A stretch of DNA of 63,205 bases, the filler included. It is 8 parts of 8 records of this genome, joined end to end, with 100 filler letters (N's around TTAATTAATTAA, not from the genome) between each part and the next. Parts side by side here need not be neighbours in the genome. Positions count along the whole stretch, not along the records: positions 10,368 to 18,999 come from SRR31156797_34555; 7 more parts are not named here. The stretch is one strand, 5' to 3'. Positions 1 through 63,205 of the stretch are shown here, piece after piece (positions within the stretch are counted from its first letter, which is position 1; every line of letters begins with the position of its first letter). The notes beneath the pieces are model-generated. The model made no database searches. It saw only the letters and a list, made by a program, of their open reading frames with translations, and was not told the DNA's origin. The position numbers and the translations under genes were made by a program.

Positions 1-257
1 GGGTGTCGTACTGGGCTTTAGAAGAAAGAGAAACAGATAAAATGTCATTAAATAAGACCTTCATTCGTCTATTCATCATATCATTGTAGACAATGCTCAT
101 ACTGTGATGAAAAGACAGAGGAACTCTTTGTAATTACAGGTGTCTGATCTTCTGAGCATCTCTGATAGAGACGATATACTATTAACTTTAAAGCATTATG
201 GTAAATTACTGCAAAGTCAGTACCAAAGATAATCTGATCAATAAGGGAGACATCATC

Positions 258-1136
258 ATGAAAATACGTGAGCTTATCAGCCAGCATTGCAGTAATATTG
301 AAAAAAAAGGAAACGGGATTACCATCTATACAATAGATGTTTCCGAACCTATAGAGACACCCGAAGTATTCAGCTATATGGATTTCCTGTCCGATGAACC
401 CTCCAGGAGGATATGGATAAGCGACCCTTACAGGATGATAGTGACAGAGATAGATGAGGAATTAACTGTTTACGAACATGTCAGGATGGCAAACTACAGG
501 ATACAATTGAATGATCTTCAGGAAAAGTATGAAGAGCAAACGAAGACAGACTGGGCAGACCGACCAGACCTTTCTGAACTTGCTGATGTGTTTGCATTCA
601 CCGTTGATGCACACAGGAACGGCATGAGGAAATCAGGTACCCCGTATATATCACATCCAATGGATGTAGCTTCCATCCTTCTCAAAGAGAATGCACCTCT
701 TGAACTTGTTATTGCAGGATTGCTCCACGACATTGTTGAGGATACTGACATTGATATTGAAACAATATCAAGGAAATATGGCCGGCAAGTTGCAGACTAC
801 GTGGACGCTGTTACCGAACCTGAAGAGCTAAGAAAGCCTGATACTGGCAATAAGGCACAGACCTGGAAAGAACGGAAGGAACACACCATCAGAAAAATGG
901 AGAGAGCTAGCAGTGAGATAAAGCTCCTTTCATGTGCAGACAAGCTTGCCAATATCAGGGATCTTATCAGCGAACTGAGGATGGAAGGAGAAGGTTTCTG
1001 GGACAGATTCAATGCACCTAAAGAAGAACAGGTGTGGTACTACCGCTCAATGCTGGATGCTTTCGCTACCGGATCACAGAGTATTTCAGAGACAAGTGCA
1101 TTCCGCGATCTTAAGGAATGTGTGGAAAAACTGTAG
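258..1136 (+). CDS. HD-domain protein of the RelA/SpoT hydrolase type (small alarmone hydrolase/Mesh1-like), with an extra ~100-aa N-terminal domain
   Basis: Motifs AH..RKSGTPYISHP, LLHDIVEDT and ADKLANIRD. ATG at 258 follows AAGGGAGA. Confidence 0.85.
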   Translation: MKIRELISQHCSNIEKKGNGITIYTIDVSEPIETPEVFSYMDFLSDEPSRRIWISDPYRMIVTEIDEELTVYEHVRMANYRIQLNDLQEKYEEQTKTDWADRPDLSELADVFAFTVDAHRNGMRKSGTPYISHPMDVASILLKENAPLELVIAGLLHDIVEDTDIDIETISRKYGRQVADYVDAVTEPEELRKPDTGNKAQTWKERKEHTIRKMERASSEIKLLSCADKLANIRDLISELRMEGEGFWDRFNAPKEEQVWYYRSMLDAFATGSQSISETSAFRDLKECVEKL

Positions 1137-1441
1137 TTAAGCATTGCCTGTAAAGATCCCTGAAGAGAGAACTGCGATCAGAGCGAGAATGAGAAACTGT
1201 AGGTCGCTTAAAGAAACTAATCTTCCGATCAGGAGTACAAAGGACGTGACAGATAGAACCACTATGAAGAATGGATCCTCTAAGTCCTCTTGATCACATC
1301 ATTTGTTCCTCCATAACAAAACCCACACGGCCTTCAAGCCTCTTTCAGACACAATCTATTTTAAATTCCAACGACCACAGTTAGTGTATAACATTATAAT
1401 GCACGAACAGGCATATTGACAATGGAAGTTGTGAAAAGACC

Positions 1442-3451
<2,010 letters not shown>

Positions 3452-3478
3452 GAGAACTCAGACCCGTGGCAGAAAAAA

Positions 3479-3829
3479 TCACATAATATAGATACGGTCC
3501 AATTGGGAAGTGAGCAAGATGAAACTCGATCGAATACCAATTGTGCATTTATTGGTTTGATTTATAAGAGCGTTATCGTTTGTTTCATAAGATATTGTTG
3601 TAAACGAAACAAAAAATATTAGTAATGCAACTATAAGAACTCCAGAGAAAATAAACGGATACATAATCTGATAATAAGCTGTATCAAAAACATTTACTGA
3701 AATATAGTATATTATGGCATACAAAACTGCCATAATAAAAGCAATTGCTGCCAACGCAAAATTATAAGATGGTTTTTCCTCGGTTATTTCATCATCCTCA
3801 TTCATTAACCTACCATAGCAGTACAACAT
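3479..3829 (-). CDS. Hypothetical membrane protein
   Basis: 116-aa ORF with two hydrophobic segments. No family recognised. Confidence 0.4.
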   Translation of the reverse strand: MLYCYGRLMNEDDEITEEKPSYNFALAAIAFIMAVLYAIIYYISVNVFDTAYYQIMYPFIFSGVLIVALLIFFVSFTTISYETNDNALINQTNKCTIGIRSSFILLTSQLDRIYIM

Positions 3830-3989
3830 TTGAATTTTTTAAGTAGTTAATAGATTTTATACTTTAAGTTGTTGGACATATGTAGTTGTTTGCCCTGCTA
3901 TCCGTAAAGCATCAGCTTATCGAAAGGACCACAAGATATAATGTTGCAAAGAACATTAACCATATTATTAAATATGGAGTGAATTTATC

Positions 3990-4412
3990 ATGGAATCTCG
4001 TAAAATACTCATTGCAGCATCACTGGTCATTGTTCTTTTGTCCAGTATCTTTTTTATATACATGTCTCCGCCATATTCAGGACAGATTGGCCCATTATAC
4101 TCGGTTCACAACGATGATGCCAATGAGCATACTGTAACGGTTGAGGTTTTAAATTCACGTAACAAGTCCATAATTGAGGAAATATACACTCTAAAATACA
4201 TGGAATATGCACGGGAAGAACGACCATTCTTGTCAAGTCTGCCACTATCTAGCAATGAATTCACCTTCAACGTCACCATTGATGGTGAAAATATGGGCTT
4301 GTATCCCATCGAAGTCCCCCTTACGAATACAATGGTTGTAGTAGCTCTGTATGATGAAGATTCAACAGGAAATGAAACACCGGTCTCGGTTTTCTTGGTT
4401 ATAGAGGACTGA
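3990..4412 (+). CDS. Hypothetical membrane-anchored or secreted protein
   Basis: GGAGTG RBS, N-terminal hydrophobic helix, beta-rich remainder. Confidence 0.7.
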   Translation: MESRKILIAASLVIVLLSSIFFIYMSPPYSGQIGPLYSVHNDDANEHTVTVEVLNSRNKSIIEEIYTLKYMEYAREERPFLSSLPLSSNEFTFNVTIDGENMGLYPIEVPLTNTMVVVALYDEDSTGNETPVSVFLVIED

Positions 4413-5403
4413 GGTTCAGATACCTGTTCAGGCAGAGTGAGGGAGACGTTGAACACAGGTGAGAGAATATATCATTTCTCACTCATTATTTTGAGTGTCA
4501 GATGAATTGGGTTAAAACGAAATTACTATGAAAATTCAGACACGCGGACTAACTATTTCCAGAGAAATATATTAACGATGCGAATCATCTGCTATATAAG
4601 TGTTACTCTCAAAAATTGCGCTATGGCCAAGCTTTGACCCTGAATTGCTGTTTTTTTGTCCATTGTAACGTGACTTGTGCACAAAGCATAGAAATGTATG
4701 TAGAAGAATAGGAAAATCTATAGTTTATAGATATTACATGCGTTTACCTTATAAAGGAAGAAGTAAAAGCAGTAATTGTTGGATAGGGTGACTTTCTAAT
4801 AAGTCCAAAAAATGAAAAGACACTAAGTCTGGAAAAATGGAGAGAAAAATATGGAGTGGAAATTGTCAAGAAGAACGCAACAGCGTTTTAGACATTTCAG
4901 AGTTTGGAAAGAATTCGAACAAGCAGAAGAAAGACATGATAACTACATGCATTTCACGTCGAAAAGGGTGACACATTCTGTTGGATTCTTAAAACCTTCT
5001 ATGGGCATTTGTTGATCCTGGAAGGAAGGAGTGGAGATCTTTACTTACCCATAAAAGGTGAGGAAAGATCATCCTTAAACCCGCTTTTTTTCTTATAGAC
5101 CTGCGACGCTTACGTGAAACTATGATTTTCCTGCTTTTCATGAATAACATAGAATTTTTTTACTCAAATAATAGGTAACTTATAGCCTAATAACTCCCAT
5201 ACTTATATGTAGCAGGATTTTTGTTCAAGACAAGAGCACAAACAAACCAATTTGAGATTATAATTTCTTGAAAATCCGATGAAACACTAATTTTGCTGTG
5301 TACATTAAAGAAAATCGGAGATTGTTTTAAAATCGCATTCTTTATCTAATTGAATCACCCAATAAAAAGGGACAGCTTATTCAAAATAATGGGAAGTATC
5401 TCT

Positions 5404-6228
5404 ATGGCTAAAATATCGATCAATCCTGAATCCTGTACACGCTGCGGAATATGCGTGAAGATATGCCCGGTTGGAATTATTATTCCCGGAGCTGATAGCA
5501 ATGTACCATTCATTCCTGCGGAGGCTGAGGCTTTCTGTTCAGAGTGTGGTGGCTGCGAGGCATACTGCCCCGTTAAATGCATCTCCCCTGTCTTTGAAAC
5601 GAGTCACTATGAACCTGAAGAAGCCGGTACTGCAGGCATCACACCTGAACAACTTGGTACTTACATGGTCAGCCGTCGTTCCATTCGCAACTATCTGGGC
5701 AAACCTGTTGACAAGGCAAAAATTGAGGACATGCTGGAAATAGTCCGCTATTCCCCGTCAGGAATGAACGGACAGCCTGTGAACTGGACAATCGTCCATG
5801 ATGCTGAAAGAGTACAAAAGCTCACATCCCTTACAATCGAATGGATGCGTAGCCTACTGGAAAGCGAGGTAGACCACCCAATAAAACCATTCTTGCCAGC
5901 ACTCATTGGCAGCTTTGAAGCAGGCAATGACCCGATATGCCGTGGTGCTCCGCATCTGGCGATAGCCCATGCTCCTGCCGAGAATCCAATGGCTTTCACA
6001 GATTCCATTATCGCCCTGACATGGTTCGAACTCACTGCTCCGGCTTTTGGTATTGGTGCCTGCTGGGCAGGTTTCCTGAAAATCGCGGCAGACTCATACG
6101 AGCCTATAAAGGAAGAACTTGGTTTGCCTGAAGGTCATGCAGTACAGTATGCAATGATGTTCGGCTATCCAAAGTACAAAGCAACAAGAGTTCCGGGAAG
6201 GAATCCTGCGAATATTAACTGGAGATGA
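5404..6228 (+). CDS. Nitroreductase family protein with N-terminal 2x[4Fe-4S] ferredoxin domain
   Basis: CTRCGICVKICP and CSECGGCEAYCP, SRRSIRNY, SPSGMNGQP, GIGACW. Confidence 0.92.
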   Translation: MAKISINPESCTRCGICVKICPVGIIIPGADSNVPFIPAEAEAFCSECGGCEAYCPVKCISPVFETSHYEPEEAGTAGITPEQLGTYMVSRRSIRNYLGKPVDKAKIEDMLEIVRYSPSGMNGQPVNWTIVHDAERVQKLTSLTIEWMRSLLESEVDHPIKPFLPALIGSFEAGNDPICRGAPHLAIAHAPAENPMAFTDSIIALTWFELTAPAFGIGACWAGFLKIAADSYEPIKEELGLPEGHAVQYAMMFGYPKYKATRVPGRNPANINWR

Positions 6229-6382
6229 TTATTCTGGGAGGAAGGTGCAGGCATAAGGGGCTGTATTTTCCTCTTTTATTCTCAACAATCCAGGCTAAAT
6301 GAATCAAAATAGAATAATTTATTAGAGACTTCGCTTGGTTACAGATGGAGTCTTTGAGCAAAGATCCTTTTAGATTTAAGAG

Positions 6383-7276
6383 CTACTTCTTATTTTTTTG
6401 GGTGCCCCTGAGTTTATTCATGAACATTACTTTGTATTCATTCAGTCGGGTTTCCCAATAGTACCTTCTAATATCCTCATCATCTATTTTTTTCTCTCGT
6501 TTTATCCAGGACGATAAATAACCATATGAATAAGGGATAAACAGATAATGAGGTTTTTTCAGGATTAAGTGCATTGCATTTAGAGCAAACAATAGAGGAT
6601 GTTTGTTTAGATAATATGTCATGAATCCATTTGCTTTGAATCCCTTCCATAGACCTTCAGCACTACTGGTCAATCTTGTCTGAGAAAGAACAACATTTTT
6701 GTACTGTTTTGTTTCCCATCCTTTTATCAAAGCCTTGACAGTTGATACTGAATCTGATGAAGGTTCGCCGGTGTATCCTCCGGTCTCAAAATAACATTTT
6801 TTCTTCCATATCCTTCCGGAACCCGAAGGCAAATTTTCATTTGATTTGCGCCATTCAAGCTTGCCATTTATTTTTTCGTAGATTCCACCACTGACAATTC
6901 CAAGTTTAGGATTTGCTTTCAGTTCAGTGATTAGTTTTTCGAAGTATTCCTGTTCAAGTACAGAATCTGCATCTAATGACGCAATATATTCATATTGAAC
7001 ATTTTCTTCATCGGAAAGCCTGATTATGTTATCAAAGCCCTCTTTGTAGACATGAGCTACGTGAAAAGTAATATCCCTGGGTCTTGGAGGAAGTTTAATG
7101 CTCCTAATCCAACTATAGTCCTGTTTAAGACCTTCGATTATTTCTGGAGTACTATCTGTGCTACCATCATCTACAATAAGCCAGATTAGTGGTTTCATTG
7201 TTTGATTTATAACAGAATCTGCAACAGACGGGAGGTCGACTTCCTCGTTTTTTGCAGGGGTTATTAAGACATACAT
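6383..7276 (-). CDS. Glycosyltransferase family 2
   Basis: ITPAKNEE, VDDGSTD and DxD (LDAD) motifs. Confidence 0.9.
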   Translation of the reverse strand: MYVLITPAKNEEVDLPSVADSVINQTMKPLIWLIVDDGSTDSTPEIIEGLKQDYSWIRSIKLPPRPRDITFHVAHVYKEGFDNIIRLSDEENVQYEYIASLDADSVLEQEYFEKLITELKANPKLGIVSGGIYEKINGKLEWRKSNENLPSGSGRIWKKKCYFETGGYTGEPSSDSVSTVKALIKGWETKQYKNVVLSQTRLTSSAEGLWKGFKANGFMTYYLNKHPLLFALNAMHLILKKPHYLFIPYSYGYLSSWIKREKKIDDEDIRRYYWETRLNEYKVMFMNKLRGTQKNKK

Positions 7277-7600
7277 AATTACACTTTTCGTTTTAATCCT
7301 TACAGTATTATATAACTTATTTCCTGTATTGCCGTACAAGCATTTAAGCTTGCTTATCTTTCTTACAAAGACTTTAAGGTTTTGTAGACTAGCTGCTTAA
7401 AATAGAATTCAGAAAGAAGTAATCTGCACTAAGCAGTTACTAATAATATGCAAATCATCCCTATAAAATATTAATACATGAAGCTACAGAAATTCCTGCA
7501 AAATCATAAAACCACTAGGTATATATAAACAGGAAATATATTTCGTATAGTTTACCAGTAGTGTTACGTTCATGAATTAATAAAAACGAGTGATACTTAA

Positions 7601-8560
7601 ATGCCGCAAATATCAGTAGTTATTCCGCTATACAACAAAGAAAGTAGTATAGAGAGAACTATAAACTCTGTTTTAAATCAAACATATCAGGATTTTGAAC
7701 TAATAATTGTAGACGATGGATCCAGAGATAGAAGTACTGAGATCGTAGGGAGTTTTACTGATAAAAGAATTAGATTGATTCAACAGGAAAATGCAGGTGT
7801 TTCGGCAGCACGCAACACAGGAATCGAAGCAGCGAGTGCTGAACTAGTTGCATTTCTGGATGCAGATGACGAATGGCTTCCTGAATTTTTGGAAACGATC
7901 ATCCGCCTTAGGGCACAATACCCTGATGCCGGCATTTACGGCACAGCGTTTAAAGTAAACTACCCGGGTTCAAGCATACCGAAAACTTATATTGCAGAGG
8001 AAGGAGAACGAATTTTACCTTCGAATTTTGGCGCATTTGTAGATTTTGGAGGACCTATTTTTAATTCTTCATCTTTTGCAGCTCCAAAAAAGGTTTTAGA
8101 AGAGATAGGAGCTTACCCTTTGGGAGTCAAATGGAGCGAAGATTCGCTGGTCTGGGGTAAAATAGCACTTCAACATCAAATTGCATACAGCCCTGAAGTT
8201 TGTTCTATTTATCATCAATACTCAGAGAATAACTCAACAGGCATCCCGGAATATCTGGAAAATCCATTTCTTAAACATGTATCTACTATAGAAAAAGATG
8301 AACTTCTAAAGCATAGTAATGAACAGGATTTCATGATGTACTGTGATCTATGCCGCACATCAACTATACGACGGAATATCTATTCAGGTTACTGTGGAGA
8401 AGCGAGACGGGAATTGTCACTTGTCACATCAACTCCATATCTCAAGAAAAAGCAGAAACTTCTGCTGATGTCATATGTCCCCCGCTTCATGATGAAAAAC
8501 ATACTAAAGCATGCAAAAACCATATCATATTTGAAGTGGAAAATAAAGGGAAGAAGCTGA
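7601..8560 (+). CDS. Glycosyltransferase family 2
   Basis: SVVIPLYN, VDDGSRD, NAGVSAARNTG, FLDADD. Confidence 0.92.
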   Translation: MPQISVVIPLYNKESSIERTINSVLNQTYQDFELIIVDDGSRDRSTEIVGSFTDKRIRLIQQENAGVSAARNTGIEAASAELVAFLDADDEWLPEFLETIIRLRAQYPDAGIYGTAFKVNYPGSSIPKTYIAEEGERILPSNFGAFVDFGGPIFNSSSFAAPKKVLEEIGAYPLGVKWSEDSLVWGKIALQHQIAYSPEVCSIYHQYSENNSTGIPEYLENPFLKHVSTIEKDELLKHSNEQDFMMYCDLCRTSTIRRNIYSGYCGEARRELSLVTSTPYLKKKQKLLLMSYVPRFMMKNILKHAKTISYLKWKIKGRS

Positions 8561-8595
8561 TATTTTAGTGTTCAAGTAATGGATCTTACGCTTTA

Positions 8596-8958
8596 TTGGG
8601 AATACAGACTAGCTGCATAAGTCTCATATTGATTGCATCCACAGGCGACGAGCAGGTAGCAAAGACACATCAGCATATTCTGGGACTCATGAATACAAAG
8701 GTCAACAAGAATGAATTCGGAAGACAGCGCGATTCTTTTGAGATCGGACTTGAACTGCCATTTCTTGATGAGCTATACAATGCGGTGTTCATCAGAGCAC
8801 CCGGCATTATTAAGACTGGGGATGATGTGATGGTCTTTGCAAAAATTGATGGTATGATAGTGGCTGCCGAATAGGTAAATGTTCTGGCACTGGCATTCCA
8901 TCCTGAGCTTACATTTGATACGAGGGTTCACCAGTATTTTTTGGATAAGCTGCTTTGA
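8596..8958 (+). pseudogene. pdxT: PLP synthase glutaminase subunit PdxT: N-terminally truncated, with in-frame TAG at 8872-8874
   Basis: FGRQRDSFE and FIRAP motifs. The same frame continues after the TAG as VNVLALAFHPEL...HQYFLDKLL-stop(8958). The GTCAG nucleophile motif has degenerated to TSCIS. Confidence 0.8.
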
Positions 8959-9144
8959 GATTTTTTGTTTAAAGATTTCCTATTATTTGAAAAACAAAGC
9001 TGAGTGTTAATATTTGGCTTCAATTGGGTGCCAAGAAGCTTTGCGGAAACTCTGACCAGAACAGTTTAATAGAATTTTGTCCTAGTAACCTATATCATAC
9101 GAAAAAAATAGGAATTTGCTGTAATTTTTGATATATAGTTAAAG

Positions 9145-9387
9145 GTGGAAAACTCCAGAATGAGGATTAGCATCAAGGATGTTTTTGAGATGAAAAAATC
9201 AAGTTACTTACTATTATATTCTCTCTGTTTTGCACTTTTTTTTGTTCCGTTCATACTAAGTGCAATTGAATTGTCCATCAGTATAGTAGCAGCAGTTACC
9301 ATAACATCAATGATTGCATCTTTAATCCCTTTTTTAATTATAATTTTGATTATACGAATAATAAACAGTGACATTAAAGAATCCTGA
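9145..9387 (+). CDS. Small hypothetical membrane protein
   Basis: Two hydrophobic stretches. Start codon uncertain (9145, 9160 or 9190). Confidence 0.4.
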   Translation: MENSRMRISIKDVFEMKKSSYLLLYSLCFALFFVPFILSAIELSISIVAAVTITSMIASLIPFLIIILIIRIINSDIKES

Positions 9388-9601
9388 ATTAAGAAGCACA
9401 TATATTTCTGAAAAATGCAGGTGAAGTCATTCTAATCATAAAACTCCACAGAAAAGAGGAGAAAAATTTGCTTATAACGATTGTTGGAATTGCTGTTCAA
9501 TCCCTATAAATACCTATTTTTTAAGGCCCCCACCTGATGAAAAGCTTTAAACTCCATTGGCTCCGATTATCTTTACTTTTAATTATTATGAGGTGACATC
9601 A

Positions 9602-10009
9602 ATGGTTAAATTATCAAATGAGATGAAAGAAGAATTTGCAAAGATGAAGATATTCCCGTTCGCAACAGCATCAAAGGATGGAGTTCCAAACGTTATCCCT
9701 ATTGGCATGTGCATGCTTCAGGAAGACTCAGAGACCGTCTGGATCGTGGACAATTATTTCCTCAAGACAAAAGAGAACATCCTGGCAAATCCAAAAGGTG
9801 CTATCTATGTGTGGGGACCGGAGATCAAAGGATGCTTCCAGATAAAAGGTGACATAGAAGTCGTCGACAGCGGAGAGGAATATGAAGCAATGCGCAAGAT
9901 CGTAAAAGAAATAGGCGAACGTTTCCCTGCAAAGTTGCTCATGAAAATGACAATTACTGAAGTCTTCGAATGCAAGAGCGGTGAAGACGCAGGAAAGAAG
10001 TTACTTTAA
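9602..10009 (+). CDS. Pyridoxamine 5'-phosphate oxidase-like FMN-binding protein
   Basis: ATASKDGVPNV, KTKENILANP and FQIKG motifs. GAGGTGA RBS. T-tract after the stop. Confidence 0.88.
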   Translation: MVKLSNEMKEEFAKMKIFPFATASKDGVPNVIPIGMCMLQEDSETVWIVDNYFLKTKENILANPKGAIYVWGPEIKGCFQIKGDIEVVDSGEEYEAMRKIVKEIGERFPAKLLMKMTITEVFECKSGEDAGKKLL

Positions 10010-10267
10010 TATTTTTATTTCCTCTTTTTCTTTTTATGACTCCATAGAAATCCTTGCTTGAATGACTCATATAATCCTAATGTGCCTGCTATGATTGTTG
10101 ACTGTCAATTCTATGGGAAATATCGTGGTTTATCGCAGTTTTTAACTTACCGGTATGCAGAAAAAGAGCTGAGGATAATGTACTTTTTTATTCATCTTTT
10201 CAAATCGTGCCAGCTTCGCCGGAACCCTTCGGGATGGTTTAAGCTAGCCATGTCTCCGATTAGTCAA

Positions 10268-10367
10268 NNNNNNNNNNNNNNNNNNNNNNNNNNNNNNNNN
10301 NNNNNNNNNNNTTAATTAATTAANNNNNNNNNNNNNNNNNNNNNNNNNNNNNNNNNNNNNNNNNNNN
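10268..10367. other. Artificial contig spacer (N44-TTAATTAATTAA-N44). Also at 19000-19099, 30778-30877, 37737-37836, 43425-43524, 50056-50155 and 56558-56657
   Basis: Identical 100-bp structure each time. Composition and gene content change across most spacers, and genes are cut at them. Confidence 0.98.
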
Positions 10368-11425
10368 ATGGATCTATTTCTGGATGATAAGATGTCGGAA
10401 TATAACATACCGGGAGCGGTAATCGGAATATTTGTGCCGGGGCGGGGAGCCTGGTTGAAAGCCAAAGGAAAGGCGGATATTGAAGCAAATAAAGATATGA
10501 ACCTTACTCACACCCTTAGAATAGGAAGTATCAGCAAGACCTTTAATGCCACCATTATCCTGCAACTGGTTGATGAGGGATTGCTCAATCTTGAGGATAC
10601 ATTAAACAGATTTGTCCCATGGGTTCCCAATTCGGAAAATATTATAATCCGTCAGCTCTGCAATAATACGAGCGGCATTTTCAATTACAGTGAAGATCAT
10701 GATTTGAATATGTCAACAGTGATTTCCTTGCACACTATACACCTGAAGAGTTGGTCCGTGTTGCCATAGGTCACGAACCCTATTTTCCTCCGGGAAAAGG
10801 CTTTCATTATTCAAATACAAATTTTGTACTACTCGCTATGATCATAGAGATGGTCACCGGCAACACCTTTAAAAAAGCGTTGGAAAAAAGGATATTTAAG
10901 ACCCTGAACCTAAAGAACACAACCTTCCCTGTTGATCAGAGCATCCACATGACAGGCAACTATAGTCATGGGTATCTTGAAGTTGACGGTGTACTAAAAG
11001 ACTATGTCGTAAGTGACCATTCTATTCAGTGGGGAGCGGGAGGTATTATTTCTGACCTCTCAGATCTGGAATTGTGGGCGGAAGTTTTGGGAGAAGGACT
11101 TCTTATAAGTAAAGAAATGCAGGATGAACGACTCAAATGGAGCCCCCATTCGGAAAGCGGTATCTTCAAATATGGAATGGGGGTTTTTTACTTGGGAGAC
11201 TTCGTAGGACATGATGGAGGCTGTATCGGATTTAATACGGCGCTGTTCTATCTTCCTTCTAAGAAAGCCACTTTCATTATTCTGCTGAATCAGAGCAATG
11301 ATTATTCTGGCGCAATCAATATCTTTTTAGGTTTTGCAAACAAGGTTTTTCCGGGGATATTTCAAATGGAAGACCGTGAAAACATACCTACAACTGAGCA
11401 TCTCCCTCTTGAGATATCAAGATAA
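10368..11425 (+). pseudogene. Serine hydrolase/beta-lactamase (AmpC/DD-peptidase-like), frameshifted and 5'-partial
   Basis: SxxK (RIGSISKT) in ORF 10368-10769. YxN (YSNTNF) and GHDGG lie in a different frame (10751-11425). Confidence 0.8.
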
Positions 11426-11970
11426 TTGGTTTTGGATTTTTCGTAACAGTCCTCTTGAGAATCTCATCCGCACAATATTGGGGACGATCAACTTATCGAA
11501 AATGCGCTCTGTATGAATCGTACATAGGCATGATTGAGAATATTGAAATGGACCGCATCATAAATGACAATGACCGGGCTTTTGTGCAGACCGTAATGGA
11601 TCTAATGGATATTACTTTGGTTTATTTCCTTTGGAAGGCTGTGAGCAGTTACATCAACGTTAGGCTGACGATAATTTTAGAACTTGTTTGAAAACTATCT
11701 CGTCATAGCCTTAATTACCGCCTATGAAAACCCAGGGAGCATTAAACAAAGATGATATGCTTTCTGATTTCAGATTTTCCGGCTTAATAGGTGCGCATGA
11801 CACGTTCACCACATGCAGACCCACCCTGGACTCACACTTTGCTGCTGTGGTGCATTGTCTCGACCAAAATATCCTTTAGTCATATTTTTTTGACACCCAA
11901 TGCTGTTTTCACTATATTTTATCCTTAAAGAACCGACTTCTTATCAGCCATCATGAGATTGGAGGGGTAA

Positions 11971-13279
11971 ATGGACATTACCAGAAGGGAAGCGCTACGC
12001 AGGGGTTTTGATCGGCGGGACCGCTCTGGCAACGGGTCTGGGATTAAGCGGGTGCGGTGACAGCAGCAGTTCTGCACAGAGTGAAAACGATTTAATCGTT
12101 TTGAACGCTAAGATCTTTACCTCGAACACAAATCAACCCACCGGCGTATTTATGAATTTTGTATCCTTCAATTTTTTGGATTTTTTCACCGAGGAAGAAC
12201 TTACCGCGGATATCTATGCCGGCATGGCCGCCGGCGCCAATCAGATATTGGCCGAGGGTATAGTATATCCCGTGGTGTCACCACGTACAATGATATCCAG
12301 TTATATAAAACGTTCCTGCCCTTTTTAATCCAATACTCGGAAGAGGGGCTTTTCAAAAATCTACGGCTGCGAGGGTCCTACTATGTCAGCCAGGTATCCC
12401 TGAAGGATGAGGCCCAGTTGAAGCAGGATTTGACAGAATGGATCTCATATTCGGTATACAACTCCGAACAGCTGAAACTGGGGGATTCGGCAAAGCTCTA
12501 CATCGACGGCGTGGGGGGATCTCACACCGCCTTTCTCCTGGAACCGTACGCGGACAAACCGGATGAATACGGGACACCCTTCTGGACCCAGGAAAACTTC
12601 AACAAGGTGTGCCGACTCATAGACGGGATGGGGCTTCAGCTGTGCACCCATGCCAACGGCGGGGCGGGCCAGCGGCGGATCATCAACAGTTATGAACACG
12701 TGAGTTATCAAAACAGTGCCTGGGATGCTAGGCACCGCATTGAGCACTGCGAACTGCCCCATCCGGATGACTGGGCTCGCATGGGGGATTTGGGTATCCA
12801 CGGCGCCGTGCAGCCTAGCCACGTCTTTGACGTGAGCCAGAAATATGTGGATCTGTACGGTATTGAGCGCGTCCAGCGCTTCATGCCCTGGAAAAGCATG
12901 GTGGACAACGGGGTGCCGCTCAGTTTCGGCAGCGACTGGTCGGCCGCGCCGGTCAATCCCCTGCCCGGATTGTTCATGGCCAAATACCGCCTCACCCTGA
13001 TGGGTAAGCCATGGGGGACCAACGGACAGCCTCGACATGGACCAGGCTGTTCGGGCCTATACGCTGGGTTCAGCCATTGATCTGAAAATGGAGGCGGAGA
13101 TCGGCTCCCTGGAGATCGGAAAATGTGCCGACTTCGTCATTCTTAAGGAAGACATCTTTGCCGATAACTGGCCCACATGGTTCGATCCCACAACCTTTGA
13201 TCCCTTTACCGATTTTAATGACAAGATATTCTTGACCGTATTCAATGGAGAAGCGGTTTTTGAAGAGGAAACCACATGA
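11971..13279 (+). pseudogene. Tat-exported amidohydrolase (YtcJ/amidohydrolase_3 family), fragmented
   Basis: MDITRREAL Tat motif and LSGC lipobox. KLYIDG, HANG, RHRIEHCE, FGSDW and GSLEIGKCADFVIL are spread over several frames, with an apparent internal deletion. Confidence 0.8.
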
Positions 13280-13292
13280 TATGCAGGACGCC

Positions 13293-13420
13293 ATGGTCGA
13301 CACCCACCCCACATCCGCCATGCTGAGTTTGATGCGAATCGGGGACAGGTGCTCAAAAAGGCGCTGGCGGCAGGGGTTCCGGTCATGGTGACAGTGTGCC
13401 TCTACAACGAGAGGGTGTGT
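13293..13420 (+). pseudogene. TatD-family hydrolase N-terminal remnant
   Basis: With one frameshift it reads MVDTHP(H)IRHAEFDANRGQVLKKALAAGVPVMVTV, resembling the DTHxH...FD.DR..V...A..AGV start of TatD. Confidence 0.55.
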
Positions 13421-13439
13421 CGTGATAACGGCCAAATAG

Positions 13440-13732
13440 GTGCTTGCCCGTCTTCGCCATTCTTCATTCAGAAACCGTTTCGAACTCGGCGTGCCTGAGA
13501 TAGAATGCATTCCGAAACGGGGCCTGGATCGGACTCGAGCCCACGCCCAGACCTTCATCACCAAGAGACTGGCGACCGCTCGTTCCCTCAGAGATGGAAA
13601 CCAGACGCACATGAAGCGGCATCCGGTCTTCATCGTACAGCATGCCACAGCACTTGTCGCAGGAAATGTCTGTCCAAATGGTGCGGATTTCCGGTAAAAG
13701 AGCAAAACACCGCCAATCCAAAAATATTGTGA
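13440..13732 (+). pseudogene. DUF4186 family protein, frameshifted
   Basis: FRNRFEL...FITKRLA...DGNQT...HPVFIVQHATA, then TCRRKCLSKW in another frame. Confidence 0.7.
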
Positions 13733-13771
13733 TCAGCCTTACTTTTATATGGAAAATACGGAGAAACATTG

Positions 13772-14158
13772 ATGGCAACGGCATTGGAACTGAAACAAAA
13801 AGGGGGCATGCATCGCTACAAATTGGAGCTGCCCCAATTTGCACCCAAGAAGCTATCGTTGGAGGCGCTGCAACTGCGCGAACGATTGCTGGAAAAAGCG
13901 AGAGAAGCTGCAACAGTGCTGAAATCCAGCTTTGGGGCTCGCCGTGTCATTCTATTCGGATCATTTGCACATCACGCCTGGTTCAGGCCGGATGCCGACA
14001 TAGATATCGCAGTCGAAGGGCTTCCTGTCTGCAATTTCTGGGAAGCCTGGAAAACCGTGGAAGAAATCATCCCGGACAGACCCGTGGATCTGGTCGATAT
14101 GGAAACAGCGATTACTGCACTGAAGCGCTCTATAAGGCGTCACGGGATAGAACTGTGA
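13772..14158 (+). CDS. Minimal nucleotidyltransferase (MNT) antitoxin
   Basis: VILFGS...DADIDIAV and VDLVD motifs. Its stop overlaps the next gene start (GTGA). Confidence 0.88.
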   Translation: MATALELKQKGGMHRYKLELPQFAPKKLSLEALQLRERLLEKAREAATVLKSSFGARRVILFGSFAHHAWFRPDADIDIAVEGLPVCNFWEAWKTVEEIIPDRPVDLVDMETAITALKRSIRRHGIEL

Positions 14159-14646
14159 GCCATCTCTTAACGGAAATTGCCGAGAGGATACGCGGTGAAG
14201 TCCCAGAATTGGAGCGTATGATAAAACGTGCCCAAACAGGATGGGATAAAGCCGGCATGACTACGACCGAGCAAGACCTTTATCTAGACTCGGTGGCCCT
14301 TAACCTTCACGGCATCTATTCAGGCATCGAAAAGTTATTTGAACTTATTGCAGTCCATCTTGATGACAGCCCTCCTACAGGCGAGACCTAGCACCGTGAT
14401 TTGCTTCGAAAAATGACTCAAGAAGTGCCTGGCCTACGCCCTGCGGTTGTGGCTTGTGACAGGCTGCCAAGGCCGGATGAATTAAGACGATTTCGACATC
14501 TTGTCCGGAACGTCTATACCTTTAACCTTGTCCCGGAGAAAGTGGCACCTATCATTGCTGGACTTTCAGAATTGTGGATTCCATTGAAAGACGAGCTTTT
14601 GGCTTTTGCCGAATACACCGCCCACATGACCGAACAACAAGAGTAA
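14155..14646 (+). pseudogene. HEPN (HepT-like) RNase toxin interrupted by a TAG at 14389-14391
   Basis: One frame reads ...LNLHGIYSGIEKLFELIA...PTGET*HRDLL...RRFRHLVRNVY. The stop sits where this family has Trp (W-H-x-x-L-L), consistent with TGG>TAG. Confidence 0.8.
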
Positions 14647-14891
14647 GATTCTTTGAGCAGATCGGCTTTCTGTTCTGGCTTTCTTATGAATTTCAAATAG
14701 GAATCTTCATATCGATGTGTGACGCCGGGATATTTGGCAAGTTGAAGGAACAGCAGTATCTTCAAAAAAACAGGCGCATGAAAAAAAAGAACTTTTTCTG
14801 AAACAGTCCGCTGTATTCTGCCGCTGAGATTAATAAGAAGTAGACCACAAGAAAGGCTGTTTTAATAAGATGAGGTAACATGTCACCCAAC

Positions 14892-14926
14892 AAAAAAGGG
14901 ATTACGCATTTAACGTAACCCCTTTA
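14892..14926 (-). terminator. Hairpin with T-tract directly downstream of the tRNA 3' fragment
   Basis: AAAAAAGGGATTACG-CATTTAA-CGTAACCCCTTT. Confidence 0.6.
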
Positions 14927-14936
14927 TTTTATTAAA

Positions 14937-14965
14937 TGGTGCCGAAGGCGGGACTTGAAACCGCC
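14937..14965 (-). repeat. tRNA-Leu-type 3'-end fragment (att core of an integrated element), not a full tRNA
   Basis: Minus strand reads GGCGGTTTCAAGTCCCGCCTTCGGCACCA (T-arm, 3' acceptor strand, CCA). No D-arm or anticodon arm upstream. Confidence 0.8.
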
Positions 14966-15373
14966 CTTGCCTAGCAAGCTGCTGTTTTAACAGAGTTTTT
15001 GATGCATATTTTATAGGGTGCACAACAGGTGATCGATTTTTGAGCCACTCACGCCACTTTTAACAACCCCAAAACACCACCACCAACCATATCCTGATCA
15101 CATCCCAGTAGCACCTTTATACAATTTTTTAACAGCATACACTATCAGTTAAATTAAGTTATATTAAGTTAAAATTTTTCAACCCTAAAAATTTGTCTGA
15201 AAATTAAACTTAAAAAAAATTATTTTCATTTCCGGAAACGCTGAAACCCGCAGTATAACTGAATATAACTAAAATTAAAATTATAATGGTTGACAAATTC
15301 ATTTTTATATGATTTACTGCTAGACTTAGGGATAATATATATAAATATAATTACAGTATGAGGTAAATAATAT

Positions 15374-15580
15374 ATGAAAAATTTACAGCATGTTGAGCCT
15401 AGTCCATACAAAAAGATTTTAAAATCTTTAGGCGTTACTCAAAACATACTAGCAAAAAATCTTGGCATACCACAGTCTAGTATGAATCTGATGCTAAACG
15501 GATTACAGGAAATGACGCCAGAAGTAAATTTTGAAATTTGTGAACTTATTACTTGTATGCAGAAGAAACAGAAACATTAA
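15374..15580 (+). CDS. Small XRE/Cro-like HTH protein
   Basis: LGVTQNILAKNLGIPQSSMNLMLNG HTH. GAGG RBS. TTGACA at 15290. Confidence 0.8.
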   Translation: MKNLQHVEPSPYKKILKSLGVTQNILAKNLGIPQSSMNLMLNGLQEMTPEVNFEICELITCMQKKQKH

Positions 15581-15684
15581 AATTTATTTAGCAGTTTGCC
15601 TGTTGTGGCACTACGGGGCGTGGGCCAGATTCCCCCGGATCTGGCACGCCACAACAGGCGATCCTTCGGGGGGAGGATGCGAAA

Positions 15685-16344
15685 ATGGAGAGTCAGGCAG
15701 AGGCTCTGAGAAAACGAAATACTACTACACCACTTAGCTATCAACAGAGGTTTGACAGATTTATTGATGGGCTAATTTATCAGGCAGAGAGTCAGGCTGA
15801 TTCAGAGGATGCACACCTATTATTTTTAGCCAGATCAAAGCTAGTTAAGGACTTAGCAAAAGTTAATGGAATTGATGATAGGTATTTATTTAAACGTTTT
15901 CCACGAGAATTATCCTACTCAAAGGAAAGTGTTTTTCCACGGGCATGGATAGAGCGGGATAAACGTATAATGGAAATGATGGAGCGCTATCCATTAGTAA
16001 TAAAAATTTTAAACTATCTTTTTAACATTAATAGGCGTTTAAAACCTGCAGAGGTGGAAGGCAACCCAGAATATAATGGAAGACCAATGGCCATATTTAC
16101 AGCAGATAGAGAGTTTTATGATGCTATTGTTAATACCTTGGGAACATCAAAGCGGACAGTGCAAATGTATATTAAAGGTTTTTTGACAGTGGGTTTATTA
16201 CAGATAGTTAATACGCTGGAAAGTAATATTAAAATTTTCAGTGATGGATACTATACACAATTTTCAGACAGACAGAGGAAGGTTTCATACATTAAAAATG
16301 ATGCTATTAACAAGCAGGCATTAAGATCATTTAAACCGTTGTAA
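15685..16344 (+). CDS. Hypothetical protein, putative winged-helix replication initiator
   Basis: GGAGG RBS. C-terminal HTH-like segment (IVNTLGTSKRTVQMYIKGFLTVGLL). Directly followed by repeated 11-mers. Confidence 0.55.
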   Translation: MESQAEALRKRNTTTPLSYQQRFDRFIDGLIYQAESQADSEDAHLLFLARSKLVKDLAKVNGIDDRYLFKRFPRELSYSKESVFPRAWIERDKRIMEMMERYPLVIKILNYLFNINRRLKPAEVEGNPEYNGRPMAIFTADREFYDAIVNTLGTSKRTVQMYIKGFLTVGLLQIVNTLESNIKIFSDGYYTQFSDRQRKVSYIKNDAINKQALRSFKPL

Positions 16345-16347
16345 TAT

Positions 16348-16442
16348 CAGAATGCAACGTTGCATTCTGCTTTTGCATTCTGCTAGCGTTTTTACTGGCT
16401 ATATCAAAGGCAGAATGCAATGGGAAATATATTGCATTCTGC
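16348..16442. repeat. Five copies of (G)CAGAATGCAA in both orientations, putative iteron origin
   Basis: Copies at 16348(+), 16360(-), 16373(-), 16410(+), 16432(-). 16348-16369 is a perfect 22-bp palindrome. Confidence 0.8.
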
Positions 16443-16946
16443 TGTAAATATTGGATATTATTGGTTAATATCAATGTTAAGGAATTTTAATTATGCCGAC
16501 ATAATAGAAACACTGTTTCCAGTGCCTACTATATGTCATTATATAATTTTATTTTATTTGTTATTGATATCCAATGCCAATAGTAAGCACAAGCGACTTT
16601 TATCAAAGTTGCATTGATAATTTTGGAAATATCAAGAGAATATGAAAAATGAAAATTAACTCTGTGAAAGATAATAAAATGTTGGTTGCCTTAGTTCGCT
16701 GGCGCTCACTGTACAACACAACATTTGGTCAACTTGCTTGCGCAAGTTGTGTTGATAAATAATTTTTGTATATCAGGATAATTAATAAAACCTTGATACA
16801 CAACAATTTACCGCGCCCCATTTATTGGTTTATATTTACAGGGTGCCGCGAACTCAATTTAACCCATTGTTACAATGATTGTGACAATATAACGCAACGC
16901 AAATAAATACAAATTAATACAAATTAAAATAAATAGGAGTAATAAC

Positions 16947-17750
16947 ATGCAAAATGAACGATTACAAATTTTTGGTTTAACCGCATCAGATACACCAAAT
17001 TATGCACGTGAGAGAGTATCTCAGTTATTTGGTGCTGTAGAAAGTAGTTTGCACGAAATGGTAAAAACTATTCGTGAAGTAAAAAATTCTGATTATTCTC
17101 AGTACAAATCATCATATGCAAAGAAATTGAAATCTGAACAGCTACTTATACCACGGCAAAAATTGCACAAAATACTAAAACAACATATAGATAATGCTGC
17201 TGCTGGTATTACGAGAGTACAGAGTAAAATTCTAAATTATTCTGAACCAAAATTAGCAGATAGTCCTACTGAGCAAATAAAATTATCCCTTAAATTCCAA
17301 GAAATACGAACCTTACTTAGAGATAAAAATACACAAGAAAAAATTGCATTAATACAGGATGGTATTGACAATAATGATCCTAGTTTCCTACTCGCTACTG
17401 TTGACTCACCTGTCCCTCTAATACCATCTGAAAAATTATTTGAACTCCGTGAAAAACATGCATATAAACAGGACCCTGAATTGATACACTACTTAGATAT
17501 TACAAAACAAACTGCTGCAATCATACGGAAAAAATGTGTTGATGCAAATGTTTCGCAAATTGAAATGTTAGTGAAGAATAAATTGAACGATCCATTACCA
17601 AAATTTACACATTATCAGACGTTTGTACCACAGAATGCCCATGATAGAAAATTGGCTAACGATCTTATTGAAAAAGAATTTAAAGTTTTATTACAGAAAG
17701 AAAAACTAGAAAATTTCAAGGAGAAAAATTCAGGTATTTCGTTGGGTTAA
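16947..17750 (+). CDS. Hypothetical alpha-helical protein (267 aa)
   Basis: Long ORF in AT-rich DNA with AGGAG RBS. No family recognised. Confidence 0.8.
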   Translation: MQNERLQIFGLTASDTPNYARERVSQLFGAVESSLHEMVKTIREVKNSDYSQYKSSYAKKLKSEQLLIPRQKLHKILKQHIDNAAAGITRVQSKILNYSEPKLADSPTEQIKLSLKFQEIRTLLRDKNTQEKIALIQDGIDNNDPSFLLATVDSPVPLIPSEKLFELREKHAYKQDPELIHYLDITKQTAAIIRKKCVDANVSQIEMLVKNKLNDPLPKFTHYQTFVPQNAHDRKLANDLIEKEFKVLLQKEKLENFKEKNSGISLG

Positions 17751-17834
17751 CAATAACAGGACCATGAGTTCTGATAGTTCCCTGTTGGTGCATCGCCAGC
17801 AGGGATATATATATACATGTAAGGAGAATATAAA

Positions 17835-18323
17835 ATGAAGAAACTAAATGAAAATGAGGTGGATATGCCTGATAGGTTACCCACAAATACACTTAGGTCT
17901 AGTAAAAAAGCGCGGCAAGAGGCATTTTTGACATTATACCCATCTAATATGTTTAATATTTCTAAAACTGCTAGAGATGTGGGTATTTCACGGCGTACCG
18001 TCCACCTGTGGCAACAACAGGATGATGCATTCAGAGAGAAAATGGACGATGCTAGGGAAACCCGTATCGACGTTGTAGAGGCTGTATTATACCAAAAAGC
18101 CGTGAACGGCGATACCATTTCCTGTATTTTTTTCCTGAAGTGTATGGGGAAAAATCGTGGTTGGATAGAACAATCGAAACAGGATATAAAACTGACGGAT
18201 GATCGGCCGCTACGCACCACAGCGGAAAATGATAAAATTATAGAAACCGCATTGAAAATGGAAATGGAGAAACCGAAATGGAATAAGATTTTGGGTTTGA
18301 ATGCTGAGCCCACAGAACACTAA
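17835..18323 (+). CDS. Phage terminase small subunit-like HTH protein
   Basis: AFL...NISKTARDVGISRRTVHLW...DDAF...VEAVLYQKAVNGDTISCIFFLK...RGW, a pattern typical of TerS-like proteins. AAGGAG RBS. Confidence 0.7.
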   Translation: MKKLNENEVDMPDRLPTNTLRSSKKARQEAFLTLYPSNMFNISKTARDVGISRRTVHLWQQQDDAFREKMDDARETRIDVVEAVLYQKAVNGDTISCIFFLKCMGKNRGWIEQSKQDIKLTDDRPLRTTAENDKIIETALKMEMEKPKWNKILGLNAEPTEH

Positions 18324-18560
18324 CACACCACAGCCGACGGGGCAGCTTCCGGTCCCACGGCGCACGGCCACGGACCATCTCCTGCCGTGGCCGACATTAG
18401 GGCATGGGTTTTTCTTTTTCCCCCTGCCCTTTTCTATATGAAACATGGGCTCAAAACTACCTCAAAACCAGGGATTTCAAAAATTGTCAGTTTGACACTT
18501 TCCGTTGATAATCACCTGAAATATGGTGTCATAAAATATCGTTTTCACTGATCCTAATGA

Positions 18561-18630
18561 AATCAAGCACTTACGCATAAATCGAGTTTACATAATTAAT
18601 TATTATCGGACATTACATAAGTTACTGATT
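18561..18630. promoter_or_regulatory. dif-like Xer recombination site (18585-18613) flanked by inverted IHF boxes
   Basis: Minus strand ATGTCCGATAA-TAATTAA-TTATGTAAACT. WATCARNNNNTTR matches at 18561-18573(+) and 18618-18630(-). Confidence 0.6.
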
Positions 18631-18751
18631 ACATTGGCTGCTATTTATATTTTTCTCTTATTTTCAGCTACTTCCATTTTTCGGTTCTCGCAATGTCCGG
18701 AATATTTTGTGACACTCTGACCCCTAAAAACAGGGTGAATATGGGTTCAGC

Positions 18752-18997
18752 CTATTTTTCAGATTCTCCATTTTCAGAAGTTTTTCCCCTTGGTTTCCCT
18801 TCACACAACCAGTATGCATGATTGACCAATTCGCTTTCAGTAGGCGTTTGCTTGTCAAGCGTTTTAGTCTGCTCCAGCTCTAGGGCTTCCACTGGATGAA
18901 ATTTCTCATCATTAAGGATTTTCTTATGAATTTTCAATAGACAATCATAAAATGGATTCTCTTTTTCACCTGAAGTTTCCCAATTTTTTGCAGCTGT
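18752..18997 (-). CDS. C-terminal fragment of an unknown protein running off the contig end
   Basis: Frame is open from the contig edge (TAAKNWETSGEKENPFYDCLLKIHKK...) to the stop at 18752. Confidence 0.45.
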   Translation of the reverse strand, partial: TAAKNWETSGEKENPFYDCLLKIHKKILNDEKFHPVEALELEQTKTLDKQTPTESELVNHAYWLCEGKPRGKTSENGESEK

Positions 18998-19099
18998 TGN
19001 NNNNNNNNNNNNNNNNNNNNNNNNNNNNNNNNNNNNNNNNNNNTTAATTAATTAANNNNNNNNNNNNNNNNNNNNNNNNNNNNNNNNNNNNNNNNNNNN

Positions 19100-19381
19100 G
19101 ATACCGCCGCCGATCCCCACAATGAAAACGGTTCGATCCGTTTCAAGGGCCACCAGTTTCCGGAAAATATCCTGGACCGTCTCAAGGGTTTTGATGCCTT
19201 CACCCTTGCCGATCTCAATGACCCGGGCTTCGGGAAACTGATCTCCGTATAGATGCCGCACATGCCCGTCGGTGATGATGACCGTCAGGGATGGCGGTAA
19301 ATAGGCATGGGTATTTTTGATTTTTTCACCCACGAGGAGGGTTGATTTGCCGGTACTGCCGTGTATTTCAAGGGTATTCAT
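19100..19381 (-). CDS. aroB: 3-dehydroquinate synthase (N-terminal part)
   Basis: IITD, GEGIKTL and DRTVFIVGIGGG motifs. Lies downstream of DAHP synthase. Confidence 0.9.
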
Positions 19382-19422
19382 CCGTATCGCTCCCATTGAA
19401 CAAAGGGTTATTCAAAAAAGGA

Positions 19423-20532
19423 TCAAGCCGCGGCTGCAACGGAGTATCTACCGTTCCCGGCCCCATGGGCCGTTCCCCGGACCGGACCGTTTTGCATCAG
19501 TTGCTCATGGGCCGTTTTCAAGAGGTATTCGGTGGTTTCCCACGAAATGCACTGATCCGTTATGGATACCCCGTATGCCATGGTCTTCAAATCGCCGGTG
19601 TTTTTTTGGTTTCCTTCATTGATGTTGCTCTCCAGCATCATTCCCACCAGCGCATGGTTGCCATCCATTTTCTGGTTGATGACATCCTGCCAGACAATGG
19701 CCTGGTTTTCAAATTTTTTCCATGAATTGGCGTGGGAACAGTCGACCACGATGGCATCCGGCAGGCCCTTGGCTTTCAGCTGGTCCACGGCCTGGCGAAT
19801 GCTGACGGAATCGTAGTTGGGGCGGGTGCCGCCCCGCAGGACCAAGTGGGTATAGGGGTTTCCGGTGGTATTGACGATGCTGGCATGACCGTTGGGGTCA
19901 ATGCCCAGAAAGCTCTGGGCGGATCCGGCCGCGATCATGGCATTGACGGCGTTGGCCAAGCCCCCGTCCGTGCAGTTTTTGAACCCCACCGGCATGGAGA
20001 GGCCGGAGGCCATTTCCCGATGTACCTGGCTTTCTGTGGTGCGGGCTCCGATGGCGGACCAGGTTATCAGTCCGGCAATATATTGCGGTATGAAGGGATC
20101 GAGCATTTCCGTTCCCGTGGGCAGGCCCATTTCCGTTATATCCAGCAGAAGCTTCCGGGCCTTCCGGATTCCGGTCATCATATCGTAGGTGCCGTTCAGA
20201 TGGGGATCATTGATCAAGCCTTTCCAGCCGACGGTGGTTCGCGGTTTTTCAAAATAGACCCGCATGACCACCATCAGGGTTTCTTCTACCTCTTTCCTCA
20301 ACCGGTTCAAACGCGCCGCATAATCCAGCGCGGCAGCCTCATCATGGATGGAACACGGGCCCGCCACCACCAGCATCCGCTTGTCTTCTTTCTTCAGGAT
20401 GCGCTGGATTTCCTCTCTGCTCTTCACTACCATTTCAGCGACTTTTTGTGAGACGGGGAATTCCTTTTTCAGCACGTCGGGGGCCATCAGGGGGTTGAAC
20501 GATTCTACGTTGATATCGTATGTTTTTTTCAT
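19423..20532 (-). CDS. DAHP synthase class I-alpha (AroF/G/H type)
   Basis: GPCSIHD, RVYFEKPRTTVGWKGLINDP, IGARTTESQ, DCSHAN, SITD.C. Confidence 0.96.
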   Translation of the reverse strand: MKKTYDINVESFNPLMAPDVLKKEFPVSQKVAEMVVKSREEIQRILKKEDKRMLVVAGPCSIHDEAAALDYAARLNRLRKEVEETLMVVMRVYFEKPRTTVGWKGLINDPHLNGTYDMMTGIRKARKLLLDITEMGLPTGTEMLDPFIPQYIAGLITWSAIGARTTESQVHREMASGLSMPVGFKNCTDGGLANAVNAMIAAGSAQSFLGIDPNGHASIVNTTGNPYTHLVLRGGTRPNYDSVSIRQAVDQLKAKGLPDAIVVDCSHANSWKKFENQAIVWQDVINQKMDGNHALVGMMLESNINEGNQKNTGDLKTMAYGVSITDQCISWETTEYLLKTAHEQLMQNGPVRGTAHGAGNGRYSVAAAA

Positions 20533-20555
20533 GGGTGACGCTCCTTATTTTGGTA

Positions 20556-20634
20556 AAAAAAGGCCGGGAGAAGCAAAGCTTCACGCGGCCCTTGAAACCA
20601 AAAAAGCCGCGGGCTTGTCTGCCGGCGGCTTTTT
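20556..20634 (-). terminator. Attenuator terminator (20600-20634) and a second hairpin with U-tract (20556-20593) in the DAHP synthase leader
   Basis: Minus strand AAGCCGCCGGC-AGACAA-GCCCGCGGCTTTTTT, then AGGGCCG...GAAGC-TTT-GCTTC...CGGCCTTTTTTT. Confidence 0.8.
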
Positions 20635-20656
20635 ACTGGATGAAATGGGTAATTTC

Positions 20657-20734
20657 TCAGCGGAGCACAGGCAGACAGGTCTTATAAAAATAATACCAAT
20701 AATAAAGAAAGCTGTCTGCAAAATGGTCTGTCAC
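20657..20734 (-). CDS. Aromatic-amino-acid attenuator leader peptide MTDHFADSFLYYWYYFYKTCLPVLR
   Basis: GTG start with AGGA 8 nt upstream. 8 of 9 consecutive codons are Phe/Tyr/Trp. Overlaps alternative hairpins upstream of a terminator. Confidence 0.85.
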   Translation of the reverse strand: MTDHFADSFLYYWYYFYKTCLPVLR

Positions 20735-20848
20735 TGAAGTTTTCCTAAAACGGGAGTTTACTTTGAAGCACTATCTAAAAATACTGCTACAGAAACATCA
20801 TCGGAATGTCAAGATTTTTTTCATTAAAATGGCTCTCAAGAAAAATTT

Positions 20849-21769
20849 TTACCGGTTCATTTCAAATGCCCATTTGAACTTTTCCGCAACCCGAAGGAGG
20901 TTGTGTTCCCAATCCTCCGCAAGGGGGTCCGCAAAGAGAACCTTCCCTCCGATGGCATCGGCAACGGTCTCGGCGCTTTTTTTTGAAAACTGGGGTTGCA
21001 CGAAAACCACCTTGATGCCCTCCTTCCGGGCTTCCCGAATCAATTCCAGGAGCATACGGGGAGACGGCTTTTTCCCTTCCATTTCAATGGGTATCTGCTC
21101 CAGTCCGTACGCTTTTGCGAAATAGCCCCAGGAGGGGTGGTATACCATGAACCCGGCGTTTTTCCCCTTTCTTTGAAACACTTCTTTCAGTTCCCGGTTC
21201 AAATGGCGTAGCTCCGAAAGAAAAGTCTCATAATTTCTTTCATATGACTTGCGGTTTTGGGGATCAGCCTTGATGAGCCCGTCCAGAATGTTTTTTGCCT
21301 GCACCATGACCAGGGGAGGGGAGAGCCAGATATGGGGGTCTTTTGCGCCGGCGGAAATCTTTTTATCCCCATGGTCCGTTTCATGATGCCGGTGTCCACC
21401 CCCTTTCATGTCTATTTTCGTGATCCCCGAATCGGTGTGGACAATTTTCATTTTCGCATTGGCTGCTGAAAATTTCGTAAGCCAGTTCGCTTCAAAGGGC
21501 ACGCCGATTGCGAAATATATTTCGGCTCGCGCCAGATTGACCATTTGGCGGGGTTTGGGCTCATAGGTCGCCGGATTGGCACCGGGAAGCACCATGACGG
21601 AGACATGGACCCGGTCACCCCCGATCTTTTCCACAAAGTACTTCTGTGGGAGAATACTGACCGTCGCATGGAGGCTTTTTTCGGCCATGGCGGGAGTAGG
21701 AAGAGAGAATATACCCCATATGAATGACAGGCAGATAACCGATAGGGGATTGGTGAAAAGCTTTTTCAT
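20849..21769 (-). CDS. znuA: Zn/Mn ABC transporter substrate-binding protein
   Basis: Signal peptide, YEPKP, His-rich loop, DPHIWLSP, YHPSWGYFA. Confidence 0.88.
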   Translation of the reverse strand: MKKLFTNPLSVICLSFIWGIFSLPTPAMAEKSLHATVSILPQKYFVEKIGGDRVHVSVMVLPGANPATYEPKPRQMVNLARAEIYFAIGVPFEANWLTKFSAANAKMKIVHTDSGITKIDMKGGGHRHHETDHGDKKISAGAKDPHIWLSPPLVMVQAKNILDGLIKADPQNRKSYERNYETFLSELRHLNRELKEVFQRKGKNAGFMVYHPSWGYFAKAYGLEQIPIEMEGKKPSPRMLLELIREARKEGIKVVFVQPQFSKKSAETVADAIGGKVLFADPLAEDWEHNLLRVAEKFKWAFEMNR

Positions 21770-21900
21770 GTTCCTGAATGCGCTTCCTTATTTTAAGGTT
21801 TCCGATAGATTGGAAAACGGAGCCGCCGGTCCCGCCCAAGGGGGGGCCGGCGGCTTGAATAATACGAACTATAACCGTCTATCTCGCTTTAAACGGATGT

Positions 21901-23004
21901 CTACACCTTTAAGGCATACTTTGCGAAGATTCTGTCATAGTAAGCTTTCTCGGAAACCGTGTACCAGGGGCCCACCTGTTTCTGGAACGCCTCAAAGCCT
22001 GCGGCCACTTTTTTGCTCATGTCGTCCTTGGCGGCTTCTTCGGCAAGGACTTCCTTCGAAAGTTTGCGAAGGGCTTCCAGAACACTTTCGGGATACGGCA
22101 GCAGTTGCACCTTGTGTTTGTTGATCAGTTCCACCAGGGCCGCGCCGTTGCGGGCATCAAACTGGGCGAGGCACCAGATTTCGTTGTCCATGCAGGCGGC
22201 ATCCAAAATGGCCTGAAGATCCTTGGGCAGGGAGTCGTACGCTTTTTTGTTGAAGAAATACTCCAGATAGGTTCCCGGTTCGTGCCACCCCGGATAGTAG
22301 TAGTACTTGGCCGCCTGGTAGAAACCCATGCGGTTGTCGTGCAACGGTCCCACCCATTCGGTGGCATCGATCACCCCTCTCTCCAGATTGGTGAAGATTT
22401 CGCCGCCGGCCGTCAGCACAACGGTAGCACCCGCCTTTGCCAGGACTTTTCCGCCCAGTCCCGGGATACGCATTTTAAGGCCCTTGAAGTCAGCGATGCT
22501 GTTGATCTTTTTGTTGAACCATCCGCCCATCTGAACGCCGGTGGATCCGCCCGGCCTGGGGATCAGGTTAAAGGGCGCGTAGGTTTCCTCCCAGAGCTTG
22601 AGGCCGTCTCCGCCGTGAAACCAAGCGGACATGCCTTGGGCATTCATGCCGAAGGGCACCGCCGCAAACCATTGTGCCGCGGGGGTCTTGCCGGCCCAGT
22701 AATAGGACGCGCCGCTTCCCACCTCGACGGTTCCGTTTGAAACCGCATCAAAAATGCCCATGGGGGGGACCAGTTCGCCCGCGGCGTATACGTCGATTTT
22801 CAGTCTGCCGCCGGAGAGTTCCCCCACCAGTTTGGCCAGCCGTTCACAGCCGGTCTGCAATACGGGCAGCTTCGGCGGCCAGGTGGTGACCATTTTCCAT
22901 CGGTATTTCTTCTGGCCCAGTACCGCCGGTGCATTGACGGTTGTGGCGGCTACGGCTGCCGCGGCGCCGATGCCGGCTTTCTTCAAAAAGTCGCGTCTTT
23001 CCAT
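21901..23004 (-). CDS. TRAP transporter substrate-binding protein (Tat-exported, TakP/FcbT1-like)
   Basis: MERRDFLK Tat signal, YYWAGK, QMGGWFNK, KMRIPGLGG, YYYYPGWHEP. Confidence 0.93.
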   Translation of the reverse strand: MERRDFLKKAGIGAAAAVAATTVNAPAVLGQKKYRWKMVTTWPPKLPVLQTGCERLAKLVGELSGGRLKIDVYAAGELVPPMGIFDAVSNGTVEVGSGASYYWAGKTPAAQWFAAVPFGMNAQGMSAWFHGGDGLKLWEETYAPFNLIPRPGGSTGVQMGGWFNKKINSIADFKGLKMRIPGLGGKVLAKAGATVVLTAGGEIFTNLERGVIDATEWVGPLHDNRMGFYQAAKYYYYPGWHEPGTYLEYFFNKKAYDSLPKDLQAILDAACMDNEIWCLAQFDARNGAALVELINKHKVQLLPYPESVLEALRKLSKEVLAEEAAKDDMSKKVAAGFEAFQKQVGPWYTVSEKAYYDRIFAKYALKV

Positions 23005-23059
23005 TAAAAACCTCCTTGTTTAGATGGTTTACAATTAAAACCGATTTCGGTCTTCAACG

Positions 23060-24385
23060 CTATCTCGAAAAAACCACGCCGGGAAGCCAGGTGGCCAGTT
23101 GAGGGTAAAAGGCCACAATGGCCAGCCCGATCAACTGAAAGATCACAAAGGGGATGATGCCACGGTATATATGCCCGGTGGTGACCTCCGGGGGGGTTAC
23201 GGCTTTGAGATAGAATAGGGAAAACCCGAAGGGCGGCGTCATAAAGGACGTCTGAAGATTGACCGCCAGCAGAATGCAGAACCATATGGGATCGAATCCG
23301 AACTCCAGCATGATGGGTGCCAGAACCGGCACGTGGATAAAGGTGATTTCAATGAAATCGAGGAAAAATCCGATGATGAAGATGACGCCCATGACAATGG
23401 CCAGCACCGCCCCTTTGCTGTAGGTTTCAGCCAGGGACCCCAGGAAATCACGGACCAGGGTGTCTCCTCCCAGGCCCCTGAATACCAGGCCGAAGGCGGC
23501 GGCGCCGCAAAGGATGATGAAAACCATACAGGTGAGATTGGTGGTTTGCCGCATGACCTGGTTGAGCATATCGATGTTGAATTTCCCGTTGGCGATGGCC
23601 AACAGCGTGGCGCCCACGGCGCCCACGGCGGCGGCCTCGGTGGGGGAGGCGATGCCCGCAAAGATGGAGCCCAGAACCGCGATCATGAGAAAAAGAGGCG
23701 GAAAAAGTGCCTTTCCCACCCGGGCGGCCAGTTCACCCTTTGAAATGGCGTCCAGTTCCGCCCTGGGGATGGCAGGTGCTATGCCCGGACGAAGGTTCGC
23801 CGCCAGGAGAATGTATATGATATAAAGGGTCACCAGGAGGAGTCCGGGCAACACGGCGCCCATGAACAGATCCCCCACGGATACCCCCACAATGTCGCCG
23901 ATGAGCACGAGCACGATACTGGGGGGGATGATCTGCCCCAGGGTTCCCGATGCGGAAACCGTGCCTGTGGCCAGTTCTTTCTGGTAGTTGCGCCTGAGCA
24001 TGGTGGGAACCGCCAGAAGGCCCATGGTCACCACGGTGGCGCCAACGATGCCGGTGGAAGCGCCCAGCAGGGCGCCCACCACCACCACGGATATGGCCAG
24101 TCCACCCTTGAGACGTCCGAACAGGATGGCCATGGTATTGAGCAGTTTCTCCGCCAGGCCCGAACGTTCCAGCATCACCCCCATGAATACGAAAAGGGGG
24201 ACGGCGATGAGGGTTACATTGGTCATGCGGCCCCAGATACGGAGGGGAAGCAGATCAAAGAAAGACCACCCGAAACCGATGAGACCGAAGAAAAGGGCCG
24301 TGCCCAGAAGGGTGAAAGCCACGGGAAAACCGGCCATTAAGAGGATGGTCAACGCCAGGAACATCCAGCCCGCCAGGTATTCCAT
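23060..24385 (-). CDS. TRAP transporter large permease (DctM)
   Basis: AVPLFVFMG, GTLGQIIPPSI and TPPFG motifs. Confidence 0.93.
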   Translation of the reverse strand: MEYLAGWMFLALTILLMAGFPVAFTLLGTALFFGLIGFGWSFFDLLPLRIWGRMTNVTLIAVPLFVFMGVMLERSGLAEKLLNTMAILFGRLKGGLAISVVVVGALLGASTGIVGATVVTMGLLAVPTMLRRNYQKELATGTVSASGTLGQIIPPSIVLVLIGDIVGVSVGDLFMGAVLPGLLLVTLYIIYILLAANLRPGIAPAIPRAELDAISKGELAARVGKALFPPLFLMIAVLGSIFAGIASPTEAAAVGAVGATLLAIANGKFNIDMLNQVMRQTTNLTCMVFIILCGAAAFGLVFRGLGGDTLVRDFLGSLAETYSKGAVLAIVMGVIFIIGFFLDFIEITFIHVPVLAPIMLEFGFDPIWFCILLAVNLQTSFMTPPFGFSLFYLKAVTPPEVTTGHIYRGIIPFVIFQLIGLAIVAFYPQLATWLPGVVFSR

Positions 24386-24915
24386 CAGGATATTTCCTTC
24401 TCAGCAGCTTCCAAACCGACCACCTGCAAAAAACTGTGAAGACCCATGGAGAGTCCCTGCAAAAAAAGCAGGACGAATCCGAAGGTGATGGTCCCCTTTA
24501 TCAGGAATCGGTAGGGGATGCCGCCCGGGTCCGGTGAACCTTCCAGGATGGCCCAGGAATTGTAAGTGAATTTCCATGAGGTGAGGATGACCATGAGGCA
24601 ACCGGGAAGCATGAAGCAGAAGACGCCGATGAGGTTGATCCAGGCCCGGCCCTTGGGCCCCAAGCGTTGGTAGATGATGTCAACGCGAACATGGCCGTCG
24701 TGGAGTAGTGTGTACCCTGCGCCCATGAGGAAAATGAATCCGAAGAGCTGCCATTCCAGTTCCTGGGTAAACACATAACTGGTGTTGAACAGATATCGCA
24801 TGACCACGTCAACGAAGACCACTAAAACCAGGCCCGTGGTCACCCAGGCGACGCCGCGGCCCACACGTTCATTGAGCCAGTCGATACCGTGGCAGAATGC
24901 CTTGATCATGTTCAT
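24385..24915 (-). CDS. TRAP transporter small permease (DctQ)
   Basis: Four TM segments, ELEW, HVRVD. Confidence 0.9.
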   Translation of the reverse strand: MNMIKAFCHGIDWLNERVGRGVAWVTTGLVLVVFVDVVMRYLFNTSYVFTQELEWQLFGFIFLMGAGYTLLHDGHVRVDIIYQRLGPKGRAWINLIGVFCFMLPGCLMVILTSWKFTYNSWAILEGSPDPGGIPYRFLIKGTITFGFVLLFLQGLSMGLHSFLQVVGLEAAEKEIS

Positions 24916-25039
24916 AGATTGATGCTCCCGCAAAAAGACGCTCTCAAGTTCCAAAAACGCCACTCTCCCTATGATTCCGGATAACTATAGGCAAAAGCAA
25001 CAAATGGGTCAAGCGGTAATATGGCATTGACACCGGTTC

Positions 25040-25435
25040 TTATTTATGCGTGATAGATTGCTGGATCTTTTCAAAAGCGCCCAGGAGTGACAGCAGATCT
25101 TCTGGAGGCACATTCCTGGGGATATTTCCCAAAATCCCGTATCCTTCAGCCCTTTCATCCACCTCCGAATGGGAAAGATCGGTGACCATGATAATGGATG
25201 TCAAGGGGGAGGCCATGACAAACGTTTTCATCACATCGATGGGGTCATTATTTTCCTGGTTATGACCGGCAATGACGAGATCGAAAAAGGATTTTTTGGA
25301 TGCTTCGAGGGCTTCAAGATTACTGGAAAAACAACACTTTTCATAGGGGCCGTCCGCTAATGCCGTCTGGATTTTCTCCAGCACGGCCGGGTCATTTTCG
25401 AGCAGCAACACTTTTCTTTTTGTTTCCTGGTTCAT
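25040..25435 (-). CDS. Stand-alone atypical receiver-domain protein
   Basis: CheY-like pattern (KVLLLEND, FDLVIAG, IIMVT), with Gly at the phospho-Asp position. Confidence 0.7.
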   Translation of the reverse strand: MNQETKRKVLLLENDPAVLEKIQTALADGPYEKCCFSSNLEALEASKKSFFDLVIAGHNQENNDPIDVMKTFVMASPLTSIIMVTDLSHSEVDERAEGYGILGNIPRNVPPEDLLSLLGAFEKIQQSITHK

Positions 25436-25490
25436 GATAACCTCCAAAATTAATAATTAACCGATTGGCAGGGGTGATTCTCTAACAGTA

Positions 25491-25766
25491 TCACTCCTTT
25501 TTTATGAAAAAGCCGACAATTGCCAGCAGGAAAACGGCAAACCCAAATCCAAAGTAAAGCCATGGAAAGATGGGCGAATGTTTTGTCCCCGCTTCCAGTA
25601 TATAGGCCCTGTCAAATACATAGGCCCAGTAAAGGGTGAAAAGATAGTTGATCAAGAGCGCGATTTTCGGATTCCCGAAAATGAGTGCCAACGTGCTGAG
25701 ACCCAGTAAGAGGGCGATTTGATAAAAAGGTGCACAGAATTTGAGTGAACCGATGAACTCTAACAT
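25491..25766 (-). CDS. Small hypothetical membrane protein
   Basis: Three hydrophobic segments. ATG at 25766 follows a purine-rich RBS. Confidence 0.65.
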   Translation of the reverse strand: MLEFIGSLKFCAPFYQIALLLGLSTLALIFGNPKIALLINYLFTLYWAYVFDRAYILEAGTKHSPIFPWLYFGFGFAVFLLAIVGFFIKKE

Positions 25767-25798
25767 GTTTTCTTCCCCGTATTGAGGGTTTTCTTCTT

Positions 25799-26557
25799 TT
25801 AATATGGGATCTGCCTGTTCCGCCACAGGTACAGCACGATGCCCGTTGCCATGGCGGCATTCAACGATTCAACCCCGTTTGCCATGGGTATTGAGATTTT
25901 GCGATGCCCTTTCAGGGTTTCCGGGATGCCGGGCCCTTCCAGGCCGGGGACCAGGCAGAAGCTTTCAGGGAAATTGAATCGGGCCACATCTTCCCCTTCC
26001 GGGGCCATGATGATCAAAGGGATTTCAAATCCATTGAGGCGGCTCAGGGCCGGACCCTGATAGAGGGGTATCCTGAAGATATTACTCCCCGCCGCCCTGA
26101 CCGATTTGGGATGAAAAGGATGCGCCGCTTCCTTTAAAAGCACAATCCGCGTGACACCCAATGCTGCGGATGCACGGATCACGGCCCCCACATTACTGGG
26201 ATCCTGGAAGGGAATGCACAGGGTGCAGCCCTTCAGGGTGCCGTCAAAATGGGGGAGGGGTTCCGCGCGTACCATCAGCACGGGATGTTTTGTCCCGAAC
26301 GCGTCCACCCGGTCAAAGAGATCGGGGCTCAGACGGTATCGGGGGATTTCGTCCGTTTCGGGAAATTCGGGGGCTCTGTGTCGGCTGGAGAAAATGATGC
26401 CGGTACATCGGTCCGGAAACTCCCGCAGGACTTCTCGAATTTGTTTCGGGCCGGAAAGAAGTGCCCTTTCCTTTTTTCGGATCTCCCGTGGACTTTTAAG
26501 GCGTAGAAAGCCCCTGAATGTGGTATTGTTGGAACTGTCGATCTCAATGGTTTTCAT
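25799..26557 (-). CDS. SpoU/TrmH-family RNA methyltransferase
   Basis: QDPSNVGAVIR, GLEGPG and IPMANGVESLNAAMA SPOUT motifs. Confidence 0.92.
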   Translation of the reverse strand: MKTIEIDSSNNTTFRGFLRLKSPREIRKKERALLSGPKQIREVLREFPDRCTGIIFSSRHRAPEFPETDEIPRYRLSPDLFDRVDAFGTKHPVLMVRAEPLPHFDGTLKGCTLCIPFQDPSNVGAVIRASAALGVTRIVLLKEAAHPFHPKSVRAAGSNIFRIPLYQGPALSRLNGFEIPLIIMAPEGEDVARFNFPESFCLVPGLEGPGIPETLKGHRKISIPMANGVESLNAAMATGIVLYLWRNRQIPY

Positions 26558-26584
26558 GGTGCCAGCGCCTGATTCACTGATGGG

Positions 26585-27004
26585 TTATTCTGTTCCGAGC
26601 GATTTCAGCCATCCTTCGATTTCTTCACGGGAGATTTTTTTTCTGTCATAGAAAAAGACAAAAAGATCCCGGAACCTTTTGATAAGATTATTGTCCGCAA
26701 GGGCCTCCTGAAGGGAGAGGGTTTTTTTGGGATCGTAGAAATTCTTCAGATGAAGGAAGAGTGCGCGGGCGTGCTCTCCGGGGTCTGTCTTGAGACGTTT
26801 TTTTTGGGACAGGGTCTCAAGGAGCAACCATAGGGATTTCCGGCCTGATGCCAACATTTTGTAGTTGTAGTAAAATATTTCCCTCTCATAGAGGTGTTCT
26901 CTCGGCGCAAATGTTTCAATTGAATGGATACATGCGTCAAAGCTGTCCTTTGCCTTGCCCCGTTTTCGAACCCTCTTGACGGGTGAGAAAATATTCCAGT
27001 TCAT
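26585..27004 (-). CDS. Hypothetical protein
   Basis: 139-aa ORF abutting the znuB stop on the same strand. Confidence 0.65.
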   Translation of the reverse strand: MNWNIFSPVKRVRKRGKAKDSFDACIHSIETFAPREHLYEREIFYYNYKMLASGRKSLWLLLETLSQKKRLKTDPGEHARALFLHLKNFYDPKKTLSLQEALADNNLIKRFRDLFVFFYDRKKISREEIEGWLKSLGTE

Positions 27005-27835
27005 CTAGCTCTTTTCTCCCGGACTTGCTCCTTTACGTTTGATGAAATCCAAAACCTGGGAAATGAAAAAACCCAACCCCGCAACGAGAATAATGGTGGC
27101 GCCGCTTGTGAGGTCAAAGGTGTAGGAAAGCCAAAGACCCGAAAGGGTGAAAAAAATGCCCAGTATGGAAGAAAGGACCATCATCCCGCCCAGGGAACGG
27201 GTATATTTTTCAGCGATAAAGGGGGGAATGGTCAACAGGGCGATCACCAGGATCAGACCCACCACTCGAATGATCATGACGATGGATAGCGCCGTCATTC
27301 CCAACAGCAACAGGTAGAGTGTTTTGACCGGGATGCCCACCACAAAGGCGAACTGCTCATCATAGGAGAGGGCCACGAACTCTTTGTAGAAAAGCAGAAC
27401 CACCAGTAAGATGAAACCGTCCAGGGGCAGCATGAGCCACAGGTCCGCAGCGGGTACGGCCAGGATGCTGCCGAAGAGATAGCTCATGAGATCCACGTGA
27501 TAACCGGGGGTCAAATCGATCAATATGATGCCTAAGGCCATGCCGATGGCCCACAGGACCCCGATAATGGTGTCGGCCCGGTGCCTGGTTTTCAGGCTGA
27601 CGGCGCCCATGATGAGGGATACGCCGGAAGCAAAGATGGCGGCCCCCAGAAAGGGTGAAAAGCCGCAGAAAAACCCGATCCCCACGCCCCCGAAAGCGGC
27701 ATGGGCGATGCCGCCCGAGATAAACACGATACGATTCACCACCACCAGGCTACCGATAATGCCGCAGGATATGCTGACCAACAGACCGGCCAGCAGGGCG
27801 TTTCTCATAAAATCGTATTGAAGGGCTTCCAACAT
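27005..27835 (-). CDS. znuB: Zn/Mn ABC transporter permease
   Basis: IAHAAFGG, SYLFGSILAV and VGLILVIALLTIP motifs. Confidence 0.9.
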   Translation of the reverse strand: MLEALQYDFMRNALLAGLLVSISCGIIGSLVVVNRIVFISGGIAHAAFGGVGIGFFCGFSPFLGAAIFASGVSLIMGAVSLKTRHRADTIIGVLWAIGMALGIILIDLTPGYHVDLMSYLFGSILAVPAADLWLMLPLDGFILLVVLLFYKEFVALSYDEQFAFVVGIPVKTLYLLLLGMTALSIVMIIRVVGLILVIALLTIPPFIAEKYTRSLGGMMVLSSILGIFFTLSGLWLSYTFDLTSGATIILVAGLGFFISQVLDFIKRKGASPGEKS

Positions 27836-27846
27836 CTTAATTTCGC

Positions 27847-28701
27847 CTATCCCTCGCCATGATGTGGAAGAACCCGGTGCGGAATACCATGGGCAATCAG
27901 GTCTACCGGGCATTCGTAGGCCATGTCAAGCATTTCATGGGTGATCTCAGGTTCTTCGTGGTAAATTAATGTTTGATTGACACACGCCACGGATTTTATA
28001 TACCTGGATAGGACGCCCACGTCGTGGGTGATGGTTACGATGGTGGCATGCCGGTTCAGTTCTTTAAGAAAGTCGTATATATTGCTTTCGAATTGGGGAT
28101 CAACCTTGGCGGTGGGTTCATCCAGGAAAAGGATTTCCGGTTCCGTCGAAAGAGCCCGGGCGATCAATACCCGTTGCCTCTGTCCCCCCGATAATTTACC
28201 GATGGGCATTTTTCTTTTGTCCCACATGCCCACTTTTTTGAGGGCTTCTTCCGCCACGGGACGGTCCCTGTGGGTAAACCCTTTTCCCATGCGGGATCGG
28301 GCAAGACGTCCCATTAACGCCACATCCATGACGGAAATGGGAAATGTATTGTTGAAGTCCGTATTCTGGGGTACATAACCCACCCGGCGGCGCGCCCGGT
28401 GGGGTGCTTCCCCCAGTATCCGTATGGTGCCCCTATGGGGTTTCAGAATGCCCAGCAGCAGCTTGATAAGGGTTGTTTTTCCCCCTCCGTTGGGGCCGAT
28501 CATTCCCAGAAAATCCCCCTGCTTCAAGGAAAAGCTGATATCTTCCAGTATGGGGGATCTGTCATAGGAAAACCATACCCCCTCCATTTCAATGGCGGGA
28601 ACAGTTTTAAGGGTGCAGTTGTCAGGGTGCAGGTTGACTTCCGACGATGATTTTTCTGCCCCCTGTCCCCTGTCCCCTGCACCCTGTGAACGGTTACCCA
28701 A
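27847..28701 (-). CDS. znuC: Zn/Mn ABC transporter ATPase with a repeat-derived N-terminal extension
   Basis: GPNGGGKTT, LSGGQRQR, LDEPT. TTG start has AAAGGA 8 nt upstream. Confidence 0.9.
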   Translation of the reverse strand: MGNRSQGAGDRGQGAEKSSSEVNLHPDNCTLKTVPAIEMEGVWFSYDRSPILEDISFSLKQGDFLGMIGPNGGGKTTLIKLLLGILKPHRGTIRILGEAPHRARRRVGYVPQNTDFNNTFPISVMDVALMGRLARSRMGKGFTHRDRPVAEEALKKVGMWDKRKMPIGKLSGGQRQRVLIARALSTEPEILFLDEPTAKVDPQFESNIYDFLKELNRHATIVTITHDVGVLSRYIKSVACVNQTLIYHEEPEITHEMLDMAYECPVDLIAHGIPHRVLPHHGEG

Positions 28702-28756
28702 ATCTCACATCCTTTCTCTTCCTAACAGCTAAGATCTAACAGCTAACAGCTAACGG
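28602..28756. repeat. Heptamer arrays: inverted CAGGGTG-like and CCCCTGT-like arrays, plus (CTAACAG)x5
   Basis: 28602-28636 (5 units), 28653-28687 (5 units, inverted), 28722-28756 (CTAACAG CTAAGAT CTAACAG CTAACAG CTAACGG). Confidence 0.8.
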
Positions 28757-28759
28757 CTT

Positions 28760-29608
28760 TTAAGCACCCTTGATCTCCAGACTGAAATCCGCCGCCCTCG
28801 GTGAATGGGTAAGTGCCCCCACGGAGATGAAATCAACACCCGTGGATGCAATTCCTTTAATGGTATCAAGGGTGACACCCCCGGAGGCTTCCACCAGGAC
28901 CGCGCCGTTGATAAGGTCCACCGCTTCTTTCATTTCCAAGGGTGTCATGTTGTCCAGCAGGATGATGTCGGCACCTGCCCGGCAGGCTTCTTTCACTCCG
29001 GCAAGATCTTCCACCTCCACCTCCACCCGGAGCGTGTGAGCCGACCCTTTTCTGGCCTTTGAAACGGCCTTTGAAATGGACCCCACCGCCGCAATATGGT
29101 TGTCTTTGATGAGGATACCGTCAAACAGGCCGAATCGGTGATTTTTTCCGCCGCCGGTTCTGACCGCGTACTTATCGCACCACCTGAGCCCCGGCGCGGT
29201 CTTCCGGGTGTCAAGGATTGTAGCCCGGGATCCTTTGATTTCTTCCACATACCGGCGGGTGAGGGTTGCGATGCCGCTCATGCGTTGCAGAAAATTGAGA
29301 GCGGTTCTTTCTCCGGATAGAATGGCGGCGAGCCGGCCCTTGATTCGGCATACGGCGGACCCCTCGGGTACAATATCCCCGTCTTCAAAGTGCATGACAA
29401 ATGCCAGTGTGGGATCGACTTCCAAAAATGTCTGTTTAAAGACCGCCAGACCGGCCAGAATCATTTTTTCCCGGGCAATCAGGATGGCCTCCCCCGGGGT
29501 ATGGGGATCTACCACCGCCCGGGTTGTTGCATCGCCCGGTCCCATGTCTTCTTCAAGGGCACGCCTTATCATCGGTTGGATCGGCGAAAACAGGTCGCTA
29601 TCCATCAA
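28760..29608 (-). CDS. nadC: Quinolinate phosphoribosyltransferase (nicotinate-nucleotide diphosphorylase)
   Basis: ERTALN, DTRKT, NHRFGL, IKDNH, LLDN, EASGG. Confidence 0.96.
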   Translation of the reverse strand: MMDSDLFSPIQPMIRRALEEDMGPGDATTRAVVDPHTPGEAILIAREKMILAGLAVFKQTFLEVDPTLAFVMHFEDGDIVPEGSAVCRIKGRLAAILSGERTALNFLQRMSGIATLTRRYVEEIKGSRATILDTRKTAPGLRWCDKYAVRTGGGKNHRFGLFDGILIKDNHIAAVGSISKAVSKARKGSAHTLRVEVEVEDLAGVKEACRAGADIILLDNMTPLEMKEAVDLINGAVLVEASGGVTLDTIKGIASTGVDFISVGALTHSPRAADFSLEIKGA

Positions 29609-30777
29609 TCTTCTCCAGGAATTCTAGGTTTTGTGCAAGTTTATCCCGTTTGGCGGAAAGCATTTCGGCTTTTGCCTTGACCTCCGCCACAATATTTTCC
29701 GGTGCCTTATCCAGAAATCCCTTGTTGGAAAGTTTCCTCTCCGACGTTTTCAAGTCTTTTTCGATTTTGGCCATGGATTTGCGAATCCGTTTTTTCTCTT
29801 CCCCAAAATCGATCAGGCCCTTCAGGATCACGTGAATGGATGTTTCGCCGAAAACAGTGGTGGCTGAGCCTTCGGGTTTTTCAAGCCCCGCGCCCACATC
29901 CAGGTCTTCTACTTTCGCTAAGCTTTTCAGGCTCCCCGCGTTCTTGTTGAGACGCGCCGCTTCTTCGGTGCCGGGAGTATCGATGACCACTTTGACGTTC
30001 TTTGATGGCGGAAGATTCATTTCTCCCCGTATGTTCCGGATCCCGGTAATGACCCCCATGAGGAGCGCCATATCCGTCAGGGCTTCTTCATCCTTTGGGA
30101 AGTCGGCCGAACCCGGAAACGCGGCACTCATGATGCTGCCGTCTGTTCCGGGGAGTCTCTGCCAGATTTCTTCCGTTACAAAGGGCATGAAGGGATGGAG
30201 CAGTTTCAATGAAGCGGCCAAGGCTTCCAATACGATGTAGCGGGTGGCGTCTTTACGTTCTTGATCTTCTCCGTACAGTTCCTGTTTGGCCATTTCAAGG
30301 TACCAGTCACAGAATTCATGCCATACAAACTGGTAGCAAAGACCGGCCGCTTCGTTGAACTGGTAGTCGTCAATGGCTTGGGCCACTTTTTCGCTGACCT
30401 GGCCCACGCGGGTCAGGATCCACCTGTCCGCCAGGGTGGCGGGCATTGTTTTTGCGGGTGCCGTTCCATCCTCTTGCAGGTTCATGAAAGCAAAGCGGGC
30501 GGCATTCCATATCTTATTGACAAAATGGCGGTACCCCAGGATCCTTTCTTCTGAAAGTTTGATATCCCGTCCCTGGGCGGCCAGGGCGGCCAGGGTGAAT
30601 CGAAAGGCGTCGGTTCCGTGTTCATCCATGACCACCAGGGGATCGATCACATTCCCCTTGCTCTTGCTCATCTTTTTCCCTTCCGCATCCCGGACGAGGG
30701 CGTGGATATAGACATCCTTAAACGGGATATCTCCCATGAAATGAATGCCCATCATCATCATTCGCGCCACCCAGAAA
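29598..30777 (-). CDS. valS: Valyl-tRNA synthetase (C-terminal part)
   Basis: KMSKSKGNVIDP, FCDWYLE, LLHPFMPF and C-terminal coiled coil (F..KAP). Confidence 0.96.
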
Positions 30778-30877
30778 NNNNNNNNNNNNNNNNNNNNNNN
30801 NNNNNNNNNNNNNNNNNNNNNTTAATTAATTAANNNNNNNNNNNNNNNNNNNNNNNNNNNNNNNNNNNNNNNNNNNN

Positions 30878-32135
30878 GCAAATTCTTAACACCCAGTTTC
30901 TTGACTCTTGCAACATTCTCGATCTCGGTTATCTTGTATTCAATAACCTCAATCTTGTCATCAAATGTATCATAAAGTCTGGTTGCTGCTTGCTTAAGGT
31001 AGCCGCAAGCCGCGCAAGAAGCCGAATCAACGGTAAACACTTCGATCAAAGGTCTGGACAGGCTTTTGTAATCAGGTAATTCAATGTCAATATCAATCTC
31101 ATCTTTAGTGTAGTTCTCAAGCATTTGCTTGTAAGAGTCGGGATTCCGCAGAGCATCCATTACGCCAATACAATTCTCAATAGGAGTGTCATAGGGCATA
31201 TCACAACCGGGGGAGACAATAAGGTGCTCATGATCAACCGTTTCCAAGAAATCTACAATAAATTTCACATTATCTTGCTGATTGCCCAGTAACATAACTG
31301 TTGTCAGGGGAATATTGCCTCCGATCACGATATCATGTGCATCAGTGATCTTTTTTGCAGCGACCATGTCAATATTTTCATCAATAGAGATCATATCCGG
31401 GTGAGTGTGGCACATGACATCCATATTTTTAGTGGCATCGCCACATACGAACAGTGATGAAAATACATTATGATTTTTAATGTCAGCAAATAATCTATGT
31501 AAAGGCTTATGCAAGAATTGCGTGAACATATCAGGTGAGATTTGAGAAATAACGGGATCTACAACTGCAATAACGTCCATGCCGGCTTCTATATAAAGAT
31601 CACTCATTTGAATGGCTATATCGGTACAATAATCGATCAATTCCTGCACTTTTTCGGGCTCCATGTAGGTGTCCATGAATAGCTCGGAACCACGAAGGTG
31701 GGTTGCCAGAGTGAGGGGACCTGTAATAAGTCCGTAAAGAACCGTTTCCGCGCCAACTGAGGCTTTCATGCGCCTCATAACATCTAAAATGATCGGTAAT
31801 CGTCCATCATTTTTCGTAATATTATTTTCAGATATAATAAATTCTTCTGAAAGAGGATGTGAAACGACTGATGGGGGAGAGTCCACTGCCCATAATAGTT
31901 CGCAACCCAGTATTTCGGCTTCAACTTGCAGGTCAAAAATGACGGGTTGTCCGTCCGGAACATATGTTTCATGAACTTTCATGAGAGATTCGTACAATTT
32001 ATCTGCATCTTGCAGGACGTCTGTCGAGTTATAACCGCAAAGTTTGCCTGCATGAATACCGGCAAACGGAACCCACGGAACCATGTCCGCTTTTTCTCCC
32101 GACAGTACTTTAAATAGTCTCTCTTTTCCTGTCAT
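30878..32135 (-). CDS. MtaA/CmuA-like (URO-D superfamily) corrinoid-linked methyltransferase with a C-terminal thioredoxin-like CxxC domain (3' partial)
   Basis: DLQVEAEILG, GPLT, VCGD, GGNI and PGCD motifs, then EVFTVDSASCAAC. GAGGAG RBS. Confidence 0.8.
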
Positions 32136-32151
32136 GATATCTCCTCTCTGC

Positions 32152-32874
32152 TTATTTCTTGCGATGTTTTTCCAGTAGCTCTTTGGCAGTAAAAATGATG
32201 TTTTCATCTAATTCGAAGTATTTATTTAAATATTCCAGAGCTTTTTCTTCAGAATCGTATTTTTCAATATTGCCCTTGCTGCGAATTTGGACGTAATTAC
32301 CGTTGATGTATACAAATTTATCATCAGTAAAACGCGATGCAACAATGGCATTCATATAGTTGAATGATTCGACCCAACTTTTTTGGAAATCTTCGTTATT
32401 TAATGGTTCGATGTGAAATGTATAACGGGTTTTGTGCTGACCATTCGTGATAGTTTGCAATTGATATTGTCCATTCGATATCTGTTGAACGACAAAATCT
32501 ATTACACCATTCCGTTGTATCGAAACGCCTTCTTCCTTGATCTCAAGAGGGGAGTTGATAAGATACCCGGGATCTATCAGGTATCGTTTTCCATCTTGTT
32601 CAATAATGACAAAAAAATGTGGAAAAGTTCTTCTGTGGATATCAGCCTTTACAGGGTATGCCAATATGTTTTCTACTGATAGCGATTTTATTACCAAATT
32701 CACCAGCGAGAAGCAGGTCCCTCCAAAATTCAGGTCACGATGATCCGATAAAACTATCTGGCTATCTCTTGGTCTGTCTATGGAATTCATTTCAAGCCTA
32801 AGTATCTTAGAGATATTCTCGTAAGGAATATTTTCGAGTATTGAAAAGAATTGTATGTCGTTAATGTTTTTCAT
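32152..32874 (-). CDS. Arylamine N-acetyltransferase family protein
   Basis: IPYENI and a Cys-His-Asp triad (GGTCF, PHFF, LIDPG). Confidence 0.8.
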   Translation of the reverse strand: MKNINDIQFFSILENIPYENISKILRLEMNSIDRPRDSQIVLSDHRDLNFGGTCFSLVNLVIKSLSVENILAYPVKADIHRRTFPHFFVIIEQDGKRYLIDPGYLINSPLEIKEEGVSIQRNGVIDFVVQQISNGQYQLQTITNGQHKTRYTFHIEPLNNEDFQKSWVESFNYMNAIVASRFTDDKFVYINGNYVQIRSKGNIEKYDSEEKALEYLNKYFELDENIIFTAKELLEKHRKK

Positions 32875-32916
32875 CCTGTGATAATACAGAAAAAGTAAAA
32901 AATACACAATACATAA

Positions 32917-33020
32917 TTAGTTATGAGTTATAAGTGATGAGTGATGAGTGCCCCAGAATAAGTTATGAGTTATAAGTAATGAGTGATGAGTGCCCAGGAA
33001 TAAGTCATAAGTAATGAGTG
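32917..33020 (+). repeat. Left arm: 42-bp tandem units built from TDATRAG heptamers
   Basis: Units start at 32921, 32963 and 33005 (partial). Each is 4 heptamers plus a 14-bp TGCCC-containing spacer. Confidence 0.9.
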
Positions 33021-33099
33021 GAAACAGAATGTGATGCGTATCACACACAAATATTGGATGTTTAATTTTGTTGAATTATATGCTATTTTCTTTCTTAAA

Positions 33100-33477
33100 A
33101 TGGAGGACGAAGTGAAAAGAGAAGGTGCGATCTTAAGAAAGAGTTATGAGTTTGCATTAGATATTATCGAACAATACGATAAAATTCGTATCAATAAAAA
33201 AGAATTTACATTAAGCAAACAATTAGTTCGGAGTGGGACATCAATAGGTGCTAACGCTAATGAAGCACAACATGCTGAGAGCAGAGCAGATTTTATTCAC
33301 AAACTGGCCATTTCTCAGAAAGAATGTATAGAAACTGAATTTTGGTTAAACCTATTAAAAGACTCATGTTACATAAATCAGAATGAATTTGATGATCTAT
33401 TTGCTAAGGCAAATGAATTACACAAAATGATCACGTCAGCAATAATCACCTCAAAAAATATCCAAAACAAAAGATAA
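33100..33477 (+). CDS. Four-helix-bundle protein (23S rRNA intervening-sequence protein/bAvd-like family)
   Basis: KSYEFA, LSKQLVRSGTSIGAN..EA..AES.ADFIHKL.IS.KE..ET..WL.LL signature. Start at 33100 or 33112. Confidence 0.92.
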   Translation: MEDEVKREGAILRKSYEFALDIIEQYDKIRINKKEFTLSKQLVRSGTSIGANANEAQHAESRADFIHKLAISQKECIETEFWLNLLKDSCYINQNEFDDLFAKANELHKMITSAIITSKNIQNKR

Positions 33478-33486
33478 TATCATATT

Positions 33487-33579
33487 CTCATTACCGTTTT
33501 GGGCACCCATAACTTATAACTCATAACTCATCACTGAATTGAGGGTACTCATCACTCATAATTCATCACTTATAACTAA
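33487..33579 (-). repeat. Right arm: inverted copy of the heptamer/42-bp array
   Basis: Reverse complement reads TTAG TTATAAG TGATGAA TTATGAG TGATGAG TACCCTC AATTCAG TGATGAG TTATGAG TTATAAG TTATGGG TGCCCAA. Confidence 0.9.
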
Positions 33580-33625
33580 AATATTTGTTTGAAAAAAATG
33601 CTCATATTCTTAACTTATTGGCAAT

Positions 33626-34078
33626 ATGAATAAACAAATTTTGAAAGTCATTAAAAAGTACGAAGGTAAGCGTGGTTCTGCGATTCCCATATTGCAGGAA
33701 GTTCAGGAAATTGAGGGCTATATTTCCAAAGATACCATTCGGGATATCTCCGAACGAACAGGTCTACCTTCAGCGGAATTGTTTGGGATCGTAACATTCT
33801 ATTCAATGTTCCGTTTAAAGCCCCAGGGCCGGCATATTATTCGTATCTGCAAGGGAACGGCTTGTCACGTTTCGGGTGCCGATACACTCAGTTCTATGTT
33901 AAGAACACTACTTGATCTGCCGGAAGACGAAACGACAACGGAAGATGGCCGGTTTACACTTTTGGAAGTGGCGTGTCTGGGATGCTGTTCTTTGGCACCC
34001 GTGATCATGATCAATGAAGATACATACGGTAAATTGGCTTCCGATAAGCTCGAAAAAATCTTAGATAAATACGAATAA
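33626..34078 (+). CDS. NuoE/HydC-like [2Fe-2S] subunit
   Basis: VTFYSMF, CKGTAC, CLGCCSLAP. Confidence 0.93.
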   Translation: MNKQILKVIKKYEGKRGSAIPILQEVQEIEGYISKDTIRDISERTGLPSAELFGIVTFYSMFRLKPQGRHIIRICKGTACHVSGADTLSSMLRTLLDLPEDETTTEDGRFTLLEVACLGCCSLAPVIMINEDTYGKLASDKLEKILDKYE

Positions 34079-34083
34079 TCACT

Positions 34084-35835
34084 ATGGTAATCAAAACGAT
34101 CAAAGTTGGAATGGCAAGCTGTGGTATGGCTGCCGGAGCACAAGCGGTTTATGATGCTTTGCAAAATGAGCTACCGGAATCGGTTGAACTGAAAAAAACG
34201 GCCTGTTTAGGTTTTTGCTATGCTGAACCGATGGTTGAAGTCATTGACAGAACAGGTAACAGCCATGTTTACGGTAATCTTTCACCCAGAGATGTAAAGT
34301 TCTTTGTTGAAAATAAACCACCGGAAAAAAAGCTACTTTTATCTGAAAAAGATGATGCGCCTGCCAATAAGAAATTAGCTCGTCAGGTTAGAATTGCAAC
34401 CCGCAATTGCGGTGTGATCGATCCTGATAATATTGAAGAATATGTCGCACGCGATGGTTATAAAGCCCTAAAAACAGCGTGCACAAGATTAAAACCACAA
34501 GAGATCATCGATGAGGTAAAAGAGTCCGGGCTTCGTGGTCGCGGCGGTGCAGGTTTTTCAACGGGATTGAAATGGCAATTTGCAAAAGATGCTCCCGGAG
34601 ATGAAAAGTTTATCATTTGTAATGCTGATGAAGGAGATCCCGGGGCATTTATGGATCGAAATATTCTGGAAAGCGATCCTCATGCCGTATTGGAAGGAAT
34701 GGCGATATGTGCTTATGCCATCGGTGCCAGTGAAGGTTATATCTATTGTCGAGCCGAATATCCTTTAGCAGTCAGAAGATTAAAACAATCCATTAAAGAT
34801 GCAGAAGAAAAGGGCTATCTTGGTGATAATATATTCAACTCGGGCTTTTCGCTGCATCTTAAGTTAAAGGAAGGTGCCGGTGCTTTTGTTTGTGGAGAAG
34901 AAACAGCATTGATCGCATCAATTGAAGGTCAACGCGGTATGCCCAGGTTAAGGCCACCTTTCCCTGCACAATCCGGTTTGTGGAAAAAGCCAACGAATAA
35001 CAATAATGTTGAAACATATGCAAATATTGCATGGATCCTTAATAACGGTGCAGAAGCTTATGCGGCTCACGGTACGGAAAAGAGTAAAGGAACCAAAGTA
35101 TTTGCACTGGCCGGAAAAGTAAAAGAATCCGGATTGGTTGAAGTTCCAATGGGGACAACTCTAAGGGAGATCATTTTTGATATTGGCGGTGGAATAAAGA
35201 ACGATCGTCCTTTTAAAGCCGTTCAGTTGGGTGGTCCCTCCGGAGGCTGTATTCCTGAAGAACATCTGGATACGCCTGTTGACTATGATTCGATATCCAA
35301 ATTGGGTGCGATCATGGGTTCCGGCGGTATGGTGGTGATGGACGACACGACCTGTATGGTCAATATCGCATCATTTTTTCTGGATTTTACGCAAAATGAG
35401 TCTTGCGGCAAATGTACTTTCTGTAGAATTGGTACAAAGCGTATGCTTGAGATCTTGCTGAAGATACAAAAGGGCGAAGGAGCTCTTGAAGATATTGAAA
35501 AACTGGAAGAATTAGCTGAACAGATCATCGCATCATCTCTTTGCGGACTTGGGAAATCAGCACCGAATCCTGTTTTATCGACTCTCAGGTATTTCAAAGA
35601 TGAATATCTGGCGCATATAGAGAAAAAAAGCTGTCCGGCCGGAGTTTGTCAAGACTTGGTGACATATAAGATCATCACAAAGAAATGTACAGGATGTACA
35701 GCTTGTGCCCGTAAATGTCCCACAAAGGCGATCACAGGTGTCGTTAAAGGCCCGCACAAGATAAACCCTGATCTTTGTATCGCCTGTGGAGCATGTTTGG
35801 AAACCTGCCGATTTGGAGCAGTGGAAAGATATTAA
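34084..35835 (+). CDS. NuoF/HydB-like NADH/FMN-binding subunit with N-terminal [2Fe-2S] and C-terminal 2x[4Fe-4S] domains
   Basis: GLRGRGGAGF, CNADEGDPGAFMDR, FVCGEETAL, ESCGKCTFCR, two CxxCxxCxxxC motifs. Confidence 0.95.
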   Translation: MVIKTIKVGMASCGMAAGAQAVYDALQNELPESVELKKTACLGFCYAEPMVEVIDRTGNSHVYGNLSPRDVKFFVENKPPEKKLLLSEKDDAPANKKLARQVRIATRNCGVIDPDNIEEYVARDGYKALKTACTRLKPQEIIDEVKESGLRGRGGAGFSTGLKWQFAKDAPGDEKFIICNADEGDPGAFMDRNILESDPHAVLEGMAICAYAIGASEGYIYCRAEYPLAVRRLKQSIKDAEEKGYLGDNIFNSGFSLHLKLKEGAGAFVCGEETALIASIEGQRGMPRLRPPFPAQSGLWKKPTNNNNVETYANIAWILNNGAEAYAAHGTEKSKGTKVFALAGKVKESGLVEVPMGTTLREIIFDIGGGIKNDRPFKAVQLGGPSGGCIPEEHLDTPVDYDSISKLGAIMGSGGMVVMDDTTCMVNIASFFLDFTQNESCGKCTFCRIGTKRMLEILLKIQKGEGALEDIEKLEELAEQIIASSLCGLGKSAPNPVLSTLRYFKDEYLAHIEKKSCPAGVCQDLVTYKIITKKCTGCTACARKCPTKAITGVVKGPHKINPDLCIACGACLETCRFGAVERY

Positions 35836-35855
35836 ATAAACACAATAAAGATATT

Positions 35856-37736
35856 ATGCACATTTTACTTAACAACAATAAAGTCCCTTGTAAAGAAGGG
35901 CAGACCATTTTGGAAGTCGCACGCGAGAATGGTATATCAATTCCGACCCTTTGTCACGAACCCGAATTGAACGCTTACGGATCATGTTGGGTTTGTTCGG
36001 TCAAGATCGAAGGAATGAACGGTTTTGTCACATCCTGTGGAACGAAAGTCCGTGATGGTATGTCAGTTATTACGGATTCCCCTGAAGTGAAAAAAGCACG
36101 TAAAACTGCTTTGGAACTGCTTCTTTCTGATCATTATGCCGATTGCGAAGCGCCCTGCAAGATCGCTTGCCCGGATCACGTGGATATTCAGACCTATGTT
36201 TCTTTGATCGCGAACGGAAAATTTGAAGAGGCTGTAGAAGTTATCAAAAATAATTTACCGCTGCCGCTATCTGTTGGCCGTGTTTGTCCAGCCTTTTGCG
36301 AAATGGAATGCCGCAGAACCCTGGTAGATGAACCGGTTGCCATTCGTCAGTTGAAACGCTGTGCCGGTGATCTGGAGTTGGATACGGAATGGACCTTTGT
36401 GCATGAGAAAAAAGAATCGAAAAATAAAAAGATCGCCATTATCGGTGCGGGTCCCGCAGGTTTGACCTGTGGATACTATTTAAGTACCGAAGGCTATGAT
36501 ATAGACGTCTTTGAATCCGCTCCACAAGCCGGTGGCTGGCTTAGATACGGGATTCCCGAGTACAGGTTGCCTAAAGCAATTTTAGACCGTGAGATCGAGA
36601 TCATGTGCACGAACGGCATGAAGATACATTATAACACGGAAATGGGCAAAGATGTATTTCTGGCCGATCTGTCAAAAGAATATGAAGCGGTATTTATGGG
36701 TATCGGTGCGCAATTGGGTGCTCCCATGCGGGCCAAGAACGCCAATATTGAAGGCTGTTTGCTGGGAGTCGATTATCTTAGAGACGTCGCTTTGGGTAAA
36801 TCTCCCAATATCGGCAAGAAAGTTGCTATAATCGGAGCGGGTGATGTTGCCATCGACTGTGCAAGAACCGCGTTAAGAGACGGTGCGGATGTTACCTTGC
36901 TTTACAGACGAACCAGAAAAGAGATGCCGGCGGAAGAATACGAGATCGAATCCGCTGAAAAAGAAGGCATTAAATTTGAATTTCTGGTCAATCCCATTGA
37001 AATGATCGATAAAAACGGCAGACTTGATACCGTCGTGATCGAAAAAATGAAATTGGGTGAACCTGATGATAGCGGGCGCCGTCGTCCGGAAGCGACAGGG
37101 GAGACTTACGAAGAAAAATATGATAGCATTATTGCCGCTATCTCTCAAAAAGTCGATGTTTCCTGGCATGAAGATGACAAGAATAAGACAGGTGACGAAC
37201 TTTTGCTCTCTAAATGGAATACAGCCGAATCTGATGAAGCCACCATGCACTGGAACGCTAACATTTTTGCCGGTGGTGATTTCAGAGTTGGCCCCGCTAC
37301 TGCCATTGAAGCCGTTGCAGATGGAAAAATTGCTGCGGTTTCCATAGATCGCTTTTTAAAAGGCGAGTTCATGGAAACAAAACCGCTGTTCAATTCAAGA
37401 AAATCAGACAAGATCAAGGATATGGATCTTGAGGAATTTTCCGAGATCCCCAGAAAGAAAAGACTTAAAGCACGTGAAATAAGCATTAAAGAACGCGAAT
37501 TAAATCATAAAGAAGTAGAAGCTACATTTGAGCAAAAAGATGCCGCAGACGAAGCCGAACGTTGCCTGGAATGCGGCTGTATGGTCAATACAAGCTGTCT
37601 TTTGCGAGAATATTCCACGGAATATGAAGCTGAACAGGATAATTATAGCGGTGAGTTAACTAAACATCCCATTGATGATACGCATCCCTTCATCGCGCGT
37701 GACGCAAATAAATGTATCAATTGCGGTCGTTGTATC
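35856..37736 (+). CDS. Fusion of NuoG-like [2Fe-2S], GltD/NfnB-like FAD/NADPH and Fe-S domains (StnC/SfrA-like, 3' partial)
   Basis: IPTLCH...GSCWVC, GRVCPAFCE, GAGPAG, YGIPEYRLP, YRRT, RCLECGC, KCINCGRC. Confidence 0.85.
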
Positions 37737-37836
37737 NNNNNNNNNNNNNNNNNNNNNNNNNNNNNNNNNNNNNNNNNNNNTTAATTAATTAANNNNNNNN
37801 NNNNNNNNNNNNNNNNNNNNNNNNNNNNNNNNNNNN

Positions 37837-40800
37837 GCCCATGGGAATAAGCTGCTGGGCATGCTGACTGGTCTCCATAATCAGGGGTGACAGCCCCCCC
37901 ACAGTGGAAATGGAGGTGAGCATCACCGCCCGAAACCGCCGCAGGCCGCCCTGGTAGACGGCATCAAAAAAGCCCATCCCTTCGGTGAGGTTCATGTTCA
38001 CCCGTTCGATAAGGACAATGGCGTCGTTGACCACAACCCCTGCCAGGGCCACCATGCCGAAAATCGACAGCAAAGAGAGCATATGGCCCATAACCAGATG
38101 GCCGACCACCGCGCCCACCAGGCCGAAGGGAATGGTGAGCAAAATGAGAAAGGGCTGGATATAGGATCGGAAGATGGTTGCAATGATCAAAAACATCAAC
38201 ATGATCGAAAGGGGTACCCATAGATAAAGGCTGCCAAAGGATTCCGATGACCGTTTGGCATCCCCTTCCAGGTGGACGGCAACATCGGGGTAAGTGACCA
38301 GAATCTCTTTAAACAGCCCATTTGTCAGGCTTTCAGTCACATCACCGGCCACCACATTGACGTTATCCACATTGGCGGACACTTTAATCTGCCGGTAGCC
38401 GTCCTTGCGGACAATGGATGAGGGACCGGGGCCGAAATCAATATCCGCCACCGCAGAAAGCGGAATCCAGGTATTCTCCCCGGTTTTAATTTTCATTTCG
38501 GCAAGGGTCTGACGGGTCTGACGCTCGGCATCGGTGAGACGGACATAGACATCCACCTCGTCATTGTCCCGCTGAATTTTCAGTGCCAGGGCCCCGTAGC
38601 AGGCCTGCTGGATTTCATCGGCCAGGTCATCGGTGCTGATGCCAAGATACCGGGCCTCGTGACGCAGGCTCAATTTCAATTCATTTTTTCCCGGAACATT
38701 ATCGTCAAAAATCTGGGATACCCCGTTGATGGTAAGCAGTTCGGCCTTAATTTTTTCCGACACCGCCGCCATCTGTTCAAGGTCGGTTCCCTGGAGACAA
38801 ATTTCCACAGCCGAGCCCGGAGGGCCGGCGTTAGAGGCACCGATTTCCAGGGACCTGGCCCCGGATATGACGCCGCAGGCCTTTTCCCAGGCAGTAATAA
38901 ATGCATCAGAATGCACCCCGCTTTCCCCAGGATCGGCCAGGGTGATGCGAACCCCGCCCACATGGGGGAAGGAATTGTCCGACTGTCCCATTTTTTCCCC
39001 GGCCTCCTGACCCACCGTGGTCAGACGGTTCGCCACCAGGGACGCACCGGAAAGGGTGTCAAACCCTTCTGCCGCTTCCAGGGCGGCCGCTTCAATCTGT
39101 TTCACTGCAGCCCGGGTGGTTTCAAAGGGAGTGCCTTCGGGAAACTCCACCGTGGCCGTAACAATGGAAGACGCCTTGTCCGGAAATACATTGAATTTGA
39201 TAAACCCACCGGCCACAAGCCCCATGCAGATCATCACAAAGGAGAGGCAAAGACAGACAAAGAGGTAGCGGAACCTGACACAGATACGCAGCAGGGGCTG
39301 GTAAACCCTTTGGGCAGCAATGTCCATGGAGGCGATACTTTTCTTATGAAATTTTGCCACCAGAGCAACCAGGCGGTTACGGGCAGGTTTTTCCCGACCG
39401 GCTTCGGGCAGATCCGAAAGATGGGCCGGCAGGATGGTCAGGCATTCAACAAGAGAGACCAAAAGGCATGCAATCACCGCCGTGGGCAGGGCTACGATGA
39501 ATTTGCCCATCACCCCGTCAATGTGATAGAGGGGAAGAAAAGCGACAATGGTCGTGGCGATGGCCGCCAACACGGGCAGGCCCACTTCGGAGATGCCTTT
39601 GGTCACCGCTTCCAGGGAAAATGCACCGTTTTTCCGGTGAAAAAAAATAGCCTCCCCCACCACAATGGCGTCGTCGGCCACAATACCTAAAACCATAATC
39701 AGGCCGAACAGGGTAACTTTATTCAGGGAAATCCCGTAAAAATGGACAAGAGCAAGGCCCCCAAGCAAGGATACGGGTATTCCCATACCTGCCCAGAAAG
39801 AAATCCGGGTATCCATAAACAGCCAGAGCAGAATAAAAACAAATACAAGGCCTATGGCCGCATTTGAATAAAGGGTGGACAGGTTTGCGCGGATGCTTTC
39901 AGTGTTGTCCGACAAGATAATGATTTCAGATCCTTCAGGAAGCTGGGCATTTTTCTTTTCCTGATATTTTATCACCGTATCGGCAATGTCAATGGAGTCC
40001 TCATCACCGGCCAGAATGTTGATCATCACCGCAGGATGGCCATTGGCCCGGATGGAGAGGTTGTCCTGGGTAAACCCGTCTTTAATCTCTGCCAGGTCCT
40101 TAAGGTAAAGGGTCTGGCCCTTTTCCCCAGACACCACCTTAACAGCCCCCAATTCCTGGCCCGTGTATTTACGGCCCAGGGTCCGCAAACGGATATCTTC
40201 TGCCGTGGTCCTCAGGGTGCCGCCGAAGCGGTTGATACTGTCATTAGCAATGATATCGGCCACCTCTTCCAGGGTGAGATTATACTTGCGAAGGGTGTCC
40301 TGGGAGAGTTCAACGGAAATTTCATAGGCCCGGGTGCCGGAAAGGTTCACCTGATTCACCCCGGGCAGACGCTTGAGTTCCTTTTTAACGGTATCAGCCC
40401 ATTCATTGAGCCGGGCCTCGTCCATGTCACTGACCAGGCCCAGGCTGATAACGGCGTGCTGGATGGAAGGCCGGAAAATAGAAGGCGTGTCAGCATCATC
40501 GGGAAAGGTATTGATACTTTCCACTTCATTGCGGACCCGGTCTAGAAGGCGGTCGGCATCATATCCGTCAAGGACGGTGATCGTAGTCACAGAGGCGCCT
40601 TCAGAAGAAGTGGAGGTATATTCGTCAATCCCTTCCAGGCCATCTATGGCATCTTCTATTTTCCGGGAGATCCCCTCTTCTATTTCTTCGGGATCGGCCC
40701 CGTCATAGGACGCGCTGATGACAATGGTATCCAGATCCATCTGGGGCATATCCTCCCGGACCATGACGGAGCCTGCCAGAAGGCCTGCCGCCATGACGGC

Positions 40801-40857
40801 GCACATGGCCAGATTGGCAAACACCTTGTTCCGGGCAAAGGCAATGAGCAATCCCAT
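37837..40857 (-). CDS. RND efflux transporter permease (AcrB/AcrD/AcrF family, 3' partial)
   Basis: GIVADDAIVVGE, GVVVNDAIVL, RFRAVMLTS motifs, with two large periplasmic loops. Confidence 0.93.
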
Positions 40858-42254
40858 CAGTTGCCACCTTTCGATACCATTGCCATCTTATTGCCGGCCG
40901 GACCCATGACATTTGAACCGGAAAAGGAGACAGCGGTATTTTCAACGGGGTTGGACAATGATGACGTAATCAGAAAATCATTGGGTTCAAAGGCGCCGGC
41001 AACCCAGACATGGGTCGCGTTAGCCGTAATCTGACGGACCTTGAGAGTTTTCAATTTCCTGTCCCGGGACAAAAAGACGGTACTGTCGGCATTGAAGGCA
41101 GTGAGGGGAATTTTTACGGTATTGTCCACATGCCGGCCTTTAAAACTCACATTGCAGAACATACCTTCCACCAAAGGGATGCCGGTGGCGGCCGTTCCGG
41201 CGTTGTTTGCCTTGCCGGCTTCAGCCCCAATGCCGGTCTGCCCGGAAGTAATCCGGACAGCCAGGTAAAGGGTCCTGGAATCGGCATCATACCGGATCAC
41301 CCGATGGATTTTTGCTGCAGCTGAGGCAGCCACCCCGCCGGTAACGCTTTTCACCCGGCACTCCACACTCTCTATACCTGAAAACCAGTTGCCGCTTTTG
41401 CCCAGCCCAAGGACTTCAAAGGCATCTTTATCACTTAAGGGGACCTGGATTTCAAGGACCCGGTCATCGGCCAGGGTCAACGCCGAGGTACCCGCCGCTA
41501 TATAGGCTCCGACTTCAACAGCTTCTGTCTTAATCCGACCGGAAAAAGGGGACGTGATGGTGCATCGGGCCAGGTTCAGTTCAGCGGTTTTCAAATCCGC
41601 CCTATCCTTTGCCAGATCGTTTTGGGCTTCTGTAATCTGCAGGGGGTAAAGGGCTATCGTCTTTTTCAGGCTTTTTTCCGTATCTTCCAGGGAGTTGTAA
41701 CTCTGTTCGGCCGTCTCCACATTGGAGAGAGTACCCACCCGATCATTTTCGTAAAGTGTTTTCAGTCGCTGATATTCAGCCTTGCCCAGCAGGGTATTTT
41801 TTTGGGCAGCAGCCAGTCGGTCTTTGTCCCGGTCAAGGGATGTCCGGTATTGGGCAATGGCCGCCTCATCCAATTTCACCTCTGCCCTGGCCTTTTCCAA
41901 GGCAATGGCATAATCGGTATCGTCAATTTTGAACAAAAGCTCGCCCTTTTTCACCATTCCCCCCTCTTCCAGGGCCGGGTGCTTTTCAACAATATTGCCG
42001 GAAACCTGGGGGGAAATTTCCTGGACATTGACCACATCGGCCTGGCCGTATCCCGAGGCCTTGAGCCGGACAGGAACTGTTTCAACGCAAACGGCAGAGA
42101 CAGCCAGGCCTTTGGGCGGCTCAGGTTTATGGGATGGGACCTGGCGTGAATCGGCCAGCGTTACCATGCCCAGCATACCGGCCCCCACCACGATGATACA
42201 AAGCCCTGCAGTCAGCAGGGGACCCTTAAATTTTTTTATTGTCTTATTGTTCAT
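40857..42254 (-). CDS. RND periplasmic adaptor (membrane fusion protein)
   Basis: N-terminal TM, lipoyl halves (VSGNI..., ITSPFSG), coiled coil. Adjacent to the RND permease. Confidence 0.9.
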   Translation of the reverse strand: MNNKTIKKFKGPLLTAGLCIIVVGAGMLGMVTLADSRQVPSHKPEPPKGLAVSAVCVETVPVRLKASGYGQADVVNVQEISPQVSGNIVEKHPALEEGGMVKKGELLFKIDDTDYAIALEKARAEVKLDEAAIAQYRTSLDRDKDRLAAAQKNTLLGKAEYQRLKTLYENDRVGTLSNVETAEQSYNSLEDTEKSLKKTIALYPLQITEAQNDLAKDRADLKTAELNLARCTITSPFSGRIKTEAVEVGAYIAAGTSALTLADDRVLEIQVPLSDKDAFEVLGLGKSGNWFSGIESVECRVKSVTGGVAASAAAKIHRVIRYDADSRTLYLAVRITSGQTGIGAEAGKANNAGTAATGIPLVEGMFCNVSFKGRHVDNTVKIPLTAFNADSTVFLSRDRKLKTLKVRQITANATHVWVAGAFEPNDFLITSSLSNPVENTAVSFSGSNVMGPAGNKMAMVSKGGN

Positions 42255-42336
42255 GTCATTCTCCTCAATCGTTACACCCTGATTTCAAATACAACTACCC
42301 GATTTGATGATTATGGTTCTGATTTTAGCCAACCAT

Positions 42337-42376
42337 ATGTGGAAAAGGTGTCGATAAAAGGTGAAAAAAATGTGAA
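42337..42376 (-). promoter_or_regulatory. CACMTTT direct repeats upstream of the RND operon, possible response-regulator box
   Basis: Minus strand TTCACATTTTTTTCACCTTTTATCGACACCTTTTCCACAT, upstream of a TAAAAT -10-like hexamer. Confidence 0.35.
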
Positions 42377-42542
42377 ATCGTCACACAGAATAGAAGATTC
42401 TCAAGTAGAGGATGACACAAAAATTGTTACCTCGATGACCTAAATTCCCCCTATCCAATTGAAATTTTGGTTAAAGTACCATAAATATACTGAGTTATTT
42501 TGAACAACTATAACCGAAACGCAGCCTAACCGGATAAAATAG

Positions 42543-43235
42543 ATGGCTATTTCAGATACATATTGGAATATGACACCAAACAAAAGAATGGCAAAACATC
42601 TCGCTATTCGAGAAGTTCCTTCTTTGGTTTATGAAGCCGTAAACCTTGAAGGTGTCTTAATGACATTACCTGAGGTTCAAACCATTTTAGATGGCGTTAC
42701 TGTTGGTGGACATAAAATCAGTGACCAGAACATGGTTATAAACCAGGCAAATGCCTGGGAACGTATTTTCGAGTTAATTGAAGCAAATCGGTTTCAATTT
42801 TCAAAACAAGTTGCTCTTGATCTTCATGCATTGGCTGCCAAAGAAGAAGCCTTTGAATGGGGTGTTTTTCGTTCAGGTAACGTATCCATAAGTGGTTCTG
42901 AGCATGAACCACCCTCTCCAGACAAACTCGATGAAATATGGTTACAAACCGAATCTGATATCGACAAAATCACTGATGTCTACGACAAAGCTATCGCAGC
43001 ATTTTTAAAAATGGCTCGCACTCAGTTTTTCTGGGATGTTAACAAGCGAATGGGGCGTTTTATAATGAACGGGATATTACTTAATGAAGGGTACCCTGTA
43101 ATCAACGTTCCGGTAAAACGGCAGCTTGAGTTCAACACACTCATGCTTGAGTTTTATACTTCAAACGACATGGCTGGAATAAATGGTTTTATGCGTAGCT
43201 GTATCAATGAAAAGATAATTGCAAATTTCAAGTAA
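42543..43235 (+). CDS. Fic-domain protein with a non-canonical motif
   Basis: NLEG..T..E, GVFRSGNV.ISG, QFFWDVNKRMGR. Confidence 0.85.
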   Translation: MAISDTYWNMTPNKRMAKHLAIREVPSLVYEAVNLEGVLMTLPEVQTILDGVTVGGHKISDQNMVINQANAWERIFELIEANRFQFSKQVALDLHALAAKEEAFEWGVFRSGNVSISGSEHEPPSPDKLDEIWLQTESDIDKITDVYDKAIAAFLKMARTQFFWDVNKRMGRFIMNGILLNEGYPVINVPVKRQLEFNTLMLEFYTSNDMAGINGFMRSCINEKIIANFK

Positions 43236-43247
43236 AATTCTACCGTT

Positions 43248-43299
43248 ACTTAACAAGTCGCTTTATTTGATTGCGAGCCTTAAGGCTCGCAAGTTTAGG
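43248..43299 (+). repeat. Short or degenerate attC-like site (alternatively a terminator hairpin)
   Basis: ACTTAAC (RYYYAAC) 12 bp after the fic stop, perfect palindrome TTGCGAGCCTTAAGGCTCGCAA, then GTT. Confidence 0.4.
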
Positions 43300-43423
43300 G
43301 GAGATCCAAAGGGCTCCTAACCTCTTTCAACGTCATAGACGGCACGGTCTGCGTATATATCATGGTGGTCCGAACATCGCTGTGGCCCAGCAGGACCTGT
43401 ATAGTACGAATATCATAATTGGC
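43295..43423 (-). CDS. intI: Integron integrase-type tyrosine recombinase, C-terminal 42 aa (missed by the ORF track)
   Basis: [42 protein letters not shown], containing the YDIRT.Q.LLGH.DV.TTMIYT box and SPLD ending. Confidence 0.8.
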
Positions 43424-43524
43424 CNNNNNNNNNNNNNNNNNNNNNNNNNNNNNNNNNNNNNNNNNNNNTTAATTAATTAANNNNNNNNNNNNNNNNNNNN
43501 NNNNNNNNNNNNNNNNNNNNNNNN

Positions 43525-45123
43525 CGCCCCTTCCTTTTCCATCCACATGGCGGTCGGCAGGATCAAATCTGCGGCAAGCGCGGTGACGGTCGGGTAGGGA
43601 TCGGAAACGGTGATGAAGTTCTCCGGGTTGCGATAGCCCGGAAGCCCTTCCTCGTTCATGTTGGGGGCGGCCTGCATGTTGTTGTTGCACTGCACCCAAT
43701 AGGCGTTGAGCTTGCCGTCCTTGAGCATGCGGTTCTGCAGGACCGCGTGATAGCCGGGCTTGCCGGGAATCGTGCCCTTCGGCAGCTTCCAGATCTTTTC
43801 GGCGGCGTCGCGGTGGCCTTCGTTCATGACGACCAGATCGGCCGGCAGGCGATGGGCAAAGGTGCCGACCTCGCGTGCCGTGCCGCAGGCCGACGGCTGG
43901 CCGGTCAGCGAGAACGGGCTGTTGCCGGGCTCGGAGATTTTGCCGACCAGAAGATGCACGTTGTAGGCCAGACCGTTGACCCAGGACCCGCGCGAGTGCT
44001 GGTTGAAGCCCATGGTCCAGTAGGACGAGACCTTGCGCTTGGGATCGGCATAGGCCTGAGCCAGCTTGACCAGTTTGTCCTTCGGGACGCCGGAAAGCTT
44101 GGCGGTGTAATCGAGCGTGTATTTGGCGACCGATTCCTTGTACTCGTCGAAGCTGATCTTGGTCAGCTTGCCGGCATTTGGATTGGCGGCGGATTCCTGC
44201 CGGGGATGCTCGTCGCGCAGGCCGTATCCGATGTCGGTCGGCGTACTGTTGAAGTTGACGCTGGAATTGACGAAATCCCAGTTCACCGCGTCATTTTCGA
44301 TGATGTAGTTGGCGATGTAATTGAGGATCGCCAGGTCGGTCTGCGGCACGAAGACCATGCCGTTGTCGGCCAATTCGAAACAGCGGTTTTCAAAGGTCGA
44401 CAGCACGTGCACTTCGCAACCCGGCTTGGTCAGGCGCGTATTGGTCAGGCGCGACCACAGGATCGGATGCATCTCGGCCATGTTGGCGCCCCAAAGCACG
44501 AACGTATCGGCGTGCTCCAGATCGTCGTAGCAGCCCATCGGCTCGTCGATGCCGAAGGCCCGGATGAAGCCGACGACGGCCGAGGCCATGCAGTGCCGGG
44601 CGTTAGGGTCGAGGTTGTTGGAGCGGAAGCCCGCCTTAAGAAGCTTCGACGCGGCATAGCCTTCCCAGACCGTCCACTGACCGGACCCGAACATGCCGAC
44701 CGAGGTCGGGCCCTTTTTCTTGATGGCCTCTTTCCACTTTTGCGCCATCACGTCGAAGGCTTCGTCCCAACTGACCGGTTCGAAATCGCCTTCCTTGTCG
44801 TAGACGCCGTCCGTCTTGCGCAGCAACGGCTGCTTCAGACGGTCCTTGCCGTACATGATCTTGGCCAGGAAATAACCCTTGATGCAGTTGAGCCCGCGAT
44901 TGACCGGCGCGTCCGGATCGCCCTGCATGGCGACGACGCGGCCGTCCTTGACCCCAACCAGTTCGCCGCAGCCGGTGCCGCAGAATCGGCAGACCCCCTT
45001 GTCCCAGCGAATGCCGTCGTCCGCGGCTTCGGCGGGTTTGACGTTGGGAAGCGTCAGCCCGGCGGCGGCGGCGGCGGCCAGGGCAGCGTTGGTTTTGATG
45101 AATTGACGCCTAGATTGGCTCAT
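43525..45123 (-). CDS. napA: Periplasmic nitrate reductase catalytic subunit (3' partial)
   Basis: Tat signal [39 protein letters not shown]. Confidence 0.97.
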
Positions 45124-45373
45124 CTGCCTGCTCCTTTACGGCGGAAGTCTCGTCGAAATGGCTGTAGACCAGCGACACGGACAGAACGCCCTTGACGCCC
45201 TGCAAACCGGAAATCGTTTCGCCTGCGGCACCGTCGCTTTCCTGATCGACGGTGACGATAATGCGGCCGTCCTCGGCGGCATGGACCTCGACCCCGTCGA
45301 TCCGCGCCAGTTCGGCGGCAACCGTCGGTGTCGATTCGGATGGCGTATGAATGACGAGGCCGGAAATGCTCAT
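45110..45373 (-). CDS. napD: NapA chaperone
   Basis: [27 protein letters not shown]. Lies between napF and napA. Confidence 0.9.
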
Positions 45374-45400
45374 GATCGGTGCTCTCTTAAATTCTTGGGC

Positions 45401-45907
45401 TCATTCGATACGGACCGCATCGACCGGGCAGGGCGCCACGCAGGCGCCGCAGCCGGTGCAAAGCCGGGTATCGATTTCGGGAACGGCATCGCCGCCGACG
45501 GCGAGGCGAAAGCGGATGGCGCCGGCTTCGCAGAATTCGCCGCAGACCCGGCAGGCAACGCCTTTCGCGGAAACACAGGATTCGGTGATCCGTGCTCGGA
45601 TGCTCCATGGCGCGAATTCGCCCGGCACCGCCAGCGCCGATCGATCCAAGGCGCCGCTCGGGCAGGCCCGCACGCAGTCCCCGCAAAAGGTGCACTCGCC
45701 GTTTTTGAAGGAAACCTCGGGAAATCCGCCGCCGCCCCTGCCGATGATCTTTTCCGGGCAGGCCTCGGCGCACTTGTCGCAGCGCTCGCAGATTTCAACG
45801 AATTCGGTTTCGGCGACATGCCAGGGCGGCCGGACCGCAGCCCGCCCGGGGCGAAAACGCCCGCGAAGAAATTGTGTCCGGTCAATGGGCTCGGGCCGAG
45901 TTGACAT
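45401..45907 (-). CDS. napF: Ferredoxin-type protein
   Basis: RPPW motif and four 4Fe-4S motifs. Confidence 0.92.
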   Translation of the reverse strand: MSTRPEPIDRTQFLRGRFRPGRAAVRPPWHVAETEFVEICERCDKCAEACPEKIIGRGGGGFPEVSFKNGECTFCGDCVRACPSGALDRSALAVPGEFAPWSIRARITESCVSAKGVACRVCGEFCEAGAIRFRLAVGGDAVPEIDTRLCTGCGACVAPCPVDAVRIE

Positions 45908-45979
45908 TGATAATTACTATCGTAATTAGCCATTCGTGGCATCAATTTGAATGTTTACAGGGAAGGGCCCCGGGGTGAC

Positions 45980-47324
<1,345 letters not shown>

Positions 47325-47367
47325 GGGCCGATTTCACCCGGTCGAGATGCCGGGGCCTTGAATTGGC

Positions 47368-47402
47368 AAAAAGGGCAGCCGACGGGCTGCCCTTTTCCTT
47401 TG
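47368..47402 (+). terminator. Rho-independent terminator
   Basis: AAAAGGGCAGCC-GACG-GGCTGCCCTTTT. Confidence 0.8.
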
Positions 47403-47533
47403 AATGTGGCGGCAAATAGCCTTTTTTCTTTGACTCCTGGACGGGGCGCATTAACCTCTGCGACTCCAAGCGGGGGCGCCTGCCTCCGCGCCCGATCTTG
47501 TGCCAAGAAAACCAAAGTTTCGAGGAGGCGTTT

Positions 47534-49558
47534 GTGACGCAAATAGACCAATCCACCCCCCGCTGTGCCGCCATTGTCGGCCCCTACTTGAGCGGCAAGA
47601 CGACGATTATGGAAAGCCTTCTCGCGGTTGCCGGCGTTATCGGCCGAAAAGGCTCGATCCGCGACGGCAACACCGTTGGCGACGCCTCCGCCGAGTCCCG
47701 TGCCCGCCAGATGAGCACCGAACTGTCGGTCGCCAGCCTCGAATATCTCGGCGACGACTGGTCCTTTATCGATTGCCCGGGTTCGGTCGAACTGTCGCAG
47801 GAAGGCTACAACGCGCTGATGGTCGCCGACATCGCCATCGTCGTCTGCGAAGCCGGCGTCGACAAGGCGTTGACCGTATCGCCGCTGCTCAAGTTCCTCG
47901 ACGACCACGGGATTCCGCACATAATTTTCGTCAACAAGATGGATACCCAGGCCGCCAACATCCGCGAAACCATCGAGGCCCTGCAGAACGTTTCGAACAA
48001 GCCTCTGATTCTCCGCGAGATTCCCATTCAGGACGGCGAAGACATTACCGGGCTGGTCGATCTGGTCAGCCAGCGCGCCTACAAGTGGGTCGAGGGCGAG
48101 CGGTCCGAGGAAATCGACGTTCCGGATTCGATCAAGGATTGGCTTGAGGAAGCCCGCACACAGATGCTGGAATCGCTGGCCGATTTCGACGACACGCTGC
48201 TTGAGGCCCTTCTCGAAGACGAAATTCCCGAAGCCGACGAGATTTTCAAGAATGCCAGAGGGGCGCTACAGGATGCGCATATCGTGCCGGTGCTGTTCGG
48301 CGCCGCCGAGCACGACTACGGCATAACCCGGCTTTTCAAGATCCTGCGACACGAAGCGCCCGAATCGGGCCGCATCACGGCGCGCCTGGGCCTTGAGGAT
48401 ACCGGTGAGGCGGTGGCCCCCGTCTTCAAAACCCTGCATGCCGCCCATACCGGCAAGCTTTCCATGAGCCGCGTCCTGCGTGGCGAAATCGCCGAGGGGA
48501 CGGTGCTCAACGGCGAACGGCCGAGCGGCACGTTCAAACTGATGGGCCAGAAGCAGGAAAAGGTGGCCAAGGCCGTTGCCGGCGACGTCGTCGCCTTCGC
48601 CCGGATGGATCCGGTCAATACGGGAGACGCCCTGTCGGTATCCGGGAATGTGACGATCGAGAACTGGCCGGAAGCCCTGACGCCGTTGTATTCCCTGGCC
48701 ATCCACGCCGAACAGCGCGCCGACGAGGTGAAGCTGTCGGGCGCCCTGGCCAAGGCCTCGGAAGAAGATCCGTCGTTGAGCTACAGCCACAACGCCGATA
48801 CCAACCAGCTGGTGATTTACGGGCAGGGCGATCAGCATCTGCAGATCGTGATCGACCGCCTGAAAAACCGCTTCGGCCTGTCGGCCGCCGGCCAAACGCC
48901 GCAGGTTCCCTATAAGGAAACCATCCGCAAGCCAATCCTGCATCACGCCCGCCACAAGAAACAGAGCGGCGGTCACGGCCAGTTCGGCGACGTTCATCTT
49001 GAGATCAAACCGCAACCGCGCGGCGCCGGTTTCGAATTCAACGATTCCATCACCGGCGGCGTCGTTCCGAAACAGTACATCCCGTCGGTGGAAAACGGGG
49101 TCAAGGAATACCTGCCACGCGGGCCGCTCGGCTTCCCGGTGGTCGATATTTCGGTGACCCTGACCGATGGGCAGTTCCATGCCGTCGACAGTTCCGACAT
49201 GGCGTTCAAGGCGGCCGCTTCGCTGGCCATGCGCGAAGGCATGCCGCAGTGTTCGCCGGTGCTTCTGGAGCCGATCCTGAAGGTCGATATTTCGGTCCCG
49301 AACGATTTCACGTCGAAGGTGCAGCGTCTGGTCAGCGGCCGCCGCGGGCAACTTCTGGGTTATGACGCGAAGCCGGGCTGGAACGGCTGGGACGAAGTGA
49401 CGGCACAGATTCCCCAGTCCGAGACCCTGGACCTGATCAACGAGTTGCGCTCGTTGACGCTGGGCGTCGGATTTTTCAAGACGGAATTCGATCGCCTGCA
49501 GGAACTCAGCGGCAAACAGGCCGACGACGTTGTCGCCGCCCGCGCTGAGGAAGACTGA
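47534..49558 (+). CDS. Elongation factor G paralogue (EF-G II/EF-G-like)
   Basis: EF-G domain order with KQSGGHGQF and HAVDSS. Divergent G1 (GPYLSGKTT) and switch I (RQMST). GTG after GAGGAGG. Confidence 0.9.
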   Translation: MTQIDQSTPRCAAIVGPYLSGKTTIMESLLAVAGVIGRKGSIRDGNTVGDASAESRARQMSTELSVASLEYLGDDWSFIDCPGSVELSQEGYNALMVADIAIVVCEAGVDKALTVSPLLKFLDDHGIPHIIFVNKMDTQAANIRETIEALQNVSNKPLILREIPIQDGEDITGLVDLVSQRAYKWVEGERSEEIDVPDSIKDWLEEARTQMLESLADFDDTLLEALLEDEIPEADEIFKNARGALQDAHIVPVLFGAAEHDYGITRLFKILRHEAPESGRITARLGLEDTGEAVAPVFKTLHAAHTGKLSMSRVLRGEIAEGTVLNGERPSGTFKLMGQKQEKVAKAVAGDVVAFARMDPVNTGDALSVSGNVTIENWPEALTPLYSLAIHAEQRADEVKLSGALAKASEEDPSLSYSHNADTNQLVIYGQGDQHLQIVIDRLKNRFGLSAAGQTPQVPYKETIRKPILHHARHKKQSGGHGQFGDVHLEIKPQPRGAGFEFNDSITGGVVPKQYIPSVENGVKEYLPRGPLGFPVVDISVTLTDGQFHAVDSSDMAFKAAASLAMREGMPQCSPVLLEPILKVDISVPNDFTSKVQRLVSGRRGQLLGYDAKPGWNGWDEVTAQIPQSETLDLINELRSLTLGVGFFKTEFDRLQELSGKQADDVVAARAEED

Positions 49559-49592
49559 CGACCGGCCTTGGTTGAGGACGTTCAAGAACGGC

Positions 49593-49626
49593 AAGGGCCG
49601 CATCGGTTGATGCGGCCCTTTTCCTT
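49593..49626 (+). terminator. Rho-independent terminator
   Basis: AAGGGCCGCATC-GGTT-GATGCGGCCCTTTT. Confidence 0.8.
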
Positions 49627-49646
49627 GTTCGGTGTGGTCTTGCCGA

Positions 49647-50055
49647 TCAGCCGAGAACGACGTCCAGGAACATCATGACGACGAGGCCGATGATGAGGCC
49701 GATGGTGCCATAGTTCTCGTAGCCGCGGCGATGCGTCTCGGGAATGATCTCGTGACTGATGACGAAGATCATGGCACCGGCCGCAAAGGCCAGACCCCAG
49801 GGCAAAAGGGGCTCCGAAAGGGTGACGGCGCCGATTCCGATAATGCCGCCGACGGGCTCGACCAGACCGGTCAACAGGGCGACGGTGAAGGCGCGCACGC
49901 GCGAATAGTTCTGTCCCAGCAGGGCAACCGCGACAGCCAGCCCTTCCGGGAAATTCTGAAGGCCGATGCCGATCGCCAGCGATCGGCCGTTTTCGATGTC
50001 GCCGCCGCCGAACCCGACGCCGACAGCCAAACCTTCCGGGAAATTATGCAGCGTG
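49647..50055 (-). CDS. ZIP-family metal transporter (GufA/ZupT-like, 5' partial)
   Basis: LHNFPEG, QNFPEG, AAGAMIFV, EIIPE. Confidence 0.92.
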
Positions 50056-50155
50056 NNNNNNNNNNNNNNNNNNNNNNNNNNNNNNNNNNNNNNNNNNNNT
50101 TAATTAATTAANNNNNNNNNNNNNNNNNNNNNNNNNNNNNNNNNNNNNNNNNNNN

Positions 50156-50322
50156 GTGATGCCGCGTTCGCGCTCGAGATCCATGGTGTCGAGCACCTGT
50201 TCGCGCATCTCGCGATTCGTCAGCCCGCCGCAGAACTGAATCAGGCGGTCGGCGAGAGTCGATTTGCCATGATCGATATGGGCGATGATGGCAAAGGTGC
50301 GGATATGGGCCAGGTCGGTCAT
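50156..50322 (-). CDS. lepA: Elongation factor 4 (N-terminal fragment)
   Basis: [17 protein letters not shown]...[15 protein letters not shown]. Confidence 0.95.
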
Positions 50323-50389
50323 GGGGGCGCCTTTTAGAGCATTTTCCGATCAGATGGAAACAATTCTGGCAGGCCGGCCCGGCGGGCGA

Positions 50390-50671
50390 TCAGCCCGGTC
50401 CGCCGGGGCGGGCGGGAAAGCGGGCCCGCATGCGCTTCATCCAGGCCTGGGCGTGCTCCTGGCCGCGACGCACCATCGGATAGCGGTTGCCGAGACGGAT
50501 GCGCCAAAGCCGGACCCGGGGCGACGCCAACGACAGCAGCGCCGCGCCGACGAACAGAAACAGCACGCCCTGCAGGATCGGCAGGAACAGGCCGAGGATG
50601 CCGAGCACGACAAAAAACCAGCCGGCGACGAGCAGCGCCAGACGGCGCATTTCGGAGGTAAGGCGTTTCAT
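50390..50671 (-). CDS. Small membrane protein (DUF454/PGPGW-like)
   Basis: GWFFVVLGILGLFLPILQGVLF. Confidence 0.7.
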   Translation of the reverse strand: MKRLTSEMRRLALLVAGWFFVVLGILGLFLPILQGVLFLFVGAALLSLASPRVRLWRIRLGNRYPMVRRGQEHAQAWMKRMRARFPARPGGPG

Positions 50672-50755
50672 GGTCGGGGAGAATGGCGATTACCGGGACT
50701 CAAGGCAAGGGAGCCGATCCGGCCCCCCGCTCTCTCCCACTCAAGCCGGACCGGA

Positions 50756-50977
50756 TCAGGGGCCGGTCCACTCGCAGATTTCGCAGGATCCGACGGCACA
50801 GGACGTGCAGCCGTCGCAGTTGGACTCGGTCCGGATGAAACGCAACTTGTTCTTGCGCTCCCAGACCTCCAGCATGCCGCGCAGGGCCGGCGCCTCGATC
50901 CCGAACTTATGGGCCAGCCCGGCGACCGGCACGGGGCCGCTTTCGGCCAGATAGGTGCGGAGTTCGGACAGGATCAT
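50756..50977 (-). CDS. feoC: FeoC-like winged-helix Fe-S protein
   Basis: MILSELRTYL...ALRGMLEVWERK...CDGCTSC. ATGA overlap with the feoB stop. Confidence 0.85.
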   Translation of the reverse strand: MILSELRTYLAESGPVPVAGLAHKFGIEAPALRGMLEVWERKNKLRFIRTESNCDGCTSCAVGSCEICEWTGP

Positions 50978-53421
50978 GCGGCGCTTCCAGTCTCGACGCG
51001 GGTCGCGCGCATGGCCAACCGGGCCTCGACGGCCCGACCGTACAGCCGCATGCCGTAGATTACCCCGACAACCGCGATGGCAATGCCGCCGAGCCACATG
51101 ATCGACCCGGTCGGGTTTTGCGTGAACCTGGTCACCTGATAGGTGCCGACCGAGGCCGCATAGGCAAACCCGAAGGTCCAGAGCGCAACGAAGGTCGCCC
51201 AGCGGCCGCCGATTTCGCGGACGATGGCGCCCAGCGCCGCGACACAGGGCGTGTACAGAAGGATGAACAGGAGATAGGCGAAGGCACCGGCGGCGCCGTC
51301 GAAACGGGCCCCCATGGCGCCGAAGGTATCGGTTGAAACGCCCTGTTCCTCGGCCGCCGCGTCGATCGTGCCGACGTCGCCGATATTGAGCCCCATGGGA
51401 TCGAGCAGGAAATCGCCGATGCCGCCCAGGTTTTCCGGTATCGACATCGCCGCCTCGGTAAGCCCGGCGAGAAGATCGAAAGGTTCGTCGGCGGCGGTTT
51501 CCTCGCCGTTGGCTTCCGCGGCCTGTTCGGCGAGGCCGGAATAAAGCGCGTCGAGGGTGCCGACGACGGCTTCCTTGGCGAAGACGCCGGTGAAGATACC
51601 GACCGTCGCCGGCCAGTTGTCGTCGGTGATGCCCATCGGCTCGAAGATCGGCACGATGGCGCGGCCGACGGCACTCAAGCTCGATTTTTCGCTGTCCTGG
51701 TTGCCGAAGGAGCCGTCGGTACCGAAGGAGTTGAGGAAACTGAGCGCGATGACGACGACGACGATCACCTTACCGGCGCCGAAAACGAAGGATTTCAGCC
51801 GGTTCCAAGCATTGATCAGGACGCCGCGCGGGCGCGGCACGTGATAGGCCGGAAGCTCCATGATGAACGGCGTCGATTCGCCCATAAGCAGGGTTCTCTT
51901 GACGACGACGCCGGTCGCCACGGCGGCCGCGATGCCGATGATGTAAAGCAGGAAGACGATGTTCTGGCCGCCGGACGGGAAGAAGGCGGCGGCGAACAGC
52001 GCATAGACCGCCAAGCGGGCGCCGCAGGACATGAAGGGCGCCATCAGCACGGTGACGATGCGGTCGCGGGCCTGATCCAGCGTCCGGGCCGCCATGATCG
52101 CCGGCACGTTGCAGCCGAAACCGACAATCAGCGGCACGAAGGCCTTGCCCGGCAATCCAACCGCCCGCATGAAGCGGTCTGTCAGGAAGGCGGCGCGCGC
52201 CATGTATCCGCTATCCTCCAGGACCGACAGGAACAGATAGAGGAAGCCGATGATCGGGATGAAGGTGGCGACAATCTGGATGCCGCCGCCGACCCCTTCG
52301 GCCAGCAGAACGGTCAGCCATGTCGGGGCGCCGATGGCGGTCAGTCCGGCCTGCGTGCCGTCGACGAAAACCGTGCCGAAGGCGATGTCGAAAAAGTCGA
52401 TGAAGGCGCCGCCGAGATTGATCGTGAACATGAACATCAGATAGATGATGCCGAAAAAGATGGCCGGGCCGACCCAGCGGTGCAGGACCACCCGGTCGAT
52501 CTTGTCCGACAGTGTCCGGGTGACGTGGCCGCGTTTGTGGACGACCTCGTGTGCGGCCTGGTGGGCGAAACCGAAACGGCCGTCGGCAATCAGAATGTCG
52601 GGATCTTCGGCGCTGATTTCTTCGAACTCGGCGGCCAGGCTGGACAGCAGCAGGTCGGCCGTGCCCTGGGTCAGGCGCCGGGCGATTCCCTCGCCCTCCA
52701 GCAGCTTGATGGCGAGCCAGCGCTGATCGAGCCCGTTTTGTTCGGCGACGCCGCCGGCGACCTTGATCAGTCGGGCCAGGGCCGGTTCGACGACCGGGCC
52801 GTAATCGGGACGCTGGGTCGGCAGAACCGCCTTGCCGACCGTATCGCGGACCGCTTCCTTCAACTGATCGACACCACGCCCGAGGGCGGCGACGATCGGC
52901 ACCACCGGACAGCCGAGGCGCTTGGCGAGCGCCTTGATATCGATCTCGATGCCCAATTGGCGGGCGACATCCATCATGTTCAGCGCGACGACGACGGGCA
53001 CGCGCATTTCCAGCAACTGGGCGGTCAGATAGAGGTGGCGCTCCAGGTTGGTCGCATCGACGATGTTGACGATGACGTCGGGTTCGCCGGACAGGATGTA
53101 GTCCCGCCCGATGCGCTCATCCAAGGCGTCGGTGCCGGCGATGACCGCCAGCGAATAGACGCCGGGCAGATCGACGACGGAAATCGAATGGCCGTCGTCG
53201 CGGAAGCGGCCGGCCTTGCGATCGACGGTGACGCCGGGCCAGTTACCGACCTTCTGGCGGGCCCCGGTCAACTCGTTGAACAGCGTCGTCTTGCCGCAGT
53301 TCGGGTTGCCGACGATGGCGATGGTGTAGCTGCCGTCGGCGACGTCGGCCATGGGCGGCGTATCGATCAGGGGATCGCAGCAGTTTTTCCCGGCTGCACG
53401 AAACGGGTTGAACAGGTTCAT
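50974..53421 (-). CDS. feoB: Ferrous iron transporter B
   Basis: GNPNCGKT, VGNWPGVTV, DLPG, NMMD, GFGCNVPA, PFMSC, LYTPC. Confidence 0.97.
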   Translation of the reverse strand: MNLFNPFRAAGKNCCDPLIDTPPMADVADGSYTIAIVGNPNCGKTTLFNELTGARQKVGNWPGVTVDRKAGRFRDDGHSISVVDLPGVYSLAVIAGTDALDERIGRDYILSGEPDVIVNIVDATNLERHLYLTAQLLEMRVPVVVALNMMDVARQLGIEIDIKALAKRLGCPVVPIVAALGRGVDQLKEAVRDTVGKAVLPTQRPDYGPVVEPALARLIKVAGGVAEQNGLDQRWLAIKLLEGEGIARRLTQGTADLLLSSLAAEFEEISAEDPDILIADGRFGFAHQAAHEVVHKRGHVTRTLSDKIDRVVLHRWVGPAIFFGIIYLMFMFTINLGGAFIDFFDIAFGTVFVDGTQAGLTAIGAPTWLTVLLAEGVGGGIQIVATFIPIIGFLYLFLSVLEDSGYMARAAFLTDRFMRAVGLPGKAFVPLIVGFGCNVPAIMAARTLDQARDRIVTVLMAPFMSCGARLAVYALFAAAFFPSGGQNIVFLLYIIGIAAAVATGVVVKRTLLMGESTPFIMELPAYHVPRPRGVLINAWNRLKSFVFGAGKVIVVVVIALSFLNSFGTDGSFGNQDSEKSSLSAVGRAIVPIFEPMGITDDNWPATVGIFTGVFAKEAVVGTLDALYSGLAEQAAEANGEETAADEPFDLLAGLTEAAMSIPENLGGIGDFLLDPMGLNIGDVGTIDAAAEEQGVSTDTFGAMGARFDGAAGAFAYLLFILLYTPCVAALGAIVREIGGRWATFVALWTFGFAYAASVGTYQVTRFTQNPTGSIMWLGGIAIAVVGVIYGMRLYGRAVEARLAMRATRVETGSAA

Positions 53422-53693
53422 CAGGCTTTTCCGTTGGCTCGCGTCACCATTATTTTTTGGGTCATGCCCGCCCCGAGGGCGACGCGGGAAAGTTCGCGGG
53501 CAACGACCAATCGTCCGCCTTGCTGGCGGTGCACCACCTCGATGCGGCTGCCGATCGGCAGGCCGAGGTCGGCGAGGCGGCGGCCCAGACCCTTGCCGGC
53601 GCGCAATCCGGCTATGATCAGGCTGTCGCCTTGAACGGCATTGGAAAGCGGGAACGTCGGTTCCCCGGAAGGTTCAGTCGGGTCGTTTGACAC
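53421..53693 (-). CDS. feoA: Ferrous iron transport protein A
   Basis: RRLADLGL..G..IEV...RVALG SH3-like pattern. AGGAG RBS before the GTG. Confidence 0.9.
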   Translation of the reverse strand: MSNDPTEPSGEPTFPLSNAVQGDSLIIAGLRAGKGLGRRLADLGLPIGSRIEVVHRQQGGRLVVARELSRVALGAGMTQKIMVTRANGKA

Positions 53694-53741
53694 GATCTTC
53701 TCCTAGTGAATTTCAACCGATTGGTTAACGTCGACGGAAGA

Positions 53742-53819
53742 AATTGATAATCAATCTCGTTTTATCCCCTATAGACTTTGTGGTTACTCAAGTCAAGGAA
53801 AATGCGAATGGTCCGCATT
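53742..53819. promoter_or_regulatory. Two Fur-family (Fur/Mur-like) boxes around the feoABC promoter
   Basis: TGATAAT-C-AATCTCG at 53745 and AATGCGAATGGTCCGCATT at 53801-53819, with minus-strand TTGACT-N17-TATAGG between them. Confidence 0.6.
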
Positions 53820-53869
53820 CGAATAATCAACCAAAACGGTCAACTTCTTCGCATGGGATTAAACCGAAT

Positions 53870-54553
53870 TCAGACGGGCCACGGGGCGACGCCGATGGCC
53901 CATTCGTGGACCGCCAGGAGCGCCGCATAGAGCAGGGTTCCGCCGAAAACCGCCCGACCGCCGGTGCCGGTCAAATCGATCCACGCCCGGCCGGCGAAAA
54001 CGGCGGCGAAGGGGATGTTCGAGGTCGCGGCCGCCCGACTATTCCATTCATCGGCGCCCAACCTGCGCCTGGCCTTTGCATCCAGGCTGAGCGGTCCGGC
54101 CAGGCTCAAAACCAGCAGCAGGCCGAACAGGATGATCGACGCCAGATCGCCGTTCGGCACCAGGTGGGCGGCCGACCACAGCGCGAAGGCCCACATCAAA
54201 GGGTGCCTTGTGATCGCGACGATGCCGGGCCGGGCCGGATCGTACACGGCTTTCGCAACCGAAACCGACAAAGGATTGGGCGAAACCAGCGCACCGACGA
54301 ACAGCACGCAGGCGATGGGCATGACCGATACGGGGACCCAGCGCTGCCAGATCGCGAACTCCCAGACCTCGACGAAGGGCGCGCGGATGTATGCCGCCAC
54401 CAGCCACCAGATCATCCCCAGGCTGAGGGCGGAATAGAGGACAATATAGACCCGCCTGCCCAACAGCCCGACCAGATGGCCGCGCAGGCCCGGTGCCGAC
54501 GGCACGGCATGGGTGACGATGAAGGCAATGACGGCAAGGATCAATTCGGTCAC
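53870..54553 (-). CDS. nnrU: NnrU family membrane protein
   Basis: GIVAITRHPLMW, AHLVPNGD, TSNIPF. Confidence 0.85.
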   Translation of the reverse strand: MTELILAVIAFIVTHAVPSAPGLRGHLVGLLGRRVYIVLYSALSLGMIWWLVAAYIRAPFVEVWEFAIWQRWVPVSVMPIACVLFVGALVSPNPLSVSVAKAVYDPARPGIVAITRHPLMWAFALWSAAHLVPNGDLASIILFGLLLVLSLAGPLSLDAKARRRLGADEWNSRAAATSNIPFAAVFAGRAWIDLTGTGGRAVFGGTLLYAALLAVHEWAIGVAPWPV

Positions 54554-54799
54554 GGCCCGTCCCCTATCGCGGCCACGCGGCGGGGTCAAGGCGCATGGCT
54601 CCGCGAACGGGCAAAGCGTTCATTCCATGAACGTGCGCAACCACTGAATCATCGGCCATGTTCATGTTATGAACACGATTTCAGGTTGCCCGGATTCGGA
54701 TCGATCCGAACCGGCGCCGGGGACAAGGTGGCGGTGGTATGGCACCGGGGACATGGCGTCGGGGAAAACTCGGCGGTGACGGTCGAACAGGCCGCAAAC

Positions 54800-55699
54800 T
54801 CAAAGCTCCGGCGCCGGGATGTTTCCTTGCGCGCACGCCGCCAGCACCGTGTTGCGCAGCAGGCACGCGATGGTCATCGGGCCGACGCCGCCGGGCACCG
54901 GGGTGATCGATCCGGCGACCTTCTTGGCTTCGGCGAAATCGACATCGCCGGCCAGCCGCGTCTTGCCCTCGCCCTTCTCCGGCGCCGGGATGCGGTTCAT
55001 GCCGACGTCGATGACGCAGGCGCCGGGTTTGATCCAGTCGCCCTTGACCATCAGGGCGCGCCCCACCGCGACGACAAGGATATCGGCGCGGCGGCATTCG
55101 GCCGCCAGGTCGGCGGTCCGCGAATGCGCCATGGTGACGGTGCAATGTTCGGCCAACAGCAGCGCCGCCATCGGTTTGCCGACGATGTTGGAACGGCCCA
55201 GCACCAGGGCCCGCTTGCCCTTGAGCTCGCCGATCTGGTCCTTGATCATCATCAGACAGCCGGTCGGCGTGCAGGGCACGACGGCGCCGGACGATCCGCT
55301 CCACAGGCGGCCGGTGTTGACGGCGTGAAAACCGTCGACATCCTTGTCGGGATCGATGGCGGCCAGCACGGCTTCGCTGTCGATGTGATCGGGCAGCGGC
55401 AACTGCACCAAGATGCCGTGAACGGCCGGGCTGTGGTTGAGCTTGTCGACCAGGGCCAGCAGGTCGGCCTGGCTGGTGTCGGCGGCGAGCTTGTGTTCGA
55501 AGCTCTGCATGCCGGCCTCGATGGTCTGCTTGCCCTTGTTGCGGACATAGACCTGGCTGGCCGGATCTTCGCCGACCAGGACCACGGCGAGGCCGGGGAT
55601 CAGGCCGTAGCGGTCCTTCAATTCGGTTACGGCCAGTCCGATCCGTTCGCGCAGCCCCGCCGCGAAGGCCTTGCCGTCGATAATCGTCGCATCAGTCAT
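54800..55699 (-). CDS. folD: Methylenetetrahydrofolate dehydrogenase/cyclohydrolase
   Basis: [33 protein letters not shown]. Confidence 0.97.
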
Positions 55700-56018
55700 T
55701 CGTTTCCACCCGTCCCCTAACATGGCGCAGGAGGTCCTCCGTATCGCCGTCGATAAAAACTGTCTTGCGCCGGCTGGTGGCGCCGGATTTCACTTCAAAG
55801 GCCGATTTCGGCAGGTGCCAGCTTTTCGCCAGCAGCTTGATCACCGCCGCGTTCGCCTTGCCGGCCTCGGGTGCCGCCGTCACCGATACCTTCAGCACCG
55901 AACCGCCGTCGGCCTCGGCCTGGACGGTGCCGATACCGTTCCGCGATGCCTTCGGCGAAACCAGGATTCGCAGCACGACGCCGCCGGCCGCCGAGCCCAG
56001 ATATCCGGCCACCGTCAA
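55692..56018 (-). CDS. DUF167/YggU family protein
   Basis: [25 protein letters not shown]. Lies between yggT and folD. Confidence 0.88.
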
Positions 56019-56021
56019 CGT

Positions 56022-56312
56022 CTAGAACACGAGGCCGGCAACGACCTTTTTCAGGAAGACCAGCCCCAGAAGCAGCACCACCGGCGACAGGTCGATACCG
56101 CCGAGATCCGGGATGAAACCGCGTATCCGGCGCAACACCGGTTCGGTCAAACGATAGACGACATCGCCGATCAGATAGACGAAGCGGTTGCTTGTATTGA
56201 TCACGTTGAAGGAGGTCAGCCAACTGAGCACGACGGCGGCGATGACCACCCACATGTAGAGATCGATGATGGTGAAAAGCAGCCAGACAACGGGGCCGAT
56301 TAGCGCTTCCAT
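56022..56312 (-). CDS. yggT: YggT family membrane protein
   Basis: LSWL, LTEPVL...IP..GGIDLSP. Confidence 0.9.
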   Translation of the reverse strand: MEALIGPVVWLLFTIIDLYMWVVIAAVVLSWLTSFNVINTSNRFVYLIGDVVYRLTEPVLRRIRGFIPDLGGIDLSPVVLLLGLVFLKKVVAGLVF

Positions 56313-56480
56313 TCGTTCGAAATTCCATCCTGTGGCGTTCGCGCTAAACCTAGCGTTCCGCCTGCGCCTGCGCAAGGCCACCTCGGCCGGGTTTTTGCGC
56401 CAAACCGCAAGCCTTGACACGGCGGCCCCAGGCGACACATTATCCGCGCGTCCCGGCCGATGCGCCGGGTCCGCCGATGT

Positions 56481-56556
56481 GGGGCCGTAGCTCAGTTGGG
56501 AGAGCGCGACGTTCGCAATGTCGAGGTCAGGGGTTCGATTCCCCTCGGCTCCACCA
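56481..56556 (+). tRNA. tRNA-Ala (anticodon CGC)
   Basis: 76-nt cloverleaf GGGGCCG...CGGCTCC-A-CCA with G3:U70. Anticodon loop TTCGCAA. TTGACA at 56414. Confidence 0.97.
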
Positions 56557-56657
56557 TNNNNNNNNNNNNNNNNNNNNNNNNNNNNNNNNNNNNNNNNNNN
56601 NTTAATTAATTAANNNNNNNNNNNNNNNNNNNNNNNNNNNNNNNNNNNNNNNNNNNN

Positions 56658-57260
56658 CGCCTGATCCTTGAGAACTGGAACGACTTCTCCTTCGGTCCAA
56701 GCGGTATCGCCAACATCCCCAGGCCCGAGCTCTTCGGTCAGAAGCTGAAGCTGGCCCAGGTGACCAATTTCACCTACTTCATAGCCATCGCGCTGACCAT
56801 CCTGACCATCATCGTTATCAGACGGATGGAAAGCTCCAAGATCGGACGGGCCTGGGAGGCCATGAGAGAGGACGAGATAGCCTGCCAGGCCATGGGAATC
56901 GATATCACAAAGGCCAAACTGGCCGCCTTCTCTATGGGCGCTGTCTGGGCAGGCATCATGGGCGTTCTGTTCGCCGCGAAGACAACCTTTATCAATCCCG
57001 CAAGTTTTACCACATGGGAATCCATCGTCATTCTCTGTGTCGTCGTTATCGGCGGTATGGCGTCTATCCCAGGCGTTATAGCGGGGGCCCTGATCTTTAT
57101 ACTGACACCCGAGTACTTGAGAGCCTTCTCCGAATACAGGATGCTGATCTTCGGGATCGCGCTGGTTATGATGATGATCTTCCGCCCCGGAGGGATCATA
57201 CCCAAGATCAGAAGATCCTACACATTTAAAAGCGAAGAAGCACAGGAGGCGGAGGCGTGA
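56658..57260 (+). CDS. livM: Branched-chain amino acid ABC permease (5' partial)
   Basis: GRAWEAMREDEIA..AMGI, VVIGG, RPGG. Confidence 0.9.
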   Translation, partial: RLILENWNDFSFGPSGIANIPRPELFGQKLKLAQVTNFTYFIAIALTILTIIVIRRMESSKIGRAWEAMREDEIACQAMGIDITKAKLAAFSMGAVWAGIMGVLFAAKTTFINPASFTTWESIVILCVVVIGGMASIPGVIAGALIFILTPEYLRAFSEYRMLIFGIALVMMMIFRPGGIIPKIRRSYTFKSEEAQEAEA

Positions 57261-58051
57261 GCATAGCACCCGTACTGGAAGTAAACGACCTGTCCATGGT
57301 GTTCGGAGGGCTCCGGGCCGTGGACAATGTGAGCCTGAAGATAGACAAGGGTGAGATCGTCGCCCTGATCGGCCCCAACGGAGCCGGTAAAACCACCTTT
57401 TTTAACTGCGTGACCGGTGTCTACGTACCGACCCACGGAGAGGTGAAGATCAATCCTCCCGCAGGTCAGACGGCCGTGCTCAACGGCCTTAAACCCAATG
57501 TGATCAACGAGAAGGGGCTGGCCAGAACCTTTCAGAACATCAGGCTGTTCAGCAATATGACGGTCCTTGAGAACGTTATGATCGGTCGGCATCAGTCCCT
57601 GAGGTCGACCATCCTCAGCTCCGTGCTCAGGACGAAGAAGAACAGACTGGAAGAGCAGAAGGTCATCGACGACAGCTATGCCATCCTGAAGAAGATAGGC
57701 CTTGAGATGTACGTCAACGATCTGGCCTGTAATCTGCCCTACGGCGCCCAGAGGCGCCTGGAAATAGCCAGAGCCATGGCGACCGATCCCTTTCTTCTCC
57801 TCCTGGACGAGCCCGCCGCGGGTATGAATCCCCAGGAGACCAACGATCTGGTGGATCTGATACAGAGGCTGAGGAAGGAAGACGATCTGTCCATCCTTCT
57901 GATCGAGCATGATATGAGCCTTGTCATGACCCTTTCCGAGAGGATCTATGTGGTCGACTACGGGAAGCTGATCGCCGAAGGATCTCCCATGGATATCAAG
58001 AACAACAAGGAAGTTATCAAGGCCTATCTGGGAGAGGATATCGATGCTTAA
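57257..58051 (+). CDS. livG: Branched-chain amino acid ABC ATPase
   Basis: GPNGAGKTT, ARTFQNIRLF, LPYG.QR, DEPAAG. Confidence 0.93.
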   Translation: MSIAPVLEVNDLSMVFGGLRAVDNVSLKIDKGEIVALIGPNGAGKTTFFNCVTGVYVPTHGEVKINPPAGQTAVLNGLKPNVINEKGLARTFQNIRLFSNMTVLENVMIGRHQSLRSTILSSVLRTKKNRLEEQKVIDDSYAILKKIGLEMYVNDLACNLPYGAQRRLEIARAMATDPFLLLLDEPAAGMNPQETNDLVDLIQRLRKEDDLSILLIEHDMSLVMTLSERIYVVDYGKLIAEGSPMDIKNNKEVIKAYLGEDIDA

Positions 58052-58751
58052 GATTAAAAATATCAGTACCTTTTACGGTAACATACAGGCCCTGAAGGAT
58101 ATCTCCATCGAGGTATCCGAGGGGGAGATCATCACCCTTATAGGGGCGAACGGAGCGGGTAAGTCCACCACTCTGATGTCCCTCTGCGGCATCGTGCCCG
58201 TAAAGAGCGGTTCCATAGAGTTCGAAGGACAGGAGATCTCGAAGATGAATCCTGACAGGATCGTCTCCCTGGGAATCAGCCAGGTTCCCGAAGGGCGTCG
58301 TATCTTTCCCCAGCTGTCGGTCCGGGAGAACCTGGATATGGGAGCCTTTCTCCGTAACGATAAAGAAGATATAAAAAAAGACATTGAATATGTCTATGAT
58401 CTGTTTCCAAGACTGGCCGAGAGACGCCATCAGCAGGGGGGAACCCTCAGCGGGGGAGAGCAGCAGATGCTGGCCATCTCGCGGGCCCTGATGGCCCGCC
58501 CCCGGCTGCTCCTTCTTGACGAGCCTTCCCTAGGACTGGCGCCGCTCATCGTTCAGCAGATCTTCGAGATCATCAAGAGGGTAAACAAAGAGAACAACAC
58601 CACCGTCTTCCTTGTTGAACAGAACGCCAATATGGCTTTGAAGATCGCCCACAGGGGCTATGTACTCGAAACAGGAAAAATCAGCATGACCGACGACGCG
58701 GACAAGCTGCTGGCCAACGAGGATGTGAAGAAGGCCTATCTGGGAATCTGA
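58044..58751 (+). CDS. livF: Branched-chain amino acid ABC ATPase
   Basis: GANGAGKST, PEGRRIF, LSGGEQQML, DEPSLGLAP. Confidence 0.93.
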   Translation: MLKIKNISTFYGNIQALKDISIEVSEGEIITLIGANGAGKSTTLMSLCGIVPVKSGSIEFEGQEISKMNPDRIVSLGISQVPEGRRIFPQLSVRENLDMGAFLRNDKEDIKKDIEYVYDLFPRLAERRHQQGGTLSGGEQQMLAISRALMARPRLLLLDEPSLGLAPLIVQQIFEIIKRVNKENNTTVFLVEQNANMALKIAHRGYVLETGKISMTDDADKLLANEDVKKAYLGI

Positions 58752-58850
58752 CAGCCCGAAGGCACAGAAAAAAAACATTCAGCAGGGCCGCCGATTCAGG
58801 TGGCCCTGTTTTGAGTCCGACAGCCTCCTGACCGGAGGCGGAACCGTACG

Positions 58851-59627
58851 CTAGAAGAGCATTCCGTCTGGGCGTTGGTCGGGAGAGCCCTCCGGGTATA
58901 ATCGCTGCATCTCGCTTCTGATATAGTCTCCCATGGCCATCAGATGGAGGATCCTGTTCCAGGGATATCCGGAGGCCCGGATCTCCGCCTTCATACCCTC
59001 AAGGGCCTCGGGCTTATTGAGCCAGATATAGCTGGCAGCCGTTATCCTGTCCTCCCGGATCAGATTGCGCATGGCCGGAAGGACTGTATCCCGTTGCCAT
59101 TCCCCGTCGAAACTCCTGCCGATATAGAGGAGGTACCAGTAGCTGAACTCGCTCCTTTCGTCGTAAAAATCCCTGACCATCCAGGGAAGCTCCTTCAAAA
59201 GGAGGCTTTTCTCCAAAAGGTAATCCAGCTCGGCGAGGATTTCGCCCCTCAGCGCGTTCAAGGCTCCTCCCTCTGCATCATCCGGCATGGAACGTCCCGA
59301 TATCAGCTCTATGAACTCCCTGCGGGTATCGTCATCCCAGTTCCTGTATAAAAGGGCATCGTAGACCATGTGGACCATTAGCTGATCCTTATCCGCCCAT
59401 GTGTTGATACTGCCCATGAGCCATACTCTGCTATCGATATCCCGATTGCCCGGCCCCGTGCCCCCCGCAGCCTCCACGGCGGCCATAATGGTCCTGTAAG
59501 CGCCCTCAGCCTCATCAGGCTTCTCAGGATACTCTACCGGGAGCACTGTTTCCTGCTCAGGCAATGTACGGCAGGAGAGGGCCGTCAGCAAAAGAGATGC
59601 GATTAACAATCTGATTAGCATTTTCAT
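58851..59627 (-). CDS. Hypothetical lipoprotein
   Basis: Signal peptide ending in an ALSC lipobox. Confidence 0.7.
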   Translation of the reverse strand: MKMLIRLLIASLLLTALSCRTLPEQETVLPVEYPEKPDEAEGAYRTIMAAVEAAGGTGPGNRDIDSRVWLMGSINTWADKDQLMVHMVYDALLYRNWDDDTRREFIELISGRSMPDDAEGGALNALRGEILAELDYLLEKSLLLKELPWMVRDFYDERSEFSYWYLLYIGRSFDGEWQRDTVLPAMRNLIREDRITAASYIWLNKPEALEGMKAEIRASGYPWNRILHLMAMGDYIRSEMQRLYPEGSPDQRPDGMLF

Positions 59628-59694
59628 ACTTCCATTGTACCCCTGTTTTCAGGATAATCAGAGTCCCCTATGCGATCCGGCCTGAAGAAAAAGG

Positions 59695-61158
59695 CTACAT
59701 GAGGGGCGAGAAGAGGCGACAGAAGGAGTTTCGCAGACGGAAGGGGAAGCTCAGTTTTTTTATCTCCTCCAATGTGATGGACCGGCAGTACGTTCTATCC
59801 TCTTCGAACTGATCCCTAAGCTCTCTGGAAACCTTGTCGTCATAGAGCACCGTATTGACCTCGTAATTCAGCCGGAAGCTGCGGACGTCCATATTGCAGG
59901 TGCCCACAGTGCTGACCACCTCATCCATAATCAGTACCTTGGAGTGGAGAAAGCCCTTTTCGTAGTGAAGGACTTCCACACCCGCTTCCAGAAGGGTGTC
60001 CAGATAGGTGAAGGCAGTCCACCAGACGATGCTTTTGTCCGGACGCCCCGTCATCATAAGGGTAACCTTGACCCCGCTCATAGCCGCGGACTCCAGGGCT
60101 CTCATCATGGCGAGATCGGGAATAAAGTAGGGGCTCTGAATACAGACCTCATGATTGGCGTTGGTGATCATATTGAAGAGGAGCAGCTCAATGGAGTCCC
60201 ACTTCGAATCGGGGCCGCTGACGGCGATCTGAACGGGAACTTCATGGGGCGGTTCGGGATCCCTGCGGATCTCAGGGAAAAAATCATCGTTCATCAGAAG
60301 CTCGTGTCCGCAGTTAAACCAGTCTGTAAGGAAAATGGCCTGCAGGATGCTGACACAGTTGCCCTTCAGACGCACATGGCTGTCCCTCCATGAGTCGAAG
60401 CGCCTGCCACCAGTGATATACTCACATCCGATATTCATCCCGCCTGTGTAGCCGATACGGCTGTCGATGACCACGATCTTCTTGTGATTGCTGTAATTGA
60501 TCTGCAGACGGGCGATAAAACGGTTGAGGTCCTTGAAGTAACTGAACTGAACGCCCGCCTCCCTCAGTTCCCTTCTGTATCGGTAGGAGATGCGGCCGAA
60601 GGAACCCAGACCGTCGAATATAAGCTTGACGTCCACTCCCTGGCGGGCCTTTCTGATAAGAATGTCCTTGATCCTGCAGCCCAGATCATCGGAGCGCCAG
60701 ATATAGTACTCCATGTGGATTGAATCTTCAGCAGCCTCCAGATCCCGGAGCATATGGTCAAACAGGGTCTCCCCGTCATGGTAGAGTTCGACCTGATTGT
60801 TCGTGGTAAGGGCGGCCTGGTTGGCTGTCAGAAGGAGCTTTATGTTCTTCAGGATATCCGTCATGGTTTCGCTGTCGCCGGGATCGCTCTCCATGATAAA
60901 GCTTTTCTGTTCCTGAAGCACCGGTTCGAGCATCTCGGAAAACAGGTCCTCCGGGCGCCGCGCTATCACCTTGTGCTTCTTCCTGTCCACTCCCACCAGC
61001 AGATACAGGCCTATGCCGACTATGGGAATGACCATGACCAGGAGGATCCATCCGAGAGAAGACTCGCTCTCCTGATTGGATAGAAGAATGAAGATGACAA
61101 AACAGAAGATAACGATAAAATTCATATAGTAAAGCACTTCGGGAAGGATCTTGAGCAT
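59695..61158 (-). CDS. cls: Cardiolipin synthase
   Basis: Two HxKxxxxD motifs (HKKIVVID, HSKVLIMD), N-terminal TM pair, AAGGAG RBS. Confidence 0.93.
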   Translation of the reverse strand: MLKILPEVLYYMNFIVIFCFVIFILLSNQESESSLGWILLVMVIPIVGIGLYLLVGVDRKKHKVIARRPEDLFSEMLEPVLQEQKSFIMESDPGDSETMTDILKNIKLLLTANQAALTTNNQVELYHDGETLFDHMLRDLEAAEDSIHMEYYIWRSDDLGCRIKDILIRKARQGVDVKLIFDGLGSFGRISYRYRRELREAGVQFSYFKDLNRFIARLQINYSNHKKIVVIDSRIGYTGGMNIGCEYITGGRRFDSWRDSHVRLKGNCVSILQAIFLTDWFNCGHELLMNDDFFPEIRRDPEPPHEVPVQIAVSGPDSKWDSIELLLFNMITNANHEVCIQSPYFIPDLAMMRALESAAMSGVKVTLMMTGRPDKSIVWWTAFTYLDTLLEAGVEVLHYEKGFLHSKVLIMDEVVSTVGTCNMDVRSFRLNYEVNTVLYDDKVSRELRDQFEEDRTYCRSITLEEIKKLSFPFRLRNSFCRLFSPLM

Positions 61159-61269
61159 TACCGTTCTCCTTGCCTTCATTCTAAATGACTGTTCAGTGAC
61201 GATCAAGGGAAAATGACCCGCTCCCTGAACTTCCCTTTCCTCAGATTTTTTGATATTTTAATCTTCATT

Positions 61270-62202
61270 ATGGAAGTATTTGTTTTAGGTACGGGAGGAA
61301 TGATGCCCCTTCCCGGAAGATACCTCACCTCCGTTCTGGTCAGACGGGAAGGAAACCTCTTCCTCTTTGACTGCGGAGAGGGGACACAGGTTTCTCTGCG
61401 TAAACTGAATCTCAGATGGAAGAAGATAAACACCATCTTTATATCCCATACCCATGCGGATCATATAACCGGACTGCCCGGCATACTGATGCTCTCCTCC
61501 CAGGTGGAGAGAAGCGAGCCTCTGACGATAATCGGACCGCCCAAGATAAGAGAGTATGTGGAGAGCAGTCGCCAGGTTCTGGATATGTACGTGAATTATG
61601 AGATCATCGTCAAGGAGATCGCCGAACCTGAAAAACCGGGGATCGTCTACGAAGACGAGGAACTGAGGATTCGTTCGGTGCCCCTGAACCACTCGAAGGT
61701 CTGCGTCGGTTATGTGATGGAGGAGAAGGACAGACCCGGAGTCTTCTATCCCGAGAAGGCGGCGGCGAGCGGCGTTCCCTGCGGGCCCCAGTGGTCAGTG
61801 CTTCAGAACGGCGGCAACGTCAGCCTTGAGGACGGACGCGTCGTCGAACCGTCAATGGTTATGGGACCGCCCCGGAAGGGAAAGAAGTTCAGCTTCGTCA
61901 CCGACACGGCCTATGTTCCCGATCTGGCAGCGGAGGTAGCCGGTTCGGATCTGTTTATCTGCGAGGGGATGTTCGACAGCTCCCTGAAGGATTCGGCCAG
62001 AGAGAAGAAGCACCTTACCTCCAGGCAGGCCGCCGGAATAGCATCGAAGGCAGGGGGCATCAAGAGCATGGGCCTGATCCATTACAGTCCAAGATATACG
62101 GAAAGGGATCTGAAAAACCTGCTTAAGGAAGCCCGCGAGATATTCCCGGACACCTTCCTCTGCCGGGACAGGATGACCATAGAGATAGAGAACGAGGAAT
62201 GA
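61270..62202 (+). CDS. rnz: Ribonuclease Z
   Basis: LGTGG..P, FDCGEGTQ, HTHADH, exosite GP, HYSPRY. Confidence 0.94.
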   Translation: MEVFVLGTGGMMPLPGRYLTSVLVRREGNLFLFDCGEGTQVSLRKLNLRWKKINTIFISHTHADHITGLPGILMLSSQVERSEPLTIIGPPKIREYVESSRQVLDMYVNYEIIVKEIAEPEKPGIVYEDEELRIRSVPLNHSKVCVGYVMEEKDRPGVFYPEKAAASGVPCGPQWSVLQNGGNVSLEDGRVVEPSMVMGPPRKGKKFSFVTDTAYVPDLAAEVAGSDLFICEGMFDSSLKDSAREKKHLTSRQAAGIASKAGGIKSMGLIHYSPRYTERDLKNLLKEAREIFPDTFLCRDRMTIEIENEE

Positions 62203-62233
62203 AAAAAGGGTCGGTTTAAGCCGACCCTTTTTT
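62202..62233. terminator. Bidirectional Rho-independent terminator
   Basis: AAAAAAGGGTCGG-TTTAAG-CCGACCCTTTTTT between convergent genes. Confidence 0.85.
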
Positions 62234-62251
62234 CATTCTTTTCTGTGTTAT

Positions 62252-63205
62252 TTACGAGTTCTTACTCAGGTACTCTCTGAAGCGTTCGGGATCCGAACGG
62301 AATCCGACTATAGGATTCTCATCATCGCACTTGTTCAGTGAGGTATCTGCCTCATGGATCAGCCTTTTGCCTGTGATAAGCCTGCCGTTTCTGGAGGACA
62401 GTCCACAGCTGAGTCCTCTGATGGACTCCTCGATTTCAAGCTTTTTGAAGAGGGATTGGATATTCTCTATCGCCTCGTCCAGATCCTTGTTGGGATCGAT
62501 CATGGCCAGAGCTTCGTCTCCGGCTTCGAAAATGAGATCCGGATAGCTGTAGGCATCCTTGATCTTCCCCGAGATCTGCTCCATCTCCTCGGACGATCCC
62601 TTCCTGATCATAATCAATACCAGATCCTGATCGAAGGAAGCGGCTCTTTCAAGCTCCAATCCCAGACGCTCTTCCAGGAAAGCCTCCCAACCGAGTCCGG
62701 TTTCAGGATTATAGAGGGTAGGCTCTCCGTCGCCTGCGCTCAACTGCCCATCATTGCCTGTCATACTAAAATCATCTTCACCGGAAAGCTCGTCATCCCC
62801 CAGGAAACTCATATCATCAGAAGCAGTGCTCTCTTCATGATCCATGGCATCCAGATCCTCAGGATCGGGAATATCGGGTATATCATCTTCCAGGTTCAGA
62901 TCGTCCAGATTAAAATCATCTTCCGACGTCTCTTCCATAGCTGCCGGTTCGTCCGTACTATCGCCCATGGAGTCATCCAGATCGTCAAATCCGTCCAGGT
63001 CAAGATCATCAAGGTTCTCATCCCCGGGCAAGCTCAGGTCGTCATCGGGAAGGTCCAGCTCCCCGAAATCGGATTCCGATTCCTCCGGTGCGTCGAAGGA
63101 CAGATCATCCGATATCATTTCCTGTGACGCGTCCGAAAATGGTTCGTCACCGGGAAGGTTGAAATCCAGATCATCCGAAGAAGCGCCTTCAAAACCTGTT
63201 TCATC
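62252..63205 (-). CDS. Protein with a long acidic low-complexity region and a degenerate GGDEF-like C-terminal domain (5' partial)
   Basis: Frame is open to the window edge. D/E-rich tract, then YNPETGL...LEERL..ELERA...DQDL with no GGDEF motif. Confidence 0.7.
   Translation of the reverse strand, partial: DETGFEGASSDDLDFNLPGDEPFSDASQEMISDDLSFDAPEESESDFGELDLPDDDLSLPGDENLDDLDLDGFDDLDDSMGDSTDEPAAMEETSEDDFNLDDLNLEDDIPDIPDPEDLDAMDHEESTASDDMSFLGDDELSGEDDFSMTGNDGQLSAGDGEPTLYNPETGLGWEAFLEERLGLELERAASFDQDLVLIMIRKGSSEEMEQISGKIKDAYSYPDLIFEAGDEALAMIDPNKDLDEAIENIQSLFKKLEIEESIRGLSCGLSSRNGRLITGKRLIHEADTSLNKCDDENPIVGFRSDPERFREYLSKNS

Follow-up and report, generated by a model that had tools for sequence, protein, structure and literature searches.

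The window, that is, the whole 63,205-nt stretch of DNA that was analysed, consists of eight contigs separated by N spacers, and the element described here lies at the right end of the contig at positions 10,368–18,999. Its border is a 3′ fragment of a tRNA-Leu gene on the minus strand (14,937–14,964), which retains the acceptor 3′ strand with the CCA end and a portion of the T arm and forms the distal attachment-site repeat (attR). Of these 28 nt, 27 match the 3′-terminal nucleotides of a tRNA-Leu(caa) called by ARAGORN in L086, the final 23 exactly, which confirms the tRNA-Leu 3′ duplicate that the initial annotation had placed at this junction; the similarity ends upstream of the 28 nt, and ARAGORN called no whole tRNA at this position. 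A near-identical copy of attR is found near the end of a contig that is 2,036 nt long and similar in depth, with one different letter over 31 fitting nucleotides. On the host side, downstream of the tRNA fragment, a terminator-like hairpin in which a 13-pair stem precedes a T run (14,895–14,925, minus strand) is probably the original terminator of the tRNA. The host genes on this contig appear frameshifted.

On the other side of attR the DNA is AT-rich, as had been claimed, with the GC fraction falling from 0.52–0.54 at 12–14 kb to 0.31–0.36 at 15–18 kb. The arm that leads from attR to the first gene (14,965–15,373) carries 23-nt inverted repeats (15,149–15,171 and 15,256–15,278; 87% complementary), which may be recombinase arm sites. 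It is followed by four ORFs, all on the plus strand and recovered where the initial annotation had put them, which are intact and have ribosome-binding sites and full-length relatives.

Regulator, RNA leader and predicted replication module

The first ORF (15,374–15,580; 68 aa) encodes a putative Cro/CI-type helix-turn-helix (HTH) regulator with weak matches to HTH_26 and HTH_3, matches to PHROG repressor families and a below-cut-off match to a HigA-type HTH (E 8.6e-6). The HTH gene proposed earlier thus stands as an ORF with weak family matches, every HTH call lying under the Pfam cut-offs. No AlpA or MerR family was matched at E ≤ 0.1, and Stl-like repressors are too diverse for exclusion by a family search. 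The protein is 34% identical (E 6e-11) to the product of the gene in the equivalent position of L003, a complete relative of the element. Between the first and second genes lies a GC-rich structured leader (15,594–15,688, plus strand; MFE −52 kcal/mol, z −4.6), in which two hairpins sit inside a long outer stem, with a further short hairpin after it over the ribosome-binding site of ORF2. The same architecture precedes the ORF2 homologs in L003, L006 and L005, with compensatory change at 8 of 20 predicted pairs, five of them in the outer stem.

ORF2 (15,685–16,344, plus strand; 219 aa) matches no family in Pfam, PHROG, NCBIfam or PADLOC. Its relatives, 133 clusters at 50% identity, form a family that has no name in the libraries searched and was not found in IMG/VR, among the 79 viral loci bearing TerS relatives or in the phage and plasmid collections searched. 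Its AF2 model (pLDDT 93.2) consists of a helical N-terminal part and a C-terminal winged helix, in agreement with the winged-helix protein first proposed. The best structural match is 4pql (Z 8.0, rmsd 4.1, 116 of 130 residues aligned), followed by 4pt7 (Z 7.9), 5kbj (Z 7.5) and 4pta (Z 7.0), all with Z scores in a range that the tool classes as common; for 4pql, the Foldseek E-value is 0.27. The three top matches (Z 8.0–7.5) also have the longest coverage of all, 112–116 residues, and, by the PDB identities given in 10.1101/639039, are domains of RepA_N initiators from plasmids, iteron DNA being bound in one case. Lower scores were obtained for 4ro3, the N-terminal domain of RepA from the Vibrio cholerae satellite PLE (Z 6.0–6.1), and for DnaD N-terminal domains (Z 5.7–5.9). 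No sequence match to RepA_N (PF06970) was found for ORF2 at E ≤ 0.1, or in 64 family members at E ≤ 0.01. ORF2 probably initiates replication by binding iterons, and its fold, on structural matches of moderate strength, resembles that of RepA_N and DnaD N-terminal domains.

Directly after the ORF2 stop, a 96-bp cluster (16,347–16,442) contains the iterons already reported, five copies of the 11-mer TTGCATTCTGC, four exact and one with a single mismatch, three direct and two inverted, arranged as two semi-palindromes and one direct copy; elsewhere in the 63 kb the 11-mer has one match, with one mismatch. RepA_N initiators have cognate semi-palindromic iterons at their origins, a feature that the cluster shares as the predicted binding site of ORF2, and repeats follow the ORF2 homolog at all three loci with intergenic DNA there (the window, L003 and L005). 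The cluster is a probable origin of replication, and the repeats could alternatively be operators of a transcription factor. The AT-rich non-coding spacer that follows (16,443–16,946), which had been described as hairpin-rich, does contain a perfect 8-bp palindrome (16,730–16,749), but the folding of 16,660–16,770 is no better than that of shuffles (z −1.4); an unwinding region or a pac site would be guesses as to its role.

The third ORF (16,947–17,750, plus strand; 267 aa) is conserved in L004, a second relative, where the homolog (8,837–9,709) is 32% identical over 262 aa (E 6e-41). Beyond L004, no homolog, curated family or assignable fold was found for it, and IMG/VR gave no match.

The small terminase gene, related elements and alternative readings

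The fourth ORF (17,835–18,323, plus strand; 162 aa) is, to judge by sequence homology, a true homolog of small terminase subunits (TerS). It matches phrog_4044 with E 4.8e-13, seven of its ten PHROG matches are terminase families, and tblastn pairs it with annotated phage terS genes, which in two phages adjoin terL on its upstream side; the Pfam match to Sf6_terminase reaches 18.3 bits, with a cut-off of 27. The similarity extends beyond the HTH through the core (residues 1–136 against the terS of phage 1/32, residues 21–134 against IMG/VR relatives), and the N-terminal HTH also weakly matches transposase and resolvase HTH families. In IMG/VR, relatives occur at 79 loci, and the ORF after the relative carries Pfam TerL domains at 25 of the 42 loci scanned and at three of five more. 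No plus-strand ORF of at least 60 aa follows ORF4 in the 676 bp to the contig end, and no terL follows the terS of L003, which suggests a satellite. The TerS-like gene without a TerL that had been noticed in the window is thus upheld, and the stated lack of capsid, portal, TerL and tail genes holds as far as the contig end at 18,999.

L003 comprises 6,371 bp between 30-nt direct repeats (97% identical) of a tRNA-Val 3′ end and contains, in this order, genes for a Cro-like HTH protein, an ORF2 homolog, repeats, terS, a gene for an Lcl_C-domain cargo protein, a resolvase gene and a tyrosine integrase gene that adjoins the intact tRNA. Its TerS is 35% identical to ORF4 (E 9e-35) and keeps the conserved core; no structural, lysis, tail or holin family was matched in L003, and no excisionase was recognisable. 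The layout predicted for the window element, with structural genes lacking and with the integrase and the intact tRNA at the opposite end, is thus seen within the 6.4 kb of a relative. L003 and L006 share a tRNA-Val 3′ fragment at the position equivalent to the window attR and clustered repeats between it and the first gene, as in the window arm. L004, which is about 6.6 kb long, is inserted in comEC and has a serine recombinase, carries ORF2 and ORF3 without TerS, so TerS is no fixed part of the family. Across the tRNA-Leu, tRNA-Val and comEC insertion sites, the element genes are intact and syntenic at 32–36% identity, which argues that the module is maintained, and the window element is a member of a recurrent family of ~6–7 kb elements.

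The reading we lean towards, with modest confidence, is that 14,937–18,999 is the attR end of a small site-specific element at a tRNA-Leu 3′ end and that this element is a minimal phage satellite. What the sequences themselves show is the attachment fragment together with the genes and iterons, the homology to TerS, the similarity of fold, and one relative that is complete at 6.4 kb; having its own probable initiator and TerS without virus shell genes, the element is probably carried in the particles of another phage. A rather unlikely alternative is an integrated plasmid-like or cryptic replicon, in which ORF2 and the iterons would maintain a circle, the TerS-like protein would bind DNA as a regulator or serve as a recombination-directionality factor, and the element would be transferred by another route. 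The gene content of L004, the transposase and resolvase matches of the ORF4 HTH, the lack of a recognisable excisionase in L003 and the absence of the ORF2 family from the viral collections searched would all suit such a replicon, whereas the phage TerS similarity running past the HTH, through a core conserved between the window and L003, speaks against it, and no relaxase, partition or conjugation gene was seen in the contig part or in L003.

Downstream of terS, a non-coding stretch (18,324–18,751) consists of a GC-rich segment and then AT-rich DNA with a single exact 11-nt match (18,585–18,595; 0.12 expected by chance) to what we take to be the XerD-arm motif. Of the proposed dif-like site this leaves one candidate arm, the second being poor by eye. 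The 3′ end of an opposite-strand gene without a family match follows (18,752–18,999, minus strand; 81 codons) and runs off the contig, which stops at 18,999, next to an N spacer, with a repeat-induced fork in the assembly graph at 18,970–18,999. With this fork only 676 bp past terS, and with phage members of the TerS family preceding terL, the window copy might show one end of a prophage or composite island that is larger and has its genes for packaging and structure past the contig end; this is improbable, since phage terL overlaps or directly follows terS, and an opposite-strand gene after terS repeats the terS–cargo layout of L003, by analogy with which the gene is probably cargo. Least probable is an old insertion that is decaying and no longer mobile, in keeping with the one T-stem position at which attR departs from the tRNA-Leu consensus and with the frameshifted look of the host genes on the contig, but at odds with the four intact ORFs and with iterons of which four of five copies are exact.

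Comparison with known satellites and plasmids

In SaPIs, the replication gene is followed by an iteron origin. The window element resembles PICIs and SaPIs in its site-specific integration, putative regulator, probable replication gene followed by iterons, own TerS, and lack of tail and lysis genes. PICIs are defined in PMC10085698 by five core components, namely an integrase, alpA/merR/stl-type regulation, a primase-replicase, capsid morphogenesis genes, and TerS without tail or holin genes. The last of these is found in the window part and in L003, whereas no primase or helicase domain was detected in any ORF of 14,937–18,999 or of L003, and no capsid-morphogenesis gene was recognised, ORF3 having no assignable family or fold. 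Unlike in PICIs and SaPIs, the 219-aa winged-helix ORF2 stands in place of the primase-replicase, the regulator is of Cro type and occupies the end opposite the integrase, and L003 measures 6.4 kb against a PICI median of 9.5 kb.

The initiator of PLE is described in 10.1101/639039 as an iteron-binding protein of RepA_N fold without primase or helicase activity, PLE having an iteron origin. Its N-terminal domain is among the structural matches of ORF2, and L004 shares a large serine recombinase with PLE; however, no sequence similarity was detected, ORF2 has no separate C-terminal domain, and the elements described here are far smaller, mostly occupy tRNA sites with a tyrosine integrase and, in the window and L003, encode TerS. 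The gene set called unfamiliar is so in that ORF2 and ORF3 have no curated family, while a satellite with a small iteron-binding initiator instead of a primase or helicase, which had been proposed as possibly an undescribed family, has its precedent in PLE. The PICMIs of Vibrionaceae, which by the account in PMC10803314 have a core of int, alpA and primase, lie next to fis, carry no terS and are proposed to be packaged as concatemers, are alike in size (~6 kb), minimal gene set and absence of capsid-remodelling genes. The present elements differ in that they are inserted at a tRNA and not beside fis, encode TerS and a winged-helix initiator, and gave no match to an AlpA or primase family.

Some marine satellites are reported to have plasmid-like initiators or TerS (10.1101/2022.07.26.501625), and the small VEIMEs and PICI-like tycheposons include members with terS as the sole phage-like gene, tycheposons being located at tRNAs (10.1101/2020.12.28.424599; 10.1101/2022.07.26.501625). 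They were compared by description only; the ORF2 and ORF3 families have no IMG/VR match. The RepA_N plasmid initiators of pSK41 and pTZ2162 score highest and have the longest coverage among the structural matches of ORF2, and they likewise have semi-palindromic iterons adjoining the gene, whereas ORF2 lacks a PF06970 match, is shorter, has no host-specific C-terminal domain and has its iterons downstream of the gene. Both TerS-bearing satellites and one whose initiator is of RepA_N type have already been described.

Proposed life cycle and implications

For the satellite reading, regulation, initiation, helper dependence and packaging are what we infer from this gene set. The Cro-type regulator and the structured mRNA leader would hold ORF2 at a low level in the integrated state. 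Upon induction, presumably by a helper phage, the element would be excised by an integrase encoded beyond the contig end, and ORF2 would initiate plasmid-like replication by binding the five TTGCATTCTGC iterons that follow its gene. The element TerS would then recognise element DNA and recruit the large terminase of the helper, so that helper capsids are filled with element DNA, perhaps in multimeric form, given that no gene for capsid resizing can be recognised.

More tentatively, the ORF2 family may mark unrecognised, widespread minimal satellites of ~6 kb, with a stripped-down RepA_N-like initiator and an iteron origin, TerS in many of them, insertion at tRNAs or comEC, interchangeable tyrosine and serine recombinases, and a new structured RNA leader that controls initiator synthesis. 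If this is true, no smaller satellites that encode TerS would be known, and the proposal by Barth et al. that RepA_N–recombinase pairs on chromosomes are cryptic satellites would be borne out. In the conserved leader there is a candidate for a new cis-regulatory RNA; ORF2 would offer a compact and testable model for RepA_N-type initiation, and its family is a possible search marker for such elements in metagenomes. If the elements are satellites, the range of satellites extends to very small elements for which a regulator, an initiator plus origin, TerS and a recombinase suffice, and reaches into uncultured lineages that are missed by tools requiring a primase-replicase, such as SatelliteFinder.

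The tRNA-Leu attachment site and the end of the contig

A phage satellite is the best available reading of the element at 14937-18999, and a somewhat probable one, judged from its gene content and from one complete relative, the metagenome locus L003. The element opens with a minus-strand 3' fragment of a tRNA-Leu gene (14937-14964; part of the T arm, the acceptor 3' strand and CCA), recognized by alignment to the IMG/VR contig L086. The last 23 nt of the fragment match two IMG/VR contigs exactly, and in L086 they form the 3' end of a tRNA-Leu(caa) called by ARAGORN. Over 14937-14964, 27 of 28 positions are identical to this tRNA, with one T-stem difference, and the likeness ends upstream. The fragment is called by neither Rfam, whose search gave nothing credible, nor ARAGORN, as expected for about 28 nt. 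A terminator-like hairpin (14925-14895, minus strand) lies on its host side, and GC is 0.31-0.36 over the 15-18 kb region, against 0.52-0.54 in the host genes. The initial annotation, largely right in its observations, had described both this tRNA 3' duplicate and the AT-rich DNA beyond it, and both are borne out. From the orientation of the fragment, the insertion extends rightward and an intact tRNA is expected past the contig end.

The same tRNA-Leu 3' end, without a tRNA, is found in a further IMG/VR locus (L087, 301-323), 95 nt from the end of that contig, and is probably the attachment site of another element or phage targeting this tRNA-Leu. In the sample, the terminator hairpin (14884-14924) also has matches in two other contigs, which then continue into the apparent 3' end of a different tRNA; the hairpin may be a unit that recurs after several tRNA genes. 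Just left of the attachment site, at 13769-14646, a nucleotidyltransferase (Polbeta, E 7e-9) and a HepT-like protein (E 2.5e-17), whose ORF spans profile positions 38-109 only, look like an MNT/HEPN-type toxin-antitoxin pair. Farther left in the contig (10368-18999), a beta-lactamase-family gene of the host looks split into two overlapping ORFs (10368-10769 and 10751-11425) and an amidohydrolase into three (12008-12328, 12418-13080 and 13037-13279), which could be frameshifts, assembly errors or pseudogenes.

Since the element forms the right end of its contig, the coordinate 18999 is merely a contig end. In the Logan contigs, two left-hand unitigs have 18970-18999 in common: that of the element (depth 36) and a second one (6,227 nt, depth 36.7). 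Both enter a single right-hand unitig, which is 1,608 nt long and has a depth of 72.4. Two unitigs feeding one of double depth indicate that the contig stops at a two-copy repeat and at no biological end. The tRNA fragment also occurs near the end of a 2,036-nt contig (depth 32), with one other letter over 14934-14964 and unlike sequence past the fragment, which makes this contig a candidate tRNA-proximal junction; no joints were reported in the Logan contigs of the sample. The stretch is present in one sample only, probably its source, and no RNA run is listed as containing it. The window is not one molecule: its eight contigs are joined by spacers of the form N44-TTAATTAATTAA-N44. No tRNA-Leu was called by ARAGORN anywhere in it, and no integrase was found among 28 ORFs scanned in the other seven contigs, all of them ordinary chromosomal genes. 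Per-kb GC spans 0.31 to 0.66 between the contigs, and from this spread the bin may be a mix of organisms.

ORF2, its leader and its repeats

ORF2 (15685-16344, plus strand) encodes 219 aa and has no Pfam, PHROG, NCBIfam or PADLOC family. A word-index search gave no relatives, and a full HMMER search recovered 133 cluster representatives at E <= 1e-3, of which 64 reached <= 1e-10, mostly 220-260 aa long. None of the ten relatives checked bears a name, and three of these lie on contigs of 58-301 kb, which suggests chromosomal copies. That the family is nameless rests on these four libraries and on the nameless clusters of the ten relatives. Against Pfam, the 64 members gave scattered weak winged helix-turn-helix (wHTH) matches, at most three of 64 for any family and none to RepA_N, and the sole PDB sequence match of the ORF2 profile is a MarR-like wHTH (E 0.014). 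ORF2 found nothing in IMG/VR, either by single-protein scan or with its alignment (A3), and no tblastn match in phage or plasmid collections; neither A3 nor a further alignment (A6) matched the species genomes.

An AlphaFold model of ORF2 built with the 64-sequence alignment (pLDDT 93.2, pTM 0.74) consists of helices to about residue 117, followed by a winged helix; a single-sequence fold (pLDDT 46.6) was discarded. With Foldseek the model had no match at E <= 0.001 in PDB or BFVD; the top BFVD entry is a 'Replication initiator A family protein' (E 0.012). VIA-align against 48,161 representatives placed 4pta ('MDR initiator') first (Z 7.0, rmsd 3.5, 107 aligned), with 4ro3 at Z 6.0 and DnaD N-terminal domains at Z 5.7-5.9. 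Re-ranking of Foldseek's top 1000 gave 4pql (Z 8.0, 116 of 130 residues), 4pt7 (Z 7.9) and 5kbj ('Rep-DNA complex', Z 7.5), each of which covers model residues 36/50-208, while ordinary wHTH regulators cover 65-80 residues only. As described in the PLE study, 4PTA and 4PT7 are RepA N-terminal domains from plasmids pSK41 and pTZ2162 of staphylococci, 5kbj shows a domain of this type together with its iteron, and 4RO3 is the corresponding RepA domain from the Vibrio cholerae satellite PLE (10.1101/639039). All these Z values lie within the range that VIA-align calls common, so the likeness of the modelled ORF2 to RepA N-terminal domains is a consistent lead and no proof.

Upstream, the helix-turn-helix (HTH) gene of the initial annotation exists as a 68-aa ORF (15374-15580, plus strand), and its family matches are all weak and below cut-offs (HTH_26 at E 0.007, PHROG repressor families, and a HigA-type HTH at E 8.6e-6). 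Between it and ORF2 lies a GC-rich island within the AT-rich DNA. This leader folds into a long outer stem around two hairpins, followed by a short hairpin that pairs the ribosome-binding site a few bases 5' of the ATG (-52 kcal/mol, z -4.6, none of 200 shuffles as good). The same architecture in other sequence precedes the ORF2 homologs of three metagenome loci, L003 (z -3.6), L006 (z -4.1) and, more weakly, L005 (z -1.8). When the four sequences are aligned, compensatory change is seen at 8 of the 20 consensus pairs, and five of these pairs belong to the outer stem. A covariance model run on 560 kb returned its four training sequences and a weak antisense self-match only. Plasmids are known to carry small repressor-leader-rep modules, and by analogy the leader may control synthesis of the initiator; the conserved leader is graded as a lead because four sequences are available.

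The iterons reported beside ORF2 are present: starting three bases past its stop, a 96-bp region contains five copies of TTGCATTCTGC, four of them exact, with three copies direct and two inverted, forming two semi-palindromes and one direct copy. The remainder of the 63 kb holds one further match, with one mismatch. In L003, a different 10-mer is found four times within 95 bp past the stop of the ORF2 homolog (10 matches in the whole locus against 2.35 expected). L005 has a 16-nt inverted repeat, seen by eye, directly 3' of the stop, and in L004, another such locus, hairpins and a 39-nt inverted repeat follow inside a nominal 177-aa ORF. Differing repeats behind diverged ORF2 proteins would fit cognate binding sites, at an origin or an operator. 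No DnaA-box cluster was found near the iterons, and alignment of the spacers of the window, L003 and L004 gave no convincing common block.

For the dif-like site of the initial annotation, what stands is a single match (18585-18595) to an 11-nt motif that we take to be the XerD-arm consensus, with 0.12 expected in the window and a match in 12 of 100 shuffles; the partner arm is poor by eye, and the site is unproven. L004 has a single copy of the motif (6448-6458), placed at the left-hand boundary of its element, and 4 of the other 86 loci contain it as well. Should the site prove genuine, multimer resolution there would suit a plasmid-like replicon. An integrative replicon that is no satellite is an unlikely reading.

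The small terminase gene and ORF3

ORF4 (17835-18323, plus strand, 162 aa) matches PHROG small-terminase (TerS) families, with phrog_4044 at E 4.8e-13 and terminase families in seven of ten PHROG matches. By tblastn it matches the annotated terS genes of Flavobacterium phage 1/32 (residues 1-136, E 4e-9) and Weissella phage WCP30, as well as a gene of phage PJN03 annotated as hypothetical protein (E 3e-13). The TerS-like gene of the initial annotation is thereby confirmed. The gene matched in phages 1/32 and PJN03 overlaps the beginning of terL.

A single-protein scan of IMG/VR with ORF4 gave no match, and an alignment of ORF4 with three relatives reached 79 distinct loci. A script found a plus-strand ORF of at least 150 aa starting -60 to +400 nt from the terS stop in 63 of the 79, and Pfam was run on this next ORF in 42 of the 63, one per near-duplicate group, chosen by eye. 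TerL domains, mostly Terminase_3, were found at E <= 1e-5 in 25 of the 42. Among next ORFs without a Pfam family, 11 of the 42 encode 190-210 aa and six encode 469-569 aa, two of the latter with weak terminase matches at E <= 0.01. Eleven loci (L016, L019, L022, L023, L025, L032-L035, L039 and L041) carry a 113-aa TerS relative followed by a family-less 190-210-aa protein, and no TerL. Five loci scored as having no next ORF, owing to an overlap above 60 nt, hold TerL in three cases and large family-less ORFs in two. Two phage TerL genes adjoining TerS relatives contain intein splicing domains (L011, 865-2715; L028, 6603-8603).

These control loci show ORF4 to be a member of a phage TerS family whose usual position is before terL. 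No terL follows it here: the 676 bp past ORF4 hold no plus-strand ORF of at least 60 aa, and the contig closes with the last 81 codons of a gene on the opposite strand. One end of a larger prophage, for which the phage family of ORF4 and the broken contig would leave room, is accordingly quite improbable. None of the 79 TerS-bearing loci carries a relative of ORF2 or ORF3.

ORF3 (16947-17750, plus strand, 267 aa) has no credible family. A word-index search found no relatives, IMG/VR gave nothing by single-protein scan or with its alignment (A5), tblastn found no match in phage or plasmid collections, and there was no PDB sequence match and no PADLOC or NCBIfam family. In the Atlas it falls in unnamed clusters only. 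A YdaT_toxin match (E 0.0033, 38 residues, below cut-off) was rejected as chance.

Relatives and known satellites

A metagenome scan gave four related loci. On the 51.7-kb contig L003, two direct copies of a 30-nt repeat (97% identity), which corresponds to the 3' end of tRNA-Val(cac), are placed 6,371 bp apart at 9139-9168 and 15510-15539, with host genes on both sides. Between the copies, a Cro-like HTH protein (34% identical to that of the window) is followed by the ORF2 homolog, the repeats, two small ORFs and a TerS homolog (35% identical to ORF4, E 9e-35; phrog_4044 E 6.9e-13). An Lcl_C-domain protein and a small serine resolvase lie on the opposite strand, a tyrosine integrase stops 16 nt from the tRNA, and no structural, TerL or lysis family was matched between the repeats. 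A dead remnant is a very improbable reading of the present element, and a phage satellite remains the favoured one.

Up to its contig end, L006 holds the same tRNA-Val fragment, a terminator, repeats, an HTH gene and the ORF2 homolog, and the homolog of L005 lies about 600 bp from the host ruvC-yebC genes. On the 86-kb contig L004, a comEC gene (4859-13768) is interrupted by a segment of about 6.6 kb, with the Competence domain ending at 6412 and the metallo-beta-lactamase domain starting at 13052. The segment carries a small resolvase, homologs of ORF3 (32% identity across 262 aa, E 6e-41) and of ORF2 and, at the junction, a large serine recombinase; TerS was not found in L004. Phages also insert in competence genes, and this insertion recalls such cases. 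TerS and ORF3 are each found in two of the three ORF2 elements whose relevant part is visible. ORF2 is thus the marker of a group of very small elements with site-specific insertion.

Short repeats are also clustered near the attachment sites. TAAACTTACAGTA occurs three to four times beside the L003 repeats (9231-9280 and 15422-15436), and units of roughly 70-100 nt are present in several copies beside that of L006 (1020-1440); these may be recombinase arm sites. At 13844-13940 of L003, in a nominal ORF of 73 aa that lies close upstream of the integrase gene, head-to-tail 25-nt units form three overlapping 47-nt copies, 25 nt apart, over 97 nt.

PICIs are described as having a median size of 9.5 kb and as defined by five components, namely integrase, regulator, primase-replicase, capsid-morphogenesis gene and TerS (PMC10085698). 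As far as that description extends, the present element resembles them in having TerS and no structural genes, and differs in lacking a primase-replicase and a recognisable morphogenesis gene. PICMIs, about equally small, are described with int, alpA and a primase next to fis, and with no terS (PMC10803314). Marine VEIMEs are reported to include modules with TerS and modules with plasmid-like initiators (10.1101/2022.07.26.501625), and PICI-like tycheposons to integrate at tRNAs and carry terS (10.1101/2020.12.28.424599). The present elements may overlap with a VEIME or tycheposon module. PLE is described as replicating with a RepA_N initiator and iterons, and its authors suggest that chromosomal RepA_N-recombinase pairs may be cryptic satellites (10.1101/639039). 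The general kind of element is already known; new are the particular way in which its genes are combined, the two unnamed families (ORF2 and ORF3) and the leader.

Follow-up and report, generated by a model that had tools for sequence, protein, structure and literature searches.

A four-helix-bundle gene between mutually inverted heptamer arrays is one copy of a widespread cassette whose repeats may be read by a pentameric protein

Intervening sequences (IVSs) that bear an open reading frame (ORF) interrupt 23S and also 16S rRNA genes. The first of them is credited to Ralph and McClelland (1993); they are known from Leptospira, from Coxiella burnetii (S23p) and from CPR bacteria and are regarded as selfish and horizontally acquired. 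The Coxiella 23S IVS has a 28-bp stem at which RNase III cuts, and two to three tandem heptamers (GACAGAT), varying in number between strains, lie directly upstream of its ORF start; the encoded protein is reported as apparently not made in vivo. A second comparison is with the cyanobacterial STRR (short tandemly repeated repetitive) sequences, tandem 7-bp intergenic repeats with the capacity to fold into hairpins; one instance lies between hupS and hupL, and their function is given as unknown. Both the ORF-bearing rRNA IVSs and the STRR sequences are old puzzles that are still termed of unknown function. STRR were reportedly introduced by Mazel et al. in 1990, from filamentous cyanobacteria, and defined as repeats only. 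RAYT genes, which encode a Y1 (IS200/IS605-type) transposase, are said (by Nunvar in 2010, and by Bertels and Rainey in 2011) to lie between inverted REP copies, with ORF-less REP hairpins dispersed in the same genome. The bAvd protein of diversity-generating retroelements has a homologous fold and belongs to the same family neighbourhood. Alayyoubi et al. (2013) reportedly found it to be a barrel of five subunits that acts with the reverse transcriptase in binding nucleic acid. In retroelements bAvd works on RNA, and we know of no report of heptamer arrays for Avd. To our knowledge, the large PF05635/TIGR02436 family has no known function outside retroelements. Finally, in TRAP-type rings each subunit takes one short RNA repeat, so that the RNA is wrapped round the ring and repeats correspond to subunits.

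The locus considered here lies in a window (the whole stretch of DNA that was analysed, 63,205 bases long) on a 6.9-kb contig (30878-37736) with N-linkers at both ends, and its features are collected in Table 1. A sequence-only reading had described inverted arms with hierarchical 7/42 periodicity around a single small gene, and this was confirmed at 32917-33579: the observation around the window gene is real. An 80-nt inverted repeat (32917-32996 and 33500-33579) is 79% complementary, with 503 nt between its arms, and local alignment of the 200-nt flanks scored 83.5 over 80 nt (z = 23.9 versus shuffles). Tandem Repeats Finder (TRF) reported period 7 and period 42 in the left arm (for the latter 2.5 copies, 87% matches, score 154) and period 7/14 in the right arm. 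A more natural parsing of the 42-nt unit is a 32-nt module, in which five A-R-T-K cores follow one another every 7 nt, and a linker of 10 nt; the left arm has a chain of five cores from 32919, and the right arm has, on the minus strand, two chains of four cores (33577 and 33535). The double heptamer TDATRAGTDATRAG matches nine times in the window, six times in the left arm and three times in the right arm (minus strand) and never outside the two arms, versus 0.01 matches expected from shuffles, none of which (0/100) contained nine. Elsewhere in the window, another heptamer array is located at 28600-28760.

Table 1 Features of the cassette in the window, with positions counted along the whole stretch.
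Feature	Position	Strand	Description
Left (5') arm	32917..33020	+	TTAG, then heptamers TDATRAG; two complete modules, then a partial one
Left arm, first heptamer block	32921-32948	+	Four heptamers after TTAG, followed by a 14-nt TGCCC... spacer
Left arm, second heptamer block	32963-32990	+	Four heptamers
Left arm, tail	after 32990	+	Second 14-nt spacer, then two further heptamers
Left-arm module 1	32919-32950	+	A-R-T-K cores AGTT, AGTT, AGTG, AGTG, AGTG at 7-nt spacing
Left-arm module 2	32961-32992	+	Five cores, one of them degenerate (AGTA)
Left-arm partial module	33003-33020	+	
Small local hairpin	33030..33045	+	TGTGAT-GCGT-ATCACA, in the interval between left arm and gene
Likely ribosome-binding site	33102..33106	+	GGAGG, 5 nt upstream of the GTG
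Four-helix-bundle protein gene	33112..33477	+	GTG start at 33112, 121 aa; stop codon 33475-33477
Right (3') arm	33480..33579	-	Same build as the left arm
Right arm, TTAG	33579-33576	-	Start of the arm
Right arm, first heptamer block	33575-33548	-	Four heptamers
Right arm, spacer	33547-33534	-	14 nt, TACCC...
Right arm, second heptamer block	33533-33506	-	Four heptamers, followed by a spacer of ~12 nt (TGCCC...)
Right arm, end	33493-33480	-	Two degenerate heptamers

The enclosed ORF is assigned by profile comparison to the PF05635/TIGR02436 family, matching PF05635 at E = 5.6e-27 (94.5 bits, cut-off 33.8, profile positions 5-105 of 106) and TIGR02436 at E = 3e-30 (104.7 bits, cut-off 24), and it matches PDB entry 2RLD, which holds five chains, at E = 9.6e-27. 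Its GTG start at 33112 was chosen by alignment to homologues that begin MK/MD-R/N-E/K-G-A-I-L, the alternative ATG at 33100 giving 125 aa, and all 18 invariant columns of an alignment of homologues (A1) are retained. PF05635 is the sole Pfam match in the ORF, in which no domain of a nuclease, recombinase or polymerase can be recognised, and neither this gene nor the adjoining acetyltransferase gene matched a PADLOC defence profile. Two records in a phage collection match the window protein. The gene is neighboured by an N-acetyltransferase gene and by NuoE/NuoF-like genes, and the contig looks Marinimicrobia-like, judging from its NuoF-like protein, whose best named relatives come from Candidatus Marinimicrobia (85%, 82%) and Fidelibacterota (76%). 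That no transposase, reverse transcriptase or rRNA lies nearby, as had been stated, is true within the contig at 30878-37736 only, where none was found and where Rfam gave no RNA family at E ≤ 1. A sigma-70 scan of 32700-33750 returned 6 promoter-like sites versus 5.2 expected and 0 terminators, a result to be read with the proviso that host signals may differ.

A full scan of the PF05635/TIGR02436 family yielded 8,784 clusters (50% identity) at E ≤ 1e-3, and the loci of relatives carry the same kind of array. Period-7 arrays reach 4.79/kb within 150 nt of the gene versus 0.25/kb elsewhere (80 loci), and within the same loci an array was found in 67 of 155 gaps adjoining the gene (43%) versus 25 of 268 other gaps (9%; odds ratio 7.4, p 2e-15). 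In 66 of the 80 loci, which span many phyla, an array lies within 200 nt of the gene, and in 42 this is so on both sides; a TRF array was absent at the other 14, and some loci have one-sided arrays. The arms of 35 of the 42 two-sided loci are mutually inverted (reverse-complement match with at most one mismatch), as compared with a mean of 7.4 and a maximum of 17 inverted pairs in 2000 permutations of the loci. A significant inverted repeat (z ≥ 4) was present at 60 of 81 loci and absent from 21. The enrichment of inverted 7-mer arrays at homologues that the sequence-only reading anticipated is thus borne out by these counts, and three of the four checks that it had proposed, run on relatives, spoke in its favour. 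The cassette build was found in at least nine phyla besides cyanobacteria, and the six plasmid copies (Nostocales, Chroococcales, Spirochaetota, Chloroflexota) all have arrays. There are exceptions to the architecture, namely complete hairpins on either side of the gene at one locus (L077) and, at four others (L076, L051, L022, L081), an inverted array that comes after a direct one. Among the operons into which cassettes are wedged are those for cas, restriction-modification and pilus genes, and the C-terminal tail of Cas1 is now encoded by an array in one plasmid. The same syntenic site is occupied by several copies across different Bacteroidota families, which favours long vertical residence over frequent movement. 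The window contributes one example of this very widespread cassette, a PF05635/TIGR02436 gene between mutually inverted 7-nt arrays.

Across loci, the heptamers have a common A-R-T-K core and three variable bases, and phased heptamers from 73 loci carried 4.59 bits versus 2.96 ± 0.12 in shuffled ones. The core has a preferred polarity, reading inward in 32 and outward in 3 of the 43 heptamers without the palindromic AATT. When cores at 7-nt spacing were chained (127 chains, 91 loci), 17 chains had length three, 33 length four and 61 length five, after which the counts fell to 5 for six, 3 for seven and 8 above seven; a five-core array measures about 32 nt. Oversized arrays also occur, with 41 copies in L084, 25 in L043 and about 20 in L027. 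A solved relative of the family, XCC0516, is a pentamer according to the title of its paper, and by homology the window protein is probably pentameric, as the solved relatives (2RLD, XCC0516) are. The recurrence of this layout around relatives suggests that a five-subunit ring may read the five-repeat arrays. Another idea, that heptamers supply stop codons in three frames, was rejected, the 60 stop-containing heptamers among 73 read inward comparing with 59.2 ± 2.7 by composition.

The three variable bases differ between paralogues within one cell. Nostoc flagelliforme CCNUN1 has three paralogues with arrays of AATTCGC, AATTCAA and AATTCGT, each perfect in both arms, and a near-identical protein in N. 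punctiforme has the same heptamer as its N. flagelliforme counterpart. Heptamer similarity also follows protein identity, and this co-variation of protein and heptamer (Spearman -0.29, outside all 1000 permutations) is not separable from common descent of the unit as a whole. Together with the three paralogues, this agrees with the protein/heptamer co-variation that had been foreseen from the window alone. The reading that we prefer, to which we give a probability of roughly 0.5, is that of a selfish cassette of the IVS type, with arrays of five heptamers that are read by its pentameric protein. Under this reading, each subunit of a homopentamer would take one heptamer, so that a ring would occupy one five-core array. 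The bound form would most plausibly be single-stranded, either as RNA (the purine-rich 5' arm of the transcript) or as DNA (the 5' arm on one or the other strand), and the variable triplet would set which paralogue pairs with which array. Pairing of the two arms in the transcript would give a long stem with the ORF looped out of the host RNA, by analogy with the 23S rRNA IVSs. Binding to the array could control the expression of the cassette itself, the start codon of the gene often lying inside the last heptamer, and could help the cassette and its ORF-less derivatives to persist or spread.

The proposal that the arms form a long imperfect stem with the ORF in its loop is supported by the predicted RNA fold of 32905-33590, which pairs both arms (-174.6 kcal/mol, z -6.5), and the same fold is compatible with arms that serve solely as a stem for RNase III or another host factor, the insert being cut out of the host transcript or insulated inside it, as in rRNA IVSs, and the protein being unrelated to the heptamers. 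At ~32 nt, the typical arm is comparable in length to the 28-bp Coxiella stem that RNase III cuts, and the cassettes are strongly co-oriented with host transcription: the family gene shares its strand with both neighbours at 64 of 75 loci (other adjacent gene pairs are same-strand in 194 of 268 cases, 72%), and the arrays adjoin the neighbours' stop and start codons, with median flanking gaps of 34.5 and 39 nt. STRR hairpins have moreover been proposed to stabilise transcripts or couple translation. For a stem alone, however, complementarity suffices, which leaves unexplained why an A-R-T-K core recurs across phyla with fixed polarity, and such a stem accounts neither for the sharp cut-off at five cores nor for paralogue-specific triplets in one cell with one RNase III. 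The arms also carry no signature of G:U tolerance, since their mismatches lack a wobble bias (G:U-type 66 in sense and 52 in antisense, transversions 180), so that selection on an RNA stem is not distinguishable from DNA homogenisation by this measure. We therefore consider a role as stem only to be unlikely.

Heptamer arrays are not confined to the gene. The sequence-only reading had counted independently scattered heptamers against itself, and arrays away from the gene do exist, but these are ORF-less hairpins whose build and polarity are the same as at the gene. Second gene copies were rejected as their source, a second match to the family HMM being present only in L003 and L050 (with a split match in L045), which means that most distant arrays are ORF-less. 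In the pilus operon of L038, ORF-less copies have the arrays and the inner hairpins of the ORF-bearing copy, and further ORF-less examples were seen in L035 and L077; to the inner hairpins of the L038 element, the small hairpin in the window (Table 1) may, by a loose analogy, be a counterpart. Filled and empty alleles, a further expectation of that reading, exist at three sites in related Nostocales plasmids, where homology ends at the outer ends of the arrays and the unit is found or missing as a whole, with its arrays. The target duplications expected with them were not found in any of these three comparisons, and the element replaces some host sequence each time. It might be argued from the gene-less structures, which are common in the same loci (arrays in 25 of 268 other gaps; 9 inverted pairs and 34 solo arrays), that STRR-like hairpins arose beforehand by slippage and act as landing sites, the gene inserting in their loops or surviving best there; the gene-less array in the window at 28600-28760 and the hairpins that flank rather than enclose the gene at L077 fit this argument. 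Yet the gene-less alleles at all three compared sites are also without arrays, which indicates that gene and arrays arrive together. Landing sites would not be expected to show heptamers specific to each paralogue or co-variation of protein and heptamer, and the ORF-less L038 copies keep the ORF-flanking inner hairpins as deletion derivatives would. Pre-existing landing sites are accordingly improbable.

The core, its polarity and the paralogue triplets would fit any sequence-specific binding, including that of a DNA-binding regulator or insulator that coats both ends of the gene through operator or iteron arrays on duplex DNA, and head-to-head sites are typical of operators. A closed pentameric ring would nevertheless be mismatched to a straight 32-bp duplex with a 7-bp spacing that does not keep phase with the helical turn, and the co-orientation with host transcription and the action of bAvd on RNA point to single-stranded nucleic acid instead, which makes duplex operators an improbable reading too. 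Another alternative is that low-complexity sequence arose by chance in AT-rich intergenic DNA and has nothing to do functionally with the gene; the AT-rich arms and the capacity of slippage to expand tandem repeats could be invoked for it. It is ruled out by the motif count in the window (9 versus 0.01) and by array enrichment, inversion, core conservation and length quantisation across 91 loci.

Returning to the preferred cassette reading, one may tentatively go further and see in it a new element class, in which a ring-shaped homopentamer would recognise five 7-nt units by an A-R-T-K anchor and a three-base address, the ORF-less hairpins being dependants of the autonomous gene-bearing cassettes. 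If true, this would also explain the ORF-bearing rRNA IVSs, the function of the family and the STRR repeats, which have been without explanation since 1990. Were binding and triplet specificity both true, they would amount to a new natural modular nucleic-acid recognition code and would explain small elements wedged into operons; neighbouring genes can be altered by the arrays, as by the Cas1 tail in one plasmid. The cassette has not been described as a class, and the earlier remark that no published description was known is nearly right: no general description of the association between gene and arrays was found in the literature searched (subscription-journal papers, family comments and supplements lay outside the search), whereas the heptamers of the Coxiella IVS and the cyanobacterial STRR hairpins are in print.

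With regard to known systems, the locus shares neither transposase nor target-site duplications with IS elements and MITEs, as judged from the contig and from the three filled/empty comparisons in relatives, and neither a reverse transcriptase nor a template/variable repeat pair, as in diversity-generating retroelements, was found on the short 6.9-kb contig. No link between the PF05635 family and HEPN domains was found in the literature searched. TRAP-type rings offer a mechanistic analogy only, their fold being unrelated and array binding by the family protein putative. The likeness to the REP elements described above (REPtrons) lies in a gene between inverted short repeats and in dispersed ORF-less intergenic hairpins; in contrast to these, the enclosed gene codes for a four-helix bundle of 120 aa in which no catalytic domain is known, PF05635 and not a Y1 transposase being the only match in the window ORF, and heptamers in tandem take the place of single palindromes. 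The tandem 7-bp intergenic repeats of the window, which are able to form hairpins, are of the STRR kind, and the arrays around the Nostoc, Anabaena and Euhalothece genes and the ORF-less hairpins look like STRR; the differences are that no protein family is linked to STRR in the literature searched and that the host of the window copy does not appear to be a filamentous cyanobacterium, the NuoF-like protein of its contig being closest to Candidatus Marinimicrobia. The rRNA IVSs share with the cassette the PF05635 family and an ORF in the loop of a terminal-inverted-repeat stem, here one of 80-nt arms paired in the predicted fold. Unlike them, the window copy and the 91 loci lie between protein-coding genes, as far as the flanks could be read (Rfam having been run on the window contig only), and the window copy does not interrupt a 23S or 16S rRNA helix, its contig being free of rRNA; heptamer arrays such as form the window arms are not reported for IVS stems generally in the literature searched, and RNase III excision has been shown for rRNA copies only. 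The comparative result joins three things, the PF05635/TIGR02436 family, the rRNA IVSs and the cyanobacterial STRR.

The element at 32917–33579 is a cassette that consists of a gene of the PF05635/TIGR02436 four-helix-bundle family and two inverted arms built of heptamers, and the sequence-only reading had described it accurately as regards its coordinates, gene family, inverted arms and periods of 7 and 42. Profile matches of the encoded protein are to PF05635 (E 5.6e-27) and TIGR02436 (E 3e-30); among solved structures it matches 2RLD (E 9.6e-27), whose entry comprises five chains. The arms make an inverted repeat of 80 nt that is 79% complementary, and periods 7 and 42 were recovered from the left arm (2.5 copies, 87% matches), where the longer period is a repeated 32-nt module of five cores plus a 10-nt linker. 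The double heptamer TDATRAGTDATRAG occurs nine times in the 63 kb, against 0.01 expected, and in the arms only. In the predicted RNA fold of 32905–33590 (−174.6 kcal/mol, z −6.5) the arms pair with each other and leave the ORF looped between them. That this element belongs to a recurrent class is far more secure than the whole mechanism model considered below.

Positions of the cassette features and of the joins between contigs in the window
Feature	Position	Remarks
Cassette gene	33112 to 33475-33477	GTG, likely start, to stop codon; 121 aa; alternative start ATG 33100
GGAGG	33102-33106	5' of the likely GTG start
Arms	within 32917-33579	~100 nt each, one either side of the gene
Five-core module, left arm	32919-32950	AGTT, AGTT, AGTG, AGTG, AGTG
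Linkers between contigs	10268-10367, 19000-19099, 30778-30877, 37737-37836, 43425-43524, 50056-50155, 56558-56657	N44 + 12 bases + N44

The element sits on a 6.9-kb contig (30878–37736) together with URO-D-family, N-acetyltransferase, NuoE-, NuoF- and GltD-like genes, and no transposase or reverse transcriptase was found on this contig, nor did an Rfam scan of it return rRNA or any other Rfam family. The N-acetyltransferase gene is divergent from the cassette gene, and the window copy is one of the minority in which the gene upstream diverges and the leader is longer. For the NuoF-like protein, the best named relatives come from Candidatus Marinimicrobia and Fidelibacterota. The URO-D-family ORF (30878–32207, listed at 461 aa) runs into the N-linker; its URO-D domain covers residues 27–354 only, so that the protein has an extra C-terminal part. 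Since the GC content of the window pieces spans 0.32 to 0.66, they may not all derive from a single organism. On another contig, at 28600–28760, a gene-free heptamer hairpin lies between two minus-strand genes, with GGGTGCA-type units opposite CTGTCCC/CTGCACC units, followed by a CTAACAG array of 5.3 copies; it looks like an ORF-less element of the type of the cyanobacterial short tandemly repeated repetitive sequences (STRR).

The cassette protein and 30 homologues were aligned and the alignment was used to retrieve loci from species-representative genomes. This gave 601 pattern matches (596 confirmed), from which the best 80 (44–62% identity) were used; they are a sample, made up of the nearest relatives of a single query, and the more distant set is a handful at 33–45% identity. 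Within the best 80 loci, Tandem Repeats Finder placed 4.79 period-7 arrays per kb at ≤150 nt from the gene versus 0.25 per kb elsewhere, and the period was 7 in 114 of the 135 near-gene arrays. An array lay within 200 nt of the gene in 66 of the 80 loci (42 two-sided, 24 one-sided, leaving 14 with none). When the comparison was restricted to intergenic DNA of the same loci, 67/155 gaps adjoining the gene held an array with a score of at least 40, versus 25/268 other gaps (odds ratio 7.4). The upstream heptamer is the reverse complement of the downstream one, with at most one mismatch, in 35 of the 42 two-sided loci (exactly in 19), while 2000 permutations that paired arms from different loci averaged 7.4 such matches and never exceeded 17. 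A local alignment of each flank against the reverse complement of the opposite flank, which involves no repeat finder, reached z ≥ 4 in 60 of 81 loci. Arrays also accompany all six extra plasmid copies (Anabaena, two in Nostoc, Euhalothece, Treponema and Chlorohelix), and hosts include Bacteroidota, Cyanobacteriota, Acidobacteriota, Firmicutes, Ignavibacteria, Planctomycetota, Gammaproteobacteria, Patescibacteria, Spirochaetota and Chloroflexota. The inverted heptamer layout is a family trait.

Four loci from Clostridia MAGs (L046, L068, L071, L074) have flanks free of period-7 arrays and carry other repeated motifs, namely CATGAATTG-type palindromes and, in L046, a 14-nt period, which may be a variant arm type. 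Two protein records (P0137, 268 aa; P0262, 435 aa) have the family domain at the C-terminal end of a longer protein and may be fused forms.

Gene and arrays fit tightly between host genes. The upstream array ends −10 to +25 nt from the start codon in 27/50 loci and the downstream array starts −25 to +10 nt from the stop in 39/58, with ATG and TAA often inside the terminal heptamers; the arrays often reach back to the stop codon of the host gene upstream and forward to the start codon of the one downstream. Median gaps flanking the family gene are 34.5 and 39 nt. The gene and its two neighbours all lie on one strand at 64 of 75 loci; for comparison, 72% of the other adjacent gene pairs (194 of 268) share a strand. 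In two sets of loci (L002, L009, L012, L044, L050; and L017, L031, L047, L053, L062) different Bacteroidota families share a site between the same two host genes, with arms that have diverged and kept their complementarity, which points to old, vertically kept insertions. Among plasmid copies (L086, L085, L097), some lie inside or beside restriction-modification genes (helicase plus N-6 methylase; cytosine methyltransferase), and others adjoin TnsA or XisH/XisI.

Filled and empty alleles were compared at three sites. In Nostoc punctiforme pNPUN02 (L082) versus Nostoc sp. C052 (L089), the unit with its arrays takes the place of the central part of a 138-aa ORF, and homology stops at the outer array ends; three other plasmids have neither gene unit nor arrays. 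Upstream of xisH, pNPUN01 carries a unit of ~590 nt where two relatives have an unrelated stretch of ~200 nt. At the cas1-cas2 junction, the unit is present antisense to cas in Anabaena cylindrica and Nostoc TCL26-01, and cas1 and cas2 abut or overlap in Nostoc UHCC 0870 and N. edaphicum. None of the gene-free alleles at the three sites has arrays, which means that the arrays arrive together with the gene; no target duplication was seen in these comparisons, and some host sequence is missing from each filled allele. The gene and its inverted five-core arrays are one heritable unit, gained and lost as a block. In A. cylindrica pANACY.01 (L081, 2528–2642) the final ~80 nt of the cas1 CDS as annotated consist of cassette array, which gives Cas1 a new lysine-rich tail; ~40 nt of the native 3' end, retained in the empty alleles, are missing.

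The unit also has ORF-less relatives, and it usually lies inside host transcription units. In a Eubacterium limosum MAG (L038, 195–3160), heptamer elements fill every gap of a type IV pilus operon (pilin, pilin, prepilin-peptidase, PilC-like): three successive gaps hold a ~125-nt ORF-less element (array, two small hairpins, inverted array), and the fourth has the same arrays and hairpins with the family gene between the hairpins. In L035 the order is adk, cassette, obg and then an ORF-less pair with the cassette's own heptamer, and in L077 whole heptamer hairpins, with loops in both orientations, occupy three successive gaps. Hidden gene copies do not account for these arrays, as a second family member is present in just 2/80 loci (plus one split gene).

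Phased heptamers from 73 loci share a four-base core, A-R-T-K (A 67/73, A/G 73/73, T 68/73, T/G 71/73), the other three positions (the triplet) being variable, and hold 4.59 bits of information versus 2.96 ± 0.12 after letter shuffling. The core points to the gene from both flanks (32 inward vs 3 outward among 43 heptamers without palindromic AATT); in ORF-less inverted pairs it is on the 5' arm in 6/6 and also on the 3' arm in two. In the flanks of 91 loci, cores spaced 7 nt apart form 127 chains, whose lengths show a sharp preference for five (three cores, 17 chains; four, 33; five, 61; six, 5; seven, 3; longer, 8), unlike simple slippage, for which a steadily falling length curve is expected. 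Departures from the five-unit rule include arrays of 41, 25 and ~20 copies (L084 1631–1918 in Treponema saccharophilum pTS1, L043 1–181 and L027 2839–2991) and a perfect, telomere-repeat-like ATTAGGG array of 9.4 copies (L066 2884–2949).

Across the 73 loci, the further apart the heptamers, the lower the protein identity (Spearman −0.29; lowest of 1000 permutations −0.139), a correlation inseparable from common descent of the whole unit. Among six loci examined in N. flagelliforme CCNUN1 there are three different paralogues, each with perfect arrays of 4.4–4.9 copies in both arms and a triplet of its own following an AATT core (AATTCGC, AATTCAA, AATTCGT), so that a single cell keeps three array types apart, which a common host factor acting on all arrays would not predict. 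AATTCGC is common to a near-identical N. punctiforme protein and its CCNUN1 counterpart.

The sequence-only reading had proposed that an oligomeric protein recognises its own heptamers in a self-contained unit that spreads or is excised through the hairpin, and this is upheld in part, by the recurrent inverted arrays, the filled and empty alleles and the protein/heptamer correlation; recognition, excision and spread stay hypothetical. We suggest that a pentameric protein would bind one array with one subunit per heptamer, an arrangement consistent with the core conservation, the polarity, the peak of chain lengths at five and the triplets specific to each paralogue. A flexible single strand should suit a closed ring better than a rigid duplex of 32 bp would, so the ligand is likely single-stranded, either the purine-rich 5' arm in RNA or unwound DNA, both strands of which offer the same 5' arm. 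The arms would then pair in the transcript and loop out the ORF, as in rRNA intervening sequences (IVS), and stem formation and protein binding would compete as a simple autoregulatory switch, because the start codon is often within the last heptamer. Recognition may finally be what lets full and ORF-less copies persist or spread, on the analogy of RAYT/REPIN; the catalytic activity that movement requires lies outside the cassette protein. Against the model count the arm mismatches, which have no wobble bias (66 vs 52, plus 180 transversions), the quarter of loci without clear arms, arrays of 20–41 units or on one side only, loci with whole hairpins beside rather than around the gene, several copies from different Bacteroidota families at a shared syntenic site, a sign of long vertical residence, and a Coxiella copy that seems untranslated. 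We give the model as a whole a probability of about 0.5.

Several pieces of this picture appear in the accessible portions of earlier reports. The Coxiella 23S IVS is described as a selfish element that lies in helix 45 and whose terminal stem of 28 bp is cleaved by RNase III; two or three strain-variable tandem GACAGAT heptamers stand directly 5' of the ORF start, and the protein is apparently not produced in vivo (Warrier et al. 2016, PMC4990558). Excerpts on STRR describe usually 7-bp, hairpin-capable repeats, e.g., between hupS and hupL, of a role called unknown, with transcript stability or translational coupling suggested (PMC2670836). Other partial sources report 18 family genes in cas loci, e.g., between cmr3 and cmr2, and cite an XCC0516 structure paper with 'five four-helix bundles' in its title (PMC3936711), find the family in CPR bacteria, in 16S and 23S insertions (bioRxiv 2024.02.27.582315), note a resemblance of PF05635 to Avd (PMC10053308), call the family CRISPR-linked in a figure legend (PMC10910872) or, in the text available, merely mention it (PMC8700078). 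No paper linking the family in general to heptamer arrays, STRR or a five-fold array length was found in a search covering material other than subscription journals, database comments and supplements, and the general rule behind the cassette is not in the literature searched; with this rule, two long-standing questions can be put to a direct test. The known kinds of which the window element is a variant are the ORF-bearing IVS and the STRR.
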